Positions 1-64,000 are shown, counted from the stretch's first letter. The stretch: DNA of 64,000 nt from an uncultured Candidatus Saccharibacteria bacterium (GCA_964509605.1 CAZDXF010000001.1:8276-72275), one strand, 5' to 3'. Notes: generated by a model from the letters alone, not told the origin. A program made the numbers and translations.

Positions 1-1040
1 AGAGTCTTCAAAAAGAAGAGGAGGAGTTGAGGGAAGTGATGAAGAAATGGCAGTCTTTGATGGTTCAAGTTCCCAATATTCCGGATATCTCTGTTCCGGA
101 AGGTGATACTGATGAGCAAAATGTTGAGATAAAAAAATGGGGCGATATTTCAGAAAATAAAAAAGTTTCAAAAAATCATGTTGAGATAATGTATGACCTC
201 GGAATTTTAGACATTGAAAGAGGAACAAAAGTCGCAGGTTTTAGAGGTTATGTTTTAAAAGGAGATGGGGCTCTTCTTTCTTTTGCGATTTGGCAGTACG
301 GACTGGATTTTTTTTCAAAGAAGGGTTTTACACCAATGATAGTGCCATCGCTTGTAAGAAGAGAAAATTTTTTTGGCACAGGTTATCTTCCTCAAAGTGA
401 AGAAGATTTGTATAAGACTCAAGATGGAGATTTTTTGGCCGGAACGGCAGAGGTCCCCACTATGGGATATTATGCGGAAGAAAATTTTAAGAAAGAAGAT
501 CTCCCGAAAAAAATACTTTCTTTTTCTCCGTGTTTTAGGAGAGAGGCAGGAAGTCACGGAAAAGATGTAAAGGGCATCTTTAGAGTCCACGAATTTTTCA
601 AACTTGAGCAGGTTGTTCTATGCGAAGCCAGCCACGAAGAATCGGTTCGTCACCACGAAGAGATAAACAGAAATACCGAAGAGTTTATAGAATCTCTAGG
701 AATACCTTACAGAACTGTTGTGAATTGTGGGGGAGATTTGGGTCTTGGTCAGGTTAAAAAATATGATATAGAGCTCTGGGTTCCGTCTGAGGGTAAATAT
801 AGAGAAATAAGCTCAGCCTCTTATTTCCACGATTTTCAAACTAGACGATTGAATATTAGATACAAAGATGAAGACGGAAAACTTAAATATACTCACTCTT
901 TAAACTCCACAGCAGTTCCCACTCCAAGACTTTTTATTTCTTTGGTGGAAAACAACCTAGACCAAGACGGTTCTGTGCGTTTGCCAGATGTTTTAGTTCC
1001 TTATATGGGTGGTAAAAAATCTATCTCTAAGAACTCTTAG
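1..1040 (+). CDS. serS: seryl-tRNA synthetase, 5'-truncated by window edge
   Basis: Class II aaRS motifs are present (FRGYVLKG, TPMIVPSLVRRE, FSPCFRREAGSHGKD, GIFRVHEFFKLE, RRLNIRY). The reading frame is open from the window start. Confidence 0.9.
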   Translation, partial: SLQKEEEELREVMKKWQSLMVQVPNIPDISVPEGDTDEQNVEIKKWGDISENKKVSKNHVEIMYDLGILDIERGTKVAGFRGYVLKGDGALLSFAIWQYGLDFFSKKGFTPMIVPSLVRRENFFGTGYLPQSEEDLYKTQDGDFLAGTAEVPTMGYYAEENFKKEDLPKKILSFSPCFRREAGSHGKDVKGIFRVHEFFKLEQVVLCEASHEESVRHHEEINRNTEEFIESLGIPYRTVVNCGGDLGLGQVKKYDIELWVPSEGKYREISSASYFHDFQTRRLNIRYKDEDGKLKYTHSLNSTAVPTPRLFISLVENNLDQDGSVRLPDVLVPYMGGKKSISKNS

Positions 1041-1069
1041 ACAAAGATTTTTGTGGAATTTAAATTTAA

Positions 1070-1873
1070 ATGCCTTCTTCACTTCGTTCGCCAAATTTAA
1101 TACGAAAGAGAAGAAAGAGAAAAATACTCAAGACACTTTTCTTTTTAGCATCTTTTACTGCGATTTTAATCGGGCCTTCTATTATTACTAAAAGTGATTA
1201 CTTGGAGATAAGAGACATCCAAGTGAGTGGAAATTCTGTCGTTAAGTCTGAAGAAATTATTTCAATCGCAAATGAAGAAATAAAAGGCAACTATTTTTAT
1301 CTTTATTCAAAAAAGAATTTTGCTCTATATCCAAAGAAGAAAATAGAAGAAAAAATTCTTTCACAACACAAAAGAATTAAATCGGTAAGTATGGAAGTTT
1401 CTGGTTTTGAAACTATGAATATTTCTGTAGAAGAGAGAAATCCTGAGTTTCTTTGGTGCAGTCATTTAGATGAGTGTTTTTTTGTAGATGATACGGGAAT
1501 TATTTTTGATAAATCTCCAAACTTTTCTTCTGATGTCTATTTTGTCTTTAGAAATGGAATCGAGGGTGATCCTATAGGGCAAAGAGTATTTGATGAAGAT
1601 ACTTTTTTCAAAGTACTCGAATTTATTGATGGTTTAGAAATTTTGTCTTTCACACCTTCCGTTTTGTATATAGATGACAATAATTTAGAAATATTTGTTT
1701 CCAAGGACTCTAGTATCTTGGTAAGGGCGGATGATGATTTAGAGAGATCTTTGTCTAATTTGGAGTCAATATTAAATGATCCCAAGTTAGAACTTGTAAA
1801 TGGTAAAGACTTCAATTTTTCATATTTAGATTTAAGGTTTGGAAATAAGGTTTTTTACAAAAAAAGCGAATAA
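1070..1873 (+). CDS. FtsQ/DivIB-like cell division protein (N-terminal TM + POTRA-like)
   Basis: Basic N-terminus, one TM helix, then IRDIQVSGNSVVKSEEI, which resembles a POTRA domain start. Confidence 0.45.
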   Translation: MPSSLRSPNLIRKRRKRKILKTLFFLASFTAILIGPSIITKSDYLEIRDIQVSGNSVVKSEEIISIANEEIKGNYFYLYSKKNFALYPKKKIEEKILSQHKRIKSVSMEVSGFETMNISVEERNPEFLWCSHLDECFFVDDTGIIFDKSPNFSSDVYFVFRNGIEGDPIGQRVFDEDTFFKVLEFIDGLEILSFTPSVLYIDDNNLEIFVSKDSSILVRADDDLERSLSNLESILNDPKLELVNGKDFNFSYLDLRFGNKVFYKKSE

Positions 1874-1888
1874 TAGCATAATAAAGAT

Positions 1889-2275
1889 ATGCATTTTCTT
1901 CTATTTATCCCTTATTACGCAAAGTGGCATTATGGCCGAGGTATAACAGAGCTTGTTTTTAATCTAAAAAATTTAGTTATTTTTGTATTCAACTTCTTTT
2001 CAATACCGGTCCTGTTAAGAACTCTAGTGAGCCCCTGGGAGAGGATGGGCGAATCTTATAAAAAAGGTTTTGATTTGGAGTCTTGGGCAGAGACTTTTGT
2101 TTTGAATTCCATAATGAGGTTTGTAGGTCTTCTCATAAGAACAATCACCATCTTTCTGGGACTTATTTTGTCTAGCATCTCTTTTTTGCTGGCGATATTG
2201 GTATTTTTGTCTTGGATTTTGATGCCGTTTCTCCTGCTGTTCTTTTTGGGGATCGGGATAGCAAAACTTTTATGA
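1889..2275 (+). CDS. small polytopic membrane protein
   Basis: Four hydrophobic helices. The stop TGA (2273-2275) overlaps the ATG (2272-2274) of the next gene as ATGA. Confidence 0.4.
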   Translation: MHFLLFIPYYAKWHYGRGITELVFNLKNLVIFVFNFFSIPVLLRTLVSPWERMGESYKKGFDLESWAETFVLNSIMRFVGLLIRTITIFLGLILSSISFLLAILVFLSWILMPFLLLFFLGIGIAKLL

Positions 2276-4644
2276 ATTGGGTAGATCTCAACAAAAAAAT
2301 ATCTATTTGGCGACCGGCGGTTTTTTTGGAGAGAACTGTTGGGCACTCTACGAGGAGGGTTTTAAAACAAACCTTTTTGTTGATAGCGGTTCTGTCTTTT
2401 GCATTCGCTTCCGGGATTTTTATTGAGCCAAACAGCGCTCTGACAGGACTTTTCTTTATTTTCTTTTTCGCTTTTCTACTTGCTGTATTGGCAGAAAGCT
2501 TTTTTTATTCTTTTTTCTTCAGGGAATCTGAAAGCAGTTCTTTTGGGTTTGAGACCGCTATTTTTGTTTCATATACAGATAGAGATGATTTAACCAAAGG
2601 TTTTTTCTCTTCAAAATATGCGGAAAGTATTTTGCTTAGGTTGGGCATAGACAAAGATTCTGCTAAACACTTTTTAGATCGTAGACAAAGAAAAATTTCA
2701 CCAGCTCAAGCCGTTTTTCCAGATTCCGCTTCTATTTTAGAATCGTATCTTTTGGGGATTGTCTCTGCAGATAAAGAGTTTGAAGCGTTTTTGTTCTTGC
2801 ACGGAGCAAGTCCAGAAATTTTTGTTAGATGTTCAAAATGGGTTATTGGCTCTCTGCGCAGAAAAATAGACAAGGAAAGGTGGTGGAGCAAGAAAAGACT
2901 TTCTTCAATAAAACCAATAGGCGGAAGTTGGTCTTATGGAAAAACTTATTTTCTAGAGCGTTTTAGCACACCTTTAAGGGTGGCTGTGTCTCCAGAATCT
3001 TCTTATCACAGGGAAGAAGCCATCTCGCTTGAGACCATTCTTTCCAAAGGCAGAGAATCCAACGCTTTGATAGTTGGAGATGAAGGTGTTGGAAAAATGG
3101 AAGTAATAGAAACTTTAGTCCAAAAGATTAGAAATGGTAAAAGCTCTAAATTCTTAGAATCAAAAAACTTTATTGTGTTTGAAGCTGTAAATTTTGTTTC
3201 CGCGATGGGAGAAAAAGAAATTTTTGAAAGAGCTTTTATAAAACTAATGAACGAAGCATCTTCAGCTGGAAATGTTGTCCTCATAATTCCAGATTTTTCC
3301 GGTTTTTTGAAAAATGCGGAATCCATTGGAAGTGATGTCTCAGAGATTATAGATCCATATCTTTCTTCTTCGGGTCTTCAGGTGGTGGCAGTCTCAAATA
3401 CCAGAGCATTTCATTCGGTTTTAGAGGCAAATCAGGCAATAATGCAAAGATTTGATACCGTTTTAGTCAAAGAAGGAGCTGAAGCGGAAATTTTTTCTAC
3501 TTTGGAAGAGGGGATTTCTTTTATGGAAAGACGAGAGGGTGCTTTCTTTACATACCAAGCAATAGCAGAAGCGCTTTCTGGTGCGGAAAGGTACTTTGTT
3601 GGTTCTCCAATTTTGGACACTGCGCTTGATATCCTCTCTCAATCTACGGCCAGAGCATTTTCTCAGGGCAGAAATTTAGTCTTAAAAGAAGATGTTTTGA
3701 GTATCATAAAGTCAGAAACAGGAGTTCCTGTCGGTGAAGTCTCTGAAGCGGAACAGGAAAAGCTTGCGAAATTGGAAGAACACCTGCGACAAAGGATTGT
3801 AGGGCAAGACGAGGCCATTACAACCATAAGTAATGCTTTGCGTCGTTCTCGGGCTGGTATTGGAAATCCAAATAAACCAATAGGTTCTTTTCTTTTCTTG
3901 GGCCCTACTGGTGTGGGGAAGACAGAAACCGCCAAAGCTCTGACAGAAATATTTTTTGGGCAAAAAGGCAAGATGATGCGTCTTGATATGTCGGAATACA
4001 ACTCTCCAGATGCTTTGAACCGACTTATCGGATTTGCTGGAACTGGTGATGGAGGGGTGCTAGGTTCTATGTTGCGAGAAAACCCTTATGCTGTTCTTTT
4101 GCTGGATGAGTTTGAAAAGACAAATGAAAAAGTTTTAGATTTGTTTCTGCAGATTTTGGACGAAGGAATTTTTTCAGATGTTTTGGGTAGGAAGGTCAGT
4201 GCTAGAAATACAATTATCATAGCCACATCAAATGCGGGGAGCGATATTATATTTGAATCTGTAATGGCTGGAGATAACTTGGAGGATAAAAAAGATTTTA
4301 TAATAGAAGAAATTATAAAAAGAGGGGTGTACAAACCAGAGCTTCTAAATCGTTTTGACGGAATAACACTTTTCCATCCATTAAACGAGAATGAATTAAA
4401 AGAAGTCGCTGGTCTTATGCTTGAGCGTCTAGCATTTAGACTTAAAGCTCAAGGTATTACTTTGAATCCGACAGAAGATCTCATACAATTTTTAGTTTCA
4501 AAAGGTGGAGACCCAAAATTTGGAGCCAGAGCTCTCAATCGTGAGATTCAGGAGACAGTTGAAAAGGTCATTGCTGACAAAATTTTGCGAGGTGAACTTC
4601 GGCCCGGTTCGGAACTTTATCTTTCTTCTTCCGATCTTATCTGA
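2272..4644 (+). CDS. Clp/Hsp100-family AAA+ ATPase with N-terminal TM segments and a degenerate D1 Walker A
   Basis: D2 Walker A GPTGVGKTETAKAL, sensor/arginine region and ClpB-D2-small-like C-terminus. D1 is GDEGVGKM (Ser/Thr lost). Clp_N-like repeat AESILLRLGIDKD. Two hydrophobic helices at the N-terminus. Start taken at the ATGA-coupled ATG 2272 rather than the track start 2212. Confidence 0.7.
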   Translation: MNWVDLNKKISIWRPAVFLERTVGHSTRRVLKQTFLLIAVLSFAFASGIFIEPNSALTGLFFIFFFAFLLAVLAESFFYSFFFRESESSSFGFETAIFVSYTDRDDLTKGFFSSKYAESILLRLGIDKDSAKHFLDRRQRKISPAQAVFPDSASILESYLLGIVSADKEFEAFLFLHGASPEIFVRCSKWVIGSLRRKIDKERWWSKKRLSSIKPIGGSWSYGKTYFLERFSTPLRVAVSPESSYHREEAISLETILSKGRESNALIVGDEGVGKMEVIETLVQKIRNGKSSKFLESKNFIVFEAVNFVSAMGEKEIFERAFIKLMNEASSAGNVVLIIPDFSGFLKNAESIGSDVSEIIDPYLSSSGLQVVAVSNTRAFHSVLEANQAIMQRFDTVLVKEGAEAEIFSTLEEGISFMERREGAFFTYQAIAEALSGAERYFVGSPILDTALDILSQSTARAFSQGRNLVLKEDVLSIIKSETGVPVGEVSEAEQEKLAKLEEHLRQRIVGQDEAITTISNALRRSRAGIGNPNKPIGSFLFLGPTGVGKTETAKALTEIFFGQKGKMMRLDMSEYNSPDALNRLIGFAGTGDGGVLGSMLRENPYAVLLLDEFEKTNEKVLDLFLQILDEGIFSDVLGRKVSARNTIIIATSNAGSDIIFESVMAGDNLEDKKDFIIEEIIKRGVYKPELLNRFDGITLFHPLNENELKEVAGLMLERLAFRLKAQGITLNPTEDLIQFLVSKGGDPKFGARALNREIQETVEKVIADKILRGELRPGSELYLSSSDLI

Positions 4645-4679
4645 TTTCTTTTTGAATTTTTTTGGTATAGTCTTTCGTT

Positions 4680-5717
4680 GTGTCTTTTTGGAATAAACTT
4701 AAAAAACCGATAGTCGTTTTAGCCCCTATGGCCGATGTTACCGACTCGGCTTTTCGGCGAATAATTGCGAAATATTCAAGACCGTCTGGCCCCGATGTTT
4801 TTTGGACTGAATTTGTTTCAGCTGACGGGCTAGTTAGGGCGAATACAGAAGGAAAGAAAAAGCTTCTCAAAGATTTGGAATTTAGTGAAGGGGAGCGTCC
4901 TATCGTAGCTCAGCTTTTTTCTGGTAATCCAGAATATATGAAAGAAGCGAGTGCACTTTGCAAAGATCTTGGTTTTGACGGAATAGATATAAATATGGGT
5001 TGTCCGGATAGGGGAATAGAAAAGCAGGGGGCGGGGGCAGCAATGATAAGAAATCCTGAAAATGCTTTAGCTGTTTTAAAATCTGCTCAAGAAGGAGCGG
5101 GAGGGTTGCCAGTTTCTGTGAAAACAAGATTGGGTTATAACAAAGATGAATTGGAAACTTGGCTTCCAAAGCTTTTGTCCTTAAATCCGGCAGTTGTTAC
5201 TATCCATGCTCGTACAAGAAAAGAAATGTCAAAAGTTCCTGCTCGTTGGGAGCGAGTGAAAAGAGCTGTTGAAATAAGAGATTCTCTTGGATTGGAAACT
5301 TTGATTTTTGGAAATGGTGATTTAGAAAGTGTTGAGGACGCTTTAGTAAAAGTGGGTGAGACGGGGGCAGACGGAGCAATGCTTGGCAGGGCAATTTTTG
5401 GAACGCCTTGGTTATTTGCGAATAAAGCTTTAAGTGTAAAAGAAAAACTTTCTATATTGGTTGAACACACAAAATTGTTTGAAGAACTTTTGGGTGGTGT
5501 GAAAAATTTTGCTGTAATGAAAAAACATTTCAAAGCTTACTTGTCCGGCGTAGCTTTACCTCGTCCGTCCGTAACCTTTGGTGAAGGGGGAGCAAAGTCG
5601 GATGTGACAGGTTTTGACGGAGCGGGGGATTTGAGAGCCAAACTAATGGAAACAGAAAATTCTAGCGAGGTTGAGGGGGTTGTTGGTGAGTGGTTGAAAA
5701 CTGTGGAAAACTCTTGA
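4680..5717 (+). CDS. dus: tRNA-dihydrouridine synthase
   Basis: VLAPMADVTDSAFR, the catalytic Cys motif INMGCP, and a TIM-barrel Dus signature. Confidence 0.85.
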   Translation: MSFWNKLKKPIVVLAPMADVTDSAFRRIIAKYSRPSGPDVFWTEFVSADGLVRANTEGKKKLLKDLEFSEGERPIVAQLFSGNPEYMKEASALCKDLGFDGIDINMGCPDRGIEKQGAGAAMIRNPENALAVLKSAQEGAGGLPVSVKTRLGYNKDELETWLPKLLSLNPAVVTIHARTRKEMSKVPARWERVKRAVEIRDSLGLETLIFGNGDLESVEDALVKVGETGADGAMLGRAIFGTPWLFANKALSVKEKLSILVEHTKLFEELLGGVKNFAVMKKHFKAYLSGVALPRPSVTFGEGGAKSDVTGFDGAGDLRAKLMETENSSEVEGVVGEWLKTVENS

Positions 5718-5741
5718 TTTATTTTGCAATAGTTGTATAAT
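5714..5741 (+). promoter_or_regulatory. sigma70-like promoter (TTGATT-16-TATAAT) for the GC-rich gene
   Basis: TTGATT at 5714-5719 and TATAAT at 5736-5741, followed by SD AGGAGG at 5788-5793. Confidence 0.4.
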
Positions 5742-5800
5742 AGCTGATGGAAGTACCTATTGTATTCTCTGTATTCTCACCACAGACTAGGAGGTTTATC

Positions 5801-6343
5801 ATGGCACTGCCCAAACGGGCATTTGAGCAAGACTTCGTACCTCCTCCGTCATTGACGGATGATGTTGGTAGGAAGAGGTCGAAAGGACCAAGGGGCGTTC
5901 TTCCTGTGGACAAAGAGATCGCACGCTCTTTCTCCAGGATGATGCTCATGGGACCAAAGAGCACTCGTGCCCCCTTCGTGCCGACGGCCGAAGTGGTGGA
6001 TCCAGAGCTCTTGGCGGCAGCTCTCGAGCATCCGGAGACCCTCGACGATCTTCCAGACGAGGAGGTGGATATCCACCCATTCTCGCTGGAAAACACCGGA
6101 GAGATCAGGATCTCCGCTCTCAGAGGAGACAGTCGAGAGACGCCCTTCGCCACACAAGATCTGGATGTGGCGGATGAGGATGAGCTTCCTGGTTTTTTCC
6201 CGGAGGCAGGGTTTCAGGTCTTCAATTCCGTTCACGACCTGGAGGAGAGAGACCGAAAGTTTCTCGATTCCGATCGCATGAGAGTCGAGAGGTGTTGCCG
6301 GAGGAACGGCATTCCTCTTTCCGATGGTGACGAGGACAACTAG
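5801..6343 (+). CDS. GC-rich acidic hypothetical protein (181 aa), foreign-looking cassette
   Basis: ATG at 5801, 7 nt after a perfect AGGAGG SD. About 58% GC against about 35% for the genome. Acidic, Pro-rich product MALPKRAFEQDFVPPPS...DEDN. Confidence 0.55.
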   Translation: MALPKRAFEQDFVPPPSLTDDVGRKRSKGPRGVLPVDKEIARSFSRMMLMGPKSTRAPFVPTAEVVDPELLAAALEHPETLDDLPDEEVDIHPFSLENTGEIRISALRGDSRETPFATQDLDVADEDELPGFFPEAGFQVFNSVHDLEERDRKFLDSDRMRVERCCRRNGIPLSDGDEDN

Positions 6344-6346
6344 GCT

Positions 6347-6411
6347 GTTCGAGAGCCAGCTCTCGAACTCCGAAGGGCGAGACGCAGGACGCGTCTCGCC
6401 CTTTCATCTTT
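6347..6411 (+). terminator. two consecutive GC-rich hairpins then T-rich tail (intrinsic terminator)
   Basis: GTTCGAGAG/CTCTCGAAC at 6347-6368, then GGGCGAGACGC-aggac-GCGTCTCGCCC at 6375-6401, then TTTCATCTTT. Confidence 0.6.
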
Positions 6412-6502
6412 CCATCAATATATTTCTGTCTACTGACTATTGTCTACTATTTTCTGTTTTTCTCATAATTCCTGATTTTTACCTTTCTGATATACTGTTC
6501 CC

Positions 6503-7555
6503 ATGAAAGAAAAAGCGGGATATTCCGCTCTGTACAGAAAATATCGACCGCAAGACTTTTCTGAAGTGATCGGGCAAGATCATGTTGTAAAAGTCTTGGA
6601 GTCTTCTGCGAAAGATGGAAATATCGCTCACAGTTATCTTTTCGCCGGTTCTCGAGGGACGGGTAAGACATCTCTAGCCAGAATTTTTTCAAAGAGCATC
6701 GGCTGTTCTCAAAACGATTTGGTGGAAATAGACGCTGCTTCAAATCGTGGAATAGACGATGTTCGTGCCATTCGCGAGGGAGTCGTATCTCTGCCTTTCG
6801 AATCTCCTTACAAAGTTTACATAATAGATGAAGCGCATATGCTTACAAAAGAAGCATGGAATGCATTTCTCAAAACCCTTGAAGAGCCACCTTCTCACGC
6901 TGTTTTTATTTTAGCGACCACAGAAATGGAAAAAATTCCCGAGACCGTTTTATCTCGTTGCCAAATTTTTCAATTTAAAAAACCTGACACAGCGATGCTC
7001 AAAAATCTCGTCTCAAGCATTGCAAAGAAAGAAAAAGTTTCTATAGATTCTTCAGGTGCGGAGCTCATCGCTCTTTTGGGCGACGGCTCTTTTAGGGACA
7101 CTCTCGGAATCTTGCAAAAAGTCATTGGATTTTCAAAAGATGGAAAAATTTCAGCAGATGAAATAGAGACTGTCGCTGGTGCGCCGAGAGGGGAGACGGT
7201 CAACGCTTTTATAAAAGCTATTTCAGAAAAGGAAGCTGGTAGAGCAATAAAAACCATCCGTGATGCCAGAGAGTCCAATTTGGATATGAAAGTGTTTATA
7301 AAGCTTGTTTTACACAAAATGCGACTCGTTCTGCTTTTGAAATTTGCAAAGGAGATGGAAAAAGATATAAAAGCAGAAGTTTCTGAAAATGACCTCATCT
7401 TCTTAAAAGAAATTTCAGAATCAAAAGAAAGCGCGATTTCTTCCTCAACACTTTCCGAATTTTTGTTAGCAAGCGAGCAAGTTGGCAGGTCTTTTATCCC
7501 AGAGCTTCCAATAGAACTTGCGATAATCCGCCTTTTGGGGAACAATACTCCCTAG
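6503..7555 (+). CDS. dnaX: DNA polymerase III gamma/tau subunit (short form)
   Basis: YRKYRPQDFSEVIGQ, Walker A GSRGTGKTS, DEAH-like IIDEAHML, and a sensor motif. Confidence 0.8.
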   Translation: MKEKAGYSALYRKYRPQDFSEVIGQDHVVKVLESSAKDGNIAHSYLFAGSRGTGKTSLARIFSKSIGCSQNDLVEIDAASNRGIDDVRAIREGVVSLPFESPYKVYIIDEAHMLTKEAWNAFLKTLEEPPSHAVFILATTEMEKIPETVLSRCQIFQFKKPDTAMLKNLVSSIAKKEKVSIDSSGAELIALLGDGSFRDTLGILQKVIGFSKDGKISADEIETVAGAPRGETVNAFIKAISEKEAGRAIKTIRDARESNLDMKVFIKLVLHKMRLVLLLKFAKEMEKDIKAEVSENDLIFLKEISESKESAISSSTLSEFLLASEQVGRSFIPELPIELAIIRLLGNNTP

Positions 7556-7604
7556 CTTTTATTTTCTAAAAGCTAAAAGCTATTAACTATAAACTGTTTT
7601 AATT

Positions 7605-7695
7605 TTGCCGGTTCGTCCCTCGGCCGTAGCTCGGAGGCCAAGGCCTACGGGCGGCTCACCCGTAGGGCTATGCCCGAGGGAGGCTAATGGTAGGA
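7605..7695 (+). repeat. duplicated 5' segment of tRNA-Gln (nt 1-23) split by a 67-nt GC-rich stem-loop (7618-7684)
   Basis: TTGCCGGTTCGTC (7605-7617) plus TAATGGTAGGA (7685-7695) equals 7946-7970 of the intact tRNA. The insert is CCTCGG...CCTACGGG-cggctca-CCCGTAGG...CCGAGG. Confidence 0.7.
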
Positions 7696-7944
7696 TATAT
7701 GCATTTTTTTGTTTATGTATTGAAAAGTGAAAAGGATAACAATTTTTATATTGGCTGTACTTCAAATTTGCAAAATAGACTTAAACAGCATTTATCTGGT
7801 AAAGTTCTTTCTACAAAAGCTCGATTACCATTAAAGCTTATATACAAAGAGTTTTTTATTGACAAGTATGAAGCGTATAGAGTTGAAAGATTTTATAAGA
7901 CCGCCGTTGGTAAGCGAGTTTTGAGAAAGAAGATAAACAAATAA
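7687..7944 (+). CDS. GIY-YIG nuclease, YhbQ/UPF0213-like (about 81-85 aa)
   Basis: FFVYVLKSEKDNNFYIGCTSNLQNRLKQHLSGK and YRVERFYKTAVGKR match the YhbQ-type GIY-YIG (URI) domain. An alternative ATG lies at 7699. Confidence 0.7.
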   Translation: MVGYMHFFVYVLKSEKDNNFYIGCTSNLQNRLKQHLSGKVLSTKARLPLKLIYKEFFIDKYEAYRVERFYKTAVGKRVLRKKINK

Positions 7945-7947
7945 AAT

Positions 7948-8018
7948 TGCCGGTTCGTCTAATGGTAGGACACCTCCCTTTGGAGGAGGCTATTGGGGTT
8001 CGAGTCCCTGACCGGCAG
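7948..8018 (+). tRNA. tRNA-Gln (anticodon TTG)
   Basis: Acceptor TGCCGGT/ACCGGCA with a U1:A72 pair and G73. Anticodon arm CCTCC-CTTTGGA-GGAGG. T-loop TTCGAGT. CCA is not encoded. Confidence 0.8.
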
Positions 8019-8194
8019 CAATGCAAAGTTTTGATAGCTTTTGCTATCTAAAACTTGCATACTGCCAGGTAGGAAGTGAATTTCTTCACTTCCGTTAGGA
8101 ACTCGAAAAGCGCAGTTATGTTTTGCTAACAAGCAAAACAGACGAGCTAGGGTCGTGAAATTTTGCGAGCGACGGCGAGCAAAATATTCCTGAC

Positions 8195-8213
8195 CGAGTC
8201 CCTGACCGGCAGC
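8195..8213 (+). repeat. 19-nt direct repeat of the tRNA-Gln 3' end (att-like remnant)
   Basis: CGAGTCCCTGACCGGCAGC at 8195-8213 is identical to 8001-8019. Confidence 0.7.
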
Positions 8214-8311
8214 CAACTCGTGATAGGTTATCGCGCTCGAGACGCATCTAGGAAACACTTCCCAAACTCTGCATAGAGTAGTATTTTGTGCAAAAGCGAT
8301 AGAATAAATAT

Positions 8312-8755
8312 ATGGCAGTTAAGAGGCTAAAAAATGGAGAATCAGGAAAAACTGGTGAACAGGACATAGTAAATCTTGTGCCTTGTCCAAATTGTTCAAA
8401 AAAGTTAATGGTTCTTCCGCCAAATTTTCCTCTCTACGATATTCAGTGTACTGGATGTCAGTTTCGTGCCCAAGTTAAAACAAATCGGTGTAAACCTAAG
8501 TCAATTTTATTTGGTGCGGGATGGCAAATCATGAATAAAGTTTTAAAATCTGGTTACATGACCCCACCGCTTTTTCTGAACTTTAAGTGGATAGAAAAGG
8601 GTCAACAAAAACAAGAGATAAGATTTTATCCATTTGTACCAAAGAAAAATCTATCAAACTACACACTTTCACCAACAGCTCGCAGGGCTAACTATGAAAT
8701 GTTTACTTATGTAGGAATGGATAAATTGCCGTATTTCTTGGTTTATGAAAAATAA
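8312..8755 (+). CDS. Zn-ribbon nuclease-like protein (possible DpnI/DRP-type PD-(D/E)xK core)
   Basis: CPNCSKK...PLYDIQCTGCQFRAQVKT parallels the DpnI catalytic segment CPNCG...VADFYCNHCSEEFELKSK, with D and xK conserved and Q in place of E. Confidence 0.3.
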   Translation: MAVKRLKNGESGKTGEQDIVNLVPCPNCSKKLMVLPPNFPLYDIQCTGCQFRAQVKTNRCKPKSILFGAGWQIMNKVLKSGYMTPPLFLNFKWIEKGQQKQEIRFYPFVPKKNLSNYTLSPTARRANYEMFTYVGMDKLPYFLVYEK

Positions 8756-9467
8756 TAATATTGAAAAAAGAGAATTTCCAGGCGTCTTAGAAGATATTTC
8801 GCCAAGACATTTAATTGATGAAAATAATAAAAATGACATCCAAAGCTTTTTCTTAATTTTAGGGCTTATATTTAACGATCTTAAGGGGTTGATCTTTTTT
8901 CAAAAATTTATCGAAGATAATTATAGAAAACCCGATATTAATGAAGTTTCAGCGCATGCTGGGGAATACGGAGGTTTAATTGCTCAAGCAGACAGGTTGC
9001 TTATAGCAACAGTTGGAGAGTTTTTTAAATTTATTGAAGAAAATACATCTGTTTTAAATAGCATATCTTTTTTACTGCTTCTTAAGAAGGATAATAACCA
9101 AGATTATAAAAATGCATGGAACGATCTTATAAAATTAGGTGATGGATCCACAGTTTTATCAAAGATCGCGAGAGTCAGGTCAAATGTGACATTTCATTAC
9201 GATAATTCTATGGAGGAATTAAGAAGGGGCTTTATAAATAGTTTTTTTACAAAAGAAAAAGATTTAACTCAGCATAGTCGGGCGTACTATTCTTTTGGGG
9301 ATGATATGGAAAAGACACGTATGTATTACTCAGATGCAGCCACGCAGAGTTATATAAATTCTATTCTAGCTATTGAAGATCGAGCTAAAATCAGAGAGGC
9401 CATAAACAGCATGAATCATACAATCCAATGGTTATTGAGAGTATATTTAAAGAATATCAAAAAGTAG
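8745..9467 (+). CDS. hypothetical protein (240 aa); weak Rx5H HEPN-like motifs
   Basis: No recognised domain. RSNVTFH and REAINSMNH motifs are present. Sits in the accessory island next to the RM genes. Confidence 0.3.
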   Translation: MKNNNIEKREFPGVLEDISPRHLIDENNKNDIQSFFLILGLIFNDLKGLIFFQKFIEDNYRKPDINEVSAHAGEYGGLIAQADRLLIATVGEFFKFIEENTSVLNSISFLLLLKKDNNQDYKNAWNDLIKLGDGSTVLSKIARVRSNVTFHYDNSMEELRRGFINSFFTKEKDLTQHSRAYYSFGDDMEKTRMYYSDAATQSYINSILAIEDRAKIREAINSMNHTIQWLLRVYLKNIKK

Positions 9468-9515
9468 CTCGAGATCTGCTGTTTAAGATACTAAAATTTA
9501 GCTAATTTCATTAAT

Positions 9516-9803
9516 ATGAATAACAAAGAGCAAAAGCAATTGCAAATCAGTTGGGTTCTCGTATGTCTTGGGTCTATTCTGGCGTTTTTTGTGAATATTG
9601 CTGCTAATTCTTTTTACGATATGTATTTTGTCGATGGTTTTAGAAAAAAATTTATTGTACCGTTTTTAGCGTTCTCTTTTATAAGTTTGTTCTTTGCCAA
9701 TTTTTTCTCCTATACTTTTGATCGTATAAGTGAGATAAAAAGCAACAATTACAGCTTTAAATCCTTTTTTTGGTCTTATATAAAGAGTTGGTTTAAAAAA
9801 TAA
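9516..9803 (+). CDS. small membrane protein (2 TM)
   Basis: Two hydrophobic helices over 95 aa. Confidence 0.35.
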   Translation: MNNKEQKQLQISWVLVCLGSILAFFVNIAANSFYDMYFVDGFRKKFIVPFLAFSFISLFFANFFSYTFDRISEIKSNNYSFKSFFWSYIKSWFKK

Positions 9804-9867
9804 TTCTAGACAATCATAGTTATCCACAATTCAAAGGTGAACTGTGGTTCACTTTTGAAGAAAAAGG

Positions 9868-11103
9868 GTGTATAATTTTTGTAGCATGAATGCGTTGCAA
9901 AAAAAGAAACAACTCGGCCAGTTTTTTACATCCAATTCAGATTATATTTTAAGTGGTTTAGAGAAATTTGTTTCTGGTAAAAAAGTTCAAGACCCCTTTG
10001 CCGGAGATGGAGACCTCCTTTTTTGGGCCAAGAGAAATGGGGCAAAAAAAATTTCTGGTTTTGATGTAGACAGACAACGCTTGAAATACAGATTTATCAT
10101 AGAAAACGATTCTCTGATAAATCCAGTTGGTTATAATTTTGTTATAACTAATCCTCCATATTTAAATGTAAACAAAAGTTCAAAGGACATAAAAGAAAAA
10201 TATTTTTCTAAATTCAAGGAATTTGAAGATCTTTATCAAATATCTGTTTTCAATATTTTAAATAGCGAAGAAGGAATAATAGTTTTACCAATTAATTTTT
10301 TATCTGCAAACAACGCAAAAAGGATTAGAAGATATTTTTTTTCTAAGTTTGAAATTGTAAAACTGAATTATTTTAAACATCAAGTGTTTGATGATACGAC
10401 ATATAATGTTGTTGCTTTTTACTACAGAAAACTGAAAATGCCCGTAAATAAAATTGAATTTCCAATGTTCATATATCCAGAATCAAAAAAAATAACTATA
10501 AAAATAGAAGAAAAATATGACTGGACTATTGGTGGCGACTTTTTACACAAAATAGAATTAACAAAGAACTCTCTTGGCATAAGAAGGTTGTTAGAAGACG
10601 ATGTGGAGTCTGGAAAAATCTCTTGCAAGACTGCTATCGGGCATTTAAAGAAAACAAAAAACATTAGTGTCTCCGAAGGCTTTATAAATCGAGTAAGAAA
10701 AAACATAATAATTTTAAAAGCTATTGATAGTGGTACAGAAAAAGGAAAGATTGCTTTGGAGGACATAAGATCTCATCAGATTGATGCTTTATTGAGCAAA
10801 GAATCGTCAAGACACATGATTCATCTAGTTTTTCCTGAATCGGTTTCTGTTTTTGATCAGGAATTGCTTATAAAACTTTTTAACAAACATTTTTCTGAGG
10901 CTAGAAAAAAATATTCTTCTCTTTTTCTTACTAACTATAGGGATAATGATAGAAAGAGAGTTCAGTTTGATTTTGTTTACAAGTTTTTGAACATGCTTTA
11001 TCTTGATAATATAAAACAAGTTCAGAATCGCTTGTTTGAGAATGTCTATGAATATCTGGATACAAAAAAGCCTAAAATTAGCCAATCAGTCAAATTATCT
11101 TGA
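9868..11103 (+). CDS. gamma-class N6-adenine DNA methyltransferase (Type II RM)
   Basis: Motif X GQFFT, motif I DPFAGDGDLL, motif IV ITNPPY. Confidence 0.8.
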   Translation: MYNFCSMNALQKKKQLGQFFTSNSDYILSGLEKFVSGKKVQDPFAGDGDLLFWAKRNGAKKISGFDVDRQRLKYRFIIENDSLINPVGYNFVITNPPYLNVNKSSKDIKEKYFSKFKEFEDLYQISVFNILNSEEGIIVLPINFLSANNAKRIRRYFFSKFEIVKLNYFKHQVFDDTTYNVVAFYYRKLKMPVNKIEFPMFIYPESKKITIKIEEKYDWTIGGDFLHKIELTKNSLGIRRLLEDDVESGKISCKTAIGHLKKTKNISVSEGFINRVRKNIIILKAIDSGTEKGKIALEDIRSHQIDALLSKESSRHMIHLVFPESVSVFDQELLIKLFNKHFSEARKKYSSLFLTNYRDNDRKRVQFDFVYKFLNMLYLDNIKQVQNRLFENVYEYLDTKKPKISQSVKLS

Positions 11104-11854
11104 TGCTCTGTCTGATATTTATCCAATTCAAGACAATAAAGAAGAGACTCGGTTAGAAAAAAATAGACTGCAGGAGATTAGAAAGGCCTTTAAAACAAAA
11201 GACCATAATAAATTATTGACTCTTCTTTTGGAAGAAGAAAGGTTTCCCTTTGACGATCCTTATGTAGCTTTTCTTCGGATGGACAAAACCTCTGTTTCTC
11301 GCAATCCGAAGACGGTAAGGAGATTATTGAGCAAGGTTTATTCTATTGGTTTAGATAATGTAATTAGCGGAATAAATAGACCAAAATCTTCTTCTAGGCA
11401 ATTTGGCAGTTATTTTAAAAATTGGATAACTCAAAATTTTCCCGTAGTTTCAGAAAAAGAGATCCTTGTTAAAAACAAAGGAGTTTTTGTACTAAGAGGC
11501 GGAGATGAATCTCTAAAGAAGTTTGTAAATAAAAACTTTGGAATTGGGCAAAGAAAAGGTTTAGATTTTGTTATGAAAATCAATAGTCATTATTTAATAG
11601 GGGAGGCTAAGTTTGTTTCTGCTTCTGGGGGAACGCAAGATAAAAGCATTAGAGAGACAATTACCTTTGTTAAAAAAACTAAAGGCAATGTCATTAGAGT
11701 TGCCGTTGTTGACGGAGTGATTTGGTTAGACAGAAAGAATAAAAGGGAAAAAAATCAGAGTCTGTATCAAGAGGTTATAAATTTAAAAGATGGTAGAAAC
11801 ATTATGAGCGCTCTATTGTTAAAAGATTTCGTAAACAGTTTAAAAAAGATTTAA
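11036..11854 (+). CDS. putative restriction endonuclease partner (PD-(D/E)xK-like)
   Basis: Overlaps the 3' end of the MTase gene. DFVMKINSHYLIGEAKFV is a D...E-A-K type motif. Confidence 0.45.
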   Translation: MRMSMNIWIQKSLKLANQSNYLDALSDIYPIQDNKEETRLEKNRLQEIRKAFKTKDHNKLLTLLLEEERFPFDDPYVAFLRMDKTSVSRNPKTVRRLLSKVYSIGLDNVISGINRPKSSSRQFGSYFKNWITQNFPVVSEKEILVKNKGVFVLRGGDESLKKFVNKNFGIGQRKGLDFVMKINSHYLIGEAKFVSASGGTQDKSIRETITFVKKTKGNVIRVAVVDGVIWLDRKNKREKNQSLYQEVINLKDGRNIMSALLLKDFVNSLKKI

Positions 11855-11864
11855 AATTATTATT

Positions 11865-12173
11865 ATGCAAACACAGCACATACTTTTTATATCAGCGGGT
11901 GTGATAGTGCTTTTAGCGATTTTTTCTTATTTTTTCCAAAAAAGAGCTGGTCTTGAGGTTTCAAAGGACTCAATTTCTAACCCAGTCCACCCTCAGATTA
12001 AATCTGACAACAGTTTATCAAGCCCTTTTTCTTTTGGTTTCAAATTTGGAGCCGGAATCTTTCCTTGGCTAGTGTTTTCTGGTCTAACAATCTTTTGGAT
12101 AATAGATGAATACTTTGACTACAAAATACAAAAATTTACAGAAGAAATGGTTAATATGTTTAATGGTTTATAA
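11865..12173 (+). CDS. small membrane protein
   Basis: Two TM helices. Confidence 0.35.
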   Translation: MQTQHILFISAGVIVLLAIFSYFFQKRAGLEVSKDSISNPVHPQIKSDNSLSSPFSFGFKFGAGIFPWLVFSGLTIFWIIDEYFDYKIQKFTEEMVNMFNGL

Positions 12174-12189
12174 TTAATACAATAATTTT

Positions 12190-12645
12190 ATGTCTAAATT
12201 AATTTTTTCAATCATTATCAATGCGCCGAGGGAAAAGGTTTGGGATGCAATGTTAAGTGACGCAACATATCGGGAGTGGACTGCGCCCTTTAATCCAGGT
12301 TCTCGATACGATGGAAATTGGGAGAAGGGAAGTAAGATAAAGTTTATTGGCGCAGATCCTGAAACTGGAAAGGAGTTTGGTGGTATGTATGCCGAGATAG
12401 CAGAAAACAGACTGCATGAATTTGTTTCTATCAAACATTTGGGGGAAATAGGGGCAGATGGTACTGAAATACCGTGGCCCGGTCCCGAAGAAGCGGGGTT
12501 TGAGAACTATACTTTCACTGACAAAAATGGAAGCACGGAAGTTTTGGTGGAATTGAGTGGTATTCCTGATCAATGGAAACAAATGATGAATGACACATGG
12601 CCTAAAGCCCTTGAAAAGCTTAAAGAAATCGCAGAAAGACAGTAA
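12190..12645 (+). CDS. SRPBCC superfamily protein (AHSA1 / polyketide-cyclase-like)
   Basis: INAPREKVWDAMLSDATYREWT and the overall about 150-aa pattern match the Activator of Hsp90 ATPase homologue family. Confidence 0.55.
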   Translation: MSKLIFSIIINAPREKVWDAMLSDATYREWTAPFNPGSRYDGNWEKGSKIKFIGADPETGKEFGGMYAEIAENRLHEFVSIKHLGEIGADGTEIPWPGPEEAGFENYTFTDKNGSTEVLVELSGIPDQWKQMMNDTWPKALEKLKEIAERQ

Positions 12646-12726
12646 GCTTCTCTCACCACTTTCCGCACCCCCATCTTTTCACTATCGCCTCCACCTCTTC
12701 TTCTCCCACCCCATTAAACTATTCCC

Positions 12727-12750
12727 ATATTCTCAAGAATACCAGAATAG
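12727..12750 (+). repeat. degenerate copy of the ATTCTCAAGAAT palindromic element overlapping the arsR promoter
   Basis: TATTCTCAAGAATACCAGAATAG, followed by TATAAT at 12752-12757. Confidence 0.5.
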
Positions 12751-12764
12751 TTTATAATGAGGGT

Positions 12765-13091
12765 ATGAGAATGGGCAAAATAGAGAAAGCAGATAAAACA
12801 ATTAAAATAAGCCAAGACAAAACAGGTAAAACACCAAAACAATTGGAAAGGTATTTTAAAGGTGTTGCTAACCACCGTAGAATCGCCATACTTTTGCTAG
12901 TACTTAAGGACCCAGGGATTTCGGTGGAGGGTATATCAGAAAACTTAAATTGTAATTTTAAAACAATTTCTGAACACACACGCAGATTAGTCCAAGCCGG
13001 CTTATTAAATAAAAACTACAAAGGAAACACAGTAGAGCATCGAGTGTCGCCCTACGGCAAGATGTTTTGCAATTTTATCGGAAAATTCTAA
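12765..13091 (+). CDS. ArsR/SmtB-family HTH transcriptional regulator
   Basis: HRRIAILLLVLKDPGISVEGISENLNCNFKTISEHTRRLVQAGLL is a winged HTH of ArsR type. Confidence 0.65.
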   Translation: MRMGKIEKADKTIKISQDKTGKTPKQLERYFKGVANHRRIAILLLVLKDPGISVEGISENLNCNFKTISEHTRRLVQAGLLNKNYKGNTVEHRVSPYGKMFCNFIGKF

Positions 13092-13092
13092 A

Positions 13093-13136
13093 CCAAAACT
13101 ACTCTGGTATTCTCAAGAATACCAGAGTAGTTTTGG
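13093..13136 (+). repeat. 44-bp near-perfect palindrome (21-bp arms, core ATTCTCAAGAAT); likely ArsR operator / repeat family member
   Basis: CCAAAACTACTCTGGTATTCT-CA-AGAATACCAGAGTAGTTTTGG. Confidence 0.7.
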
Positions 13137-13188
13137 GTGGGGTTAAGAAAGTTTAAATGTGGAAAGGTGGCAGAGGGCGGGGTGTATA

Positions 13189-13518
13189 ATGAAGTTATTA
13201 CAGTATTTTTGCCCAAAAACTATGAATTGGTTTAAAAAAATAATTGCACACTACAGAAACAATCCCGGAGGATATTGGTTTAAAAGAAATATTTATGGTT
13301 GGGGCTGGGTGCCGGTTATGTGGCAGGGTTGGCTTGTAACTATGATTTCTATAGCTTTTATTTCTGGGGGTATCTATATTGGAGAACGAGACGACGCGCC
13401 CGGAGTGGCACTTATAGGTATTTTACTTGGTGCCATGCTCGTATTTGGCTTTGGTCATTGGAAAGGAGAAAAGATGTGCTGGCAGTGGGGCTTGCCAAAA
13501 GAAGAAAAAGATAATTAA
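13189..13518 (+). CDS. membrane protein
   Basis: Hydrophobic helices. ATG at 13189 directly follows TATAAT at 13183-13188 and could be leaderless. Confidence 0.35.
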   Translation: MKLLQYFCPKTMNWFKKIIAHYRNNPGGYWFKRNIYGWGWVPVMWQGWLVTMISIAFISGGIYIGERDDAPGVALIGILLGAMLVFGFGHWKGEKMCWQWGLPKEEKDN

Positions 13519-13531
13519 GAAAAATGAAGTT

Positions 13532-14002
13532 ATGACATCATACAAACATACACAAATTGGATATTTGATGCTGACAGTCCTGTTTTTCTTGTTAGTATTT
13601 TTTGGATGGATTCAAATTTCGGCTCGAGCCGAACCTCCGTCGGTAGACTCTGGTGCAAATTTTGTCGTTACAGCAGTAATGGTGCTGGTTCTACTTATTC
13701 TTCTGTCATTTGCAACACTAAAAGTGTCTATTGACGAAAAATATTTGAGAATAAAGTTTGGATACGGAATCTTTCATAAAAAATTTGTATTGAATGATAT
13801 TGCTTCAGTAGAAAGAGTCAAAAATCACTGGTATTACGGCTGGGGCATAAGATTGTGGTTGTGGCCAAAGATGTGGATTTACAATGTTTCTGGTTTTGAT
13901 GCGGTTGAAATCAAGACCAAAAACGGAAAAATCTATCGTGTTGGTACGGATGAACCAATTAAGCTTGAGTCCGCAATTAAGTCAGTGATAGTCTTAAAAT
14001 AG
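13532..14002 (+). CDS. membrane protein with bacterial PH-like (YdbT/bPH_2-like) C-terminal domain
   Basis: Two TM helices, then a beta-rich region ending KIYRVGTDEPIKLESAIK. Start chosen at the internal ATG of ORF 13427. Confidence 0.4.
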   Translation: MTSYKHTQIGYLMLTVLFFLLVFFGWIQISARAEPPSVDSGANFVVTAVMVLVLLILLSFATLKVSIDEKYLRIKFGYGIFHKKFVLNDIASVERVKNHWYYGWGIRLWLWPKMWIYNVSGFDAVEIKTKNGKIYRVGTDEPIKLESAIKSVIVLK

Positions 14003-14058
14003 TCATAGTTAATGATTTGTTCAACATTTTCTTAGTAAATTTACCGAAACATTGAGTA

Positions 14059-14418
14059 ATGAAAGACGAGAAAAATCATAAAATTTACACAATGCCATTT
14101 GCCAGAGTGTATCCAATGTATATTGCCAAAGTGGAAAGGAAGGGTCGTACAAAAGAAGAAGTGGATGAAATTATTAATTGGTTGACCGGCTATAGTAGAA
14201 AAGAATTAGAGGCTCAAATCAAAAAAGAAACCGATTTCAAAACTTTCTTCAAAGAAGCGCCGAAAATGAATCCAAAACGAAAGCTCATCACTGGTGTTAT
14301 ATGTGGAGTCCGGATTGAAGATATTAAAGAGAAAACAATGCGTGAAATTCGCTATTTAGATAAATTGATTGATGAGCTTGCTAGAGGTAGGGCGATGGAG
14401 AAAATTTTGAGAAACTAA
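14059..14418 (+). CDS. DUF2200-family protein
   Basis: [38 protein letters not shown] is characteristic of DUF2200. Confidence 0.5.
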
Positions 14419-14469
14419 ACTTTTTTCCTTTTTAGATAATCCACAGGTCTGGTACTTGCAATATACCCT

Positions 14470-14766
14470 ATGGGGGTATATAATGCTTTTATTATGAAAA
14501 CAGATTTAAAAAACAAGCTTGTAAGCCGTCTAAATCGCATAGAGGGTCAGGTGAGAGGTATAAAGAAAATGGTTGATGATGAAAAATATTGTGTGGATAT
14601 CATTACTCAGGCTCAAGCAATCAAAAGTGCCCTAAGTTCATTTGAGACGCTAATGCTCCAAAACCATTTGGAGACTCATGTAATGCACCAGATGAGTCAT
14701 GGTAAAGGGGAAAAAGCAATTAAGGAGATACTCAAAATTTATAATGTGTCTCAAAAGAAAAAATAA
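14470..14766 (+). CDS. csoR: CsoR/RcnR-family metal-sensing repressor
   Basis: LVSRLNRIEGQVRGIKKMVDDEKYCVDIITQ, plus conserved Cys/His positions. Confidence 0.7.
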   Translation: MGVYNAFIMKTDLKNKLVSRLNRIEGQVRGIKKMVDDEKYCVDIITQAQAIKSALSSFETLMLQNHLETHVMHQMSHGKGEKAIKEILKIYNVSQKKK

Positions 14767-14767
14767 A

Positions 14768-16786
14768 ATGGATCATAGTCATTGCCACAGTCATAGTGAC
14801 ATAAAAACACAAAACCACGACAAGCACGAAGGTCATAGTGCTTCAATGTTTCTAAAAAAGTTTTGGTTAAGCTTCGCTTTGACCATACCTGTAGTTTTGT
14901 ATTCAGATATAGTTGAAACAGTTTTTAAATGGTCTCCTCCTCAATTTTTCGGATCTGATTATTTGTCTTTCGTACTGGGAACTATTGTATTTTTTTATGG
15001 CGGTTGGGTATTCATCAAAGGGGCGTGGAAAGAGATAAAAGCAAGGTTGCCAGGTATGATGACTTTGATTGGTGTTGCTATATCAGCTGCCTATCTATGG
15101 AGCATTTACGCTGTTTTTTCAGGTGACGAAACTTTGTTCTGGGAGCTTACCACTCTTATAACCATAATGCTTTTTGGTCATTATTTGGAAATGCGTGCTG
15201 TCTCTAATGTTCAGGGTGCTCTTAAAGAACTGTCAAAGTTATTGCCTGATACAGCAGAAGTTTTTCGCAACAACAAAACAGAAACAGTATCGCTTTCCGT
15301 GCTACAAGAAGGAGATTTGGTTTTAGTAAGACCGGGTGGAAAAATTCCAGCTGATGGGGAAATTGTAGACGGTTTCTCAGATGTTGATGAGTCTATGATT
15401 ACGGGAGAATCTAATCCTATTTCTAAAAATGTTGGTGACTCTGTAATTGCGGGAACAATAAACGGTGATGGTGCTCTTAAAATAAAAGTAGCAAATATAG
15501 GCGAAAAAACTTTTTTAGCTGGAGTTATGCGCTTGGTAGCAGAGGCCCAGTCTTCAAAATCTAGATTACAAATTTTGTCTGACAGGGCGGCTCTTTATCT
15601 CACTATTTTAGCTGTTGGCGGAGGTATTATTACTTTAATGTCGTGGCTCTTGGCTGGCTCAGAAGTTGGTTTTGCTGTTTCCAGACTTGTCGCGGTTCTG
15701 GTTATTGCTTGTCCTCATGCTCTGGGTTTGGCTGTGCCTTTGGTTGCGTCAATCTCAACCACTAAAGCGGCTCAAAATGGTTTTCTTGTAAAACAAAGAA
15801 TTGCATTGGAAGTAGCCAGAAGTATTGATACGGTTCTTTTTGATAAAACAGGAACGCTGACCAAGGGAGAGTTTGGAGTTGTAAACATATGGAGTAGCAA
15901 GAGCTACAAAGAAGAAGATGTTTTAAAACTTGCCGCATCACTCGATTCTCTTTCTGAGCATCCGATTGCTAAAGCGATAGTAAACAAAGCTTTAGAAAAA
16001 AATATAAAGCTTTTAAAGCCAGAAAATTTTGAAGCCATAAAGGGCAGGGGCGTAAAAGCGACTGTAGATTCAAAAGAAGTTTATGTCGGAGGACCGTCTT
16101 TAATTGAAAGTTTCAATATAAATTTGTCAGATGAAATTGAAAATCAAGTAGCTCTTGCTGGCAAGAAGGGACAAACAGTTGTTTTTGTCATTGAAAAAGG
16201 CGCACTTGTTGGAGCTATTGCACTGGCTGATATCATTCGCGAAGAATCAAAAGATGCTTTGAAAAAACTCAGATCAATGGGTATTGAAACCGCCATGATA
16301 ACGGGGGATTCGGAAGATGTGGCTAGGTGGGTGAGTGAAGAACTGGGAATTGATATGTATTTTGCCAGAGTTTTACCTGGAGAAAAATCTGAAAAAGTAA
16401 AAGAATTGCAAAAACAAAATAAAAAAGTAGCTATGGTTGGTGACGGTATCAATGACGCCCCGGCTCTTACTCAAGCGGATCTTGGAATCGCCGTTGGAGC
16501 AGGAACAAATGTTGCAATTGAATCGGCGGGAATTATCCTGGTTCGCAATGACCCGAAAGATATTGTGAAAATATTACAGCTCTCTCAGATGACATACAGT
16601 AAAATGATTCAAAATTTGTTCTGGGCCACTGGCTACAATGTGGTGGCGATGCCTTTGGCGGCCGGTGCCATGGCATTTAAAGGCGTTATTCTCGAACCAG
16701 CTGTTGCTGCTGTGCTCATGTCTTTAAGCACGATTATTGTTGCTTTTAATGCAGTCCTTTTAAAAAGGAAACGGTTGGGGCAATAA
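14768..16786 (+). CDS. copB: P1B-type heavy-metal (copper) translocating ATPase, CopB-like (CPH motif, His-rich N-terminus)
   Basis: MDHSHCHSHSD, TGES, CPH in TM6, DKTGTLT, GDGINDAP. Start reassigned to ATG 14768 after the csoR stop. Confidence 0.85.
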   Translation: MDHSHCHSHSDIKTQNHDKHEGHSASMFLKKFWLSFALTIPVVLYSDIVETVFKWSPPQFFGSDYLSFVLGTIVFFYGGWVFIKGAWKEIKARLPGMMTLIGVAISAAYLWSIYAVFSGDETLFWELTTLITIMLFGHYLEMRAVSNVQGALKELSKLLPDTAEVFRNNKTETVSLSVLQEGDLVLVRPGGKIPADGEIVDGFSDVDESMITGESNPISKNVGDSVIAGTINGDGALKIKVANIGEKTFLAGVMRLVAEAQSSKSRLQILSDRAALYLTILAVGGGIITLMSWLLAGSEVGFAVSRLVAVLVIACPHALGLAVPLVASISTTKAAQNGFLVKQRIALEVARSIDTVLFDKTGTLTKGEFGVVNIWSSKSYKEEDVLKLAASLDSLSEHPIAKAIVNKALEKNIKLLKPENFEAIKGRGVKATVDSKEVYVGGPSLIESFNINLSDEIENQVALAGKKGQTVVFVIEKGALVGAIALADIIREESKDALKKLRSMGIETAMITGDSEDVARWVSEELGIDMYFARVLPGEKSEKVKELQKQNKKVAMVGDGINDAPALTQADLGIAVGAGTNVAIESAGIILVRNDPKDIVKILQLSQMTYSKMIQNLFWATGYNVVAMPLAAGAMAFKGVILEPAVAAVLMSLSTIIVAFNAVLLKRKRLGQ

Positions 16787-16811
16787 ATTATTAAAAAATT
16801 AGATTAAAAAT

Positions 16812-17423
16812 ATGAATAAAGAAAAAATTATTATAGGAATTCTCGGTTTAATTTTAGGCATTCTCATTGCGCCTGTATTTCTGCCTGCGATGCCGTGGGG
16901 CAGGCAAATGATGTATAGCGGTGGTTCAATGATGAACCAAAATATGAGTCAAAATATCGACAGGCACTTTATAGAGGAAATGATTCCCCATCATGAAGGA
17001 GCTATAGCAATGGCGGAGCTTGCTCTTGAGAGATCTAAGCGCCCTGAAATTCTTTCTTTGGCCAATGGAATAATTGACGCTCAAAAAAGAGAAAATGAGG
17101 AGATGAGAAACTGGTTTAGAGAATGGTTTGGTGGTGAACCAAGCAATTCTTCAAGCATGGGTGGAATGATGGGGCACGGCGCCATGGGAATGCATATGGT
17201 TGGAATGGAGGGCGACCTAGAAGAACTGAAGTCTGCAGAAGATTTTGATCTCGAGTTTATATCTCAGATGATTCCTCACCATGAAATGGCAATTATGATG
17301 GCCAGAATGCTTTCGGCCAGTACTGAAAGACAAGAGATGAAGACTTTGGCTCAAAATATTATTACTTCACAATCGAGAGAGATTCAAATGATGAATAGTT
17401 GGTATGAAGCTTGGTCAAAATAA
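16812..17423 (+). CDS. DUF305 family protein (copper-resistance associated)
   Basis: Duplicated FIEEMIPHHEGAI and FISQMIPHHEMAI DUF305 repeats. Confidence 0.6.
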   Translation: MNKEKIIIGILGLILGILIAPVFLPAMPWGRQMMYSGGSMMNQNMSQNIDRHFIEEMIPHHEGAIAMAELALERSKRPEILSLANGIIDAQKRENEEMRNWFREWFGGEPSNSSSMGGMMGHGAMGMHMVGMEGDLEELKSAEDFDLEFISQMIPHHEMAIMMARMLSASTERQEMKTLAQNIITSQSREIQMMNSWYEAWSK

Positions 17424-17904
17424 AAATATGAAAAAAGATTATAGTAAAAAAATTTTTTACGCCCTCACTTTTATTTTAGTTGTTGCTGTTTCTTTGATGA
17501 TTTTTATCCCGGAAAAAGAAGTTAATACAGAAAATCAGCTGTCGGCAATGATGTACAAGACTCCCACTTGTGGCTGTTGCAAAGTATACGGGCAGTATTT
17601 AGAGCGTGAAAATGTAAAATTGACAGTGGTGGATATGGATGATATTTCGCCAATCAAAGAACAACACGGGATTCCAAGAAATCTAGAAAGTTGTCATACA
17701 ACAATGATTGAGGGTTATGTAGTTGAGGGGCATATACCACTAGCCGTGATAGAAAAACTCCTTGCAGAAAAACCAGATATAAGAGGTATTGCTTTGCCAG
17801 GGATGCCATCTGGTTCTCCAGGTATGCCAGGACCGAAAACTGAGGATTGGACGATATATGCTTTGGGTAAAGACGGTACAATAACAGAATTTATGAAATA
17901 CTAG
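17404..17904 (+). CDS. DUF411 family metal-binding protein
   Basis: CGCC...ESCHTT...MPSGSPGMPG. Adjacent to copB. Confidence 0.6.
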   Translation: MKLGQNKNMKKDYSKKIFYALTFILVVAVSLMIFIPEKEVNTENQLSAMMYKTPTCGCCKVYGQYLERENVKLTVVDMDDISPIKEQHGIPRNLESCHTTMIEGYVVEGHIPLAVIEKLLAEKPDIRGIALPGMPSGSPGMPGPKTEDWTIYALGKDGTITEFMKY

Positions 17905-18417
17905 ATGAAAAGATTAATTCCGGTATCGATAATTGTTTTTTTGCCAAAGCTAGCATTGGCTCACTGTCCTCTTTGCACGGTTGGAGCAGGAGCACTAGCT
18001 GTTTTCGCTGCTTCAATAGGGATTTCTTCAATGGTTGTGGGAGTGATGATAGGCGGGTTCGCTCTTGCTTTATCTACGTGGTTAGCAAGATTACCTAAGA
18101 AAAATTACATACCATACCAGCGCTTTGTTCTTGCTCTAGTTGTGTTTATTGGAACCATTGTTCCTATAATGCCACTTGCAAAAGAATATGGCCCTCTTTA
18201 TGTGCGAGTGTTTGGTGAGTATGGAGGGGTCTTCCACAATACATACACGGTAAATCTATTTTTGGCCGGATCAATCATTGGTGCTTTACTTATGTTGGTT
18301 GGTCCGTATTTGAGTAAGCAACTTACAAAAATCCGAGGAAGTACACTTCCATTTCAAGGTATCAGCATATCGCTACTTCTTCTTATTGTTGCTTCTCTAA
18401 TAATTGAAATGGTCTAA
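17905..18417 (+). CDS. membrane protein with HCPLC motif
   Basis: Four TM helices; Cys pair in the first helix. Confidence 0.35.
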   Translation: MKRLIPVSIIVFLPKLALAHCPLCTVGAGALAVFAASIGISSMVVGVMIGGFALALSTWLARLPKKNYIPYQRFVLALVVFIGTIVPIMPLAKEYGPLYVRVFGEYGGVFHNTYTVNLFLAGSIIGALLMLVGPYLSKQLTKIRGSTLPFQGISISLLLLIVASLIIEMV

Positions 18418-18842
18418 TGAACCCAACACTATTGTTTCTAATCATATTTTTTGTTGGTGCCATAATTTTTCAAAAAATTTTTAAGAAAAATTTTTGCGCC
18501 ATGTGTGTATCAGTTACGCTAACTTGGCTAACACTGTTGGTTTTTTATTTTCCTGCCAAGATAGACGCTTTGATTTTAGGAATTCTTATGGGGGGTAGCG
18601 CCGTCGGTCTTGTATATTATCTTTTTAGATCTAACGGTAGTTTTCAAATTTTTAAATTTCCGTTTCTCATATCACTATTCTGGTTGATTTATATTTTTCT
18701 TGGAGATAGTCAGGGTTGGATTAAGGATTTTGTCATTGTGGCTGGCGTATGGATTTTATTCATAACGATATTTGTGTTTAATAAGAATGAGTATCTAAGA
18801 GATTGGGGACAGAAAATTATAGAATGCTGTAAAAATTGGTAG
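18417..18842 (+). CDS. membrane protein
   Basis: Four TM helices; start overlaps the upstream stop. Confidence 0.35.
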   Translation: MNPTLLFLIIFFVGAIIFQKIFKKNFCAMCVSVTLTWLTLLVFYFPAKIDALILGILMGGSAVGLVYYLFRSNGSFQIFKFPFLISLFWLIYIFLGDSQGWIKDFVIVAGVWILFITIFVFNKNEYLRDWGQKIIECCKNW

Positions 18843-18887
18843 TATTTCAACTACTGCTTATTTTTAATCTGGTTTTTACGGTAAATT

Positions 18888-19178
18888 GTGTATAATTTCT
18901 TTAATATGCAAATTAAAAATGTTAAAAAAATTGCTCTAGGCACATTAGCTTTATTTTTGATTCCTCTCATTGCTATGCAGTTTGTAGATGGAATGGTCTG
19001 GACTCTTTCTGATTTTGTAATAATGGGTTTGCTTATCTTTATGGTCGGCCTTTTACTTGATTGGGCGATGAGAAAAGAAGGTCGAGCTAGAGTTTTTACT
19101 GTGGCGGTGATAATTCTACTTTTCCTTTGGCTGTGGGCAGAGCTTGCTGTGGGTATTTTTACAAATTGGGGTAGTTAA
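18888..19178 (+). CDS. small membrane protein
   Basis: Three hydrophobic helices. Confidence 0.3.
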   Translation: MYNFFNMQIKNVKKIALGTLALFLIPLIAMQFVDGMVWTLSDFVIMGLLIFMVGLLLDWAMRKEGRARVFTVAVIILLFLWLWAELAVGIFTNWGS

Positions 19179-19197
19179 TTTCTAAAGTTTTTTTAAA

Positions 19198-19419
19198 GTG
19201 CATAAATTACCAGAAGATTTTAAAAAAGTTCTTGAATCAAAAAAACAAGCATATCTGACTTGGAGTGATATTACTCCTTTGGCTCGAAATGAGTGGATTT
19301 GCTGGATTATTTCTGCCAAATTGTTAGAAACGAGAAGGCGTAGAATTGAAAGAGCTAAAGAAGATCTTTCAAAAGGTAAACGCAGGCCTTGCTGTTGGGC
19401 GGGATGTCCGCACAGGTAA
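19198..19419 (+). CDS. YdeI/OmpD-associated (OmdA-like) domain protein
   Basis: WICWIISAKLLETRRRRIERAKEDL resembles the YdeI_OmpD C-terminal motif. Confidence 0.45.
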   Translation: MHKLPEDFKKVLESKKQAYLTWSDITPLARNEWICWIISAKLLETRRRRIERAKEDLSKGKRRPCCWAGCPHR

Positions 19420-19495
19420 GAGGTAAGATCGAATTCAGAGGTGGTTTTATTTTGGAATCGTGATTTAATGGGAATATTAGAATAATTTTAAAAAT

Positions 19496-20302
19496 ATGAA
19501 AAAAGTAATCTCTTTGGCTTTGTTATTTATGCTTTTGGCAACAGCAAACGCTGGCGCCGCGGTTTATCTGGAAATAGAAGATATAGAAGGAGAGTCTACA
19601 AATTCGTCTAGTGCAGAAACCACAAACACTCGAACTTCTTCAGAACAAAAAGCCCAGTTTGAACTTCAAAAATCAAATGACAGTTCAGCTGAAACAGAAA
19701 CAGGTACACATTCTGGCGGTGGGGGCGGTGGAGCTGGTAAAGTTCAAATGTCTACAGAAGAAGAAAAGAAAGGAAATGTTGAATATGGTTGGAAAGTGGA
19801 AGAAGGAGAGAAGTTGGAAGGAACAGGCATTGAACCGGATGAAATAGATTTTATGGGTGATAATAGAGGTGGAGAGAAGGGTGGAACTGAAGATATAAAT
19901 ATTGGGGTTGGAGAGCTGTTGAGAACAAATTTGGCAATTCTTTTGAGCGGTGGAAGTGATGATGAAGCAGAAGCGGAAGAAAACAGATCGGAAGTGGCAA
20001 AAATTATTCTAGCCGGTCTTCAGGAAGGTGATAGGCCGATAGAAACACTTTCTTTGAATTTTGAAAAAATTTCTGTGCAATCCAGAGAAAGAGTGAGACT
20101 TTTTGGAATAATTCCGACAAGCGCCAAAGCGACAATTGAAATTGATTCTGAAGCAGAAGTGAAAGTGAAGTTTCCTTGGTGGGCAGTGTTTGCGAGCGGT
20201 AAAAACAGCGAAGAGCTCGGACAAAGCACTCTTGATGCAATTGTAGATGTCTTAAAAGCCCGTCATGATACTGTAAAAAACGCGATAAGTAACGTGAGGT
20301 AG
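19496..20302 (+). CDS. secreted acidic Gly-rich protein
   Basis: Signal peptide, poly-Gly tract, and high Glu content. Confidence 0.4.
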   Translation: MKKVISLALLFMLLATANAGAAVYLEIEDIEGESTNSSSAETTNTRTSSEQKAQFELQKSNDSSAETETGTHSGGGGGGAGKVQMSTEEEKKGNVEYGWKVEEGEKLEGTGIEPDEIDFMGDNRGGEKGGTEDINIGVGELLRTNLAILLSGGSDDEAEAEENRSEVAKIILAGLQEGDRPIETLSLNFEKISVQSRERVRLFGIIPTSAKATIEIDSEAEVKVKFPWWAVFASGKNSEELGQSTLDAIVDVLKARHDTVKNAISNVR

Positions 20303-20316
20303 AAGATACACAAAAA

Positions 20317-20343
20317 AAGAACGGCGACCACCGTTCTTTTTTT
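20317..20343 (+). terminator. rho-independent terminator
   Basis: AAGAACGG-cgacca-CCGTTCTT followed by TTTTT. Confidence 0.75.
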
Positions 20344-20360
20344 GTGTATATAATGTATTT

Positions 20361-20855
20361 ATGCCTAAAAATAAATTAGTTTTTATAATTCTCTTGCTTT
20401 TTGTGGGCGCTGGGGCTTTTGTGATTTTTCCGAAAGACAAAGCGTCAAAAACAAATCTGACACAGGTTGATCTTTACTATTACGATCCTCAAAAAGATAT
20501 TGATGAAAATGGAAATATAAAATGTAGCGCTGATGGTCTAGTGGCGGTGCAGAGAAGTGTTTTGTCAACGGGAGACATAATTTCGGAGACGATAAATTTA
20601 TTGATTTCAGGAGATTTGAGAGAAAGTGAAATGGAAGACGGTATCACAACAGAATTTCCATTAGATGGTTTTTTTCTAACGAAACACCTCATAGAAAATG
20701 GGGTATTAACCTTGGAGTTTTCTGACAATCAAAATAAAACGACTGGTGGCGCTTGCCGAGTGGGGGTGCTTTGGGCACAGATAGAAAAAACTGCCAAGCA
20801 ATTTGCCGAAGTGCGAGAAGTCCGCTTTCTTCCCGAATATCTTTTCCAACCATAA
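20361..20855 (+). CDS. lipoprotein-like protein, possible GerMN-domain
   Basis: Signal/TM N-terminus and a beta-rich body; weak resemblance to GerMN. Confidence 0.3.
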   Translation: MPKNKLVFIILLLFVGAGAFVIFPKDKASKTNLTQVDLYYYDPQKDIDENGNIKCSADGLVAVQRSVLSTGDIISETINLLISGDLRESEMEDGITTEFPLDGFFLTKHLIENGVLTLEFSDNQNKTTGGACRVGVLWAQIEKTAKQFAEVREVRFLPEYLFQP

Positions 20856-20866
20856 CATTCTCATAA

Positions 20867-20896
20867 CATTCCAACATTCTTGAGAATGTTGGAATG
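20867..20896 (+). repeat. palindromic element CATTCCAACATTCT-TG-AGAATGTTGGAATG (repeat family with 46630-46669)
   Basis: Perfect 14-bp arms; lies in a convergent intergenic region. Confidence 0.7.
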
Positions 20897-20931
20897 TCGT
20901 GAGTGAGAGAGATCGTGTGTGGGTTTTTATT

Positions 20932-21486
20932 TTAAAATAAAGTTTTCCCCAGAATTGCTGTAAGGGTGGCGATGCTCAAACTTCCCAATAGAATAGGGAT
21001 AAATATTTTTCTATAACGCACTTTTGCCAAAGCAAGCCCAATCATTAAGATGTCGTTTGGTAACGGTGAAAGACCAACATAAAGAAATACAAAAATACCC
21101 AAAAACCAAGATGGTACTTTTTCTATCGTTCCAAACAGCTTCCACCTAAACGAACCCTCTTCATCTTTCAATATTTTTGCTCCTTGATTTGCGAGAAAGA
21201 AAAAAACACTATCGCTTATAAATATTCCCAGGCCCCCAACGAGACCTAGAAGCAGGGGGTCCGCTCCTCCATTTGCGAAAGTCGCAGTTGTTGCAAAGAA
21301 AGATGTGCCGGTGACGGTGGAGAGTCCGCCTATAACAGCTAGAAGAAAGACAATAATGTATGCGTTTTCCGGACCAATCTTATTTATAATTTCTTGAGGA
21401 GATATGAAAACAAGGGCGGTTGCCCATAGTGCGATAAATGCCAGCGCCCCGACTAGGAGATAGTGTTTTTTCAAAGCATTTAACAT
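20932..21486 (-). CDS. DedA/TVP38 (VTT-domain) family membrane protein
   Basis: Glycine-rich re-entrant loop pattern GGLSTVTG...GLVGGLGIF typical of the VTT domain. Confidence 0.5.
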   Translation of the reverse strand: MLNALKKHYLLVGALAFIALWATALVFISPQEIINKIGPENAYIIVFLLAVIGGLSTVTGTSFFATTATFANGGADPLLLGLVGGLGIFISDSVFFFLANQGAKILKDEEGSFRWKLFGTIEKVPSWFLGIFVFLYVGLSPLPNDILMIGLALAKVRYRKIFIPILLGSLSIATLTAILGKTLF

Positions 21487-21713
21487 TTTTTAATTTTCCC
21501 ACATTACTTATCTTTTGTCCTGATATTAGTAAATCGTTGGGCCGAGATTTCTATAGAATGTCAGGAGAGTTTTTTATTTGACAACAATTGTATTTGTTGC
21601 TATTGTGATAGTAAGAGTAATCTCAATTGTTTTCGTTTTAGAATAAAATTTTATCAATCTTGAAACGGAAAGGGATTTTGTCCCAAGCAGATTAGAGAAT
21701 CTCTAATTTCCGT

Positions 21714-23006
21714 ATGCATAAATCATCAAATTCAAGAGGCCGTTCAAACGGTCCTCGCAAGTCTTTTTCTAGTAGCCGACGACCTTCGTCTCGGTTTGGT
21801 TCTGGCGGTCGAAGTTCACACTCACTGTCTCGTGGTGGCCGTTCTCAGGGCTCACGACGCTTTGGTGGAAATACTCGTGGAGGTGGGCGCCGATTTGGTC
21901 AAACACTAGATGTCAGTATGTTTATAAATAAAGCTGTTGTCGTGGAAGAAACAGAGCAGAGATTTTTGCCAGAGCATTCTTTTTCAGATTTTGATATATC
22001 TGAAAATTTGAAAAAAAATATTATAAAAAAAGGGTATATTGCGCCCACTCCGATTCAAGATAGAGCGATACCTCACATCCTTCACGGTAAAGATATTGTT
22101 GGAATTGCGAACACTGGGACGGGTAAAACTGCGGCTTTTCTTATTCCGCTTATAGATAAAATATTAAAGAAACCAAAAGAGAAAATAATCGTCGTTGTTC
22201 CTACCAGAGAATTGGCTTTGCAGATTGATCAGGAACTTAAGGGGTTTGTTGTAGGTATGGGAATATTTTCTGTTGTCTGTGTCGGTGGGACAAGTATCGT
22301 TCCTCAACTAAGAGACCTTCGTAAATTTAATCAATTTGTAATTGGAACTCCTGGAAGATTGAAAGACTTGATAGAAAGGAAGGCCCTGTCTCTCTCAGAT
22401 GTTGGTACCGTTGTCTTGGATGAGGCAGACAGAATGCTTGATATGGGTTTCATAGGAGATATGAAGTATCTTATGAGTAAGATGCCCCCCTTGAGACACA
22501 CTTTGTTTTTTTCAGCAACAATGTCTAAAGAAATAGAAAGGCTCATAGGGGAATTTTTGAGAGAGCCGGTATCTATTTCTGTAAAAACTAGAGATACATC
22601 AAAAAATGTAGATCAAGATATAGTAAGAATGAAGCCCGGCCAGGATAAGATTGCTGCTTTGCAAGAGTTAATTGTTCAGGAAGGGTTTCAAAAAGTTTTG
22701 ATTTTTGGAAGGACGAAACATGGAGTCTCTAGATTGGCCAAGGAGCTTTTTAAAAGAGGGTTTAAGGTTGAATCTATTCATGGTAATAAAACTCATGTGC
22801 AAAGACAGAGGGCTCTAAGCGCTTTTAAGACAGGTCAAGTTCAGATTTTGGTTGCAACCGATGTTGCTGCTAGAGGGCTGGATATTCCAAATGTGAGTCA
22901 TGTTATAAACTTTGATGTGCCAGCGACTTACGAAGATTATATTCATCGTATTGGAAGAACAGGAAGGGCAGAAGCGACTGGCAAAGCTCTGACTTTTGTT
23001 GGATAA
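21714..23006 (+). CDS. DEAD-box ATP-dependent RNA helicase with RGS-rich N-terminus
   Basis: PTPIQ, AxTGTGKT, DEAD, SAT, HRIGRTGR. Confidence 0.9.
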   Translation: MHKSSNSRGRSNGPRKSFSSSRRPSSRFGSGGRSSHSLSRGGRSQGSRRFGGNTRGGGRRFGQTLDVSMFINKAVVVEETEQRFLPEHSFSDFDISENLKKNIIKKGYIAPTPIQDRAIPHILHGKDIVGIANTGTGKTAAFLIPLIDKILKKPKEKIIVVVPTRELALQIDQELKGFVVGMGIFSVVCVGGTSIVPQLRDLRKFNQFVIGTPGRLKDLIERKALSLSDVGTVVLDEADRMLDMGFIGDMKYLMSKMPPLRHTLFFSATMSKEIERLIGEFLREPVSISVKTRDTSKNVDQDIVRMKPGQDKIAALQELIVQEGFQKVLIFGRTKHGVSRLAKELFKRGFKVESIHGNKTHVQRQRALSAFKTGQVQILVATDVAARGLDIPNVSHVINFDVPATYEDYIHRIGRTGRAEATGKALTFVG

Positions 23007-23056
23007 ATCTACTGATCCGTTTTTTATTTATGATTTTTAATATATAGTTATTTAAT

Positions 23057-23167
23057 ATGGCAAAAAGAATGGCAGTGAATACGAAAAATAAAACTTCGCG
23101 TTCACGAAAAACAAAAAAGAGACTCGCTATAAAAAAAGAGAGACTCGCGAAAAAGAAAAAGAGGTAG
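23057..23167 (+). CDS. small highly basic 36-aa ORF (ribosomal-protein-like?)
   Basis: MAKRMAVNTKNKTSRSRKTKKRLAIKKERLAKKKKR. Not in the ORF track because it is under 60 aa. Confidence 0.25.
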   Translation: MAKRMAVNTKNKTSRSRKTKKRLAIKKERLAKKKKR

Positions 23168-23198
23168 ACTAAACCTCAAATCCTGATAAAATCAGCTC

Positions 23199-23657
23199 AT
23201 GGATAGGAAACTATTGTGGGCTTTTTTGGTTTTGATTTCGGTGGTGGCCGGCTTTTTTCTGCTGAACAGCTATATATACAATGAAAAACAAGCAGATGGC
23301 GCGGAGACATTACAAGAAAGACTCATTTCAAAAAAGTGGATTTGGCAGAAAACTCTTTTAAATGACGGAAGCGAAATAGTTCCGCGCAGGGAAGGTGACT
23401 TTACTTTGATATTTCACGCACTAGACGGACTTTTTTCTGGTAGCACGGATTGTAATAGTTTTAGCGGGGAATTCGTTTTAAGTGAAGACGGAAGAGCAAA
23501 CTTTGGATCTATGATTTCAACTCTTATGTATTGTGAGGGTTCTCAAGAGCAGGAATTTCTTTCTTTTTTGAGCAATACAGACAGTCTTTTTATCACTTCG
23601 GACGGGCAACTCATTTTGAGTTTAAAGTTTGATAGCGGTTCTGTGATTTTTAGGTAA
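23199..23657 (+). CDS. META/HslJ-domain protein
   Basis: CNSFSGEF...MISTLMYC pattern of META domains. Confidence 0.5.
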   Translation: MDRKLLWAFLVLISVVAGFFLLNSYIYNEKQADGAETLQERLISKKWIWQKTLLNDGSEIVPRREGDFTLIFHALDGLFSGSTDCNSFSGEFVLSEDGRANFGSMISTLMYCEGSQEQEFLSFLSNTDSLFITSDGQLILSLKFDSGSVIFR

Positions 23658-23674
23658 TAAATAAAATAAATTTT

Positions 23675-23911
23675 ATGAAAACAAAAAGATTGTATAGAAG
23701 TGAAGAAAATAAAGTTTTTGCTGGGATATTTGGTGGACTGGGGGAGTATTTTGCAGTTGATCCTGTGCTTTTGAGGTTTTTCTGGGTTTTGATAGTTGTT
23801 TTTACTGGTTTTGCGCCCGGTGTTTTGGCTTATATTCTTCTAATTTTCATAATTCCCAAGAAAAGAGATATCCATATAGAAAGGGTAGAAAAAGGCTCAA
23901 CAGAGGGTTAA
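23675..23911 (+). CDS. PspC-domain protein
   Basis: LYRSEENKVFAGIFGGLGEYFAVDPVLLRFFWVL. Confidence 0.65.
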   Translation: MKTKRLYRSEENKVFAGIFGGLGEYFAVDPVLLRFFWVLIVVFTGFAPGVLAYILLIFIIPKKRDIHIERVEKGSTEG

Positions 23912-23930
23912 AAATACGACACAATAATAC

Positions 23931-23960
23931 TTGACAAAATGCCAAGTATTATGATATAAT
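23931..23960 (+). promoter_or_regulatory. near-consensus sigma70 promoter TTGACA-18-TATAAT
   Basis: TTGACA at 23931-23936 and TATAAT at 23955-23960, upstream of the GC-rich mini-ORF. Confidence 0.5.
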
Positions 23961-24025
23961 ATACACAGTACAGTTAAGCACACTCCGGTGTTTAACTGAG
24001 TTCCAACTCAAGGGGGAGGTGTACC

Positions 24026-24130
24026 ATGACCGCAGTCACGGTGAACGGCCAGCTGGTCCTGGTGTCGAGTGGCGCCTCGGTGGTCCAGGCCATGCTCCAG
24101 GCGGCCGAGGAGCGGGAGGCGGGGCGCTGA
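24026..24130 (+). CDS. GC-rich 34-aa ORF resembling the N-terminal half of ThiS/MoaD (possibly a gene fragment)
   Basis: SD GGGGGAGG 6 nt upstream. MTAVTVNGQLVLVSSGASVVQAML resembles the ThiS start (M-x-I-T-V-N-G-E). About 70% GC. Confidence 0.35.
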   Translation: MTAVTVNGQLVLVSSGASVVQAMLQAAEEREAGR

Positions 24131-24152
24131 CTCTCTAGCGCTCCACCTCAAA

Positions 24153-24195
24153 GGGCGAGTCAATCCGGAAGGAAAGACTCGCCCTTTATCATTTA
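24153..24195 (+). terminator. GC hairpin terminator
   Basis: GGGCGAGTC...GACTCGCCC followed by TTTATCATTTAT. Confidence 0.55.
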
Positions 24196-24267
24196 TGGGG
24201 ATTTACAAAAAGCTATGTATTTGATATAAAATACCGGTATAGCCAAGTATTAGAAATATAAAAAACA

Positions 24268-24522
24268 ATGCCAAAATCAAATTCAGCATTTATGAAGCCG
24301 CTCAATGTGAGCGCAGAGCTCTCAGCTGTAGTAGGATCGGGCCCAATGCCTCGTTCCGAAGTGGTTAAAAAGCTTTGGGATTATATAAAAAAGAATAATC
24401 TTCAGGATTCTTCAAATAAGAGAAACATCAATGCAGATGAAAATCTTAAGAAGGTATTCGGAGGAAAAAGTCAGGTGAATATGTTTGAAATGACAAAACT
24501 CGTTTCAAAACACCTCTCCTAA
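24268..24522 (+). CDS. SWIB/MDM2-domain protein
   Basis: RSEVVKKLWDYIKKNNLQD...KKVFGGKSQVNMFEMTKLVSKHL. Confidence 0.8.
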   Translation: MPKSNSAFMKPLNVSAELSAVVGSGPMPRSEVVKKLWDYIKKNNLQDSSNKRNINADENLKKVFGGKSQVNMFEMTKLVSKHLS

Positions 24523-24533
24523 TTCCAACAAAG

Positions 24534-24570
24534 AAAACACTCCTCGTCTAAACGGGGAGTGTTTTCTTAT
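24534..24570 (+). terminator. rho-independent terminator
   Basis: AAAACACTCC-loop-GGAGTGTTTT followed by CTTAT. Confidence 0.7.
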
Positions 24571-24584
24571 AGTAAAATTATTAA

Positions 24585-25094
24585 ATGCGAAAAAGGAAAA
24601 TCACGGTTAATGACAAAATGCAGGAAGATTATGTATACGAACTCTCTGCTCCAATGGGCAAAAATTTCCATAGAGACTTTAAACCAGAACTGACTCCTAA
24701 AGAAATGCTTTCTCTGGGAGTTTTTGGTGGAAAGTATATGACAGATTGTCAGAATGAATTTCCGAAAGACTGGTTTGAAAAAGCTAAACTTTCACCAGAA
24801 AAAAAAGATAGAAACCTCAACTTTTTTAAAGTAAATGCCAGTCAACCTCTCTCTGTTTGGAAAAAGAATGGCTGGATTCATAAAGACGATCCCAGAGGAT
24901 GGTTCCAGTGGTATTGCAGGTATTATTTTGGTAGAAGAACCCCCGTTGAAGATGAACGACAGATTAGTAGGTGGATTGCTATGAGGCGCCATATTTCCCA
25001 GCTTATGAAAAACTGCAGAAAGGGGGATTTTTCTTGTCAGCCAAGAAGGCGACAGGCGCTCCTTCATTGGGCGTACGACAGCAGAAAGATGTGA
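24585..25094 (+). CDS. conserved hypothetical protein (Trp-rich)
   Basis: GVFGGKYMTD...GWFQWYCRYYFGRR. No confident family assignment. Confidence 0.3.
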   Translation: MRKRKITVNDKMQEDYVYELSAPMGKNFHRDFKPELTPKEMLSLGVFGGKYMTDCQNEFPKDWFEKAKLSPEKKDRNLNFFKVNASQPLSVWKKNGWIHKDDPRGWFQWYCRYYFGRRTPVEDERQISRWIAMRRHISQLMKNCRKGDFSCQPRRRQALLHWAYDSRKM

Positions 25095-25130
25095 TACAAT
25101 TTTATCTAATTAGAAATTTAAATTAAAAAC

Positions 25131-25490
25131 ATGAACCCACAAGAACAAAATAATACTGGTGCGGGAAGTCAGGCAAATGGCTCCAAAGAACAAAACACAA
25201 CAATGGCTGTCATTGCCTATATAATTTTCTTTGTGCCTCTTTTTACAGACGCAAAAAATGATTCCTTTGTTAAGTACCATGTGCATCAGGGATTTGTCCT
25301 TTTCTTGAGCTTTTTAGCAGTATCTATACTAAGTCGTCTTCTTATGATGACCTTTATGATATGGCCAATAATCTCTCTATTGAACATTGGATTATTTATT
25401 CTTTTAGTTATAGGTATTCTCAATGCCGTTGGTGGAAAGCAAAAACCTCTTCCTCTGATTGGACAATTTGCAAGCAAGTTCAAGTTTTAA
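25131..25490 (+). CDS. DUF4870-like membrane protein
   Basis: AYIIFFVPLF...KYHVHQGFVLFL. Confidence 0.4.
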   Translation: MNPQEQNNTGAGSQANGSKEQNTTMAVIAYIIFFVPLFTDAKNDSFVKYHVHQGFVLFLSFLAVSILSRLLMMTFMIWPIISLLNIGLFILLVIGILNAVGGKQKPLPLIGQFASKFKF

Positions 25491-25586
25491 ATTATTGAAA
25501 GCGCTCTCTATGAACAAGAGCTTTATGAACACAAGCTTTCTTTTTTTCGTGTTAAAATTTAATAGTAAAAGTAATCTATTAAAAAC

Positions 25587-26003
25587 ATGAAAAAAGTCAT
25601 TTTAGTTTTGCGTTTGGCAATGGGTTGGATATTTTTTTATGCTGGGATATCAAAAATATTAAACCCAGATTGGTCGGCGGCTGGTTATTTGGGTAATGCA
25701 AAATCTTTTCCCGAATTGTTTTCATGGTTTGCTAGTCCAGAAAATATAGGATGGGTAAACTTGCTAAATGAATGGGGACTTACTCTTGTTGGAGTAGCTC
25801 TAATACTTGGAATATTCGTGAAATGGGCATCAATTGCTGGAATCGCTCTTATGGTTCTGTATTATTTGCCAATTTTGGATTTTCCAAAGGCTGGAGCAAA
25901 TGCGTATCTAATTGACGATCATATCGTATATATTTTGGTCTTCTTATTGTTTATAAAAACCGAAGCGGGTAAATATATGGGTCTTGATGCGAGAAGAAGA
26001 TAA
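25587..26003 (+). CDS. DoxX-family membrane protein
   Basis: LRLAMGWIFFYAGISKI, about 4 TM. Confidence 0.55.
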   Translation: MKKVILVLRLAMGWIFFYAGISKILNPDWSAAGYLGNAKSFPELFSWFASPENIGWVNLLNEWGLTLVGVALILGIFVKWASIAGIALMVLYYLPILDFPKAGANAYLIDDHIVYILVFLLFIKTEAGKYMGLDARRR

Positions 26004-26398
26004 TGGAAGCTGGAGAAGCAAAACTAAATGTTTCTGTTGGTGCAAAAGAAATTGTACATATTGAAATTGGAGGCACACTTACAGCTCCAAATTTGTCCAA
26101 ACTGACCGAGTGGACTACAAAGGTACAAGAAACAATTCAAGATCTTTTTCACAAAAATAATAAAAAAGTTTTGTGCCTGGTTGATATTAGCTCGGTAGAA
26201 AAATATGATCCAGAAGTTATCACTAGGTTGGCGCAACTTACTAAAGAAAACGAACCGTATGTGAAAAAGACAGCCACTTTTGGCGGAGGATCTTATTTGG
26301 TAATGGCAGAAGATGTAATCATTGCTTTATCTGGAAGAAAAAATTTGAAAGCTTTTAAAACAAAAGATGAAGCGCTCGATTGGCTTCTTGAAGATTAG
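26003..26398 (+). CDS. STAS-like domain protein
   Basis: About 130 aa with SpoIIAA-like alternation; weak. Confidence 0.3.
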   Translation: MEAGEAKLNVSVGAKEIVHIEIGGTLTAPNLSKLTEWTTKVQETIQDLFHKNNKKVLCLVDISSVEKYDPEVITRLAQLTKENEPYVKKTATFGGGSYLVMAEDVIIALSGRKNLKAFKTKDEALDWLLED

Positions 26399-26407
26399 TA
26401 TTTAAAG

Positions 26408-27784
26408 ATGAAAATTCGTTCCCCGTGGATTGAACAGCTTAATCATGAGCGACATATAACGCGACTTGGCGGAGATCTGGTCACCAATGTTGCTGTGGTT
26501 GGTGCCGGTATTGCCGGTATCGCTACGGCTTTCTTTGTGCTCAAATATACAGACAAGAAAGTTTCTATTTTTGAGGGAGGAAAGCTGGCTCATGGCGCTA
26601 CGGGTCATAATGCCGGACAAATAACAAGCTATTTTGAAAGACCATTTTACGAACTTGTTTCTCAATTTGGTTTGGAAAAAGCAATTCACGCACAAAAATC
26701 AGTAGAGTCTGGTTGGGCTCTTCTGGACGAAATTTGGAATGATGCCGGAATAGACATTCCCATTTCAAGATTTGAGGGTTTTGCTGGAATGGCCAAATTT
26801 TCTAGAGTTCTTTCTCATTTAAAAAACGATTATTATCGTCGTATAGGAGGAATAAAAACGAGTAATACCTTGATATCAGACTCGGTTGATTTTCTTTCTC
26901 TTATTCCAAAAGAATATGAAGATCTTTACGACATCGTTCCACAGAGAGAGATATTGGAAAAGTTAGAAACCCAAGACACTCGCTTTATTGCTTGCTCTAG
27001 ATTACAAAAGGGTGTGATGAACTCGGCTCTTTTTTGCCAAGAAATTGCTGAATTTCTTTTTGAAGAATATGGAGATAGATTTTCTCTTTTTGAACACACT
27101 CATATATCCAAAGTTGTGTTAAAAGACGACCACGCCCTTCTTGACGCTGGAGCTCACACTATTTTTGCTGATAAGGTGGTTCTTTGTACAAACGGATTTG
27201 AAAATATAAAAATATTTAACGATTTTGGGTTGGATATAGATACAAAATTTCACGATCATATTTATGGGTTGGTTGGTTTTATGTCGGGATATGTGGACCC
27301 TTTAAACAAGCTCCCAACCGCTCTTAGTTATATTACAGGAGATACAGGAGAGCTTTTGGATGCAGATTCATATTTTTATCTTACTAGGAGACTTTATGAG
27401 TCTGGTGAAAATAAAAATCAGAACCTCATTTCTGTTGGAGGTCCCGTCTTTAAAATGGATGAAAGCGATATCTATAGTATGGACATAGATTTTCCGGAAG
27501 AAGCGCACAATCAGATAGACGAATTTGTGAAAAAAGTTTATGAAGGCAATCCTTATAAAAAAGTTGATTATCTTTTTCGTTGGCACGGTCTTATGGGGTA
27601 TACAAAGACCGGCCTTCGGCTTATAGGGGAAGAGCCCAAGAATCGAAATCTTTTATACAATCTGGGATGTAACGGAGTTGGGATATTACCATCTCTCTAT
27701 GCTGGAAAAAGAATTAGTCGTATTTTGGCGGGGGAGAGTGTAGAAGAGTCTATATTTGATCCTCGTGAAGATATTGACATGTAA
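26408..27784 (+). CDS. FAD-dependent oxidoreductase (DAO-like)
   Basis: Rossmann motif VAVVGAGIAGIATA and a C-terminal GCNGVGI. Confidence 0.65.
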   Translation: MKIRSPWIEQLNHERHITRLGGDLVTNVAVVGAGIAGIATAFFVLKYTDKKVSIFEGGKLAHGATGHNAGQITSYFERPFYELVSQFGLEKAIHAQKSVESGWALLDEIWNDAGIDIPISRFEGFAGMAKFSRVLSHLKNDYYRRIGGIKTSNTLISDSVDFLSLIPKEYEDLYDIVPQREILEKLETQDTRFIACSRLQKGVMNSALFCQEIAEFLFEEYGDRFSLFEHTHISKVVLKDDHALLDAGAHTIFADKVVLCTNGFENIKIFNDFGLDIDTKFHDHIYGLVGFMSGYVDPLNKLPTALSYITGDTGELLDADSYFYLTRRLYESGENKNQNLISVGGPVFKMDESDIYSMDIDFPEEAHNQIDEFVKKVYEGNPYKKVDYLFRWHGLMGYTKTGLRLIGEEPKNRNLLYNLGCNGVGILPSLYAGKRISRILAGESVEESIFDPREDIDM

Positions 27785-27810
27785 AAATATGGGAGTATTG
27801 TGTTCATAGA

Positions 27811-27929
27811 TTAGCAAATGGCGTGTGCCGTTGGTCAAACTTGTGCATTCACTCCCCCTAGAGTACTGCCAAGAATTTCTCTCGGCCACGCCACCACTTG
27901 GGGTCCGGCTTGTCCGGACCCTGTTTTTT
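27811..27929 (+). promoter_or_regulatory. GC-rich leader ending in a terminator hairpin immediately before the TfoX-like start codon
   Basis: GGGTCCGG-cttgt-CCGGACCC at 27901-27921, then TGTTTTTT, then ATG at 27930. Confidence 0.35.
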
Positions 27930-28235
27930 ATGAAAGACGAATTTTTTATAGATTTTGTGTGCGACCAGCTAAGCGAGATAAAGAACTTGCAGACAAGAAA
28001 AATGTTTGGAGGGTGGGGTATATACTCTGGAGAGAAATTTTTTGCAATAGTTAGTGATGGTTCTGTTTTTTTCAAAACAGATGCAAAAACTTCTGAAAGA
28101 TATAAAAAGATGGGAATGAAACCTTTCGCTCCAAGCAAAAAACAAATTTTAAAAAACTACTATGAGGTTCCGACAGATATTTTGGAAGATAGAGAGAAAC
28201 TTTTTATTTGGGCAGACGAGAGTATAGAAACTTGA
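27930..28235 (+). CDS. TfoX N-terminal-domain protein
   Basis: MFGGWGIYSGEKFFAIVSDGSVFFK. Confidence 0.6.
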   Translation: MKDEFFIDFVCDQLSEIKNLQTRKMFGGWGIYSGEKFFAIVSDGSVFFKTDAKTSERYKKMGMKPFAPSKKQILKNYYEVPTDILEDREKLFIWADESIET

Positions 28236-28246
28236 CAATACATAAC

Positions 28247-28275
28247 TTGACTAGTTTTATATTTTTATGTAATAT
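28247..28275 (+). promoter_or_regulatory. putative promoter TTGACT-17-TAATAT
   Basis: Lies upstream of SD AAAGGTGGA and the GTG start at 28323. Confidence 0.35.
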
Positions 28276-28322
28276 GTTTTGTGTTGTTCATTTATTTTCC
28301 TTAACTTGAAAGGTGGAAAAGC

Positions 28323-28910
28323 GTGCGATTTTGTACTCTGTTGGGTGATGGAAGCACCGAAGTCGGTGTGGAGTGCCAAGGCAATGCCATTGTCCTTGGC
28401 GAGCGACATGCCTCTGGTATCCAGAGGTACAGACGGATTGGTTTCTGTGAAAACGATAGCCCTCTTGTCTCTGATGAGCGCATCATTTCCGGATTCTTTT
28501 CCGTCAACGGCAGTGTGTGCGTGAGGGGGACTCCGGATCCAAAAACTCCGGAACTTCTTCGCCTCATTCAGATGGAGGACATGTCGATGATTCTGCGAAT
28601 CATCACGCGTCCACCCGAAGTGAATAGCAGTTTCCGGAGAAACGGATTTCTCAAGCTTATCTCCGGCAGAGCGATGGAAATCGCTCGTGCGAATCCGCAG
28701 GACAGGAAGACCTCTCTGTCTTGGATGGATGTCATTCTCGCCATTTCCCCTGGAGCCGTGATCAAGGTTTCGCCTCTGGGGGTAAATGAGGAGAAGGCCT
28801 TCGTCGCTGATTTCAGGACTGGACGTCTTTTCATTCGGCGAGGAAGCACTCTCGTCGAATCAGAGTATGGCCTCGGAAGCCACATCGGCCATATGACCTC
28901 GGTTTCGTAA
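28323..28910 (+). CDS. GC-rich hypothetical protein (195 aa), foreign-looking cassette
   Basis: GTG start with a strong SD. About 55% GC. No recognisable domain. Confidence 0.45.
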   Translation: MRFCTLLGDGSTEVGVECQGNAIVLGERHASGIQRYRRIGFCENDSPLVSDERIISGFFSVNGSVCVRGTPDPKTPELLRLIQMEDMSMILRIITRPPEVNSSFRRNGFLKLISGRAMEIARANPQDRKTSLSWMDVILAISPGAVIKVSPLGVNEEKAFVADFRTGRLFIRRGSTLVESEYGLGSHIGHMTSVS

Positions 28911-28927
28911 GCTGCAGAGTAGGGAAA

Positions 28928-28980
28928 AAGACCCCGTTCGGCTCCATTTCATCGGAGCAGGACGGGGTTTTATATTTTTA
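28928..28980. terminator. bidirectional GC hairpin terminator between convergent genes
   Basis: ACCCCGT...ACGGGGT with T-tracts on both strands. Confidence 0.55.
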
Positions 28981-29308
28981 TTAGATCTATTTTTGAGGCA
29001 AGAATAAAATCATTTTCGGAAAGTCCTCCGATTGCGTGCGTGGAGACTGAAAGTTTTACTTTGTTGTATCCAAACAAAAAAATATCTGGATGATGGCCCT
29101 CGGCTTCTGCAATTTCAGCAACTTTGTTTATAAAATCAATTGCTTGGCGAAAATCTTTGAAAAGAATTATTTTTTCTATAGCTTTATCCTCTACCAACTG
29201 CCATTCATTTACTCTTTGAAGAAAATCTAGATTTTGGGTTTTTGAAAAAGCGGGCACATCTCCTTCGCACGGAACACAATGCTTGTTGTGAAGCTCTTTA
29301 CTCATCAA
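28970..29308 (-). CDS. pterin-4a-carbinolamine dehydratase
   Basis: EGHHPDIFLFGYNKVKLSVSTHAIGGLSENDF. Confidence 0.8.
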   Translation of the reverse strand: MMSKELHNKHCVPCEGDVPAFSKTQNLDFLQRVNEWQLVEDKAIEKIILFKDFRQAIDFINKVAEIAEAEGHHPDIFLFGYNKVKLSVSTHAIGGLSENDFILASKIDLIKI

Positions 29309-30062
29309 TCGGGTTTACTTTGAGACCATTATAGGGGAGAGCGGTTCTTATTGGAGCATTTTTTATCATATCTATGACTTTATTTTCATCATCTGTAATG
29401 GTGTAAAGAGCGACATCTTCCTCGTCTATCATTCCTCTGGACAAGATTTCATCTTTTAACATGCCGTCAATTTTATTCCAATATTCTGAACCGAAAAGCA
29501 CCACAGGTATATTAGGGATCTTTCTTGTTTGAAGAAGCGTGACCACTTCAAAAAATTCATCCAATGTTCCATATCCACCCGGACAGAATATGAAAGCTTC
29601 TGCAGAGAATGTTAGACAAACTTTTCTGCTAAAGAAATAATAAAAATCAACATGCTCTGTTAGGTAGTTGTTCATCACCTGTTCTTTTGGGAGTCTTATT
29701 GTGAGCCCGATAGAATTTCCGCCAACTTCTTTGGCCCCACGGTTTGCTGCTTCCATAATTCCCGGACCACCTCCTGTGATAATCGAAAAACCCGTTTCGT
29801 TTACGATCCTCTTTGCAAGTTCTCTGGTTTTGTCATACCACTCTTCTCCTTCTGCTACTCTGGTGGAGCCGAAGAAAGTGACTGATTTTGGGAATTTTTC
29901 CAAAAATTTGAAACCTTGGGTAAACTCTCTAGATATTTCATATATTCTCTCTTGGGTCGCTTGTTGCATTTCCAAGAGAGTGAGTGTGTGGGCGGGCAAA
30001 TCCTTTTCTATCGGATGTTCCCTTTTTCTTTTTATTTCGTCCATATATCTCAAATTTATCAT
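29298..30062 (-). CDS. LOG-family protein (cytokinin riboside 5'-monophosphate phosphoribohydrolase-like)
   Basis: VTFFGSTR...GGGPGIMEA...PGGYGTLDE. Confidence 0.8.
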   Translation of the reverse strand: MINLRYMDEIKRKREHPIEKDLPAHTLTLLEMQQATQERIYEISREFTQGFKFLEKFPKSVTFFGSTRVAEGEEWYDKTRELAKRIVNETGFSIITGGGPGIMEAANRGAKEVGGNSIGLTIRLPKEQVMNNYLTEHVDFYYFFSRKVCLTFSAEAFIFCPGGYGTLDEFFEVVTLLQTRKIPNIPVVLFGSEYWNKIDGMLKDEILSRGMIDEEDVALYTITDDENKVIDMIKNAPIRTALPYNGLKVNPIDE

Positions 30063-30145
30063 AAAAGCCGACTTTTCAAAACGTACTAAATTTGAGTTTT
30101 CCTTTCAAATTTTGATTTTAGGTTTATAATTGTATATACAAAAAT

Positions 30146-30631
30146 ATGAAAACAATGAATAAAAATCACTGGATAGCTGTTGTTGTCGCTATTCTAGTAG
30201 TTGGCTTCTTCGCTTTTGGCGGAAGTCTTTTTAATGTTTATAAGAATATAGAGCCTCAAGGAACCACTTTTAATAGCCAAGGAGGCACAGCAATAAATAT
30301 GCCAGAACCAGGTTTTATAGTTCAAGATTTAGTAGAAGGTAGTGGGGAAGAAGCAAAAATAGGAGACAGGGTTCTTGTGCATTACATAGGTGCTCTTCCT
30401 TCTGGAGAGGTTTTTGACAGTTCTCTTTATAGAGAGGAGCCGTTTGAATTTATTATCGGAGCGGGCATGGTTATTGAAGGTTGGGAAAAGGGTATTGCTG
30501 GAATGAAGGTGGGTAGTAGAAGAAGATTGGTTATCCCGCCAAATCTTGGGTATGGTGAGCAAGCAATAGGCCCTATTCCTGCAAACTCAACTCTTATTTT
30601 TGAGGTAGAACTTCTCCAAATCGTAAGATAG
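30146..30631 (+). CDS. FKBP-type peptidyl-prolyl cis-trans isomerase
   Basis: VHYIGALPSGEVFDSS...IIGAGMVIEGWEKGIAGMKVG. Confidence 0.85.
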   Translation: MKTMNKNHWIAVVVAILVVGFFAFGGSLFNVYKNIEPQGTTFNSQGGTAINMPEPGFIVQDLVEGSGEEAKIGDRVLVHYIGALPSGEVFDSSLYREEPFEFIIGAGMVIEGWEKGIAGMKVGSRRRLVIPPNLGYGEQAIGPIPANSTLIFEVELLQIVR

Positions 30632-30669
30632 ATTTTAAAAACGCTTTTAATTTGCTAGGGTAGTATCCT

Positions 30670-31887
30670 ATGCAACCGATTTCTTTTTCTATTAAGAAGA
30701 AGCTCGCTTCAAGTTTGGGCAGAGCCGGAGTTTTAGGTACACCTCACGGAGATATTCTTACTCCGGCCTTTGTTCCTGTGGGAACAAAAGCAACAGTAAA
30801 GTCTATTACTCCAGAACAAATAAAAGATTTGGGTGCTCAAGTCGTTTTAGCAAATACATACCATCTCTATCTCCAGCCGGGAGATGAATTGGTGAGTGAT
30901 GCTGGGGGACTGCACAAATTTATGAATTGGGATGGCCCCACAATCACAGACTCAGGGGGTTTCCAAGTTTTTTCACTAGGTGCTGCATATGGAAAAGAGC
31001 TTTCAAAAGTGGTTGCTATTTCAGATCCATCTCTCTTAATTCCGGAAAGAGCGGATGAAACCACCTTGCCAAAATTGGCCAAAATTGGTGCAGACGGTGT
31101 ATCTTTCAAGTCCCACTTAGATGGTTCAATCCACTACATCACTCCGGAGCGCTCAATAGAGATACAGCACAATTTAGGAGCGGATATAATTTTTGCATTT
31201 GATGAATGCATATCTCCCGCAGAAGATTTGAGATATCAAAGAGAGGCACTGGAAAGAACTCACAGATGGGCAGAAAGATGTTTGGATTTTCACAGAACAA
31301 AAGAAAACAAAGATAGGCAAGCGCTTTTTGGAATAGTGCAGGGTGGTAGAAATGAAGATTTAAGAAAAAAGAGCGCAACGATAATTGGTGGAATGGGTTT
31401 TGATGGTTTTGGAATTGGCGGATCTTTTGCAAAAGAAGATATGGGAAGTGCTGTAAAATGGGTAAATGAAGTTTTGCCAGAAGAAAAGCCAAGACATTTA
31501 CTAGGAATTGGGGAGCCGGAAGATTTGTTTATGGGAGTAGAAAATGGTGTAGATCTTTTTGACTGCGTTGCTCCAACCAGAAATGCGCGAAATGGATCTT
31601 TGTATACAAAAGAGGGGAAGATAAATATCACTAATGCAAAATACACAAAAGATTTTTCTCCTATTGAAAAAGATTGTGAATGTTATACATGCAAAAATTA
31701 TTCTAGGAGCTATTTATGCCACTTGTTTAAATCAAAAGAAATGCTCGGGGCGACTCTTGCAACGATTCATAATCTTTATTTCATAGTAAATTTGGTTTCT
31801 AAAATGAGAGAGTCAATTATAGATGGGAGTTTTCTTGAGTTTAAAGAAAGTTTCTTGTTACTGTATTCCAAAAATGAGAGTAAATAA
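30670..31887 (+). CDS. tgt: queuine tRNA-ribosyltransferase
   Basis: TPAFVPVGT, LANTYHL, DSGGFQV, and Zn-site Cys residues CxCxxC. Confidence 0.9.
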   Translation: MQPISFSIKKKLASSLGRAGVLGTPHGDILTPAFVPVGTKATVKSITPEQIKDLGAQVVLANTYHLYLQPGDELVSDAGGLHKFMNWDGPTITDSGGFQVFSLGAAYGKELSKVVAISDPSLLIPERADETTLPKLAKIGADGVSFKSHLDGSIHYITPERSIEIQHNLGADIIFAFDECISPAEDLRYQREALERTHRWAERCLDFHRTKENKDRQALFGIVQGGRNEDLRKKSATIIGGMGFDGFGIGGSFAKEDMGSAVKWVNEVLPEEKPRHLLGIGEPEDLFMGVENGVDLFDCVAPTRNARNGSLYTKEGKINITNAKYTKDFSPIEKDCECYTCKNYSRSYLCHLFKSKEMLGATLATIHNLYFIVNLVSKMRESIIDGSFLEFKESFLLLYSKNESK

Positions 31888-33901
31888 GTTCAAAATTAAA
31901 TCAGAGTTTAAGCCAGCGGGTGATCAGCCGAAAGCCATAAAAGAGCTGGCAGAAGGAATAAAAAAAGGTCTGGGGCACCAGACTCTTTTGGGTGTGACTG
32001 GATCTGGAAAGACATTTACTATTGCCAATGTAATTGAAAAAGTTCAAAAACCCACGCTTGTCATCGCCCACAACAAGACTTTGGCAGCTCAACTTGCTCA
32101 AGAATACAAAGAATTTTTTCCCGAAAACGCAGTGCATTATTTTGTTTCTTATTATGATTATTATCAGCCGGAAGCATACATGCCGGTAACAGATACTTAT
32201 ATTGAAAAAGAAGCTCAAATAAACGAAGAGATTGAAAGACTACGCCATGCTTCTACCCAAGCGCTTCTAACAAGGGGTGATGTAATCGTGGTGGCTTCTG
32301 TTTCTTGTATATATGGATTGGGTAGCCCGATTGAGTATGAAAAGGTAAATTTGAAAATTGCTAAAGGAGACAAAATTTCTCGTCAGGATTTTATAAGGAA
32401 ATTGATAGATATACATTTTGAAAGAACTAATGCTGATTTAACTCCTGGAACTTTTCGTGCACTTGGAAATGCAGTGGAAATAATGCCGGTTTCTGAAAAA
32501 GTGGTTTTCAGAATAGAAATAGAAAATGAAAAGATAAGTAGTATTCAAAAAATAGATTCTGTTTCAAGAATCGTGCTAAAAGATGTTGATGTTTTCTTTC
32601 TCTTTCCTGCAAAACATTTCATAACAGAAAAAAGCGAAGTTGAAAGAGCTTTAAAAAATATTGAAAAAGAACTCAAAGAAAGACTAAAGGTTTTAGAAAA
32701 AGATGGAAAGATTTTAGAAGCCGAAAGACTCAAAAGACGAACCAAATACGATATGGCTCTGATTAGAGAAGTGGGTTATTGCAATGGCATAGAAAACTAT
32801 TCTAGGCATTTTGCCGGCAAGAGCGCTGGAGAACCGCCAGATACGCTTCTCTCATATTTTCCTCATAAAGAAGACGGTAGCCCAGATTTCCTCACGATCA
32901 TAGATGAGTCTCATGTCACAGTTCCTCAAATAGGTGGTATGTACAATGGAGATCAGGCAAGAAAACAGACGCTTGTAGAGCACGGTTTTCGTTTACCCTC
33001 AGCAAAGGACAACAGACCTCTAAAATTTGAAGAGTTTGAGAAAAGAGTGGGGCAAGTTATTTTTACTTCTGCTACTCCAAGTAAGTATGAAGCAGAGAAA
33101 AGTGAAAAAATTGTAGAGCAGGTTATACGACCAACGGGGCTTTTGGATCCGGAAATTTTAGTGAGACCAATTTCAGAAGGTAAAAACTATGGTGGGCAGA
33201 TTTTTGACTTTATTTCAGAAGCTGAAAAAATTATAAAAAAAGGTGGGCGCGCCATTGCCACCACTCTTACAAAGAAAATGGCGGAGGATCTGAGTGATTT
33301 TCTGAAAGAGAAGGGTGTTAAGGCTCAATATCTGCATAGCGATATAAAAACAATAGAGAGAATAGAAATTCTAACCAGTTTTAGAAAAGGAGAATTTGAT
33401 TGTCTGGTTGGTGTAAATCTATTGAGAGAAGGTCTCGATTTACCAGAAGTTTCTTTTATTGGTATTTTAGATGCTGATAAAGAAGGTTTTCTTCGATCAG
33501 AAACTTCTCTTATTCAAATAATTGGCAGAGCCGCTAGAAATGTTGATGGCAAGGTCGCTCTTTATGCCGACAATGTTACCGGTTCAATGGAGAGGGCAAT
33601 AAATGAAACAAACAGGAGAAGAGCTTTACAGATTGCTTACAACAAAAAACACGGTATTACTCCAAGAACAATTATTAAGAAGATTAAAGATATAACAGAA
33701 GAGCTCAACAGAGATCACAAAAAAGCCGTTGAAGCCGAACTTGCTCTTGAAGAGGCGCTTTTCAAAAAGAATCCAAAAAGACTTATTAGACAAAAAGAAT
33801 TGCAGATGAATGCGGCTGTAAAAATTTTAGATTTCGAGTCTGCAGCTATACTACGTGACGAAATTTTAATCTTAAAAGGAAAAATGAAAAGGCACAGGTA
33901 A
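31874..33901 (+). CDS. uvrB: excinuclease ABC subunit B
   Basis: GVTGSGKT, DESH, helicase motifs, and a C-terminal UVR motif. Start reassigned to ATG 31874. Confidence 0.95.
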   Translation: MRVNKFKIKSEFKPAGDQPKAIKELAEGIKKGLGHQTLLGVTGSGKTFTIANVIEKVQKPTLVIAHNKTLAAQLAQEYKEFFPENAVHYFVSYYDYYQPEAYMPVTDTYIEKEAQINEEIERLRHASTQALLTRGDVIVVASVSCIYGLGSPIEYEKVNLKIAKGDKISRQDFIRKLIDIHFERTNADLTPGTFRALGNAVEIMPVSEKVVFRIEIENEKISSIQKIDSVSRIVLKDVDVFFLFPAKHFITEKSEVERALKNIEKELKERLKVLEKDGKILEAERLKRRTKYDMALIREVGYCNGIENYSRHFAGKSAGEPPDTLLSYFPHKEDGSPDFLTIIDESHVTVPQIGGMYNGDQARKQTLVEHGFRLPSAKDNRPLKFEEFEKRVGQVIFTSATPSKYEAEKSEKIVEQVIRPTGLLDPEILVRPISEGKNYGGQIFDFISEAEKIIKKGGRAIATTLTKKMAEDLSDFLKEKGVKAQYLHSDIKTIERIEILTSFRKGEFDCLVGVNLLREGLDLPEVSFIGILDADKEGFLRSETSLIQIIGRAARNVDGKVALYADNVTGSMERAINETNRRRALQIAYNKKHGITPRTIIKKIKDITEELNRDHKKAVEAELALEEALFKKNPKRLIRQKELQMNAAVKILDFESAAILRDEILILKGKMKRHR

Positions 33902-34192
33902 AGTAAAGTAAAAGAAAGACGAAGTCCCGTACACCCCGTGTCTGAGGGGTTGTTCTGGGATGAAACAGCAGCGATTTTGAGAGACGAACTTCTCACTCTT
34001 AAAGAAAGATTGAAAGAAAGAGAGTCTGGTAGTTAGAGATCAGTTTTTGTGTTATCATATCGCTCTATACAACCCCTAAGAGCAATCTGTGGGGCGGTTT
34101 GGCTTTATGAAACAAGACAAAAAAACAGACGACCCTGAACGAAATAACGGTTGCAAGCAACCTATTTCATACGGGGCGAGAATTATTTCAAT

Positions 34193-36796
34193 ATGAGTAA
34201 AGATAACAATAAAAAGCAGGAGGAGAAGATTGTTGTACGGGGAGCGCGTACTCACAATCTGAAAAATATTACGGTTGAAATGCCTAGAAATAAAATGGTT
34301 GTTTTTACTGGTCTTTCGGGTAGCGGAAAGTCTTCCTTGGCGTTTGACACCATTTTCGCCGAAGGACAAAGGAGATATGTAGAATCTCTTTCTTCTTATG
34401 CGCGCCAGTTTTTGCGACAAATGCAAAAGCCTGATGTAGACGAAATAGTCGGTCTTTCACCAGCGATTTCTATAGATCAAAAATCCCGTTCAAACAATCC
34501 TCGTTCTACGGTAGCTACAATTACAGAAATTTATGATTACTTGAGGGTTCTTTTTGCAAGAATTGGCAAACCGCACTGTCTTGTTTGTGGAGAGGAAATA
34601 AAACGCCTTTCAAACGAAGAGATAAAAAATTTTGTGTTGGAAAAAATAAAAGCCGAGAGAAAATTGTTATCAAAAGGAACAAACAAAATTCCTTTTCCTC
34701 ACTTTGTGCAGATTTTTGCTCCTGTCGTGAGAGGAAGAAAAGGCGAATATTACCAACTTCTTTATGATTTGCTTGGCAAGGGGTATTCCGATGTTGTGGT
34801 GGATGGAAATAGAAAAAAACTTCGCGATCAGATAATACTTACAAAAACTAAAAAGCACGATATAGATGTTTTGGTGGACGAAATCGGTCTTGATGAGTTT
34901 ACAAAAGACCCAAAGAACTCTGAAGAAAGACTTTCGGAATCTTTAGAAAGAGCTATACAAGAAGCTGATGGTTTGGTCAGGATTGCTTTTTTTGATTCTA
35001 AAAAAAGAGAAGAAAGAGATTCATTCATAATGTCTTCAAAATTCGCCTGTCCAAATGATGGCTTTTCTTTTCCTGAAGTTGAACCGAGGATGTTTTCTTT
35101 CAACTCTCCGTATGGAGCGTGTCCAGAGTGTAATGGTTTGGGCACAAGACACTTTTTTGGAGATGAGCCTTGTCCTGTTTGCAATGGCGCGCGTCTGCGA
35201 AAAGAAGCTCTTAATGTACTTATAGGAGAAAAGAACATTGTCCAAGTTGTGGCGATGTCCATAAAAGATGCTGATGAATTTTTCAAAAAAGCAAAACTTT
35301 CTGCACGAGATAGAGATATTGCAAAAGTTGTTTTGAAAGAAATAGAATCGCGTCTCAAGTTTATGTTAGATGTCGGAATAGAGTATCTTTCGCTTGATCG
35401 CAGAGCTCACACTCTTTCTGGCGGAGAGGCACAGCGCATAAGACTGGCAAGCCAGCTTGGCTCGGGCCTAGTTGGCGCACTTTATGTTTTGGATGAGCCG
35501 ACAATCGGACTTCATTCCAGAGACAATGACCGTCTTATAAAAACACTGCTTAATTTGCGTGATCTAGGAAACACTATAATTGTGGTAGAACATGATGAGG
35601 ATACAATTTTTTCCTCAGATTATATTGTTGATATTGGTCCGGGAGCAGGTGTCCATGGGGGAGAAATAGTTGTTGCGGACTATCTAGAAGATCTTTTGAC
35701 GGCAAAGAAAAATGTTTCAGGTTCAAGCACTCTTGCGTATCTAAGAGGAGAGGAAAAAATAGAAATTCCAGAGGAAAGGAGGGATACAGACAAAGGGAAA
35801 ATTATCGTAAAAGGCGGAAATATATTCAACATAAAAAATTTAAATGCGGAAATTCCTCTCGGAAAACTTGTCGGAATAACAGGAGTTTCTGGTTCTGGAA
35901 AATCTTCTTTTATGTATGAGATAGTCCACAAAAATCTTCAAGCTCGTTTTGATAGAAGATATCGTTCCGCGGAAGTGTACAATTGCATATCCTTTTCTGG
36001 CACAGAATATTTGGGCCGTTCAATTTTAATAGATCAGTCTCCTATAGGCAGAACACCTCGTTCAAATCCGGCGACATATACGGGTGCTTGGACTTTTATA
36101 AGAGAGCTTTTTGCTGAAACATCGGAAGCTAGAGCTCGCGGGTGGAAGGCAAACAGATTTTCTTTCAATGTGAAAGGCGGGAGATGTGAAGCGTGCCAAG
36201 GGAATGGAGAAATCGCTGTTGAGATGCATTTTTTGCCAACCGTTTATGTGCCTTGCGATATCTGCCAAGGCAAGCGTTTTATGAAAGAAACTTTGGAAGT
36301 CAAATATAAGAAAAAGAGTATTCACGATGTTTTGAAAATGACCGTTGAAGAAGCCCTCAATTTTTTTGAAGATATTCCAGCAATTTATGACAGATTGAAA
36401 ACAATGGATGATGTGGGACTTGGATATCTTGAGCTTGGCCAATCTGCCACAACACTTTCTGGAGGAGAAGCGCAAAGAGTAAAAGTTTCTTCAGAGCTGT
36501 ATAGACCGCATCTACAAAAAACAATTTATCTTTTGGATGAACCAACAATCGGTCTTCATTATGATGATGTTAAGAAACTTATAGAAATACTTCAAAAATT
36601 GGTAGATAAGGGAAATACCGTTGTTGTTATAGAGCACAATATGGATTTTATAAAATCTTGCGATTATATTTTAGATTTTGGTCCAGAAGGCGGGTCGGGT
36701 GGTGGGCAACTTATTGCAAAAGGAAGTCCTGAACAGATTGTAAAAATAGAAAAATCTCATACCGGGAAATATCTGAAAAAAGCTCTGAAAAACTAA
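34193..36796 (+). CDS. uvrA: excinuclease ABC subunit A
   Basis: Two ABC modules (GLSGSGKSS, GVSGSGKSS), LSGGE signatures and zinc fingers. Confidence 0.95.
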   Translation: MSKDNNKKQEEKIVVRGARTHNLKNITVEMPRNKMVVFTGLSGSGKSSLAFDTIFAEGQRRYVESLSSYARQFLRQMQKPDVDEIVGLSPAISIDQKSRSNNPRSTVATITEIYDYLRVLFARIGKPHCLVCGEEIKRLSNEEIKNFVLEKIKAERKLLSKGTNKIPFPHFVQIFAPVVRGRKGEYYQLLYDLLGKGYSDVVVDGNRKKLRDQIILTKTKKHDIDVLVDEIGLDEFTKDPKNSEERLSESLERAIQEADGLVRIAFFDSKKREERDSFIMSSKFACPNDGFSFPEVEPRMFSFNSPYGACPECNGLGTRHFFGDEPCPVCNGARLRKEALNVLIGEKNIVQVVAMSIKDADEFFKKAKLSARDRDIAKVVLKEIESRLKFMLDVGIEYLSLDRRAHTLSGGEAQRIRLASQLGSGLVGALYVLDEPTIGLHSRDNDRLIKTLLNLRDLGNTIIVVEHDEDTIFSSDYIVDIGPGAGVHGGEIVVADYLEDLLTAKKNVSGSSTLAYLRGEEKIEIPEERRDTDKGKIIVKGGNIFNIKNLNAEIPLGKLVGITGVSGSGKSSFMYEIVHKNLQARFDRRYRSAEVYNCISFSGTEYLGRSILIDQSPIGRTPRSNPATYTGAWTFIRELFAETSEARARGWKANRFSFNVKGGRCEACQGNGEIAVEMHFLPTVYVPCDICQGKRFMKETLEVKYKKKSIHDVLKMTVEEALNFFEDIPAIYDRLKTMDDVGLGYLELGQSATTLSGGEAQRVKVSSELYRPHLQKTIYLLDEPTIGLHYDDVKKLIEILQKLVDKGNTVVVIEHNMDFIKSCDYILDFGPEGGSGGGQLIAKGSPEQIVKIEKSHTGKYLKKALKN

Positions 36797-36797
36797 T

Positions 36798-38081
36798 ATG
36801 GATTTAAAAAGATTAAACAAGTTTATCAACACAATCCCTGATTCTCCTGGAGTTTACAAGTTTAAATCTGGGAAAGGCATTCTCTATGTTGGAAAAGCAA
36901 GTTCTTTGAGAGATCGAGTCAGGAGCTATTTCGGGAAAGATTTAATGGGGGCTAGGGGACCGCTTATAGTGCGCATGGTTGAAGAAGCCAAAAGCGTTTA
37001 TTTTGAAAAAACAGACTCTGTTTTAGAAGCTCTTATTCTTGAAGCTTATTTAATAAAGAAACATAAACCCCTATACAACTCCAAGGAAAAAGATGATAAA
37101 AGCTACAATTATGTGGTGATTACAGACGAGGAATTCCCGAGAGTTCTCATAGTTCGAAAAAAGGAATTAGATAATGGCTTGCCCGTCCAAACCGCCTTGC
37201 GATTTGTGGCGGGTCCATTTCCTCATGGAAGTCAGCTTAAAGAAGCTTTAAAAATTATTAGAAAAATATTTCCTTTCCGAGACAAATGTACCCCTCTTCT
37301 AACAACTAAAAACTATAGGCTACAAGGCAAGATAAAGCCTTGTTTTAATCGTCAGATTGGTCTTTGCCCGGGAGTTTGTACTGGAGAAATAGATAAAAAG
37401 GAGTATGAGAGACAGATAAAGAATATAGAATTATTTTTCCAAGGAAAAAAGGATAAGATTTTGAATAATTTGGAAAAAGGAATGAAACTTTTTGCAAAAA
37501 AGAAAGAGTTTGAAAAAGCTGGAGAAATAAAAAAGAAAATTTTTGCCATAAATCATATTCAAGATGTCGCGCTTTTGAAAGATTCTCTAAAAGCTAACAA
37601 CTATAAACCAAAAACTAATTTCAGAATTGAAGCGTATGACATAGCGCATACTGGAGGCAAAGAAACTGTTGGAGTAATGGTGGTTATGGAAAATGGAGAG
37701 TTGAATAATGGTGAATATAGAAAATTTAAGATTCGCGGAGATGGAAAAGACAAAATTGATGATACAAAAAATTTGAAAGAAATTCTTGTAAGACGCCTCG
37801 GTCATGCAGAATGGAATTTACCAAACTTGATTGTGATAGATGGCGGTATTGCTCAAATGAATATTGCTAAAGAAACTTTAAGAGAAAGGAATTTTGATAT
37901 TGAAATTGTTTCTGTTGTAAAAGATGAGAAGCATAAGCCCAGAGAAATTTTAGGGAACAAAGGCAAGGTGAATAGATATGCAAATGATATTCTTTTGATA
38001 AACAATGAAGCACACAGGTTTGCCATTTCTTTTCACAAAAAGAGGAGAGGAGAACAATTTTTGACAAATTTCAAGAAGTGA
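36798..38081 (+). CDS. uvrC: excinuclease ABC subunit C (short form lacking C-terminal HhH)
   Basis: N-terminal GIY-YIG (GVYKFKSGKGILYVGKA), UvrBC-interaction region and an endonuclease domain. 427 aa. Confidence 0.8.
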   Translation: MDLKRLNKFINTIPDSPGVYKFKSGKGILYVGKASSLRDRVRSYFGKDLMGARGPLIVRMVEEAKSVYFEKTDSVLEALILEAYLIKKHKPLYNSKEKDDKSYNYVVITDEEFPRVLIVRKKELDNGLPVQTALRFVAGPFPHGSQLKEALKIIRKIFPFRDKCTPLLTTKNYRLQGKIKPCFNRQIGLCPGVCTGEIDKKEYERQIKNIELFFQGKKDKILNNLEKGMKLFAKKKEFEKAGEIKKKIFAINHIQDVALLKDSLKANNYKPKTNFRIEAYDIAHTGGKETVGVMVVMENGELNNGEYRKFKIRGDGKDKIDDTKNLKEILVRRLGHAEWNLPNLIVIDGGIAQMNIAKETLRERNFDIEIVSVVKDEKHKPREILGNKGKVNRYANDILLINNEAHRFAISFHKKRRGEQFLTNFKK

Positions 38082-38136
38082 TTTTCTTTTTTATAAACAG
38101 TTGACTTTTTAAGTTTAACTCTGATAGAGTGTAGTC

Positions 38137-38434
38137 TGGCGTGAGGGCCTGCTCTCTCGCCAACCGTCAGCGCAAGCTGGCAAGGGAAGTACACCTCGCG
38201 GTACACGCTCGAAAGAGCCTACGCGACCGCGAGCGGGGAAGGTCAAAAGTTGGTTTGCTCCCGCGAACCTGTGAATGCAAGGCGACTTCGGTTGCCAAAG
38301 CTATCCAGCTTCAAAGGAACGGTCTCCGGACCAAACAAACACAACACCTGCCTTTCCCCATCGGGACCGTCATCCATCGTGGTGGCGGCTCTTCTCTTTT
38401 ATGCAAGTTTCCCCGAAATTACGGGGATTTTTTG
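38137..38434 (+). ncRNA. GC-rich ~300-nt structured RNA candidate (unclassified) with own promoter and terminator
   Basis: TTGACT at 38101, then an extended -10. Hairpins with GAAA and UUCG tetraloops (GCUC-gaaa-GAGC, GGCGAC-uucg-GUUGCC) and long-range complementarity. Terminator CCCCG-aaatta-CGGGG plus T6 at 38411-38434. RNase P, tmRNA and SRP motifs are absent. Confidence 0.35.
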
Positions 38435-38457
38435 CTCACATTGTATATAATGCTTGT

Positions 38458-39441
38458 ATGACAACCAATATTCTCGGAATGGGCAAGATTCGTGTTGGCG
38501 TCCTTCGAGGCGGACCTTCGAATGAATATGATATTTCTCTAAAGACCGGTCAGTCTGTTTTAAGGCATTTGCCGGAAAAATATATTTCTCAAGACATTTT
38601 TATTTCTAAAGACGGAGAGTGGCATTTGGGCGGAACTCCGAAAACTCCCGAAAAAGTTTTTAGAAATGTGGATTTAATTTTTAATGCTTTACACGGAAAA
38701 TACGGAGAAGATGGCAGAGTCCAGAGCTTGATGGAGCAGTTCAGGGTGCCTTATACAGGTTCAACATCTCTTCCTTCGTCTATGGCTTTTAATAAAGCAC
38801 TTTCAAAAAAAAGATTTAAAGAAGTTGGGATAAAAACCCCTGTCTCAATAATATTCCAACCCCGTGATCATGTTAAAAAAAAGATTTTGGAACTTTTTAA
38901 ATTTTTTCCACAGCCATCGGTGATTAAACCAGTTTCTGGTGGTTCTTCGGTGGGTGTTTCTTTTGCACACGATTTTGAGTCTTTTGAAAAGGGGATTGAG
39001 CACGCTTTGAGGCATGGTGGAGTGGCTCTGGTCGAAGAGTATATAGATGGACAAGAAGCAGTAGTAAGTGTTTTGGAAAGCGCTTCTGGAAGAGAAGCTT
39101 ATTCGCTTTTCCCGGTTGAAATAAGAAAACCTCAAGAAAAAAAACTATTTGATTATGAGCTCAAGTATATTCAGCCGACAGAAAAAATTTGTCCCGGAGA
39201 ATTTCCTTCAGATGTAAAAGAAGAAATGCAAAGAATTGCTTTAAAGGCGTATAGATCATTGGGACTTAGGCACTATGCAAATATAGATTTGATTTTCCAT
39301 CCCAAAAGAGGAATTTATGTCCTAGAAGCAAATTCACATCCGGGTATGACAGCGACTTCTATATTTCCGAGATCGCTTCATACTGCTGGAATTTTGATGA
39401 GAGATTTTTTGGATCACCTTGTTATATCAGCTCAAAAATAA
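38458..39441 (+). CDS. ddl: D-alanine--D-alanine ligase
   Basis: ATP-grasp motifs. TATAAT sits 6 nt before the ATG, suggesting a leaderless transcript. The track ORF extends upstream only because the GC-rich region is poor in stops. Confidence 0.85.
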   Translation: MTTNILGMGKIRVGVLRGGPSNEYDISLKTGQSVLRHLPEKYISQDIFISKDGEWHLGGTPKTPEKVFRNVDLIFNALHGKYGEDGRVQSLMEQFRVPYTGSTSLPSSMAFNKALSKKRFKEVGIKTPVSIIFQPRDHVKKKILELFKFFPQPSVIKPVSGGSSVGVSFAHDFESFEKGIEHALRHGGVALVEEYIDGQEAVVSVLESASGREAYSLFPVEIRKPQEKKLFDYELKYIQPTEKICPGEFPSDVKEEMQRIALKAYRSLGLRHYANIDLIFHPKRGIYVLEANSHPGMTATSIFPRSLHTAGILMRDFLDHLVISAQK

Positions 39442-40437
39442 ATGAAATATCCGATAGTAATAAAACAAAGTCCGCTTGTTCTCATAAGGAGAATTATAGA
39501 GATGGAAATACTCATCTCAATATTTTTGTTCTTGGCTTCTTTTTTGACTAATTATGAGCAATTGTACAGATCTTTTACTTTTGGAAGAGTTTTGAGATAT
39601 GACATATTTCTTTTTGTAGCCGCCTCTATAATTCAACTCCTCATTACTGTTTTGGTGTTTTTTTACTGGCATTCCGAAGAATATAGAGTGAAAGAAAAAG
39701 AAGTGATGTACAGAAGGGGTTTTCTTGTAAGCAGAGAAAACTCAGTACTTTTGAAGAATGTTTCTTCTGTGGAATATAAGAGAAGTCCTTTGGAGTTCTT
39801 TTTGGGATACGGAACTATTATTTTAAAAACTAACAATGGCAATGAAACTTTTGCAATCAGAAGTGTAGATCAGGCAGAAATATATACCAACATTATAAAA
39901 GAGACTTTGCACTCCGCTTTAGATATGCCAGTGGAATCTCGCAAAAAGCTTTCCGTTTTAGATTTGATATTGGAGGGGGAGCACAAAAGATTGGAATTTA
40001 AACAAACTTTTAGGTGGGATTTGAAGAAAAAAATAATAAATAAAGACTTGGAAAGGTCTTCAATGAAGACAATAGCAGCTTTTTTAAACTCAGGAGGCGG
40101 AAATTTGCTTATTGGCATTGCTGACAACGGCACGGTTTATGGTTTGGAAGACGATATCGCCACTTTGGTGAGGAAAGATAAAGATGGTTTTGAAAATCAT
40201 TTTAATCAAGTTTTTAAAACGACCATTGGAGCTGAATTTAGGGAGTTTGTGGAATTGTCTTTTCAAAATATAGAGGAAAAAGAAGTTTGTTTGGTGGAGG
40301 TCAGGGGAGCTAAGAAGCCAGCTTTTCTGAGAGCAAATGGCGACGAAGAATTTTTTATAAGAACAGGAAACACCACAACTCCTCTAAAAATAAGCGAGGT
40401 TAATTCTTATATAGAGTCGCATTGGAACGGTGGCTAG
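39442..40437 (+). CDS. membrane-anchored protein: TM + bacterial PH-like + AlbA_2 (Schlafen-like) domain
   Basis: Two TM helices and a bPH_2-like middle region. The C-terminus RLEFKQTF...IAAFLNSGGGNLLIGIADNGTVYGLEDD matches the AlbA_2 / divergent-AAA core. Confidence 0.5.
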   Translation: MKYPIVIKQSPLVLIRRIIEMEILISIFLFLASFLTNYEQLYRSFTFGRVLRYDIFLFVAASIIQLLITVLVFFYWHSEEYRVKEKEVMYRRGFLVSRENSVLLKNVSSVEYKRSPLEFFLGYGTIILKTNNGNETFAIRSVDQAEIYTNIIKETLHSALDMPVESRKKLSVLDLILEGEHKRLEFKQTFRWDLKKKIINKDLERSSMKTIAAFLNSGGGNLLIGIADNGTVYGLEDDIATLVRKDKDGFENHFNQVFKTTIGAEFREFVELSFQNIEEKEVCLVEVRGAKKPAFLRANGDEEFFIRTGNTTTPLKISEVNSYIESHWNGG

Positions 40438-40440
40438 TTA

Positions 40441-40540
40441 ATAGTAATTAGTAGACAGTAAATAGTGAACAGTAAGCAGGAATTAGTAGAAAGAAATTAG
40501 AAAGCGCTGTCTACTGATTACTGACTACTTTCTACTAACC
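40441..40540. repeat. 100-nt imperfect palindrome built from AGTAG(A)/(T)CTACT units between convergent genes
   Basis: AGTAGACAG...CTGTCTACT. Shares the motif CTGTCTACTGA with 6426-6456. Confidence 0.5.
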
Positions 40541-40542
40541 AC

Positions 40543-41178
40543 TTATTTGTATCTAAAACAATCTGTCGTGTGATCGTTTACCATTCCCACTGCTTGCATA
40601 TGTGCATAGCAAATTGTTGGACCTAGAAATTTGAAACCTCTTTTCTTTAAATCTTTTGATAAAGCTTCAGATTCCGGTGTCTGAGAGGGGAGATCCTTGA
40701 TGCTTTTCCATTTATTTTGGATTGGCTTATTCCCAACAAAAGACCAGATGTATTTTGAAAATGTTCCAAACTCTTTTTGAATAAGTAAAAATTGCTTAGC
40801 GTTGTTTATCGTCGCTTCTATTTTGAGTTTGTTTCGTATGATGCCTTCATTTTTTAAAAGATTTTTTATTTCTTTTCTACCAAATTTAGCAACTTTTTTT
40901 GGATTAAAATTTGCAAAAGCTTTTCTGTAATTTTCTCTTTTTTTTAAAACTGTTAGCCAACTTAGTCCAGCCTGTGCGCTTTCTAAAACTAAAAATTCAA
41001 ACATTATTTTGTCATCATAGACAGGCATACCCCATTCTGTATCGTGATATTTTTCATAAAGAGCATTGTCTTTAGCAACCCAAGCACATCTTTTGAGTTT
41101 TTTCATCCCGTTAGAAACAGGAAACGATCGAGTCGTTTCTACTTTTGATTTTAGTACTATTAATATTTTGTTGACCAT
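40543..41178 (-). CDS. tag: DNA-3-methyladenine glycosylase I
   Basis: CAWV..D.LY..YHD.EWG motif and the HhH-GPD fold pattern. Confidence 0.85.
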   Translation of the reverse strand: MVNKILIVLKSKVETTRSFPVSNGMKKLKRCAWVAKDNALYEKYHDTEWGMPVYDDKIMFEFLVLESAQAGLSWLTVLKKRENYRKAFANFNPKKVAKFGRKEIKNLLKNEGIIRNKLKIEATINNAKQFLLIQKEFGTFSKYIWSFVGNKPIQNKWKSIKDLPSQTPESEALSKDLKKRGFKFLGPTICYAHMQAVGMVNDHTTDCFRYK

Positions 41179-41239
41179 TAATCATTTTATTACATTGTTT
41201 TTCCGTGGTTTCTAACGAGATTCATTGTTTGAATATAAC

Positions 41240-41278
41240 AAAAAAGCAATAGACCGCCATCTCGTAAGGCGGCGGTCT
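41240..41278 (-). terminator. GC hairpin terminator for the minus-strand GC-rich operon
   Basis: AGACCGCC...GGCGGTCT with a T-tract on the minus strand. Confidence 0.5.
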
Positions 41279-41394
41279 TATTTTACCCTTGCTTATGAGG
41301 CTTTTGGCGGATCGGGTTGGTTTAATGAAGACAAGCAACCCTCGCAGTTAGCGACTTCGTGCTGGGACATGGGAACCCAAAGATTGCCTTCGGG

Positions 41395-41490
41395 CTAGTC
41401 CCTTGGCAACTTTGGGGTAAAAGCGCACAGTACTTGGCCATAGACCAAGATGTGAACAGTCGTCTGACCGTTCAATTTGCCGTTGCTCAT
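41395..41490 (-). CDS. GC-rich 31-aa ORF, translationally coupled (ATGA) to upstream 74-aa ORF
   Basis: SD AAGGAGGG 6 nt upstream. MSNGKLNGQTTVHILVYGQVLCAFTPKLPRD shares the NGQ-plus-hydrophobic pattern with the 24026 peptide. Confidence 0.35.
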   Translation of the reverse strand: MSNGKLNGQTTVHILVYGQVLCAFTPKLPRD

Positions 41491-41711
41491 TTCGCACCCT
41501 CCTTTTTTGTTCCCATCAAATCCTCTTTTTGAGCCATGAGATCCAGAACAGCTAGGCAGTTCCTGCAGGTGATGAGTTCTTCCTGAACAAGAGCTCCAGC
41601 ATACTTGTCCAGAGAAGGCCAGCTCTTGTCGTCCTTCGGGTTGAGACCGCAAAGCGTGATGCCGTCTTCAAGTCCATGAATCTTGCCGACACTTAGGTAT
41701 TCAATCGACAT
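41487..41711 (-). CDS. GC-rich 74-aa Cys-containing hypothetical protein
   Basis: SD GGGAGAG upstream; C22, C49xxC52. About 55% GC. Confidence 0.45.
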   Translation of the reverse strand: MSIEYLSVGKIHGLEDGITLCGLNPKDDKSWPSLDKYAGALVQEELITCRNCLAVLDLMAQKEDLMGTKKEGAK

Positions 41712-41809
41712 TGTACTCTCCCGTTTGGGTTTTTATCCACGAGATAGGATACCAAAAAGAAAGAATAAAATAAAATATTTAAAAATTATTCTGCCGGACA
41801 AGTTTGATT

Positions 41810-42403
41810 TTATAGGGACTCTCTTTCTTCTGGAGAAAGAACAATTGCCCACCGCATTGTGTCTAGATTGAGCTTAAGATACGCGCTTTTACCGATTGAA
41901 GGTTTTGCTGTCATTGGTTCACCAAGGGCTCTGTCTGCGTAGTTGAATACAACAACATATTTATGTCTTGTATCCGTACTTATGTTTGTTGATTGTGGCG
42001 CTATGCGGTCGCCAAGTAAAAATCCATCTGATCCAATGAAGCCCTCAGGAGTGTTTAGAGCAGAGACTGCATAGTAAAAAGTTCCGGATCCACCTGTGTC
42101 CTGTGTCAAAACAAAAGCAATATCCTCACGGCCATCACCATTTAGGTCAGTTTTGAGCTCATTTCCAAAATATCTGGTAGTTATAACAGAATCAGATTCT
42201 GGAGCAATTGGTGTTTCAGCTACACCATTTGTCAATTTAATTTGTCTTCCTTCTATTGTGTATGTGGCATTTTTGTAATCAGTTGGGAAGAGGTTGCTGT
42301 CTCGAATTTCGTCTTTTGATACAAGTGAAGGAGAATTGAAAACGAACCAAATTAGCAGAGCTATAATCAAGACAGCAACAATTCCTAAAAGTATTTTTTT
42401 CAT
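41810..42403 (-). CDS. secreted hypothetical protein
   Basis: Signal/TM N-terminus; Gly/Asp-rich. Confidence 0.4.
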   Translation of the reverse strand: MKKILLGIVAVLIIALLIWFVFNSPSLVSKDEIRDSNLFPTDYKNATYTIEGRQIKLTNGVAETPIAPESDSVITTRYFGNELKTDLNGDGREDIAFVLTQDTGGSGTFYYAVSALNTPEGFIGSDGFLLGDRIAPQSTNISTDTRHKYVVVFNYADRALGEPMTAKPSIGKSAYLKLNLDTMRWAIVLSPEERESL

Positions 42404-42615
42404 GCTGTATGGTGGACATAGTATATAAAAGTTGGAATCAGATAGAAAGTTGGGTTTTTGAAAGTTCTAGATTAGTTTCAGAACTTGAAATGGTATGAAA
42501 AGATTGGATTTTGTTTGATTTTGATACACATTTGATACACAAGAGGGTTAGTGGAGTCTGTCCAAAAGAAAGGCCACGAGAAGCGTTGAGACATGCGTCT
42601 CGCGACCCCTCGTGG

Positions 42616-42879
42616 CTAATCAGATATCTGGAGATGCCCCAGTTGGTGCGTTGCTCCGAAGAAAGCCTTGCAGAGCTGATTGTAGGAAACCTCATAGCTC
42701 TGCTCTTCTTCGAATTCATGTGTCAGTTGCATTACCTTGGAACGAATATCGTCGGGCAAAGCATCAACCCCTTTCTTAAACTGCGATGTTGATAGGGTGA
42801 GGGGTGCGATTGTCTCCAGAAATGGTACGAATCGTTCCTTGAGCAACTGAATGATTTGCTCATAACGTTCGCTGGGCAT
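42616..42879 (-). CDS. 87-aa hypothetical protein with strong SD and GC hairpin terminator
   Basis: SD AAGGAG. Terminator GGCCACGAG...CTCGTGGCC at about 42560-42610 followed by T-rich sequence. About 47% GC. Confidence 0.45.
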   Translation of the reverse strand: MPSERYEQIIQLLKERFVPFLETIAPLTLSTSQFKKGVDALPDDIRSKVMQLTHEFEEEQSYEVSYNQLCKAFFGATHQLGHLQISD

Positions 42880-42948
42880 ACTTAGCTCCTTAGTTAAGGG
42901 TCAGTTTCTGACTCGGGACTGTATCACAAATAGAATACTATGTCAATT

Positions 42949-43024
42949 TGGTGGACCCTACCGGATTCGAACCGGTGACCTCCTCATTGCAAATGAGGCG
43001 CTCTACCAACTAAGCTAAGGGCCC
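42949..43024 (-). tRNA. tRNA-Ala (anticodon TGC), CCA encoded
   Basis: GGGCCCT acceptor with G3:U70, anticodon loop TTTGCAA, T-loop TTCGAAT, 3' ACCA. Confidence 0.85.
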
Positions 43025-43094
43025 GTTTTTTTAAAGTTAAAATTTTAACTAACTAGCAACATGTCGCTCGGACCCTGTCCGCCCATCTGGCGGA

Positions 43095-43114
43095 AACTAA
43101 GCTAAGGGCCCGTT
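43095..43114 (-). repeat. 20-nt duplicate of the tRNA-Ala(TGC) 5' end
   Basis: AACTAAGCTAAGGGCCCGTT is identical to 43008-43027. It is followed by the hairpin CCGCC-agatg-GGCGG. Confidence 0.65.
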
Positions 43115-43234
43115 AAAAAAAAGTTTTTAGCTAATAGCTTATAGCTGTCAGTTAAAAACAACAGAGGAAAGAATACATTAAATGTTTGGCAAATTCAAAT
43201 TGTTTTGTGATATATTTTCTTTCTATACACAACA

Positions 43235-43307
43235 GGGGATGTAGCTCAATTGGTAGAGCGCGCCCATGGCATGGGCGAGGTAAGGGGTTCGAAACCCCTC
43301 ATCTCCA
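43235..43307 (+). tRNA. tRNA-Ala (anticodon GGC)
   Basis: GGGGATG acceptor with G3:U70, anticodon loop ATGGCAT, T-loop TTCGAAA, discriminator A. Confidence 0.85.
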
Positions 43308-43316
43308 CAAAACAGA

Positions 43317-43346
43317 GCCCCCGCTCCGATACTTCGGAGCGGGGGC
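43317..43346 (-). terminator. 12-bp GC hairpin terminator (serves minus-strand gene; also 3' of tRNA-Ala)
   Basis: GCCCCCGCTCCG-atactt-CGGAGCGGGGGC. Confidence 0.6.
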
Positions 43347-43351
43347 GAATT

Positions 43352-43726
43352 TCATTCATCTTCCAAGACAAGGTTATCGTATGCGATGCGATAACCGGGG
43401 AACGCTTCTTCCAGCAGATAGAGAAGGTGGGGAAGAGAGCTCTTGCTGAGTGGGCCCAACTTCTCACTTTCTCCGTTTAGGATGATGATCTTGCGCTTGT
43501 CGTCCTTCTTGATAAATCCACCACCAAGAATTTGGCAACGAATTCCATCTATCACTTTTCTTTCTACAGCAGACAACAACAGAGCTGAAATCTTGGTGTG
43601 GCTCAGCCCTTTGTCTGCTCTCAAAATGAAACGGCTCTCATCTCCGACAGAGAATCGGAAAAGAACAAACTTTCCGACACTGGAAAATGAGATTTCTGGG
43701 ACAGAAGCAAATTCAGCGAGTAGCAC
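43352..43726 (-). CDS. 124-aa hypothetical protein (GTG start, strong SD)
   Basis: SD AAGGGGG 4 nt before the GTG. Elevated GC. Confidence 0.45.
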   Translation of the reverse strand: MLLAEFASVPEISFSSVGKFVLFRFSVGDESRFILRADKGLSHTKISALLLSAVERKVIDGIRCQILGGGFIKKDDKRKIIILNGESEKLGPLSKSSLPHLLYLLEEAFPGYRIAYDNLVLEDE

Positions 43727-43852
43727 AACGCCCCCTTAGTTGAGAGTGTACGATAGTCTTTTGCAATTATGACAATTAAACTGAATTAAGTCAATAGTTG
43801 ATTAAAGCAAAAATAAATACAAGAGACAAAAAACATTTGATATAATAAATTT

Positions 43853-44281
43853 ATGGCAACAGATTATACACATGCGCGTTCAGCACCAGTCTTGGTGATT
43901 TTTGTAAAACATAGAGATAAATTTTTGATTGTAAAAAGAAGCAATAAAATGCTTACTTATAAAGGGCTTTGGTCGTGTCTTGCTGGTTTTGTGGATGATG
44001 AAAAGACAATGGAGGAGAAAGTAATTTTTGAAATAGAGGAAGAACTGGGTTTGAAGAAAACAGATATAAAAGAAATAAAAACAGGCGAAACCTATTTGTT
44101 TGTAGATAAAGAGCTAGACAGAGAGTGGATCCGGCATGTTTATTTGGTGGAAATTACCAATCCGAATATAAAACTTTCTTGGGAGCATTCTGGATATGCT
44201 TGGATTACCACCTCTGATCTCAATAATTATGAAACCACTCCAGGGTTTGAAACTGATCTGGAAAAGGTAATGAAGCTATAG
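43853..44281 (+). CDS. NUDIX hydrolase
   Basis: Nudix box GFVDDEKTMEEKVIFEIEEELGL. Confidence 0.75.
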   Translation: MATDYTHARSAPVLVIFVKHRDKFLIVKRSNKMLTYKGLWSCLAGFVDDEKTMEEKVIFEIEEELGLKKTDIKEIKTGETYLFVDKELDREWIRHVYLVEITNPNIKLSWEHSGYAWITTSDLNNYETTPGFETDLEKVMKL

Positions 44282-44297
44282 AGCTTTATTTGAAAAT

Positions 44298-45572
44298 ATG
44301 AATATAAATTTTATAGACTCCTTGCAAAAGGAAGTTTCTGCGGAAATTAAAAATAGGACGAATTTTAAAGCAGAGGATTTGAAAAGGTTTTTGTCTGATT
44401 CAAATTATTCTTCTGCTGAATCTTTTTTATTTTCTCCTGCTGACAAAGAAACTTTGAAAAAAGTATACGAACTAAGAGATCGTAAAAAAAACCCGGAAAT
44501 CAAGAAAATTTTTATTATTGGAATTGGTGGCGCGAACCTTTCATCCCAAGCTCTTTGGAGTGCTGTTCAAGAAAGAGAGCAAGTAGAGTTTGTATTTTTG
44601 GATTCAGCCATATCTCTTGGCGTTGAAGAAGCGGAAAAAGAAGCTCAAAACTTTAAAGATAAAAACGATTTTTTGATTTTGATTATAAGCAAATCGGGCA
44701 CCACCCTTGAAATGATTACGAATGCTCAAGTTCTCATTTCTCCTTTAGAAAAAAAATTTGGCAATCTTTCTGACAGAATTTTGGCAATAACAGAAACAGA
44801 TTCTCCTCTTTCAAGAATAGCGCAGGAAAAAGGAATAGAAGTTTTTATTGTTCCTCACACCATTCCAGATAGATTTTCTGCTTTTTCCGCAACAGCTTTA
44901 GTGCCTTTGTCGTTTATGAATTTTGATATAGAAAAATATTTAGAAGGAGCTGTTAAAACAAGAGATTTAAACCTAGAAGAAAGTGAAGAAAATTTGGCAA
45001 TAAAATCGGCTTTGACGATAAACTCCCATTACGAAGAAGGGTTAGGCATTTTAGACCTCTTTTTATTTGAGCCAAAGTTTGAGCTTTTAGGTAAATGGGC
45101 GCGCCAACTTACAGCAGAAAGCTTGGGTAAAGAAAAGACGATAAATGACAAGAAATCAAATCTTGGTATTACTCCAACAGTTTCAATTGGCACCACAGAC
45201 TTGCATTCTGTGCTCCAGCTTTATCTTGCCGGACCTAAAGAGCGATTTACGCAATTTGTTTTTGTAAAAAATATGTCAGAAATTCCTTTGGGCGATACGG
45301 ACTCTCTTGGAAATCTCGACGATCAGTTTGCTGGAAAAAACAAAAATGAAATAGTGTCTGCGGTTTTTGAATCAGTAAAAGAATCTTACAGAGGAAACAA
45401 GCTTCCTTTTATGGAAATAGAATTGCCGTTAATTGAAGAAAGGGAATTGGGTTCTTTTATGATGTTTAAAATGCTCGAGACTCTGTATTTAGGAAATATT
45501 TGGGGCATAAATGTTTTCAATCAGCCAAATGTGGAGCAGTACAAGGCCAGAGCAAGGCAGATGCTACAATAA
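44298..45572 (+). CDS. pgi: glucose-6-phosphate isomerase (bifunctional PGI/PMI-like SIS type)
   Basis: IGIGGANL, SKSGTTLE and SIS-domain architecture. Confidence 0.8.
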   Translation: MNINFIDSLQKEVSAEIKNRTNFKAEDLKRFLSDSNYSSAESFLFSPADKETLKKVYELRDRKKNPEIKKIFIIGIGGANLSSQALWSAVQEREQVEFVFLDSAISLGVEEAEKEAQNFKDKNDFLILIISKSGTTLEMITNAQVLISPLEKKFGNLSDRILAITETDSPLSRIAQEKGIEVFIVPHTIPDRFSAFSATALVPLSFMNFDIEKYLEGAVKTRDLNLEESEENLAIKSALTINSHYEEGLGILDLFLFEPKFELLGKWARQLTAESLGKEKTINDKKSNLGITPTVSIGTTDLHSVLQLYLAGPKERFTQFVFVKNMSEIPLGDTDSLGNLDDQFAGKNKNEIVSAVFESVKESYRGNKLPFMEIELPLIEERELGSFMMFKMLETLYLGNIWGINVFNQPNVEQYKARARQMLQ

Positions 45573-45576
45573 GGTT

Positions 45577-46401
45577 ATGAATATTTTATTTGATATAGGC
45601 GGAACAAAGACAAGAATTGTGGGTACTGAAAGAAACGATTCATTCGGAGAACCTTTTGTGTTTGAAACTCCAAAAACCTACTCTGAGGGCATACAAAATT
45701 TAAAAGAAAAGATAAAAGAAATTGCGGGTGGAGAAAGTATCAGCAAAATAGTCGGAGGAATAGCTGGTCCTTTTAATGAAAAAAAAGAAACTCTTGTCGC
45801 AAGCCCAAATTTATCTGATTGGGTTGGAAAACCATTAATTTCTGATCTTAAGAATGAATTTAATGCCGATGTCCATATTGAAAATGATTCTGCTATGGTG
45901 GGGCTTGGAGAGGCAAATTATGGAGCGGGTAAAGGATTTGAGATAGTGGCTTATATAACTGTAAGTACTGGGGTTGGGGGTGCGAGAATTGTAAATGGAA
46001 AAATTGATGAAAGATCTGTCGGTTTTGAACCGGGTCATCAAACTGTAGATTTTGACAAAACAGTTATTCCAGATGCAGACGGAATATATTTGGGGGATTA
46101 TATTTCCGGAAAGGGGATAGAAAAAAGAACTGGAAAAAAACCAGAAGAGATAGATGATAAGAAATTTTGGGAGAATTCAGCAAAAATGTTAGCATATGGT
46201 CTCAACAACACCATTGTGCACTGGTCTCCTGATGTTGTGGTAGTTGGTGGTTCAATGATAAATGAAAGAGGAATTTCTTTAGAAAAAACAAAAAAATTTT
46301 TACTAGAGATAATGAAAATATATCCTGAAGTTCCTGAAATAAAAAAAGCGGAGCTCGGAGATTTGGGAGGTTTGTATGGGGCGCTAACATATTTAAAATA
46401 A
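45577..46401 (+). CDS. ROK/BadF-type sugar kinase (putative glucokinase)
   Basis: FDIGGTKTR N-terminal ATPase motif; actin-fold. Confidence 0.55.
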   Translation: MNILFDIGGTKTRIVGTERNDSFGEPFVFETPKTYSEGIQNLKEKIKEIAGGESISKIVGGIAGPFNEKKETLVASPNLSDWVGKPLISDLKNEFNADVHIENDSAMVGLGEANYGAGKGFEIVAYITVSTGVGGARIVNGKIDERSVGFEPGHQTVDFDKTVIPDADGIYLGDYISGKGIEKRTGKKPEEIDDKKFWENSAKMLAYGLNNTIVHWSPDVVVVGGSMINERGISLEKTKKFLLEIMKIYPEVPEIKKAELGDLGGLYGALTYLK

Positions 46402-46619
46402 TGAATTTTTTGATGCGAAAATTGATGGAGTCTAAAATGAAAGATGTTCCCAAAGAGCAGAGGGACGCGATTATTTCAATGATTGAAAAAGATCCGGAAC
46501 TTTTTAAAAAAATTGCGGAGGAGATAAAGCAAAAAATGGATGCCGGTAAAGACCAGATGTCTGCTTCTATGGAAGTAATGCAGAAATACGAAACAGAACT
46601 TAAAAAATTAAATCATTAA
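46401..46619 (+). CDS. small helical hypothetical protein
   Basis: Lys/Glu-rich 72-aa ORF; no domain recognised. Confidence 0.3.
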   Translation: MNFLMRKLMESKMKDVPKEQRDAIISMIEKDPELFKKIAEEIKQKMDAGKDQMSASMEVMQKYETELKKLNH

Positions 46620-46629
46620 TCTCCACCAT

Positions 46630-46669
46630 CACGACATTCTAACATTCTCAAGAATGTTAGAATGTCGTG
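46630..46669 (+). repeat. 40-bp perfect palindrome CACGACATTCTAACATTCT-CA-AGAATGTTAGAATGTCGTG
   Basis: Same family as 20867-20896 and 13093-13136. Confidence 0.7.
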
Positions 46670-46694
46670 AAATGTAAAAGGAGAGAAAAATAAA

Positions 46695-47276
46695 ATGAAA
46701 AAGAAGAAAATATTTATATTGCTGGGGCACCCAGATTCAGACAGTTTTAATGGTACTTTGGTGAGTGAATATGAAAAAGGCGCTCTTGAAGCGGGACATG
46801 AAGTGAGAAGGATGAATCTTCAAGATATGAATTTTGATCCCGTACTTCATAAAGGATACAAGGAGATTCAGGAGCTTGAGCCAGACCTCGTATCTTTTCA
46901 AGATAATTTAAAGTGGTGTGATCATTTCGCTGTGTTTTATCCCACTTGGTTTTCTACAATGCCCGCAAAACTAAAAGGTGTTTTTGATAGAGCTTGGCTT
47001 CCGGGATTTGCATATCATTTCAGAGAAAATGGGTTGGGTTGGGAAAGAAGACTGAAGGGTAGATCTGCTTCAATGTTTGTAACATCTGACACAGTTCCTA
47101 TAATTTTGAGACTAGTGTTTGGAGACACTACAAATGAAATGAGAAAAGGAATTCTCTGGTTTGCTGGGTTTTCTCCGATTTATCTTCACAAATTTGGCTA
47201 TTTGAAACATTTTGGCGTCTGGAGAAGACAAAGAATTCAGAGAAAGGTTTTTAGACTCGGAAAGAGGGCAAAATAA
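46695..47276 (+). CDS. flavodoxin-like fold NAD(P)H-dependent oxidoreductase
   Basis: KKIFILLGHPDSDSFNGTL N-terminal motif of the Flavodoxin_2/NQO1-like family. Confidence 0.6.
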   Translation: MKKKKIFILLGHPDSDSFNGTLVSEYEKGALEAGHEVRRMNLQDMNFDPVLHKGYKEIQELEPDLVSFQDNLKWCDHFAVFYPTWFSTMPAKLKGVFDRAWLPGFAYHFRENGLGWERRLKGRSASMFVTSDTVPIILRLVFGDTTNEMRKGILWFAGFSPIYLHKFGYLKHFGVWRRQRIQRKVFRLGKRAK

Positions 47277-47317
47277 CTTTGCTTTACGAAAAAATTTAAA
47301 CTGATAGCATCTATTCC

Positions 47318-47461
47318 ATGAAATTATCTATTGGAATAGTGGGTTTACCGAATGTTGGCCCCAAACAAAACAGTGGAATCAAGCACTTCGTGCCATAGTG
47401 AGTTCCTGTTTTGTTCGGGGCGAGTAGTGGTGATATAGTTTTTGTTCACATCGCATTTAAT
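47318..47461 (+). repeat. 42-nt duplication of the ychF 5' end plus 102-nt hairpin insert
   Basis: 47318-47359 equals 47462-47503 with one mismatch. The insert carries the inverted repeat CCCAAACAAAACAG...CTGTTTTGTTCGGGG. Confidence 0.7.
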
Positions 47462-48463
47462 ATGAAATTATCTATCGGAATAGTGGGTTTACCGAATGTT
47501 GGCAAATCAACGCTTTTTAATACATTAACTAAAAAATCTGTACCCGCAGAAAACTATCCGTTTTGTACGATTGATCCATCTGTAGGCATTGTTCCTGTAC
47601 CTGATGAGAGACTTAATAAACTTTCAGAATTTAGTAAATCAGAGGAAACAATACCCGCTGTGGTTGAGTTTGTTGATATTGCAGGTCTTGTAAAAGGTGC
47701 TTCTCTTGGAGAAGGTTTGGGAAATAAATTTTTGAGCAATATTCGTGAAGTAGACGCAATTGCACAAATGGTCAGAACTTTCAAAGATGATGATGTTGTG
47801 CATGTCCATGGAAAAGTTGATCCAATTTCTGATATTGAAGTAATAAATTTGGAGTTGATTTTGGCGGATACAGAGACGGTCTCAAAAAGACTCGGAAGTT
47901 TGGTAAGAGATGTTAAAAGTGGAAATAAAGAAGCAATGGCCGAAGAGATGGCTCTCAAAAAAGTGGAGATTACTTTAAAAAACGGAAATTTAGCAAATAA
48001 AACCGAGCTAAATGAGGAAGAAAAAAAGATTGTGAAAGGTTTGCACTTGCTCACGATGAAACCAATTCTTTACATTTTGAATGTTTCAGAGGCGAGTGAA
48101 AATGTGGCAGATGAAATTGCTTCAAAAATCCCCGGTAAATCTGTAAAAGTAGATCCTGTTTTTGGAAATGGTTTGGATGATCTAATAAAAGCGAGTTATG
48201 AATTGCTTGGTTTAGAAACTTTTTTTACAACAGGAGAAAAAGAAACACGAGCTTGGACAATAGAAAAAGGTTCTACAGCTCCAATTGCTGGCACCGCCAT
48301 TCACACAGATTTTAGAGATAAGTTTATAAGGGCAGATGTTATAGCTTGGGATAAGCTTTTAGAAGCCGGATCTTATGCAAATGCTAGAGAAAAAGGGTGG
48401 GTGAGAACTGAAGGCAAGGAATATATTGTCAAAGATGGCGATGTCGTAGAGTTTAAAATTTAA
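47462..48463 (+). CDS. ychF: ribosome-binding ATPase YchF
   Basis: GIVGLPNVGKSTLFN, a TGS domain, and C-terminal GDVVEFKI. Confidence 0.9.
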   Translation: MKLSIGIVGLPNVGKSTLFNTLTKKSVPAENYPFCTIDPSVGIVPVPDERLNKLSEFSKSEETIPAVVEFVDIAGLVKGASLGEGLGNKFLSNIREVDAIAQMVRTFKDDDVVHVHGKVDPISDIEVINLELILADTETVSKRLGSLVRDVKSGNKEAMAEEMALKKVEITLKNGNLANKTELNEEEKKIVKGLHLLTMKPILYILNVSEASENVADEIASKIPGKSVKVDPVFGNGLDDLIKASYELLGLETFFTTGEKETRAWTIEKGSTAPIAGTAIHTDFRDKFIRADVIAWDKLLEAGSYANAREKGWVRTEGKEYIVKDGDVVEFKI

Positions 48464-48500
48464 ATTGAAACCGCCGAGCGTTATGCGCTCGGCGATATAT

Positions 48501-48881
48501 TCACACATCTTTCGTTCCTCTTGCACCCAGAGGACTTTTGATCAACCACCTTCCTATGAGAAGAGAGGTGGCAAATGACAACAGAACTATGTATGTTGAC
48601 AGAGGTTTTTGTCCTCCTACAAGTATTGAAATAAACAACAACAGAGAACCAATAGCAAGACCTGTAAAAGCGTCTCTCATCGCTGGCCAATTTGTTTTTT
48701 CACTAGGCAAAATAGACGAGTGGTAACTTAAGAGTGCCGTGAAAGAAAAGAGAGCCAGACACAGAAATGTCGATAAATATCTAGAAAACTCTCCTATATA
48801 TGTATCGGTCAAGCCCATTAGAATACCAGCCAGAAATCCCAACCAAAACTGTACTGGATTTTTACCAGACTCTTTTTTCAT
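48501..48881 (-). CDS. membrane protein
   Basis: Four TM helices. Confidence 0.35.
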   Translation of the reverse strand: MKKESGKNPVQFWLGFLAGILMGLTDTYIGEFSRYLSTFLCLALFSFTALLSYHSSILPSEKTNWPAMRDAFTGLAIGSLLLFISILVGGQKPLSTYIVLLSFATSLLIGRWLIKSPLGARGTKDV

Positions 48882-48987
48882 AACGAGCCTCCAAATGATG
48901 AAAGTTTATTTGCGAGCAACTGCCTTGATAGTACAACGAAATAATCGATGCTACAATAGAACTTAATATAATGTATAATCAATAAAT

Positions 48988-49914
48988 ATGAATACAAAAA
49001 CAAAAGATTTTTTCCTTCATTTAGGGGCGATGGTGGCCTTGTATGCTGGAGTCATAGCACTCTTGAATTTACTGTTTAAAATTATAAATGTTGCGTTTCC
49101 TAAAATAGATGAATATAGATATGGTTTTTTTGGCTCAAGCTCAATCAGCTTGCAGGTCGCCATTTTACTTGTGGTTTTTCCTTTGTTTCTATTTCTAATG
49201 AATTTAATTCGCAGAGGATATCAAGAAAATCCTGAACGAAAAGAATACGCTGTTCGTAAGTGGCTAATTTGGATCACTCTTTTTGTCGCAGGAATAGCGA
49301 TTACCGCTGACTTGGTAACACTTCTTTACTACTTTTTAGATGGTAGGGAACTAACTGCTGGTTTTTCTTTGAAAGTCCTCTCTGTTCTTGTGGTTTCAGG
49401 CGGAGTATTCGGTTATTTTATAGATGATTTGAAAGATAGGTTAAATGGTTCGAGAAGAAATTTTTGGAGAATTTTGTCTGCTATTCTTGTCATTGGTTCA
49501 ATCGTTTTAGGTTTTATGGTTACTGGTTCTCCTAGAACACAGAGACTTGCCAACTACGATCAGTTGAAAATCAATGATTTGCAAAATATACAAAGCCAAG
49601 TTATTCAGTATTGGCAGATGAAGGGAGAAATTCCGGAAAATTTAGATGTTTTAAGGGACCCTCTCTCAAGCTACAACTTTATACCTCTAGATCCTCAGAC
49701 GGGGCAGTCTTATGAATATCAAAAAACAGGAGAAATGAGCTTCTCTATTTGTGCGGAATTTAATCTGGATTCAGTTTCTAGTAGAGCAAATCCAAGAATA
49801 AGCAATGTGATGAAATACGGTCTAGAAAATGAAAACTGGAATCACGCAGAAGGAGTTAATTGTTTTGAAAGAACTGTAGACCCAGAAAGATACCCAATAT
49901 TCAACAAAAATTAA
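48988..49914 (+). CDS. polytopic membrane protein with soluble C-terminal domain
   Basis: About 6 TM helices, then a hydrophilic tail. Confidence 0.35.
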   Translation: MNTKTKDFFLHLGAMVALYAGVIALLNLLFKIINVAFPKIDEYRYGFFGSSSISLQVAILLVVFPLFLFLMNLIRRGYQENPERKEYAVRKWLIWITLFVAGIAITADLVTLLYYFLDGRELTAGFSLKVLSVLVVSGGVFGYFIDDLKDRLNGSRRNFWRILSAILVIGSIVLGFMVTGSPRTQRLANYDQLKINDLQNIQSQVIQYWQMKGEIPENLDVLRDPLSSYNFIPLDPQTGQSYEYQKTGEMSFSICAEFNLDSVSSRANPRISNVMKYGLENENWNHAEGVNCFERTVDPERYPIFNKN

Positions 49915-49924
49915 AATAAGTGCA

Positions 49925-49953
49925 AAAAACGGCTTTACTGGAGCCGTTTTTTC
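49925..49953 (+). terminator. rho-independent terminator
   Basis: AAAAACGGCT-ttactgg-AGCCGTTTTTT. Confidence 0.75.
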
Positions 49954-49976
49954 TTGTATGATGCTTAAAATTTTCT

Positions 49977-52280
49977 ATGAATAAATACGACCACAAAAAA
50001 ATTGAAAATAAGTGGCAAAAAGAATGGGAGAGTAAAAAACTTTATCAGACAAAAAGTTCTTCAAAAAAGAATAACTTTTACGCTTTGATGGAATTTCCAT
50101 ATCCATCTGGAGACGGTCTTCATGTGGGGCATGTTAGAGGTTTTACAGCAATGGATGTTGTTGCTAGAAAAAAAAGGATGGAGGGCAAAAATGTTCTTTA
50201 TCCTATAGGTTGGGATGCTTTTGGATTACCTACAGAAAACTACGCTATTAAAACAGGCAAGGATCCGGCGGTTATTACAAAAACAAACACAGACAATTTT
50301 CGCAAACAATTTAAATCACTAGGTATTTCTTTTGATTGGTCTAGAGAGATAAACACGACTGATCCAAAATATTACAAATGGACACAGTGGCTTTTTTTGA
50401 GGTTTTTGGAAAAAGGGCTTGCGTATAAAACAAAGATGCCTATAAATTGGTGTCCCAAAGATAAAATTGGTCTTGCAAACGAAGAAGTTGTGGATGGAAA
50501 ATGCGAAAGATGCGGTACTCCTGTAGAAAAAAGAGAAAAAGAACAGTGGATGCTTGCAATAACTAAATATGCAGAAAGACTTCATAAAGATTTGGACGAT
50601 GTTGACTATCTGGAAAAAATTAAAATTCAGCAGAGAAATTGGATAGGAAAATCTGAGGGGGCAGAAATAGAATTTCAAATTTTAAATTCCAAACTTAAGA
50701 TAAAAGTTTTTACAACAAGACCAGATACGATTCGTGGAGCAACATACCTCGTGGTTTCTCCAGAGCATAGCATTGTTTCAGAGATTAAATCTCAAATCTC
50801 AAATTTTAATGAAGTGGCTTCTTACATAAAGAAAGCCAAAACAAAAACAGAAATTGAAAGAACTTCCGAAAGTAGGGAAAAGACCGGAGTAGAATTAAAG
50901 GGTGTTAAGGCGTTTAATCCCGCCACAAAAAAGGAGGTCCCAATTTGGACAGCTGATTATGTTCTGGCCCACTATGGTACTGGGGCGATTATGGCAGTCC
51001 CTTCAGATGATAAAAGGGATAAAGAGTTTGCCGAAAAATTTGATTTACCAGTCGTAGATGAATATCAAAAAGCTGGTTTTGAAGATTTTGGTAAAAAAAT
51101 AACTCGCTACAAGCTTAGAGATTGGGTTTTTTCAAGACAGAGATATTGGGGAGAACCAATCCCTGTAATACATTGTGAGAAATGTGGGGCTGTCCCTGTA
51201 CCAGAAAAAGATTTGCCGGTAAAACTTCCAAAAGTAAAAAAATATGAACCTACCGATACGGGAGAATCTCCTCTATCCTCTGTTTTTTCTTGGGTAAATA
51301 CCAAATGTCCCAAATGCAAATCTCCTGCCAAAAGAGAAACGGATACAATGCCACAATGGGCCGGATCCTCTTGGTACTTCTTTAGATATATTGATCCTAA
51401 AAATAATAAAAATTTTGCAGATAATAAAAGATTAGAAGAATGGATGCCTGTTGATTGGTATAACGGTGGGATGGAGCATACAACCCTTCATCTTTTATAT
51501 TCCAGATTTTGGAACAAATTTTTATTTGACTTAAAACTTGTCACCACATCAGAGCCATATCAGAAAAGAACATCTCACGGATTGATTTTGGCTCAAAATG
51601 GAGAAAAAATGAGTAAATCTAGAGGAAATGTGGTTAATCCGGATGAGATTGTGAAAAAATACGGAGCTGATACTTTGAGAATTTATGAAATGTTTATAGG
51701 ACCTTTTGATCAGTCTGTCTCCTGGTCAACTGATGGAATAGTCGGGCCAAGAAGATTTCTTGAAAAAATTTGGAGAATTTCAAAAACTGTTTCAGCTAAA
51801 AATAAAATTGATAAAAACTTAGAGATTTTAATTCAAAAGACAATAAAAAAAATATCTGAGGATATTGAATCAATGTCATTTAACACAGCGATTTCTTCTC
51901 TCATGGTGCTTTCAAATGAAATGGAGAGAATTGACTCTACAAATAAAAAACAATTTGAAATTTTCTTGAAACTTCTTGCTCCTTTTGCTCCACATATCTC
52001 TGAAGAGGTTTGGCATAACATTGGAAATAAAAAATCTATTCATATTGAAAAATGGCCAGAATTTGAACTTGATAAAATAAAAGATGAAACAATCAAATTG
52101 GTAGTTCAAGTAAATGGCAAAGTAAGAGCCGTGTTTGAAGAGAAGAAGGGAATAAAAGAAGAAGAAGCATTAAAAAAAGCTCTTGTTTTACCTGAAGTCA
52201 AAAAATGGACTGATGGCAAAAGCTTTAAAAAGAGCTTTTTTGTGCCAGATAAGCTTATAAACATCATTGTTTCTGAGTAG
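49977..52280 (+). CDS. leuS: leucyl-tRNA synthetase
   Basis: HVGHVRGF (HIGH), KMSKS and a CP1 editing region. Confidence 0.95.
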   Translation: MNKYDHKKIENKWQKEWESKKLYQTKSSSKKNNFYALMEFPYPSGDGLHVGHVRGFTAMDVVARKKRMEGKNVLYPIGWDAFGLPTENYAIKTGKDPAVITKTNTDNFRKQFKSLGISFDWSREINTTDPKYYKWTQWLFLRFLEKGLAYKTKMPINWCPKDKIGLANEEVVDGKCERCGTPVEKREKEQWMLAITKYAERLHKDLDDVDYLEKIKIQQRNWIGKSEGAEIEFQILNSKLKIKVFTTRPDTIRGATYLVVSPEHSIVSEIKSQISNFNEVASYIKKAKTKTEIERTSESREKTGVELKGVKAFNPATKKEVPIWTADYVLAHYGTGAIMAVPSDDKRDKEFAEKFDLPVVDEYQKAGFEDFGKKITRYKLRDWVFSRQRYWGEPIPVIHCEKCGAVPVPEKDLPVKLPKVKKYEPTDTGESPLSSVFSWVNTKCPKCKSPAKRETDTMPQWAGSSWYFFRYIDPKNNKNFADNKRLEEWMPVDWYNGGMEHTTLHLLYSRFWNKFLFDLKLVTTSEPYQKRTSHGLILAQNGEKMSKSRGNVVNPDEIVKKYGADTLRIYEMFIGPFDQSVSWSTDGIVGPRRFLEKIWRISKTVSAKNKIDKNLEILIQKTIKKISEDIESMSFNTAISSLMVLSNEMERIDSTNKKQFEIFLKLLAPFAPHISEEVWHNIGNKKSIHIEKWPEFELDKIKDETIKLVVQVNGKVRAVFEEKKGIKEEEALKKALVLPEVKKWTDGKSFKKSFFVPDKLINIIVSE

Positions 52281-52370
52281 AAATAACCTTACTTTAGAGA
52301 CATTTGACTTTAATAAGCAGTCGTGATAAAAATAAACGACAAATTAGTGATTTAGTAAATAAACCATTAT

Positions 52371-53414
52371 ATGAGCCAAACAATAACCATAAAATTTAAA
52401 CCAAAACAGGTCACAAAAAACCTGCTTTCTGTGCTTTCTGAGAGGGGAAAAGACGTTATTGTTAAGCGCTATGGTCTTGGTGAAAAACCAAACAAAATGA
52501 CTCTTGAGGCCATCGGTAAAAAGTATGGAATCACTCGTGAAAGAGTGAGGCAGATTGAAAACCATTCTTTGGCTCAAATAAGAAAATCTAAAGAATATCA
52601 GAAAGAGAAACCTGCTTTCGACCAACTTAAAGCTTATGTGCATTCTTTGGGAGCAATAATTTCTGAAGAAGATCTTTTGGAACATGTTAGTAAAGAAGAG
52701 GATGTTAGAAATCATGTTCATTTCATGCTTGTTATAGGTGAAGAGTTTGAAAAAATGAAAGAAGATGAACATTTCAAACACAGATGGCATGTAGACAAAG
52801 CTTTGTCAGAAAAAATTCATAATTCTCTCAAGAAACTTTACGCAAGTCTCGGTGATGATGAACTTGTTATTGAAAGCGATATTGTTAAATCTTTTCTTGA
52901 GTATGTAAAAGATGTTTCTGATCATCACAAAAACGAAGAAATTGTAAAAAGATGGCTAAAACTTTCAAAAAGAATTGATAGGAATCCTTTGGGTGAATGG
53001 GGTAAGTCCGAATCTGCCAATGTGAAAGCTAGAGGAATGAGAGATTACGCATTTTTGGTCATAAGAAGACACGGTTCGCCAATTCACTTCAGAGAAGTGG
53101 CTAAAGCTATAAATACCTATTTTAAAAAAGAAGCTCATGTGGCCACGACGCACAATGAACTCATAAAAGATCCTAGGTTTGTTTTGGTTGGAAGGGGTCT
53201 CTATGCCTTGTCAGAATGGGGTTATATTTCAGGTGTTGTAAAAGATGTTATTAGAAAGATAATAGAAAAGAACGGACCACTTCCAAAAGAAAAAATTATA
53301 GAAAAGGTCTTGAAAGAAAGATATGTGAAAGAAAACACTATTTTGGTCAATCTCCAAAACCCAAAGTTTTTCTCTAGAGATAAGGAAGGTAAATATCATA
53401 TCGCAGGAAAATAA
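52371..53414 (+). CDS. sigma-70 region-4-like HTH protein with C-terminal HARE-HTH-like domain
   Basis: MTLEAIGKKYGITRERVRQIENHSL is sigma region-4-like. GRGLYALSEWGY is HARE-HTH-like, similar to the RNAP delta N-terminus. Confidence 0.45.
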   Translation: MSQTITIKFKPKQVTKNLLSVLSERGKDVIVKRYGLGEKPNKMTLEAIGKKYGITRERVRQIENHSLAQIRKSKEYQKEKPAFDQLKAYVHSLGAIISEEDLLEHVSKEEDVRNHVHFMLVIGEEFEKMKEDEHFKHRWHVDKALSEKIHNSLKKLYASLGDDELVIESDIVKSFLEYVKDVSDHHKNEEIVKRWLKLSKRIDRNPLGEWGKSESANVKARGMRDYAFLVIRRHGSPIHFREVAKAINTYFKKEAHVATTHNELIKDPRFVLVGRGLYALSEWGYISGVVKDVIRKIIEKNGPLPKEKIIEKVLKERYVKENTILVNLQNPKFFSRDKEGKYHIAGK

Positions 53415-53417
53415 ACA

Positions 53418-53448
53418 AAAACCCTCCCAATAAACCGGGAGGGTTTTT
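53418..53448 (+). terminator. rho-independent terminator
   Basis: AAAACCCTCCC-aataaacc-GGGAGGGTTTTT. Confidence 0.75.
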
Positions 53449-53486
53449 GGTAGAAAATAAGAGGAACCTGATATAGAATATTATCT

Positions 53487-54728
53487 ATGTTAGACAATCT
53501 AATCTATCTTCTAACCAACGAAACATTTGTCTCAGCTCTTAGGACCATTTGGAATCTGCTACCTTTGTGGATGCCTGTTCTTTTGTTTAGTCTGTTTTTG
53601 CAAACATGGCTCAGATACAAGAGAACAAAATGGATAAAGGAACAAGACTATATTCTTCTTGAAATAAGAATTCCTAAAGAGATTACAAAATCTCCGAGTG
53701 CAATGGAAATTATCATAAGCTCTCTTTCCGCTCCCACAACAGGGACCTTTATAGATGTTTTTCTAAAAGGAAGATTGAGGACATGGTTTTCTTTAGAGAT
53801 AGTTTCTATTGAAGGACAAGTTAAGTTTTTTGTTTGGACGCCCAAGAAATTAAAAAATAATATTGAGTCTCAAATTTACGCTCAGTATCCAACTGTAGAA
53901 ATATATGAAGTTCCAGACTACTCTCTTTCTGTTCATTACAATACTTCCGAGTGGTCTTTTTTCGGTGCTCAAATGGAACTTACAAAACCAGATCCCTATC
54001 CAATAAAAACTTATATTGATTATGGTTTGGAAAAAGACCCTAAAGAAGAATATAAAATTGATCCTATAACCACCGTTCTTGAATATTTGGGCTCCTTAAG
54101 AGCTGGAGAGCAAGCTTGGATACAAATCTTGATAAGAGCACACAGAGAAGAAACATTGAAAAAAGACGCTAGTTTATTTAAAAAGCCGGATTGGAAAAAT
54201 AGAGCGAAAGAGGAAATAAAAAAAATAATAGAAAAAGATTCTTTTGTTAAACAGGCCGAAGACAAACCCCAAACACTTCAGCATTTAACAGAAATTCAAA
54301 AAGAAACAATAAATGCTATTGAGAGAAGTCTTTCAAAGACAGCTTTTGATTCAATGATTAGGGTTATGTATATTGCAAAGAAAGACAATTTCAACCCAGC
54401 AAATATTGGCGGACTTTTGGGGAGTTTCAAGCAGTTTAGCTCGAACCACTTAAACGGTTTTAAACCCGGATGGACAACGGGCTTTGATTATCCATGGGAG
54501 GATTTTAGGGGCATTAGAACCAGAATAGGAGAAAAAAAAGTGCTAGATGCATACAAAAGGAGATCTTTTTTCTATCTGCCTTACAAATTTTTCCAAGGTA
54601 AACCTTTTGTCTTAACATCAGAAGAGCTCGCTACTCTGTATCACTTCCCAGGCCAAGTCGCCTCTACTCCAACATTTTCAAGAATTGTGTCTAAAAAAGC
54701 GGAACCACCATCCAATTTGCCACTATAG
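53487..54728 (+). CDS. membrane-anchored hypothetical protein (413 aa)
   Basis: N-terminal TM helix; no confident domain. Confidence 0.35.
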   Translation: MLDNLIYLLTNETFVSALRTIWNLLPLWMPVLLFSLFLQTWLRYKRTKWIKEQDYILLEIRIPKEITKSPSAMEIIISSLSAPTTGTFIDVFLKGRLRTWFSLEIVSIEGQVKFFVWTPKKLKNNIESQIYAQYPTVEIYEVPDYSLSVHYNTSEWSFFGAQMELTKPDPYPIKTYIDYGLEKDPKEEYKIDPITTVLEYLGSLRAGEQAWIQILIRAHREETLKKDASLFKKPDWKNRAKEEIKKIIEKDSFVKQAEDKPQTLQHLTEIQKETINAIERSLSKTAFDSMIRVMYIAKKDNFNPANIGGLLGSFKQFSSNHLNGFKPGWTTGFDYPWEDFRGIRTRIGEKKVLDAYKRRSFFYLPYKFFQGKPFVLTSEELATLYHFPGQVASTPTFSRIVSKKAEPPSNLPL

Positions 54729-55702
54729 TGTATATGCAGAGTTTCCTTAACTTTTGGAAAAAAACAAATTGGACAGAACGCTTGGTTGTGATTTTTTTTG
54801 TTGGATTAATAATTTTTGATTTGGTTTTCTGGGAAGCTCCAACAAAATTTCAAGAAAATCATCTGGTAAAAATAGAGGAGGGTAAAACCCTTTCTCAAAT
54901 TTCTGAACTTTTAAAAGAGGACAATGTTATACGCTCGAAATTTTGGTTTAAAGTCGGTGTTTATTTGTTCGATAAAAATCATGGAGTAAAAGCCGGTGAT
55001 TACTATTTTGAAAACAAAATTCCTGTTTTCAGTGTTTCAAAAAGACTAGCAAATGGTGAATATTCTTTGGAGCCGGTGAGAATCACACTTCCGGAAGGTT
55101 TAAACTCATTTCAAATGGCAGATCTCTTTTCAGAAAAATTTGAATTTTTTAATAGAGAAGAATTTTTAAAAAATTCAAAAGAAGGATATCTTTTTCCAGA
55201 CACATATTTTTTCCTACCCAATGTTTCTTCTGAGGAAGTGATAAAAAGAATGACTTCAAATTTTGATTTAAAAATCAATGATCTTACAGAAAAAATAGAG
55301 TTATCTGGAAAAACTCTTGAAGATGTTATAAAGATGGCCTCAATCGTAGAAGAAGAAACAATAAAATTTGAAGATAAAAAAATTGTAGCTGGCATCCTTT
55401 GGAAAAGACTTTCAATCGGCATGGCATTGCAAGTAGATTCAACATTTTCTTACGTTAATGGAAAAAACACTTATGAACTCACTTTGGATGATTTAGAAAT
55501 TGAATCTCCTTACAATTCCTATAGAAACAATGGTTTACCACCAACCCCCATATCTAATCCCGGAATGGAGTCAATTTTGGCATCAATAGAACCAGCAGAA
55601 ACCAACTACCTCTATTTCTTGTCTGATTTAGCTGGAAATATGTATTATGCAGAAGATTTTGAGGGCCATCAGGTAAATAGACAAAGATACTTGCGAAGAT
55701 AG
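54728..55702 (+). CDS. mltG: endolytic murein transglycosylase MltG/YceG
   Basis: N-terminal TM helix and the YceG-like C-terminal pattern ...PPTPISNPG...YLYF... Confidence 0.75.
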   Translation: MYMQSFLNFWKKTNWTERLVVIFFVGLIIFDLVFWEAPTKFQENHLVKIEEGKTLSQISELLKEDNVIRSKFWFKVGVYLFDKNHGVKAGDYYFENKIPVFSVSKRLANGEYSLEPVRITLPEGLNSFQMADLFSEKFEFFNREEFLKNSKEGYLFPDTYFFLPNVSSEEVIKRMTSNFDLKINDLTEKIELSGKTLEDVIKMASIVEEETIKFEDKKIVAGILWKRLSIGMALQVDSTFSYVNGKNTYELTLDDLEIESPYNSYRNNGLPPTPISNPGMESILASIEPAETNYLYFLSDLAGNMYYAEDFEGHQVNRQRYLRR

Positions 55703-55761
55703 TTTTGTTGTGTTATAAACAGCATAGAAAACGATTTCCAACCTTGACCAAGGGGATTAGG

Positions 55762-55962
55762 ATGACAGATTTAAGCCAGCTGAGCCTCTTGGCTCAGATT
55801 ATCAGTTGGCGGATTGATGAGGGCAAGTCGTGCGTTCACTGTGGCAGTCCTGCTTACGTGAACCCAGAACACGAAGACATTTGGGGTTGTCCGGAGTGTC
55901 TTTTTGTCACGGCATCCCACAATGTCTTTTTCAGGAATTCTGTCGTATCAACCACCCAGTAG
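55762..55962 (+). CDS. 66-aa Zn-ribbon protein (CxxC...CxxC), GC-elevated with SD
   Basis: SD AAGGGGA 5 nt upstream; CVHCGSPAYVNPEHEDIWGCPEC. Confidence 0.45.
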   Translation: MTDLSQLSLLAQIISWRIDEGKSCVHCGSPAYVNPEHEDIWGCPECLFVTASHNVFFRNSVVSTTQ

Positions 55963-55982
55963 TTTGGGTGGTTGTTGTTTTA
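55951..55982 (+). terminator. hairpin terminator
   Basis: ACCACCCA-gtagtt-TGGGTGGT followed by TGTTGTTTT. Confidence 0.6.
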
Positions 55983-56004
55983 TATTTTTGCTAAAGTGCT
56001 TAGG

Positions 56005-57096
56005 ATGAAAAAAATCAAAGTCTTTGTAGGAATGTCAGGCGGAGTAGATAGTTCCGTTTCTGCCTTGCTATTGAAAAATAAAGGTTTTGATGTAACAGGA
56101 GTTTTTATAAAAGGATGGTATCCGGATTTTTTACCTTGTGACTGGAGGGAAGATAGGAGGGACGCCATGAGAGTTTGCGCCAAACTGGATATTCCTTTTT
56201 TAACACTTGATGCCGAAAAAGAATATAAGAAACAGGTTATTGACTACATGATTAGAGAATACAAAAATGGCAGAACTCCAAATCCCGACATTATGTGCAA
56301 TAAAGAAATAAAGTTCGGGGTTTTTTTAAGATTTGCTAAAAAATATGGCGCTGATTTTGTTGCGACCGGACATTATGCGCAAAAGGATGAATATCGAATG
56401 AAGAATAATGAATATCAATATAAACTTCTAGAAGCACGAGATAAGAACAAGGACCAGTCGTATTTTTTGTGGACACTAACACAAAAACAGCTTAAGCACA
56501 TTCTTTTTCCAATTGGTCATATGCAAAAGTCTGAAGTGAGAAAAATTGCAAAAAAACACAATCTCAATACTGCTGAAAAAAAAGATAGCCAAGGTATCTG
56601 CTTTTTGGGGAAAGTTGATCTTAAAGATTTTTTAAAGCATTACATTCCGGAAAAAGAAGGATCTGTTTTGAACTTGAGGGGAGAAAAAATAGGCAAACAC
56701 AAAGGCGTTCAATTTCTAACTATCGGTCAAAGGCATGGCTTTGAAATAAGAAACAAAGAGATAGATTCAAACAAAATGTATATAGTTTCAAAAAATATTA
56801 AAGAGAATACCCTAACCGTTGCTCCGGTGGGGGAAAAACAAAAAGAATCTTCGGGTTTAATAATTTTAGATAATGTAAATTGGATTGATAAAAAACCTGA
56901 CCCTGACAAAAACTACAAAATAAGGATAAGGTATAGACAAATTCCTATAAAATCCAAAATAAAGAAAAGAAATGGTGTTTGGGAAGTCCAATTGGTTAAA
57001 AAGGAAGAATTTATTTCTCCGGGGCAATCTTTGGTCGTGTATGGAGAAAAAGGCGAATGTTTAGGCGGAGGAATTATTTCATCTGTTAAAAACTAA
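56005..57096 (+). CDS. mnmA: tRNA-specific 2-thiouridylase
   Basis: PP-loop VGMSGGVDSSV, catalytic Cys and a C-terminal beta-barrel. Confidence 0.9.
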   Translation: MKKIKVFVGMSGGVDSSVSALLLKNKGFDVTGVFIKGWYPDFLPCDWREDRRDAMRVCAKLDIPFLTLDAEKEYKKQVIDYMIREYKNGRTPNPDIMCNKEIKFGVFLRFAKKYGADFVATGHYAQKDEYRMKNNEYQYKLLEARDKNKDQSYFLWTLTQKQLKHILFPIGHMQKSEVRKIAKKHNLNTAEKKDSQGICFLGKVDLKDFLKHYIPEKEGSVLNLRGEKIGKHKGVQFLTIGQRHGFEIRNKEIDSNKMYIVSKNIKENTLTVAPVGEKQKESSGLIILDNVNWIDKKPDPDKNYKIRIRYRQIPIKSKIKKRNGVWEVQLVKKEEFISPGQSLVVYGEKGECLGGGIISSVKN

Positions 57097-57135
57097 TAAT
57101 CTGATAAACAAATTAAATTTGATATACTACTCTTT

Positions 57136-57963
57136 ATGGCTACAGAAACTCTAATTGTAAAAGCAAGTGGTAAAAAAGAGCCGTTTCAGGGAGAAAAACT
57201 CCAAAGTTCTCTTTTGAGGGCCGGTGCTCAAGACAAGGTTGCTGAAAATATAGTTAAACACATAGAAAACGAGATAAAAGATGGAATGTCTACATCCCAG
57301 ATCTACAAACACGCTTTTTTCCTGCTTGAAAAAGAGCTGAAGCCGGTTGCTCTTAGATATTCATTGCGCAGGGCAATTATGGACTTGGGGCCCTCGGGTT
57401 TTCCTTTTGAAGATTTTATAGCTTTTATCCTTGAAGAAAAAGGTTATGCCGTAAAGACCGGAGAAATTGTATTTGGCGGGTGTGTAGAGCATGAAGTTGA
57501 TGTTGTGGCTTGGAACGAAAATAAGCTCATTATGGCAGAAGCTAAATTTCACAATGAAATTGGTATTAAATCTGACTTAAAAGTGGCTCTCTACATAAAA
57601 GCTCGTTTTGATGATTTAAAAGAAGTTAAGCATCTCTATGGAAAGGAAAGGTATGTTGACGAATCTTGGCTTGTGACAAACACAAAATTTACAAACACCG
57701 CAATTCACTACGCAGAATGCAAAGGCCTCCAGCTTATTGGTTGGAACTATCCAAAAAAAGGAAACTTGCAAGACCTCATAGAGGATAGTGGTCTTCACCC
57801 AATCACATCTCTAACCTCTCTTACTGGCAGTCAAAAGAAACTTCTCTTATCTAAAGGAACTGTGTTGTGTAAACACATAAAAGACGATCCTGCGCTTTTG
57901 AAAGCTTTAGGAATGAATGATTTAAAAATAAAGACCGTCTTAGACGAAATAAACATACTTTAA
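57136..57963 (+). CDS. ATP-cone domain fused to Mrr-like PD-(D/E)xK nuclease domain
   Basis: N-terminus VKASGKKEPFQGEKL...YSLRRA is an ATP-cone. The middle region GYAV...EVDVVAWNENKLIMAEAKFH has the D...E-A-K catalytic pattern. Confidence 0.55.
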   Translation: MATETLIVKASGKKEPFQGEKLQSSLLRAGAQDKVAENIVKHIENEIKDGMSTSQIYKHAFFLLEKELKPVALRYSLRRAIMDLGPSGFPFEDFIAFILEEKGYAVKTGEIVFGGCVEHEVDVVAWNENKLIMAEAKFHNEIGIKSDLKVALYIKARFDDLKEVKHLYGKERYVDESWLVTNTKFTNTAIHYAECKGLQLIGWNYPKKGNLQDLIEDSGLHPITSLTSLTGSQKKLLLSKGTVLCKHIKDDPALLKALGMNDLKIKTVLDEINIL

Positions 57964-57970
57964 GAAGATA

Positions 57971-58768
57971 ATGAGTAAATATTACAATCCAAAAAGAAGT
58001 GAAAATTGGAATTATGGTGGAAAAAACTGGAGATTGTCTCGTTCTAAAATAGATTTATTTTTAGAGTGTAAGAGATGTTTTTATATTGATAATAAGCTAG
58101 GAACCGCAAGGCCGAAAGGATTTCCTTTCACATTAAATAGTGCGGTAGACAAGCTTTTAAAAAAGGAATTTGATATTCACAGGGCTCAAGAAACCACTCA
58201 TCCAATGATGGAAAGTTATGGTCTGGAAGCCGTTCCTTTTCAACATCCTAAAATGGATGAGTGGAGGGATGCTTTAAAAGGTGGGGCTCAATATGTTCAT
58301 CCGGAAACGGGGCTTTTAGTGACGGGGGCAGTTGATGATATTTGGATAGATAAAAATGGGGAATTGCTCATCGTTGATTATAAGGCCACTTCGAAAGAGG
58401 AAGAGGTGAATTTGGATGCGGAATGGCAAGACGGGTACAAAAAACAGATGGAAGTTTACCAGTGGCTTTTCAGAAATAATGGGTTCAAGGTTTCTGATAC
58501 AGGATATTTTGTGTATGTAAACGGTTTGACCGATAAAGAGTCATTTGATGGAAAATTGGAATTTGATGTAAAAATTATTCCTTATACAGGAAAAACAGAT
58601 TGGATAGAAAAAATTCTTATAGAAATTAAAAAAACTTTAGAGAGCGATACAATTCCGGAGCAATCTTTAGAGTGCGATTACTGTACTTACACAAATGCGG
58701 TTGGAAATCTTGATAAGAAAAAAGTTGAAAGACCAGACAAGGGAAACTTAAAAGGAACGCTTTTTTGA
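57971..58768 (+). CDS. Cas4/RecB-like PD-(D/E)xK nuclease with Cys clusters (standalone)
   Basis: N-terminal LECKRCFY, core DDIWIDKNGELLIVDYKAT, C-terminal ECDYCTY. Confidence 0.55.
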   Translation: MSKYYNPKRSENWNYGGKNWRLSRSKIDLFLECKRCFYIDNKLGTARPKGFPFTLNSAVDKLLKKEFDIHRAQETTHPMMESYGLEAVPFQHPKMDEWRDALKGGAQYVHPETGLLVTGAVDDIWIDKNGELLIVDYKATSKEEEVNLDAEWQDGYKKQMEVYQWLFRNNGFKVSDTGYFVYVNGLTDKESFDGKLEFDVKIIPYTGKTDWIEKILIEIKKTLESDTIPEQSLECDYCTYTNAVGNLDKKKVERPDKGNLKGTLF

Positions 58769-59361
58769 TGACAAAATTTGAAGAAATGAAAAAGATTCGG
58801 GACGAGCTCCTTGTTGGAGAAAATCTGCCTCTTTTTAAGTTTAGAAAAGAAAATGGTTATTTACCTGTAGTTGGAGAGGGAAGTCATGATGCCAAAATAC
58901 TTTTTGTTGGAGAAGCCCCTGGAGAGAATGAAGCGAAAACAGGAAAGCCTTTTTGTGGAAGAGCGGGTAAAATTTTAGATGTTTTGCTTAATCACATAGG
59001 TTTAAAAAGAGAAGAAGTTTACATAACTAATATTGTGAAAGACCGACCTCCAAAAAACAGAGATCCGATGCCTGACGAAATTTATGCCTACGCCCCATTT
59101 TTAAAAAAGCAAATAGAAATTATTCAGCCTAAAGTGGTCGCTACGCTTGGAAGACACTCTATGACTCACATTCTCAAGTTTTTTGCTTTAAAAGACAAAA
59201 TAGAGCCGATAAGCAAAATGCACGGAAGACTCCTTGAAGCCGATTCAGAGTTTTGTAAAGTCAAAATAGCAACACTTTACCATCCGGCTGTAGCCGTATA
59301 TGATCAAAGTAAACTGAGTGAACTTAAGAAGGATTTTGAAGTCATAAAAGCTTTTATTTAA
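58765..59361 (+). CDS. uracil-DNA glycosylase family 4
   Basis: GEGSHDAKILFVGEAPGENEAKTGKPFCGRAGKILD. Confidence 0.85.
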   Translation: MMTKFEEMKKIRDELLVGENLPLFKFRKENGYLPVVGEGSHDAKILFVGEAPGENEAKTGKPFCGRAGKILDVLLNHIGLKREEVYITNIVKDRPPKNRDPMPDEIYAYAPFLKKQIEIIQPKVVATLGRHSMTHILKFFALKDKIEPISKMHGRLLEADSEFCKVKIATLYHPAVAVYDQSKLSELKKDFEVIKAFI

Positions 59362-59372
59362 TATGGATTTTA
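59299..59372 (+). repeat. left copy of ~74-nt direct repeat (UDG 3' end + ATGGATTTTAAT) flanking the inserted peptidase gene
   Basis: 59299-59340 equals 60644-60685 with 1 mismatch, and AATGGATTTTAAT is shared. Confidence 0.7.
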
Positions 59373-59382
59373 ATTATTTATT

Positions 59383-60621
59383 ATGAAAAAAGACTATACC
59401 CCTAAAAAAAGAATACTTGAAAATTATGCAAAAGTGCTGGTAAATTTTGCTTTGGGTGGAGGATCTAGAATTGGAGGGAAAGGTATAAAAAGAGGGGATG
59501 TTGTACTGGTTTCAGCTCCAGAAGTTGCAAGACCCCTTTACGCAGAAATTCTTAGAGCAATTTGGAAATCCGGTGGACATGTTATTGGGCGTTATGCTCC
59601 AAGCAACGATGCTAGTTTTAAGATGGATAGAGAATTTTATATTCTAGCATCGAAGGAACAACTTAATTATTTTCCAGAAAAATTAATGCGCGGACAAATT
59701 GATGAAATTGACCACTCAATCTTTATTATTGCGGAAACAGATAAAGAATCCATGAAAGGTATCGATCCGAAAAAACTAATGACCAAAGGTGAAGCATGGA
59801 AACCATATATGAACTGGAGAAATGAAAAAGAAAGCAGAGGAAATTTTACTTGGACACTTGGGTTGTATGGAACAAAAGCAATGGCAAAAGAAGCAAGAAT
59901 GACAGAAAAAGAATATTGGGAACAGATCATCAAGGCTTGCTTTTTGGACAAAAAAAATCCTATCAAAGAATGGAGAAAAATTTCAGAACAAATAGAAATA
60001 TACAGAAAAAAACTTAACGCACTAAAAATTGAAAAGATTCATGTTGTTGGCCCCGATGCAGATTTGTGGTTAAAAATTGGAGAAAAAAGAGCGTGGAACG
60101 GAGGTACGGGACGAAACATACCAAGTTTTGAATTATTCACTTCACCAGATTGGCGTGGAACAAATGGTTGGATACGTTTCAATCAACCGTTGTATCGTTA
60201 CGGCAATCTCATAGAAGGGATTCAGTTGTGGTTTAAGAATGGAAGAGTTATAAAAAGCAAAGCGAGAAAAAATGAAAAAGTTTTAAAAGCAATGATATCA
60301 ACTAAAAATGCTGACAAAGTTGGAGAGTATTCACTCACAGACAAAAGATTCTCTAGAATTACAAAATTTATGGCAGAAACCCTATATGATGAAAATGTGG
60401 GAGGACCACATGGAAATACTCACATAGCTTTGGGAAGCTCTTATCATGACTGTTTCTCTGGAAATCCCAGCAAGATATCGAAAAAAGAATGGGAAAGATT
60501 AGGATACAACGATTCTTCTGTGCACACAGACATTATATCGACAACCCCCAGGACTGTTACGGCTTATTTACCTAAAGGAAAAATAAAAGTGATTTACAAG
60601 AATGGTCAGTTTACATTATAG
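59383..60621 (+). CDS. aminopeptidase, M29 (AmpS/PepS-like) family
   Basis: 412 aa; the N-terminal and central patterns fit the thermophilic metalloprotease M29 family. Confidence 0.7.
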   Translation: MKKDYTPKKRILENYAKVLVNFALGGGSRIGGKGIKRGDVVLVSAPEVARPLYAEILRAIWKSGGHVIGRYAPSNDASFKMDREFYILASKEQLNYFPEKLMRGQIDEIDHSIFIIAETDKESMKGIDPKKLMTKGEAWKPYMNWRNEKESRGNFTWTLGLYGTKAMAKEARMTEKEYWEQIIKACFLDKKNPIKEWRKISEQIEIYRKKLNALKIEKIHVVGPDADLWLKIGEKRAWNGGTGRNIPSFELFTSPDWRGTNGWIRFNQPLYRYGNLIEGIQLWFKNGRVIKSKARKNEKVLKAMISTKNADKVGEYSLTDKRFSRITKFMAETLYDENVGGPHGNTHIALGSSYHDCFSGNPSKISKKEWERLGYNDSSVHTDIISTTPRTVTAYLPKGKIKVIYKNGQFTL

Positions 60622-60643
60622 AAACACCGTTTTGCACATTAAT

Positions 60644-60719
60644 TATGATCAAAGTAAACTGAGTGAACTTAAGAATGATTTTGAAACTCTAAAAAATATT
60701 ACCTAAAATGGATTTTAAT
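60644..60719 (+). repeat. right copy of the ~74-nt direct repeat
   Basis: Duplicates the UDG 3' end and the mazG-like start. Confidence 0.7.
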
Positions 60720-61034
60720 CAATATCAAAAAGAAGCCTTTTCTACCAGGATTATAAAATATGATCCCTCTTTTATATATTCAGCTCTAGGGTTAGCTGGA
60801 GAAAGTGGAGAAGTTGCAGAAAAAATAAAAAAAATTTTAAGAGATGATGGAGGGGTTGTAACGGAAGAAAAGAGAGAGGAAATAAAAAAAGAATTGGGAG
60901 ATGTTTTGTGGTACCTGTCTCAACTGTCAGCTGATTTGAATATAGAATTTAATGATGTGGCAATCTCTAATATAGAAAAAATAAAATCCAGAAAGGAGAG
61001 GGGGCAAACAAAAGGATCTGGTGATAATAGATAA
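60708..61034 (+). CDS. MazG-like nucleotide pyrophosphohydrolase
   Basis: GLAGESGEVAEKIKK...ELGDVLWYLSQLS. Confidence 0.75.
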   Translation: MDFNQYQKEAFSTRIIKYDPSFIYSALGLAGESGEVAEKIKKILRDDGGVVTEEKREEIKKELGDVLWYLSQLSADLNIEFNDVAISNIEKIKSRKERGQTKGSGDNR

Positions 61035-61035
61035 A

Positions 61036-62703
61036 ATGGAATCTTCAGAAATCAGAAAAAAATTTTGGGATTTTTTTGAAAAAAGAGGACACAAAATAGT
61101 GCCGTCGGCGTCTTTGGTACCACTAAACGATCCTTCCGTACTTTTCACTACAGCAGGAATGCAACAATTCAAACCTTATTACACAGGGTTGGGCGATCCG
61201 ATGAAAGATTTTGGTTCTTTAAACACGGTTTCAATCCAAAAATGTGTTAGAACTTCAGACATAGAGGAAGTAGGTGATGAAAGGCATCTGACTTTTTTTG
61301 AAATGTTGGGAAATTTTAGCTTTGGAGGATACTTCAAAAAAGAAGCGATTCAGTACGGTTACGATTTTATTGTTAAAGAGATGGGATTGAAAATTGATTA
61401 TGTGTCCGTGTTTGAGGGCGACAACAATATCCCCGAAGACAAAGAGTCAGAAGAAATCTGGAAATCAATTGATCCGAGTCTTGAAATAAAGAAATTTGGC
61501 AGAGAAGATAATTTTTGGGGACCGACTGGAGATGAGGGGCCGTGTGGGCCAACGACAGAGATTTATGTGGATGGAATTGAAGTTTGGAATATTGTTTTCA
61601 ATCAATATTTTCAAAATAAAGACAAAACCTTAAAAAATCTTGAAAGATTTGGGGTGGATACCGGTATGGGCCTTGAGAGACTCGCTCTAGTAAGTCAGTT
61701 TCCTGGAAAAGCAGGTGAAAAAACAGTTTTTGAAACCGATTTGTTTTCAAAAATATTAGAAATTCTTCCGCAAGAAATACCAGAAAGAAAAAAAAGGATT
61801 TTGGCAGATCACTCAAGAGCAATTGCCTTTATGATAAGCGACGGAGTCAGGCCTTCTAACAGAGGAGCCGGATACATACTTAGAAGAATCTTGCGAAGAT
61901 TGCTCGCTCAATTTGAATTTGAGCACATTAAATTAGCATTAGATTGGGTGATTCCAAAATATAATCAAATTTACAAAGAACTAGACAGAAATTTGATCTG
62001 GGAAGTTTTAGACAGAGAATGGAGTCAATTTATAGTAGCTCTTAATACCGGAGTAAAAGAATTGAATAAGTTAGATTCTCTTGATTCTAAAAAAGCTTTT
62101 GAACTCTACAGCACTTATGGTCTTCCGTTTGATGTAATGAAAGACAGGTTTCCCAATCTTGATATCAAAGAATTTGAAAAAGAATTTAATAGACACCAAG
62201 AAATTTCTAGAACAGGTTTGGAGCAAAAATTTAAAGGTGGATTGGCAAATACGGAAGAAAAAACAGTTCGTCTGCACACAGCACACCACCTTCTTTTGTC
62301 CGCTCTTCAAGAGGTTTTAGGGAAGAATGTAAAACAAAAAGGTAGTAATATAAATGAGGAGAGACTAAGAATTGATTTTTCTTTTGATAGAAAAATGACA
62401 TCCGAAGAAATTCAAAAAGTAGAGGAAATAGTAAATAAAAACATCACTTCTGGTCTTGAAGTTGTGAGAAAAGAAATGAAGAGGGAGGAGGCAGAGAAAA
62501 TTGGAGCCGAAATGGAGTTCGGTGCCAAATATCCAGAAACAGTTTCTGTGTATTTTATAACTGATAAGGACGGCAATGTAATATCAAAAGAGTTTTGTGG
62601 GGGTCCGCATGTAGAAAACACTTCTGAATTAGGAATTTTCAAAGTAAAAAAAGAAGAAGCTGTCGCTTCTGGAATAAGAAGAATAAAAGCTGTTCTTGAA
62701 TAA
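61036..62703 (+). CDS. alaS: alanyl-tRNA synthetase (short form, catalytic + tRNA-recognition region)
   Basis: HKIVPSASLVP.NDPSVLFTTAGMQQFK, FEMLGNFSFGGYFK. Confidence 0.85.
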   Translation: MESSEIRKKFWDFFEKRGHKIVPSASLVPLNDPSVLFTTAGMQQFKPYYTGLGDPMKDFGSLNTVSIQKCVRTSDIEEVGDERHLTFFEMLGNFSFGGYFKKEAIQYGYDFIVKEMGLKIDYVSVFEGDNNIPEDKESEEIWKSIDPSLEIKKFGREDNFWGPTGDEGPCGPTTEIYVDGIEVWNIVFNQYFQNKDKTLKNLERFGVDTGMGLERLALVSQFPGKAGEKTVFETDLFSKILEILPQEIPERKKRILADHSRAIAFMISDGVRPSNRGAGYILRRILRRLLAQFEFEHIKLALDWVIPKYNQIYKELDRNLIWEVLDREWSQFIVALNTGVKELNKLDSLDSKKAFELYSTYGLPFDVMKDRFPNLDIKEFEKEFNRHQEISRTGLEQKFKGGLANTEEKTVRLHTAHHLLLSALQEVLGKNVKQKGSNINEERLRIDFSFDRKMTSEEIQKVEEIVNKNITSGLEVVRKEMKREEAEKIGAEMEFGAKYPETVSVYFITDKDGNVISKEFCGGPHVENTSELGIFKVKKEEAVASGIRRIKAVLE

Positions 62704-62708
62704 TACTC

Positions 62709-63890
62709 TTGTATAATCCATATATGCTTTTTTTTAAGAAAAAGGAAAAAATAAATCTAATTTGCGATCTGGGACTCAGAAGTGTGGGAATCGCCATAGT
62801 CAAAGAAAGTCCGAAAGCAGAAGTGCTTTATTCAAAGAGGATTTATATACCTAGGGAAGAAATAAAAAATCATTCAGAGAATTTGGAATTTTCTACCAAA
62901 ATGATTTTTGAAGATTTGATGAACAATGGACTCAAATCACTAAAGACAAGAGGATTAAATTTTTCTGTAGAAAAAATGTACTGTGCTTTAAATTCGCCTT
63001 GGTATATGGCCGAAACCAGAAAAATAGTCATTCAAAAGAAAGACGATTTTGTTGTTTCTCAAAAAATCGTCAACGAAGAGATTGGTAAAAAGGAGGTGAA
63101 GTTTAAAGAGAAAATAGCTAAGCATTTTTCAAAAAAAATTTTTCACGAAGGAGTTCAATTGCTCGAAAGAACAATTACCAACTTTTTATTAAATGGTTAT
63201 GAATCTCAAAATCCATTTCAAAAAAAAGCACGATCTTTGGAGTTGACGGCTTATATGAGCGCTATGCCACACAGTGTGTTTGAATCTGTAAAGAAAAAGG
63301 CAGAAAAATATTTTCATTTAGATGAAGTTGTATTTACAACTTTTCCTCTAGTGGTTTTGCAAGCTACTCAAGTTTTATTTCAAAAAGAACATGATTTTAT
63401 AGTCGTACATGTTGGTGCAGAATCTACAGATATTTCTATGGTAAATAAGGGTAGTATAGACGAAACAGCTACTATTCCTATCGGATATAGCAAAATGGTT
63501 GATCTTGTAGAAGAAAAATTTGGTGCCTCTTCAGATATAACATTCTCACTATTTTCTATCCTTTCTTCCAGTCTAGCCAACGAAACCACTGAGAACACAA
63601 TTTCACTTACCATCTCTCAAGAGATGGAGAATTGGAAAAAAGAAATAACGGCCTTATTAAAAAATTGGCCCCATTTTTCAAAAAGAAAAATTTTTCTTAT
63701 TTCTGAAAAAGAAGTCGAACCATTATTTAAGAAACCTTCCAAGGAGGCTTTCATTGAAACAGCCGGAGAAGTTTTTTCAATCAAACAAGCTAACACAAAA
63801 GATGCGATTACTGTCGGTTCAAGAGCGGTATTTGATCACAATCTTTTTGTCGCAATAATTGGGTTTTTGAATTTCCACAAAAAAAGCTAA
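62709..63890 (+). CDS. actin-like ATPase, PilM/FtsA-like
   Basis: LICDLGLRSVGIAIV and HVGAESTDISMVNKGSI...IPIGY resemble the PilM/FtsA phosphate motifs. Confidence 0.4.
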   Translation: MYNPYMLFFKKKEKINLICDLGLRSVGIAIVKESPKAEVLYSKRIYIPREEIKNHSENLEFSTKMIFEDLMNNGLKSLKTRGLNFSVEKMYCALNSPWYMAETRKIVIQKKDDFVVSQKIVNEEIGKKEVKFKEKIAKHFSKKIFHEGVQLLERTITNFLLNGYESQNPFQKKARSLELTAYMSAMPHSVFESVKKKAEKYFHLDEVVFTTFPLVVLQATQVLFQKEHDFIVVHVGAESTDISMVNKGSIDETATIPIGYSKMVDLVEEKFGASSDITFSLFSILSSSLANETTENTISLTISQEMENWKKEITALLKNWPHFSKRKIFLISEKEVEPLFKKPSKEAFIETAGEVFSIKQANTKDAITVGSRAVFDHNLFVAIIGFLNFHKKS

Positions 63891-63937
63891 TCGTTTACAA
63901 TTTTATTTTTGTGATTTAAAATTATTTCAAACTTAAA

Positions 63938-64000
63938 ATGGCTAGGAATATTTTACAAGACATAGTACCACCAGAGAAAAGGTCTATAAGAAATGTTACT
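63938..64000 (+). CDS. 5' end of a gene truncated by window edge
   Basis: ATG at 63938 with an open frame to the window end. Confidence 0.25.
   Translation, partial: MARNILQDIVPPEKRSIRNVT

What the first reader, a model, noticed from the sequence alone, without database searches (positions are those of the whole stretch)
59299..60719. Peptidase M29 gene inserted between UDG and mazG-like gene, flanked by ~74-bp direct repeats
The last 42 nt of the UDG ORF plus the spacer and the mazG-like start (ATGGATTTTAAT) occur twice, once on each side of the aminopeptidase gene. The left copy even retains a vestigial MDFNYLL* mini-ORF. The ancestral order was evidently UDG-mazG, and a whole gene was inserted with duplication of the junction. 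This behaves like a cassette integration without a visible integrase.
Basis: seen in the sequence. Interest (0 to 1): 0.65.

Follow-up and report, generated by a model that had tools for sequence, protein, structure and literature searches.

The report
Aminopeptidase gene wedged into duplicated gene junction
A complete aminopeptidase gene sits between two copies of a 76-base gene junction that is single and unbroken in the two closest known relatives; this is a real scar of recombination at a variable spot in a tiny-genome (Patescibacteria) bacterium, not a new kind of mobile cassette.

Summary
A 76-nt direct repeat (59299-59374 and 60644-60719, 65/76 identical, first 32 nt exact) flanks a 1,269-nt segment holding one intact Peptidase_M29 gene. 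The repeat unit is the last 63 nt of the UDG gene, 1 nt, and the first 12 nt of the MazG gene. The two closest relatives found carry exactly this junction once, with no M29 gene, so an "empty site" exists.

The "cassette" reading is weak. The nearest M29 orthologues (77-79% identical) all lie in the same slot, UDG-M29-AlaS, in more distant Paceibacteria and have no flanking repeats. There is no attC-like structure, integrase, transposase, terminal inverted repeat or second copy.

The repeat is mosaic. The 42-nt core is near-identical and shares lineage-specific bases. The next 22 nt are as diverged as between species. An identical 8-mer, TTAATTAT, straddles both novel joints.

Best reading: an illegitimate, microhomology-level recombination or template switch merged two alternative contents of a variable UDG|AlaS slot. 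It duplicated the tight junction, so both neighbouring genes survived, and the core was later homogenised. Timing and polarity remain unresolved: re-insertion in this lineage, or an ancestral structure lost in the relatives. A second locus (ychF) shows the same architecture. Interest is modest.

The parts
58765..59361 (+). Family-4-type uracil-DNA glycosylase gene (UDG). Its last 63 nt form part of the left repeat copy, and this copy is functional.
   Evidence: Pfam PF03167, E=5e-31. Full-length alignment with six orthologues.
59299..59374 (+). Left copy of the 76-nt junction repeat: UDG 3' end, stop, 1 nt, and the first 12 nt of MazG.
59363..59386 (+). Vestigial MazG start (ATGGATTTTAAT) read as the mini-ORF MDFNYLL*. 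Its stop overlaps the M29 ATG.
   Evidence: In all fetched loci the 12-mer occurs otherwise only at MazG starts, apart from one site in L123 that matches no gene.
59375..60643 (+). Unique segment between the repeats (1,269 nt): 8 nt, the M29 gene, and 22 nt of unknown origin.
   Evidence: No similarity to the flanks beyond the 76-nt repeat.
59383..60621 (+). Intact aminopeptidase gene (Peptidase_M29, 412 aa).
   Evidence: Pfam PF02073, E=3e-93, full-length match. Orthologues are 77-79% identical and lie in the same slot elsewhere.
59370..59377 (+). TTAATTAT straddling the left novel joint (repeat end | insert start).
   Evidence: The identical 8-mer occurs at both joints. The chance of two random joints sharing 8 nt across the joint is about 3e-4.
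60639..60646 (+). TTAATTAT straddling the right novel joint (insert end | repeat start).
60644..60719 (+). Right copy of the junction repeat: a relic of the UDG 3' end (60644-60706), 1 nt, and the functional MazG start.
60602..60706 (+). 34-codon ORF that starts inside the last M29 codons, runs through the 22-nt spacer and the UDG relic in the old UDG frame, and stops 1 nt before the MazG ATG. It may be a translational-coupling bridge; this is an inference only.
60708..61034 (+). MazG-type NTP pyrophosphohydrolase gene (108 aa).
   Evidence: Pfam PF03819. The closest relatives are 90% and 84% identical.
61036..62703 (+). Alanyl-tRNA synthetase gene, the conserved right border of the variable slot. 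The MazG-stop/1 nt/ATG junction is shared with L083 and L084.

Best explanation
The region between the conserved UDG and AlaS genes is a variable slot in Paceibacteria. This genome's small clade carries MazG there, welded to UDG as stop/1 nt/ATG. More distant relatives carry the M29 aminopeptidase there.

In this genome the M29 gene was placed into the UDG-MazG junction by a non-site-specific event. Either a microhomology-mediated template switch or a double illegitimate recombination would fit. The source was DNA of a related genome, or an alternative allele in the ancestral population.

The event duplicated 76 bp of the junction. The left copy therefore still completes UDG, and the right copy still supplies the MazG start and its upstream context. 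The leftovers are a 4-codon MazG stub and a 20-codon UDG stub.

Later the first 42 nt of the two copies were homogenised by gene conversion, or were otherwise recently shared. The last 22 nt of the UDG tail stayed diverged.

Shown: the repeat, the empty sites, the positional orthology of M29, the mosaic, the shared 8-mer at both joints, and the absence of mobile-element features. Inferred: the mechanism, the source of M29, and the timing.
For: Structure:
- The two copies are in register, and each holds the stop, 1 nt and ATGGATTTTAAT.
- The homology boundaries are sharp on both sides.

Empty site:
- It is found in two independent metagenomes.
- The MazG-AlaS junction is shared by all three clade genomes. 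So a UDG-MazG-AlaS state existed before the present arrangement.

M29 is native to the slot:
- L087, L089, L090, L031 and L008 carry it there.
- M29 identities are star-like, consistent with origin inside the group.
- M29 has the same GC content as its flanks.

The slot is variable. It is empty, or holds M29, M16, M3 or other genes, in different relatives.

Mechanistic clues:
- An identical TTAATTAT straddles both joints.
- No mobile-element features were found.
- A second locus in the same window (ychF, 47318-47503) joins two alternative upstream arrangements seen singly in two relatives. The join runs through a 42-nt duplicated gene start.

Background from the literature: gene-turnover hotspots that lack mobile elements but recombine at flanking core genes are documented (PMC5635113). 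Homology-facilitated illegitimate recombination is a known route (PMC6382021).
Against: - Landing next to UDG, exactly where M29 orthologues sit in other lineages, is a large coincidence for an illegitimate insertion. Homology guidance by UDG would predict a homologous left crossover, not a joint 12 nt into MazG.
- The 22 nt after the M29 stop do not resemble the 1-9 nt M29-AlaS spacers of sampled relatives. The source context is therefore unknown.
- The mosaic needs an extra event. Polarised sites give 4 shared / 0 private changes in the core and 1 shared / 7 private in the tail (p=0.01).
- No closer relative (M29 above 79% identity) exists in the databases to polarise the event.
Confidence: 0.55

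Rival explanations
1. The repeat-flanked structure UDG-J-M29-J-MazG-AlaS is old and was ancestral to the small clade. M29 was never absent from this lineage. The two relatives lost M29 cleanly by recombination between the two junction copies, so their "empty sites" are secondary. The core identity in the window reflects continuing or recent gene conversion.
For: - M29 occupies its orthologous position, and its distances to the outgroups scale with those of AlaS.
- The tails of the two copies are as diverged (10/22) as orthologous tails between species (7-10/22). Both tails carry private changes.
- The relatives' UDG tails are slightly nearer to the window's right (relic) tail (7 and 9 differences) than to its left tail (9 and 10). 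Deletion through the core would predict this.
- The clade's branching order is unresolved.
- The ychF locus shows junctions shared with different relatives, yet near-identical duplicate copies. That also calls for conversion.
Against: - A founding event that put M29 inside a UDG-MazG junction is still needed, so this changes timing rather than kind.
- Maintaining identity over 42 nt at 1.3 kb distance by conversion is inefficient.
- The unconstrained 12-nt MazG stub is still 12/12 identical.
- It requires loss of M29 in two or three lineages. L128 apparently lacks close M29 and MazG genes; this is inferred.
Confidence: 0.3
2. Tandem duplication followed by random loss. An ancestor had UDG-MazG-M29-AlaS. 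A tandem duplication starting 62 nt inside UDG, followed by loss of the first MazG body and of the second M29 copy, swapped the gene order and left the two stubs.
For: It explains both stubs and keeps M29 resident. In the intermediate, long MazG repeats would readily delete to give UDG-MazG-AlaS in the relatives. Nothing fetched excludes such an intermediate.
Against: - It needs four or five events.
- The MazG-stop/1 nt/AlaS-ATG junction is shared by all three clade genomes. It must therefore predate them, which adds a precise deletion.
- No genome with the UDG-MazG-M29 order was found among the 80 GTDB, 36 JGI and look-up loci.
Confidence: 0.07
3. Site-specific, att-like integration of a small non-autonomous gene module by a recombinase encoded elsewhere. 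The identical core, or the 8-mer TTAATTAT, is the crossover site. The left tail plus the MazG stub is a surrogate gene end carried by the element. The model is a phage or island that integrates into a gene's 3' end, or an integron cassette.
For: An identical core with diverged arms is the classic attL/attR pattern. The same 8-mer occurs at both joints. The M29 segment plus one repeat copy could excise as a 1,345-bp circle.
Against: - No integrase or transposase lies in the insert or in the syntenic neighbourhood.
- No attC-like fold or GTTRRRY core. No inverted terminal repeats.
- The module is found nowhere else. M29 orthologues lack flanking repeats. There are no viral hits.
- The 8-mer site does not exist in the empty junction of the relatives.
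Confidence: 0.05
4. Assembly artefact: a chimera of two co-existing strains (UDG-M29 type and UDG-MazG type), or a mis-threaded path through a 32-nt repeat. The true state would be an empty site plus a 1,345-bp circle or tandem array.
For: The window comes from a metagenome assembly. The k=31 graph is ambiguous at the exact 32-mer, and the Logan contigs break there.
Against: - Both novel joints (MazG stub|M29, and M29 spacer|UDG relic) lie inside one Logan contig that is identical to the window (L001). They therefore exist in reads and cannot come from two simple parental strains.
- A repeat of only 32 exact bases is spanned by ordinary reads and by larger k.
- The two copies differ right after the 32-mer, so the paths are distinguishable.
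Confidence: 0.03

Closest known systems
Gene-turnover hotspots without mobile elements, driven by recombination with related DNA at flanking core genes (Oliveira et al. 2017, PMC5635113)
   Same: A slot between two conserved core genes (UDG and AlaS) has different contents in related genomes. No integrase or transposase is present.
   Different: Double homologous crossover in the flanks would replace the slot content. Here two alternative contents were merged through two non-homologous joints with a 76-bp junction duplication.
Homology-facilitated illegitimate recombination in natural transformation (de Vries & Wackernagel 2002; Prudhomme et al. 2002; as summarised in PMC6382021)
   Same: Related DNA is inserted without a dedicated recombinase. 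The joints are at short identities: TTAAT/TAT here, 3-10 bp in the literature.
   Different: The classical products have one homologous crossover. By my own knowledge (not checked here) they usually delete recipient DNA. Here both joints are illegitimate and recipient DNA is duplicated. Competence of this organism is unknown.
Tandem duplication with a templated insertion at the junction (replication template switching of the FoSTeS/MMBIR type; own knowledge, not checked in the library)
   Same: The anatomy is a 76-bp duplication with 1,269 bp of other sequence at its junction and short identical motifs at both joints.
   Different: It is described mainly in eukaryotes and E. coli stress models. 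The template for M29 has not been identified here.
Integration into the 3' end of a gene with duplication of the gene end (tRNA- or icd-targeting prophages and islands; own knowledge)
   Same: One functional and one relic copy of a gene's 3' end flank the inserted DNA. The core is identical and the arm is diverged.
   Different: No integrase is present, the cargo is a single housekeeping gene, no element copies exist elsewhere, and the repeat also contains the start of the downstream gene.
IS1549/IS1634 insertion sequences with long, variable target duplications (8-514 bp; PMC2266710)
   Same: A long target-site duplication flanks the inserted DNA.
   Different: These elements encode a DDE transposase, have terminal inverted repeats and are multi-copy. 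None of this is present.
Integron gene cassettes
   Same: A single ORF with almost no flanking sequence is inserted in the operon orientation.
   Different: There is no attC, no GTTRRRY core at the joints and no IntI. The flanking repeat is target-derived.

Membership tests
Integron gene cassette | attC recombination site (imperfect palindrome of 57-141 nt that folds as single-stranded DNA) at the 3' end of the cassette | tested here: not met
   Only 22 nt of unique sequence follow the M29 stop. ssDNA folds of 60612-60720 on both strands are no better than shuffles (z=+1.1).
Integron gene cassette | GTTRRRY core site at the cassette boundaries, and a nearby IntI integrase with attI | tested here: not met
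   No GTTRRRY at 59290-59400 or 60600-60720. The neighbouring genes are housekeeping, with no tyrosine recombinase.
Insertion sequence or transposon with long target duplication (IS1634 family) | Transposase gene and terminal inverted repeats inside the target duplication | tested here: not met
   The only substantial ORF in the insert, with the sole Pfam match, is Peptidase_M29. No inverted repeat joins the insert ends.
Insertion sequence or transposon with long target duplication (IS1634 family) | Multiple copies, or occurrence at other loci or in other genomes | tested here: not met
   Single copy in the window. M29 orthologues elsewhere lack flanking repeats. No viral contigs match.
Integrase-mediated island or prophage in a gene's 3' end (attL/attR) | Direct repeats with an identical core, and one arm supplied by the element as a surrogate gene end | tested here: inconclusive
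   The pattern is present: core 41/42 identical, tail 12/22. Gene conversion explains it equally well.
Integrase-mediated island or prophage in a gene's 3' end (attL/attR) | Element-encoded or cognate site-specific recombinase | tested here: not met
   None in the 1,269-nt insert or in the syntenic +/-12 kb. The rest of the genome could not be searched.
Homology-facilitated illegitimate recombination product | One end joined by homologous crossover in an anchor, the other at a 3-10-bp microhomology | tested here: inconclusive
   Short identities sit at both joints (TTAAT|TAT), but both joints are non-homologous. No donor sequence is available to define the microhomology.
Homology-facilitated illegitimate recombination product | Natural competence and RecA in the host | not testable with these tools
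   Only a 64-kb window is available.
MGE-free gene-turnover hotspot | Variable gene content between the same two conserved core genes across related genomes | tested here: met
   The UDG|AlaS slot is empty in L003, L009, L019 and L024. It holds M29 in L008, L031, L087, L089 and L090, and MazG in L083 and L084. M16- and M3-like peptidase-like or other genes fill it elsewhere.
Tandem duplication-random loss | Intermediates or relatives with the pre-duplication order (UDG-MazG-M29) or with two copies | tested here: not met
   None among 130 fetched loci. Sampling of the clade is thin, at four lineages.

The most novel reading that the evidence does not exclude
In this Patescibacteria lineage, duplicated tight gene junctions may act as portable homology sites. 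A gene flanked by two junction copies could loop out as a small circle (here 1,345 bp) by recombination between the copies. It could then re-enter any relative that carries the single junction. That would be an integrase-free, RecA-only way of shuffling single genes. The two examples within 64 kb (M29 and the ychF upstream segment), and the recently homogenised cores, would be its footprints.
Probability: 0.1. Interest if true: 0.6.

Novelty: new member of a known kind. Interest (0 to 1): 0.3.

Why it matters
It is a clean natural example, with empty sites in relatives, of how a very compact genome can take in or re-order a gene at a stop/1 nt/start junction without damaging either neighbour. 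The junction itself is duplicated.

It also shows that single-gene flux at a core-gene-flanked slot in candidate-phyla-radiation bacteria can occur without any mobile-element machinery.

The mosaic repeat and the second, similar locus hint that recombination between very short direct repeats is active in this lineage. This bears on how gene order evolves in these uncultured organisms. It does not reveal a new type of element or function.

Tried and rejected
- Chance repeat: rejected. The exact repeat is 32 nt, against at most 19 nt in shuffles.
- Simple duplication plus neutral drift: rejected because the differences cluster (p=2e-4) and by the shared/private test (p=0.01).
- M29 as compositionally foreign DNA: no GC shift.
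- Donor of the type UDG-M29 that already carried the MazG stub: the UDG-M29 spacers of L087, L089, L090, L031 and L008 have no ATGGATTTTAAT.
- MazG arriving together with a hitch-hiking UDG end from a donor in which the two are adjacent: no such adjacency exists outside the clade, in 80 UDG loci and 36 MazG loci.
- A longer decayed duplication beyond the 76 nt: no residual similarity.
- A recombinant UDG gene: the alignment shows no obvious breakpoint.
- Integron, IS and phage readings.
- Rfam on the window, the ychF insert and the relatives' upstream element: only three tRNAs.
- A JGI-wide exact-pattern scan for the UDG core found nothing. That collection evidently lacks even L083's contig.
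- The UDG slot of the fourth lineage (L128, Logan SRR30281353_66065) could not be fetched.

Full report
**Observation**

The region reads as follows, all on the + strand:
- PD-(D/E)XK nuclease, 57971-58768.
- UDG, 58765-59361.
- Peptidase_M29, 59383-60621.
- MazG, 60708-61034.
- AlaS, 61036-62703.

The repeat finder gives 59299-59374 and 60644-60719 as a 76-nt direct repeat. It is 65/76 identical, without gaps, with spacing 1345. It is the longest direct repeat in the 64-kb window. Its exact 32-nt stretch compares with 15-19 nt in 30 Markov shuffles.

Each copy holds the last 63 nt of a UDG reading frame including the stop, 1 nt, and ATGGATTTTAAT. The left copy completes the real UDG and ends in a MazG stub (MDFNYLL*). 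The right copy is a UDG relic followed by the real MazG.

No similarity extends beyond the 76 nt on either side. M29 has the same GC content as its flanks.

**Is it an assembly artefact?**

A k=31 assembly of run SRR15237813 (Logan) has a 1,373-nt contig identical to window 59301-60673. It contains both novel joints. A second contig starts at 60646. A 12.7-kb contig starts at 46636 and, if colinear, ends inside the repeat core. The breaks are exactly where a 32-nt exact repeat must break a k=31 graph. Both joints therefore exist in reads. A chimera of two simple strains is excluded. Only the threading through the 32-mer rests on the original assembler.

**Relatives**

The organism is a Paceibacteria-type member of the Patescibacteria. 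The best species-representative UDG match is 67% identical, in a Candidatus Zambryskibacteria genome.

The order MnmA, ATP-cone/Mrr, PD-(D/E)XK, UDG, [slot], AlaS is widely conserved. The slot contents vary:
- Empty in L003, L009, L019 and L024.
- M29 in L031 and L008.
- Genes that look like M16 or M3 peptidases, or other genes, elsewhere.

The closest MazG proteins (90% and 84% identical) come from two independent metagenomes. Both show PD-(D/E)XK-UDG-MazG-AlaS with UDG-stop/1 nt/MazG-ATG and no M29. This is the predicted empty site. The MazG-stop/1 nt/AlaS-ATG junction is also shared by the three genomes.

MazG next to UDG or AlaS was found nowhere else, in 80 UDG loci and 36 MazG loci.

By contrast, the closest M29 proteins are only 77-79% identical. 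All sit in UDG-M29-AlaS, without a MazG stub and without flanking repeats.

Pairwise identities:

| Comparison | M29 | AlaS |
|---|---|---|
| Window vs those genomes | 77-79% | 55-58% |
| Among those genomes | 73-77% | 51-62% |

The window's M29 is therefore as far from them as they are from each other. That fits long residence in the group, or an unsampled related donor, equally well.

**The repeat is a mosaic**

The 11 differences lie at positions 33, 43-46, 52, 53, 55, 59, 60 and 64. Ten fall within 22 nt (p=2e-4).

| Segment | Between the two copies | Against the orthologous junctions of L083/L084 |
|---|---|---|
| Core (1-42) | 1 difference | 8-9 differences |
| Tail (43-64) | 10 differences | 7-10 differences |

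I polarised the changes on sites where L083 and L084 agree. The core has 4 shared-derived and 0 private changes. The tail has 1 shared and 7 private changes (Fisher p=0.01). So the cores had a common ancestor very recently, while the tails have been separate for most of this lineage's private history. Simple duplication followed by drift does not fit. Either the structure is old and the core was homogenised by gene conversion, or the event joined diverged parents.

**The joints**

The same 8-mer, TTAATTAT, straddles both novel joints (59370-59377 and 60639-60646). Two random joints in this window share 8 nt across the joint with probability about 3e-4. This points to joining at short identities, by template switching or microhomology-mediated recombination. 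It could also mark a short crossover site. The relatives' empty junction has no such site.

**Tests of mobile-element readings**

- The insert holds only M29.
- It has no terminal inverted repeats.
- It has no attC-like fold (z=+1.1) and no GTTRRRY at the joints.
- It has no viral relatives.
- The syntenic +/-12 kb holds only housekeeping genes.
- Long target duplications are known for IS1549/IS1634 (8-514 bp; PMC2266710). Those elements carry transposases and inverted ends.

**Mechanism**

The only one-step account of both stubs is that M29 was placed 12 nt into MazG at a pre-existing UDG-MazG junction while 76 bp were duplicated. The anatomy is a short tandem duplication with a templated insertion at its junction.

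The duplication explains why the product is viable in a genome where genes abut. UDG keeps its C-terminus, and MazG keeps its start and upstream context. A 34-codon ORF (60602-60706) even bridges the M29 end to the MazG ATG. Its role is only inferred.

Two points remain unexplained. M29 ended up next to UDG, its orthologous position. And the 22 nt downstream of M29 have no counterpart in sampled relatives.

The positional coincidence gives weight to the rival reading that the structure is ancestral to the clade and the relatives lost M29 by recombination between the repeats. Clade branching is unresolved. A fourth lineage, L128, could not be read at this slot.

**Second locus**

At 47318-47503 the first 42 nt of ychF occur twice (41/42 identical), 144 nt apart. 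The left copy follows an upstream segment orthologous to that of L130 (80% identical). The right copy follows one orthologous to that of L128 (86% identical). The two copies differ from each other at 1 site but from the relatives at 6-9 sites. This is the same architecture and the same paradox as at the UDG/MazG core. It suggests a recurrent process, with conversion between short repeats, in this lineage.

**Comparison with known systems and verdict**

The locus behaves as a gene-turnover hotspot that lacks mobile elements and lies between core genes (PMC5635113). Its joints are of the illegitimate or microhomology type known from homology-facilitated illegitimate recombination (PMC6382021). 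It differs in duplicating rather than deleting or replacing recipient DNA.

It is not an integron cassette, an IS element or an integrase-borne island by the features tested. It is a real and tidy rearrangement scar, a new example of a known kind of process, and of modest interest.

Noticed in passing
window 47318-47503: The first 42 nt of ychF are duplicated (41/42 identical) around a 102-nt segment containing a strong hairpin (fold z=-3.5). The left copy follows an upstream segment orthologous to L130. The right copy follows one orthologous to L128. So two alternative arrangements seen singly in relatives are joined in series, as at the M29 locus. The Logan contig L132 confirms the sequence.
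   Followed up: partly
window 43008-43038 and 43095-43125: A 31-nt direct repeat (84% identical) covers the 5' end of the minus-strand tRNA-Ala(TGC) gene (42949-43024) plus upstream bases. A partial tRNA 5' fragment is thus duplicated 87 nt away, next to a second tRNA-Ala(GGC) at 43235-43308.
   Followed up: no
window 12716-12768 and 13096-13148: Two copies of a 53-nt element (77% identical) flank a small ORF at about 12772-13090. Each copy contains a near-perfect palindrome (AAACTACTCTGGTATTC-TCAA-GAATACCAGAGTAGTTT). This could be an operator or terminator pair, or a small inverted-repeat element.
   Followed up: no
L008 7833-9107, L013 7598-8866 (-), L030 6621-7937 (-), L012 6662-8470, L033 6660-8492: In other Paceibacteria the same UDG|AlaS slot holds other apparent peptidase genes in place of, or beside, M29. 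By motif only, they look like the M16 insulinase type (HFLEH) and the M3 oligoendopeptidase-F type (HEMGH). The slot seems to exchange functionally similar genes.
   Followed up: partly
L128 about 4370-4470 and L130 about 4420-4520: A conserved non-coding stretch between the flavodoxin-like gene and ychF is shared by two relatives (TTTGCATCCC.CAAACAT.TCTGATATTT..GTCAGATAGGCGTAAGTA..). It is absent from the window at this position. It has no Rfam match. It may be an undescribed small RNA.
   Followed up: partly
L087 4968-5000, L089 4983-5000, L090 3811-3836: The UDG-M29 spacers of three relatives carry a TGnTATATT (extended -10-like) motif 6-7 nt before the M29 ATG. This hints at near-leaderless transcription of M29 in those genomes. 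The window has no exact equivalent.
   Followed up: no
window 60681-60709: The best promoter-like match in the region (TTGAAA-17-TAAAAT, 10 of 12) lies in the right repeat copy. Two of the tail differences (positions 43 and 64 of the repeat) raise its score relative to the left copy and to the relatives. Its -10 element overlaps the MazG ATG, so a role in MazG expression is doubtful.
   Followed up: no
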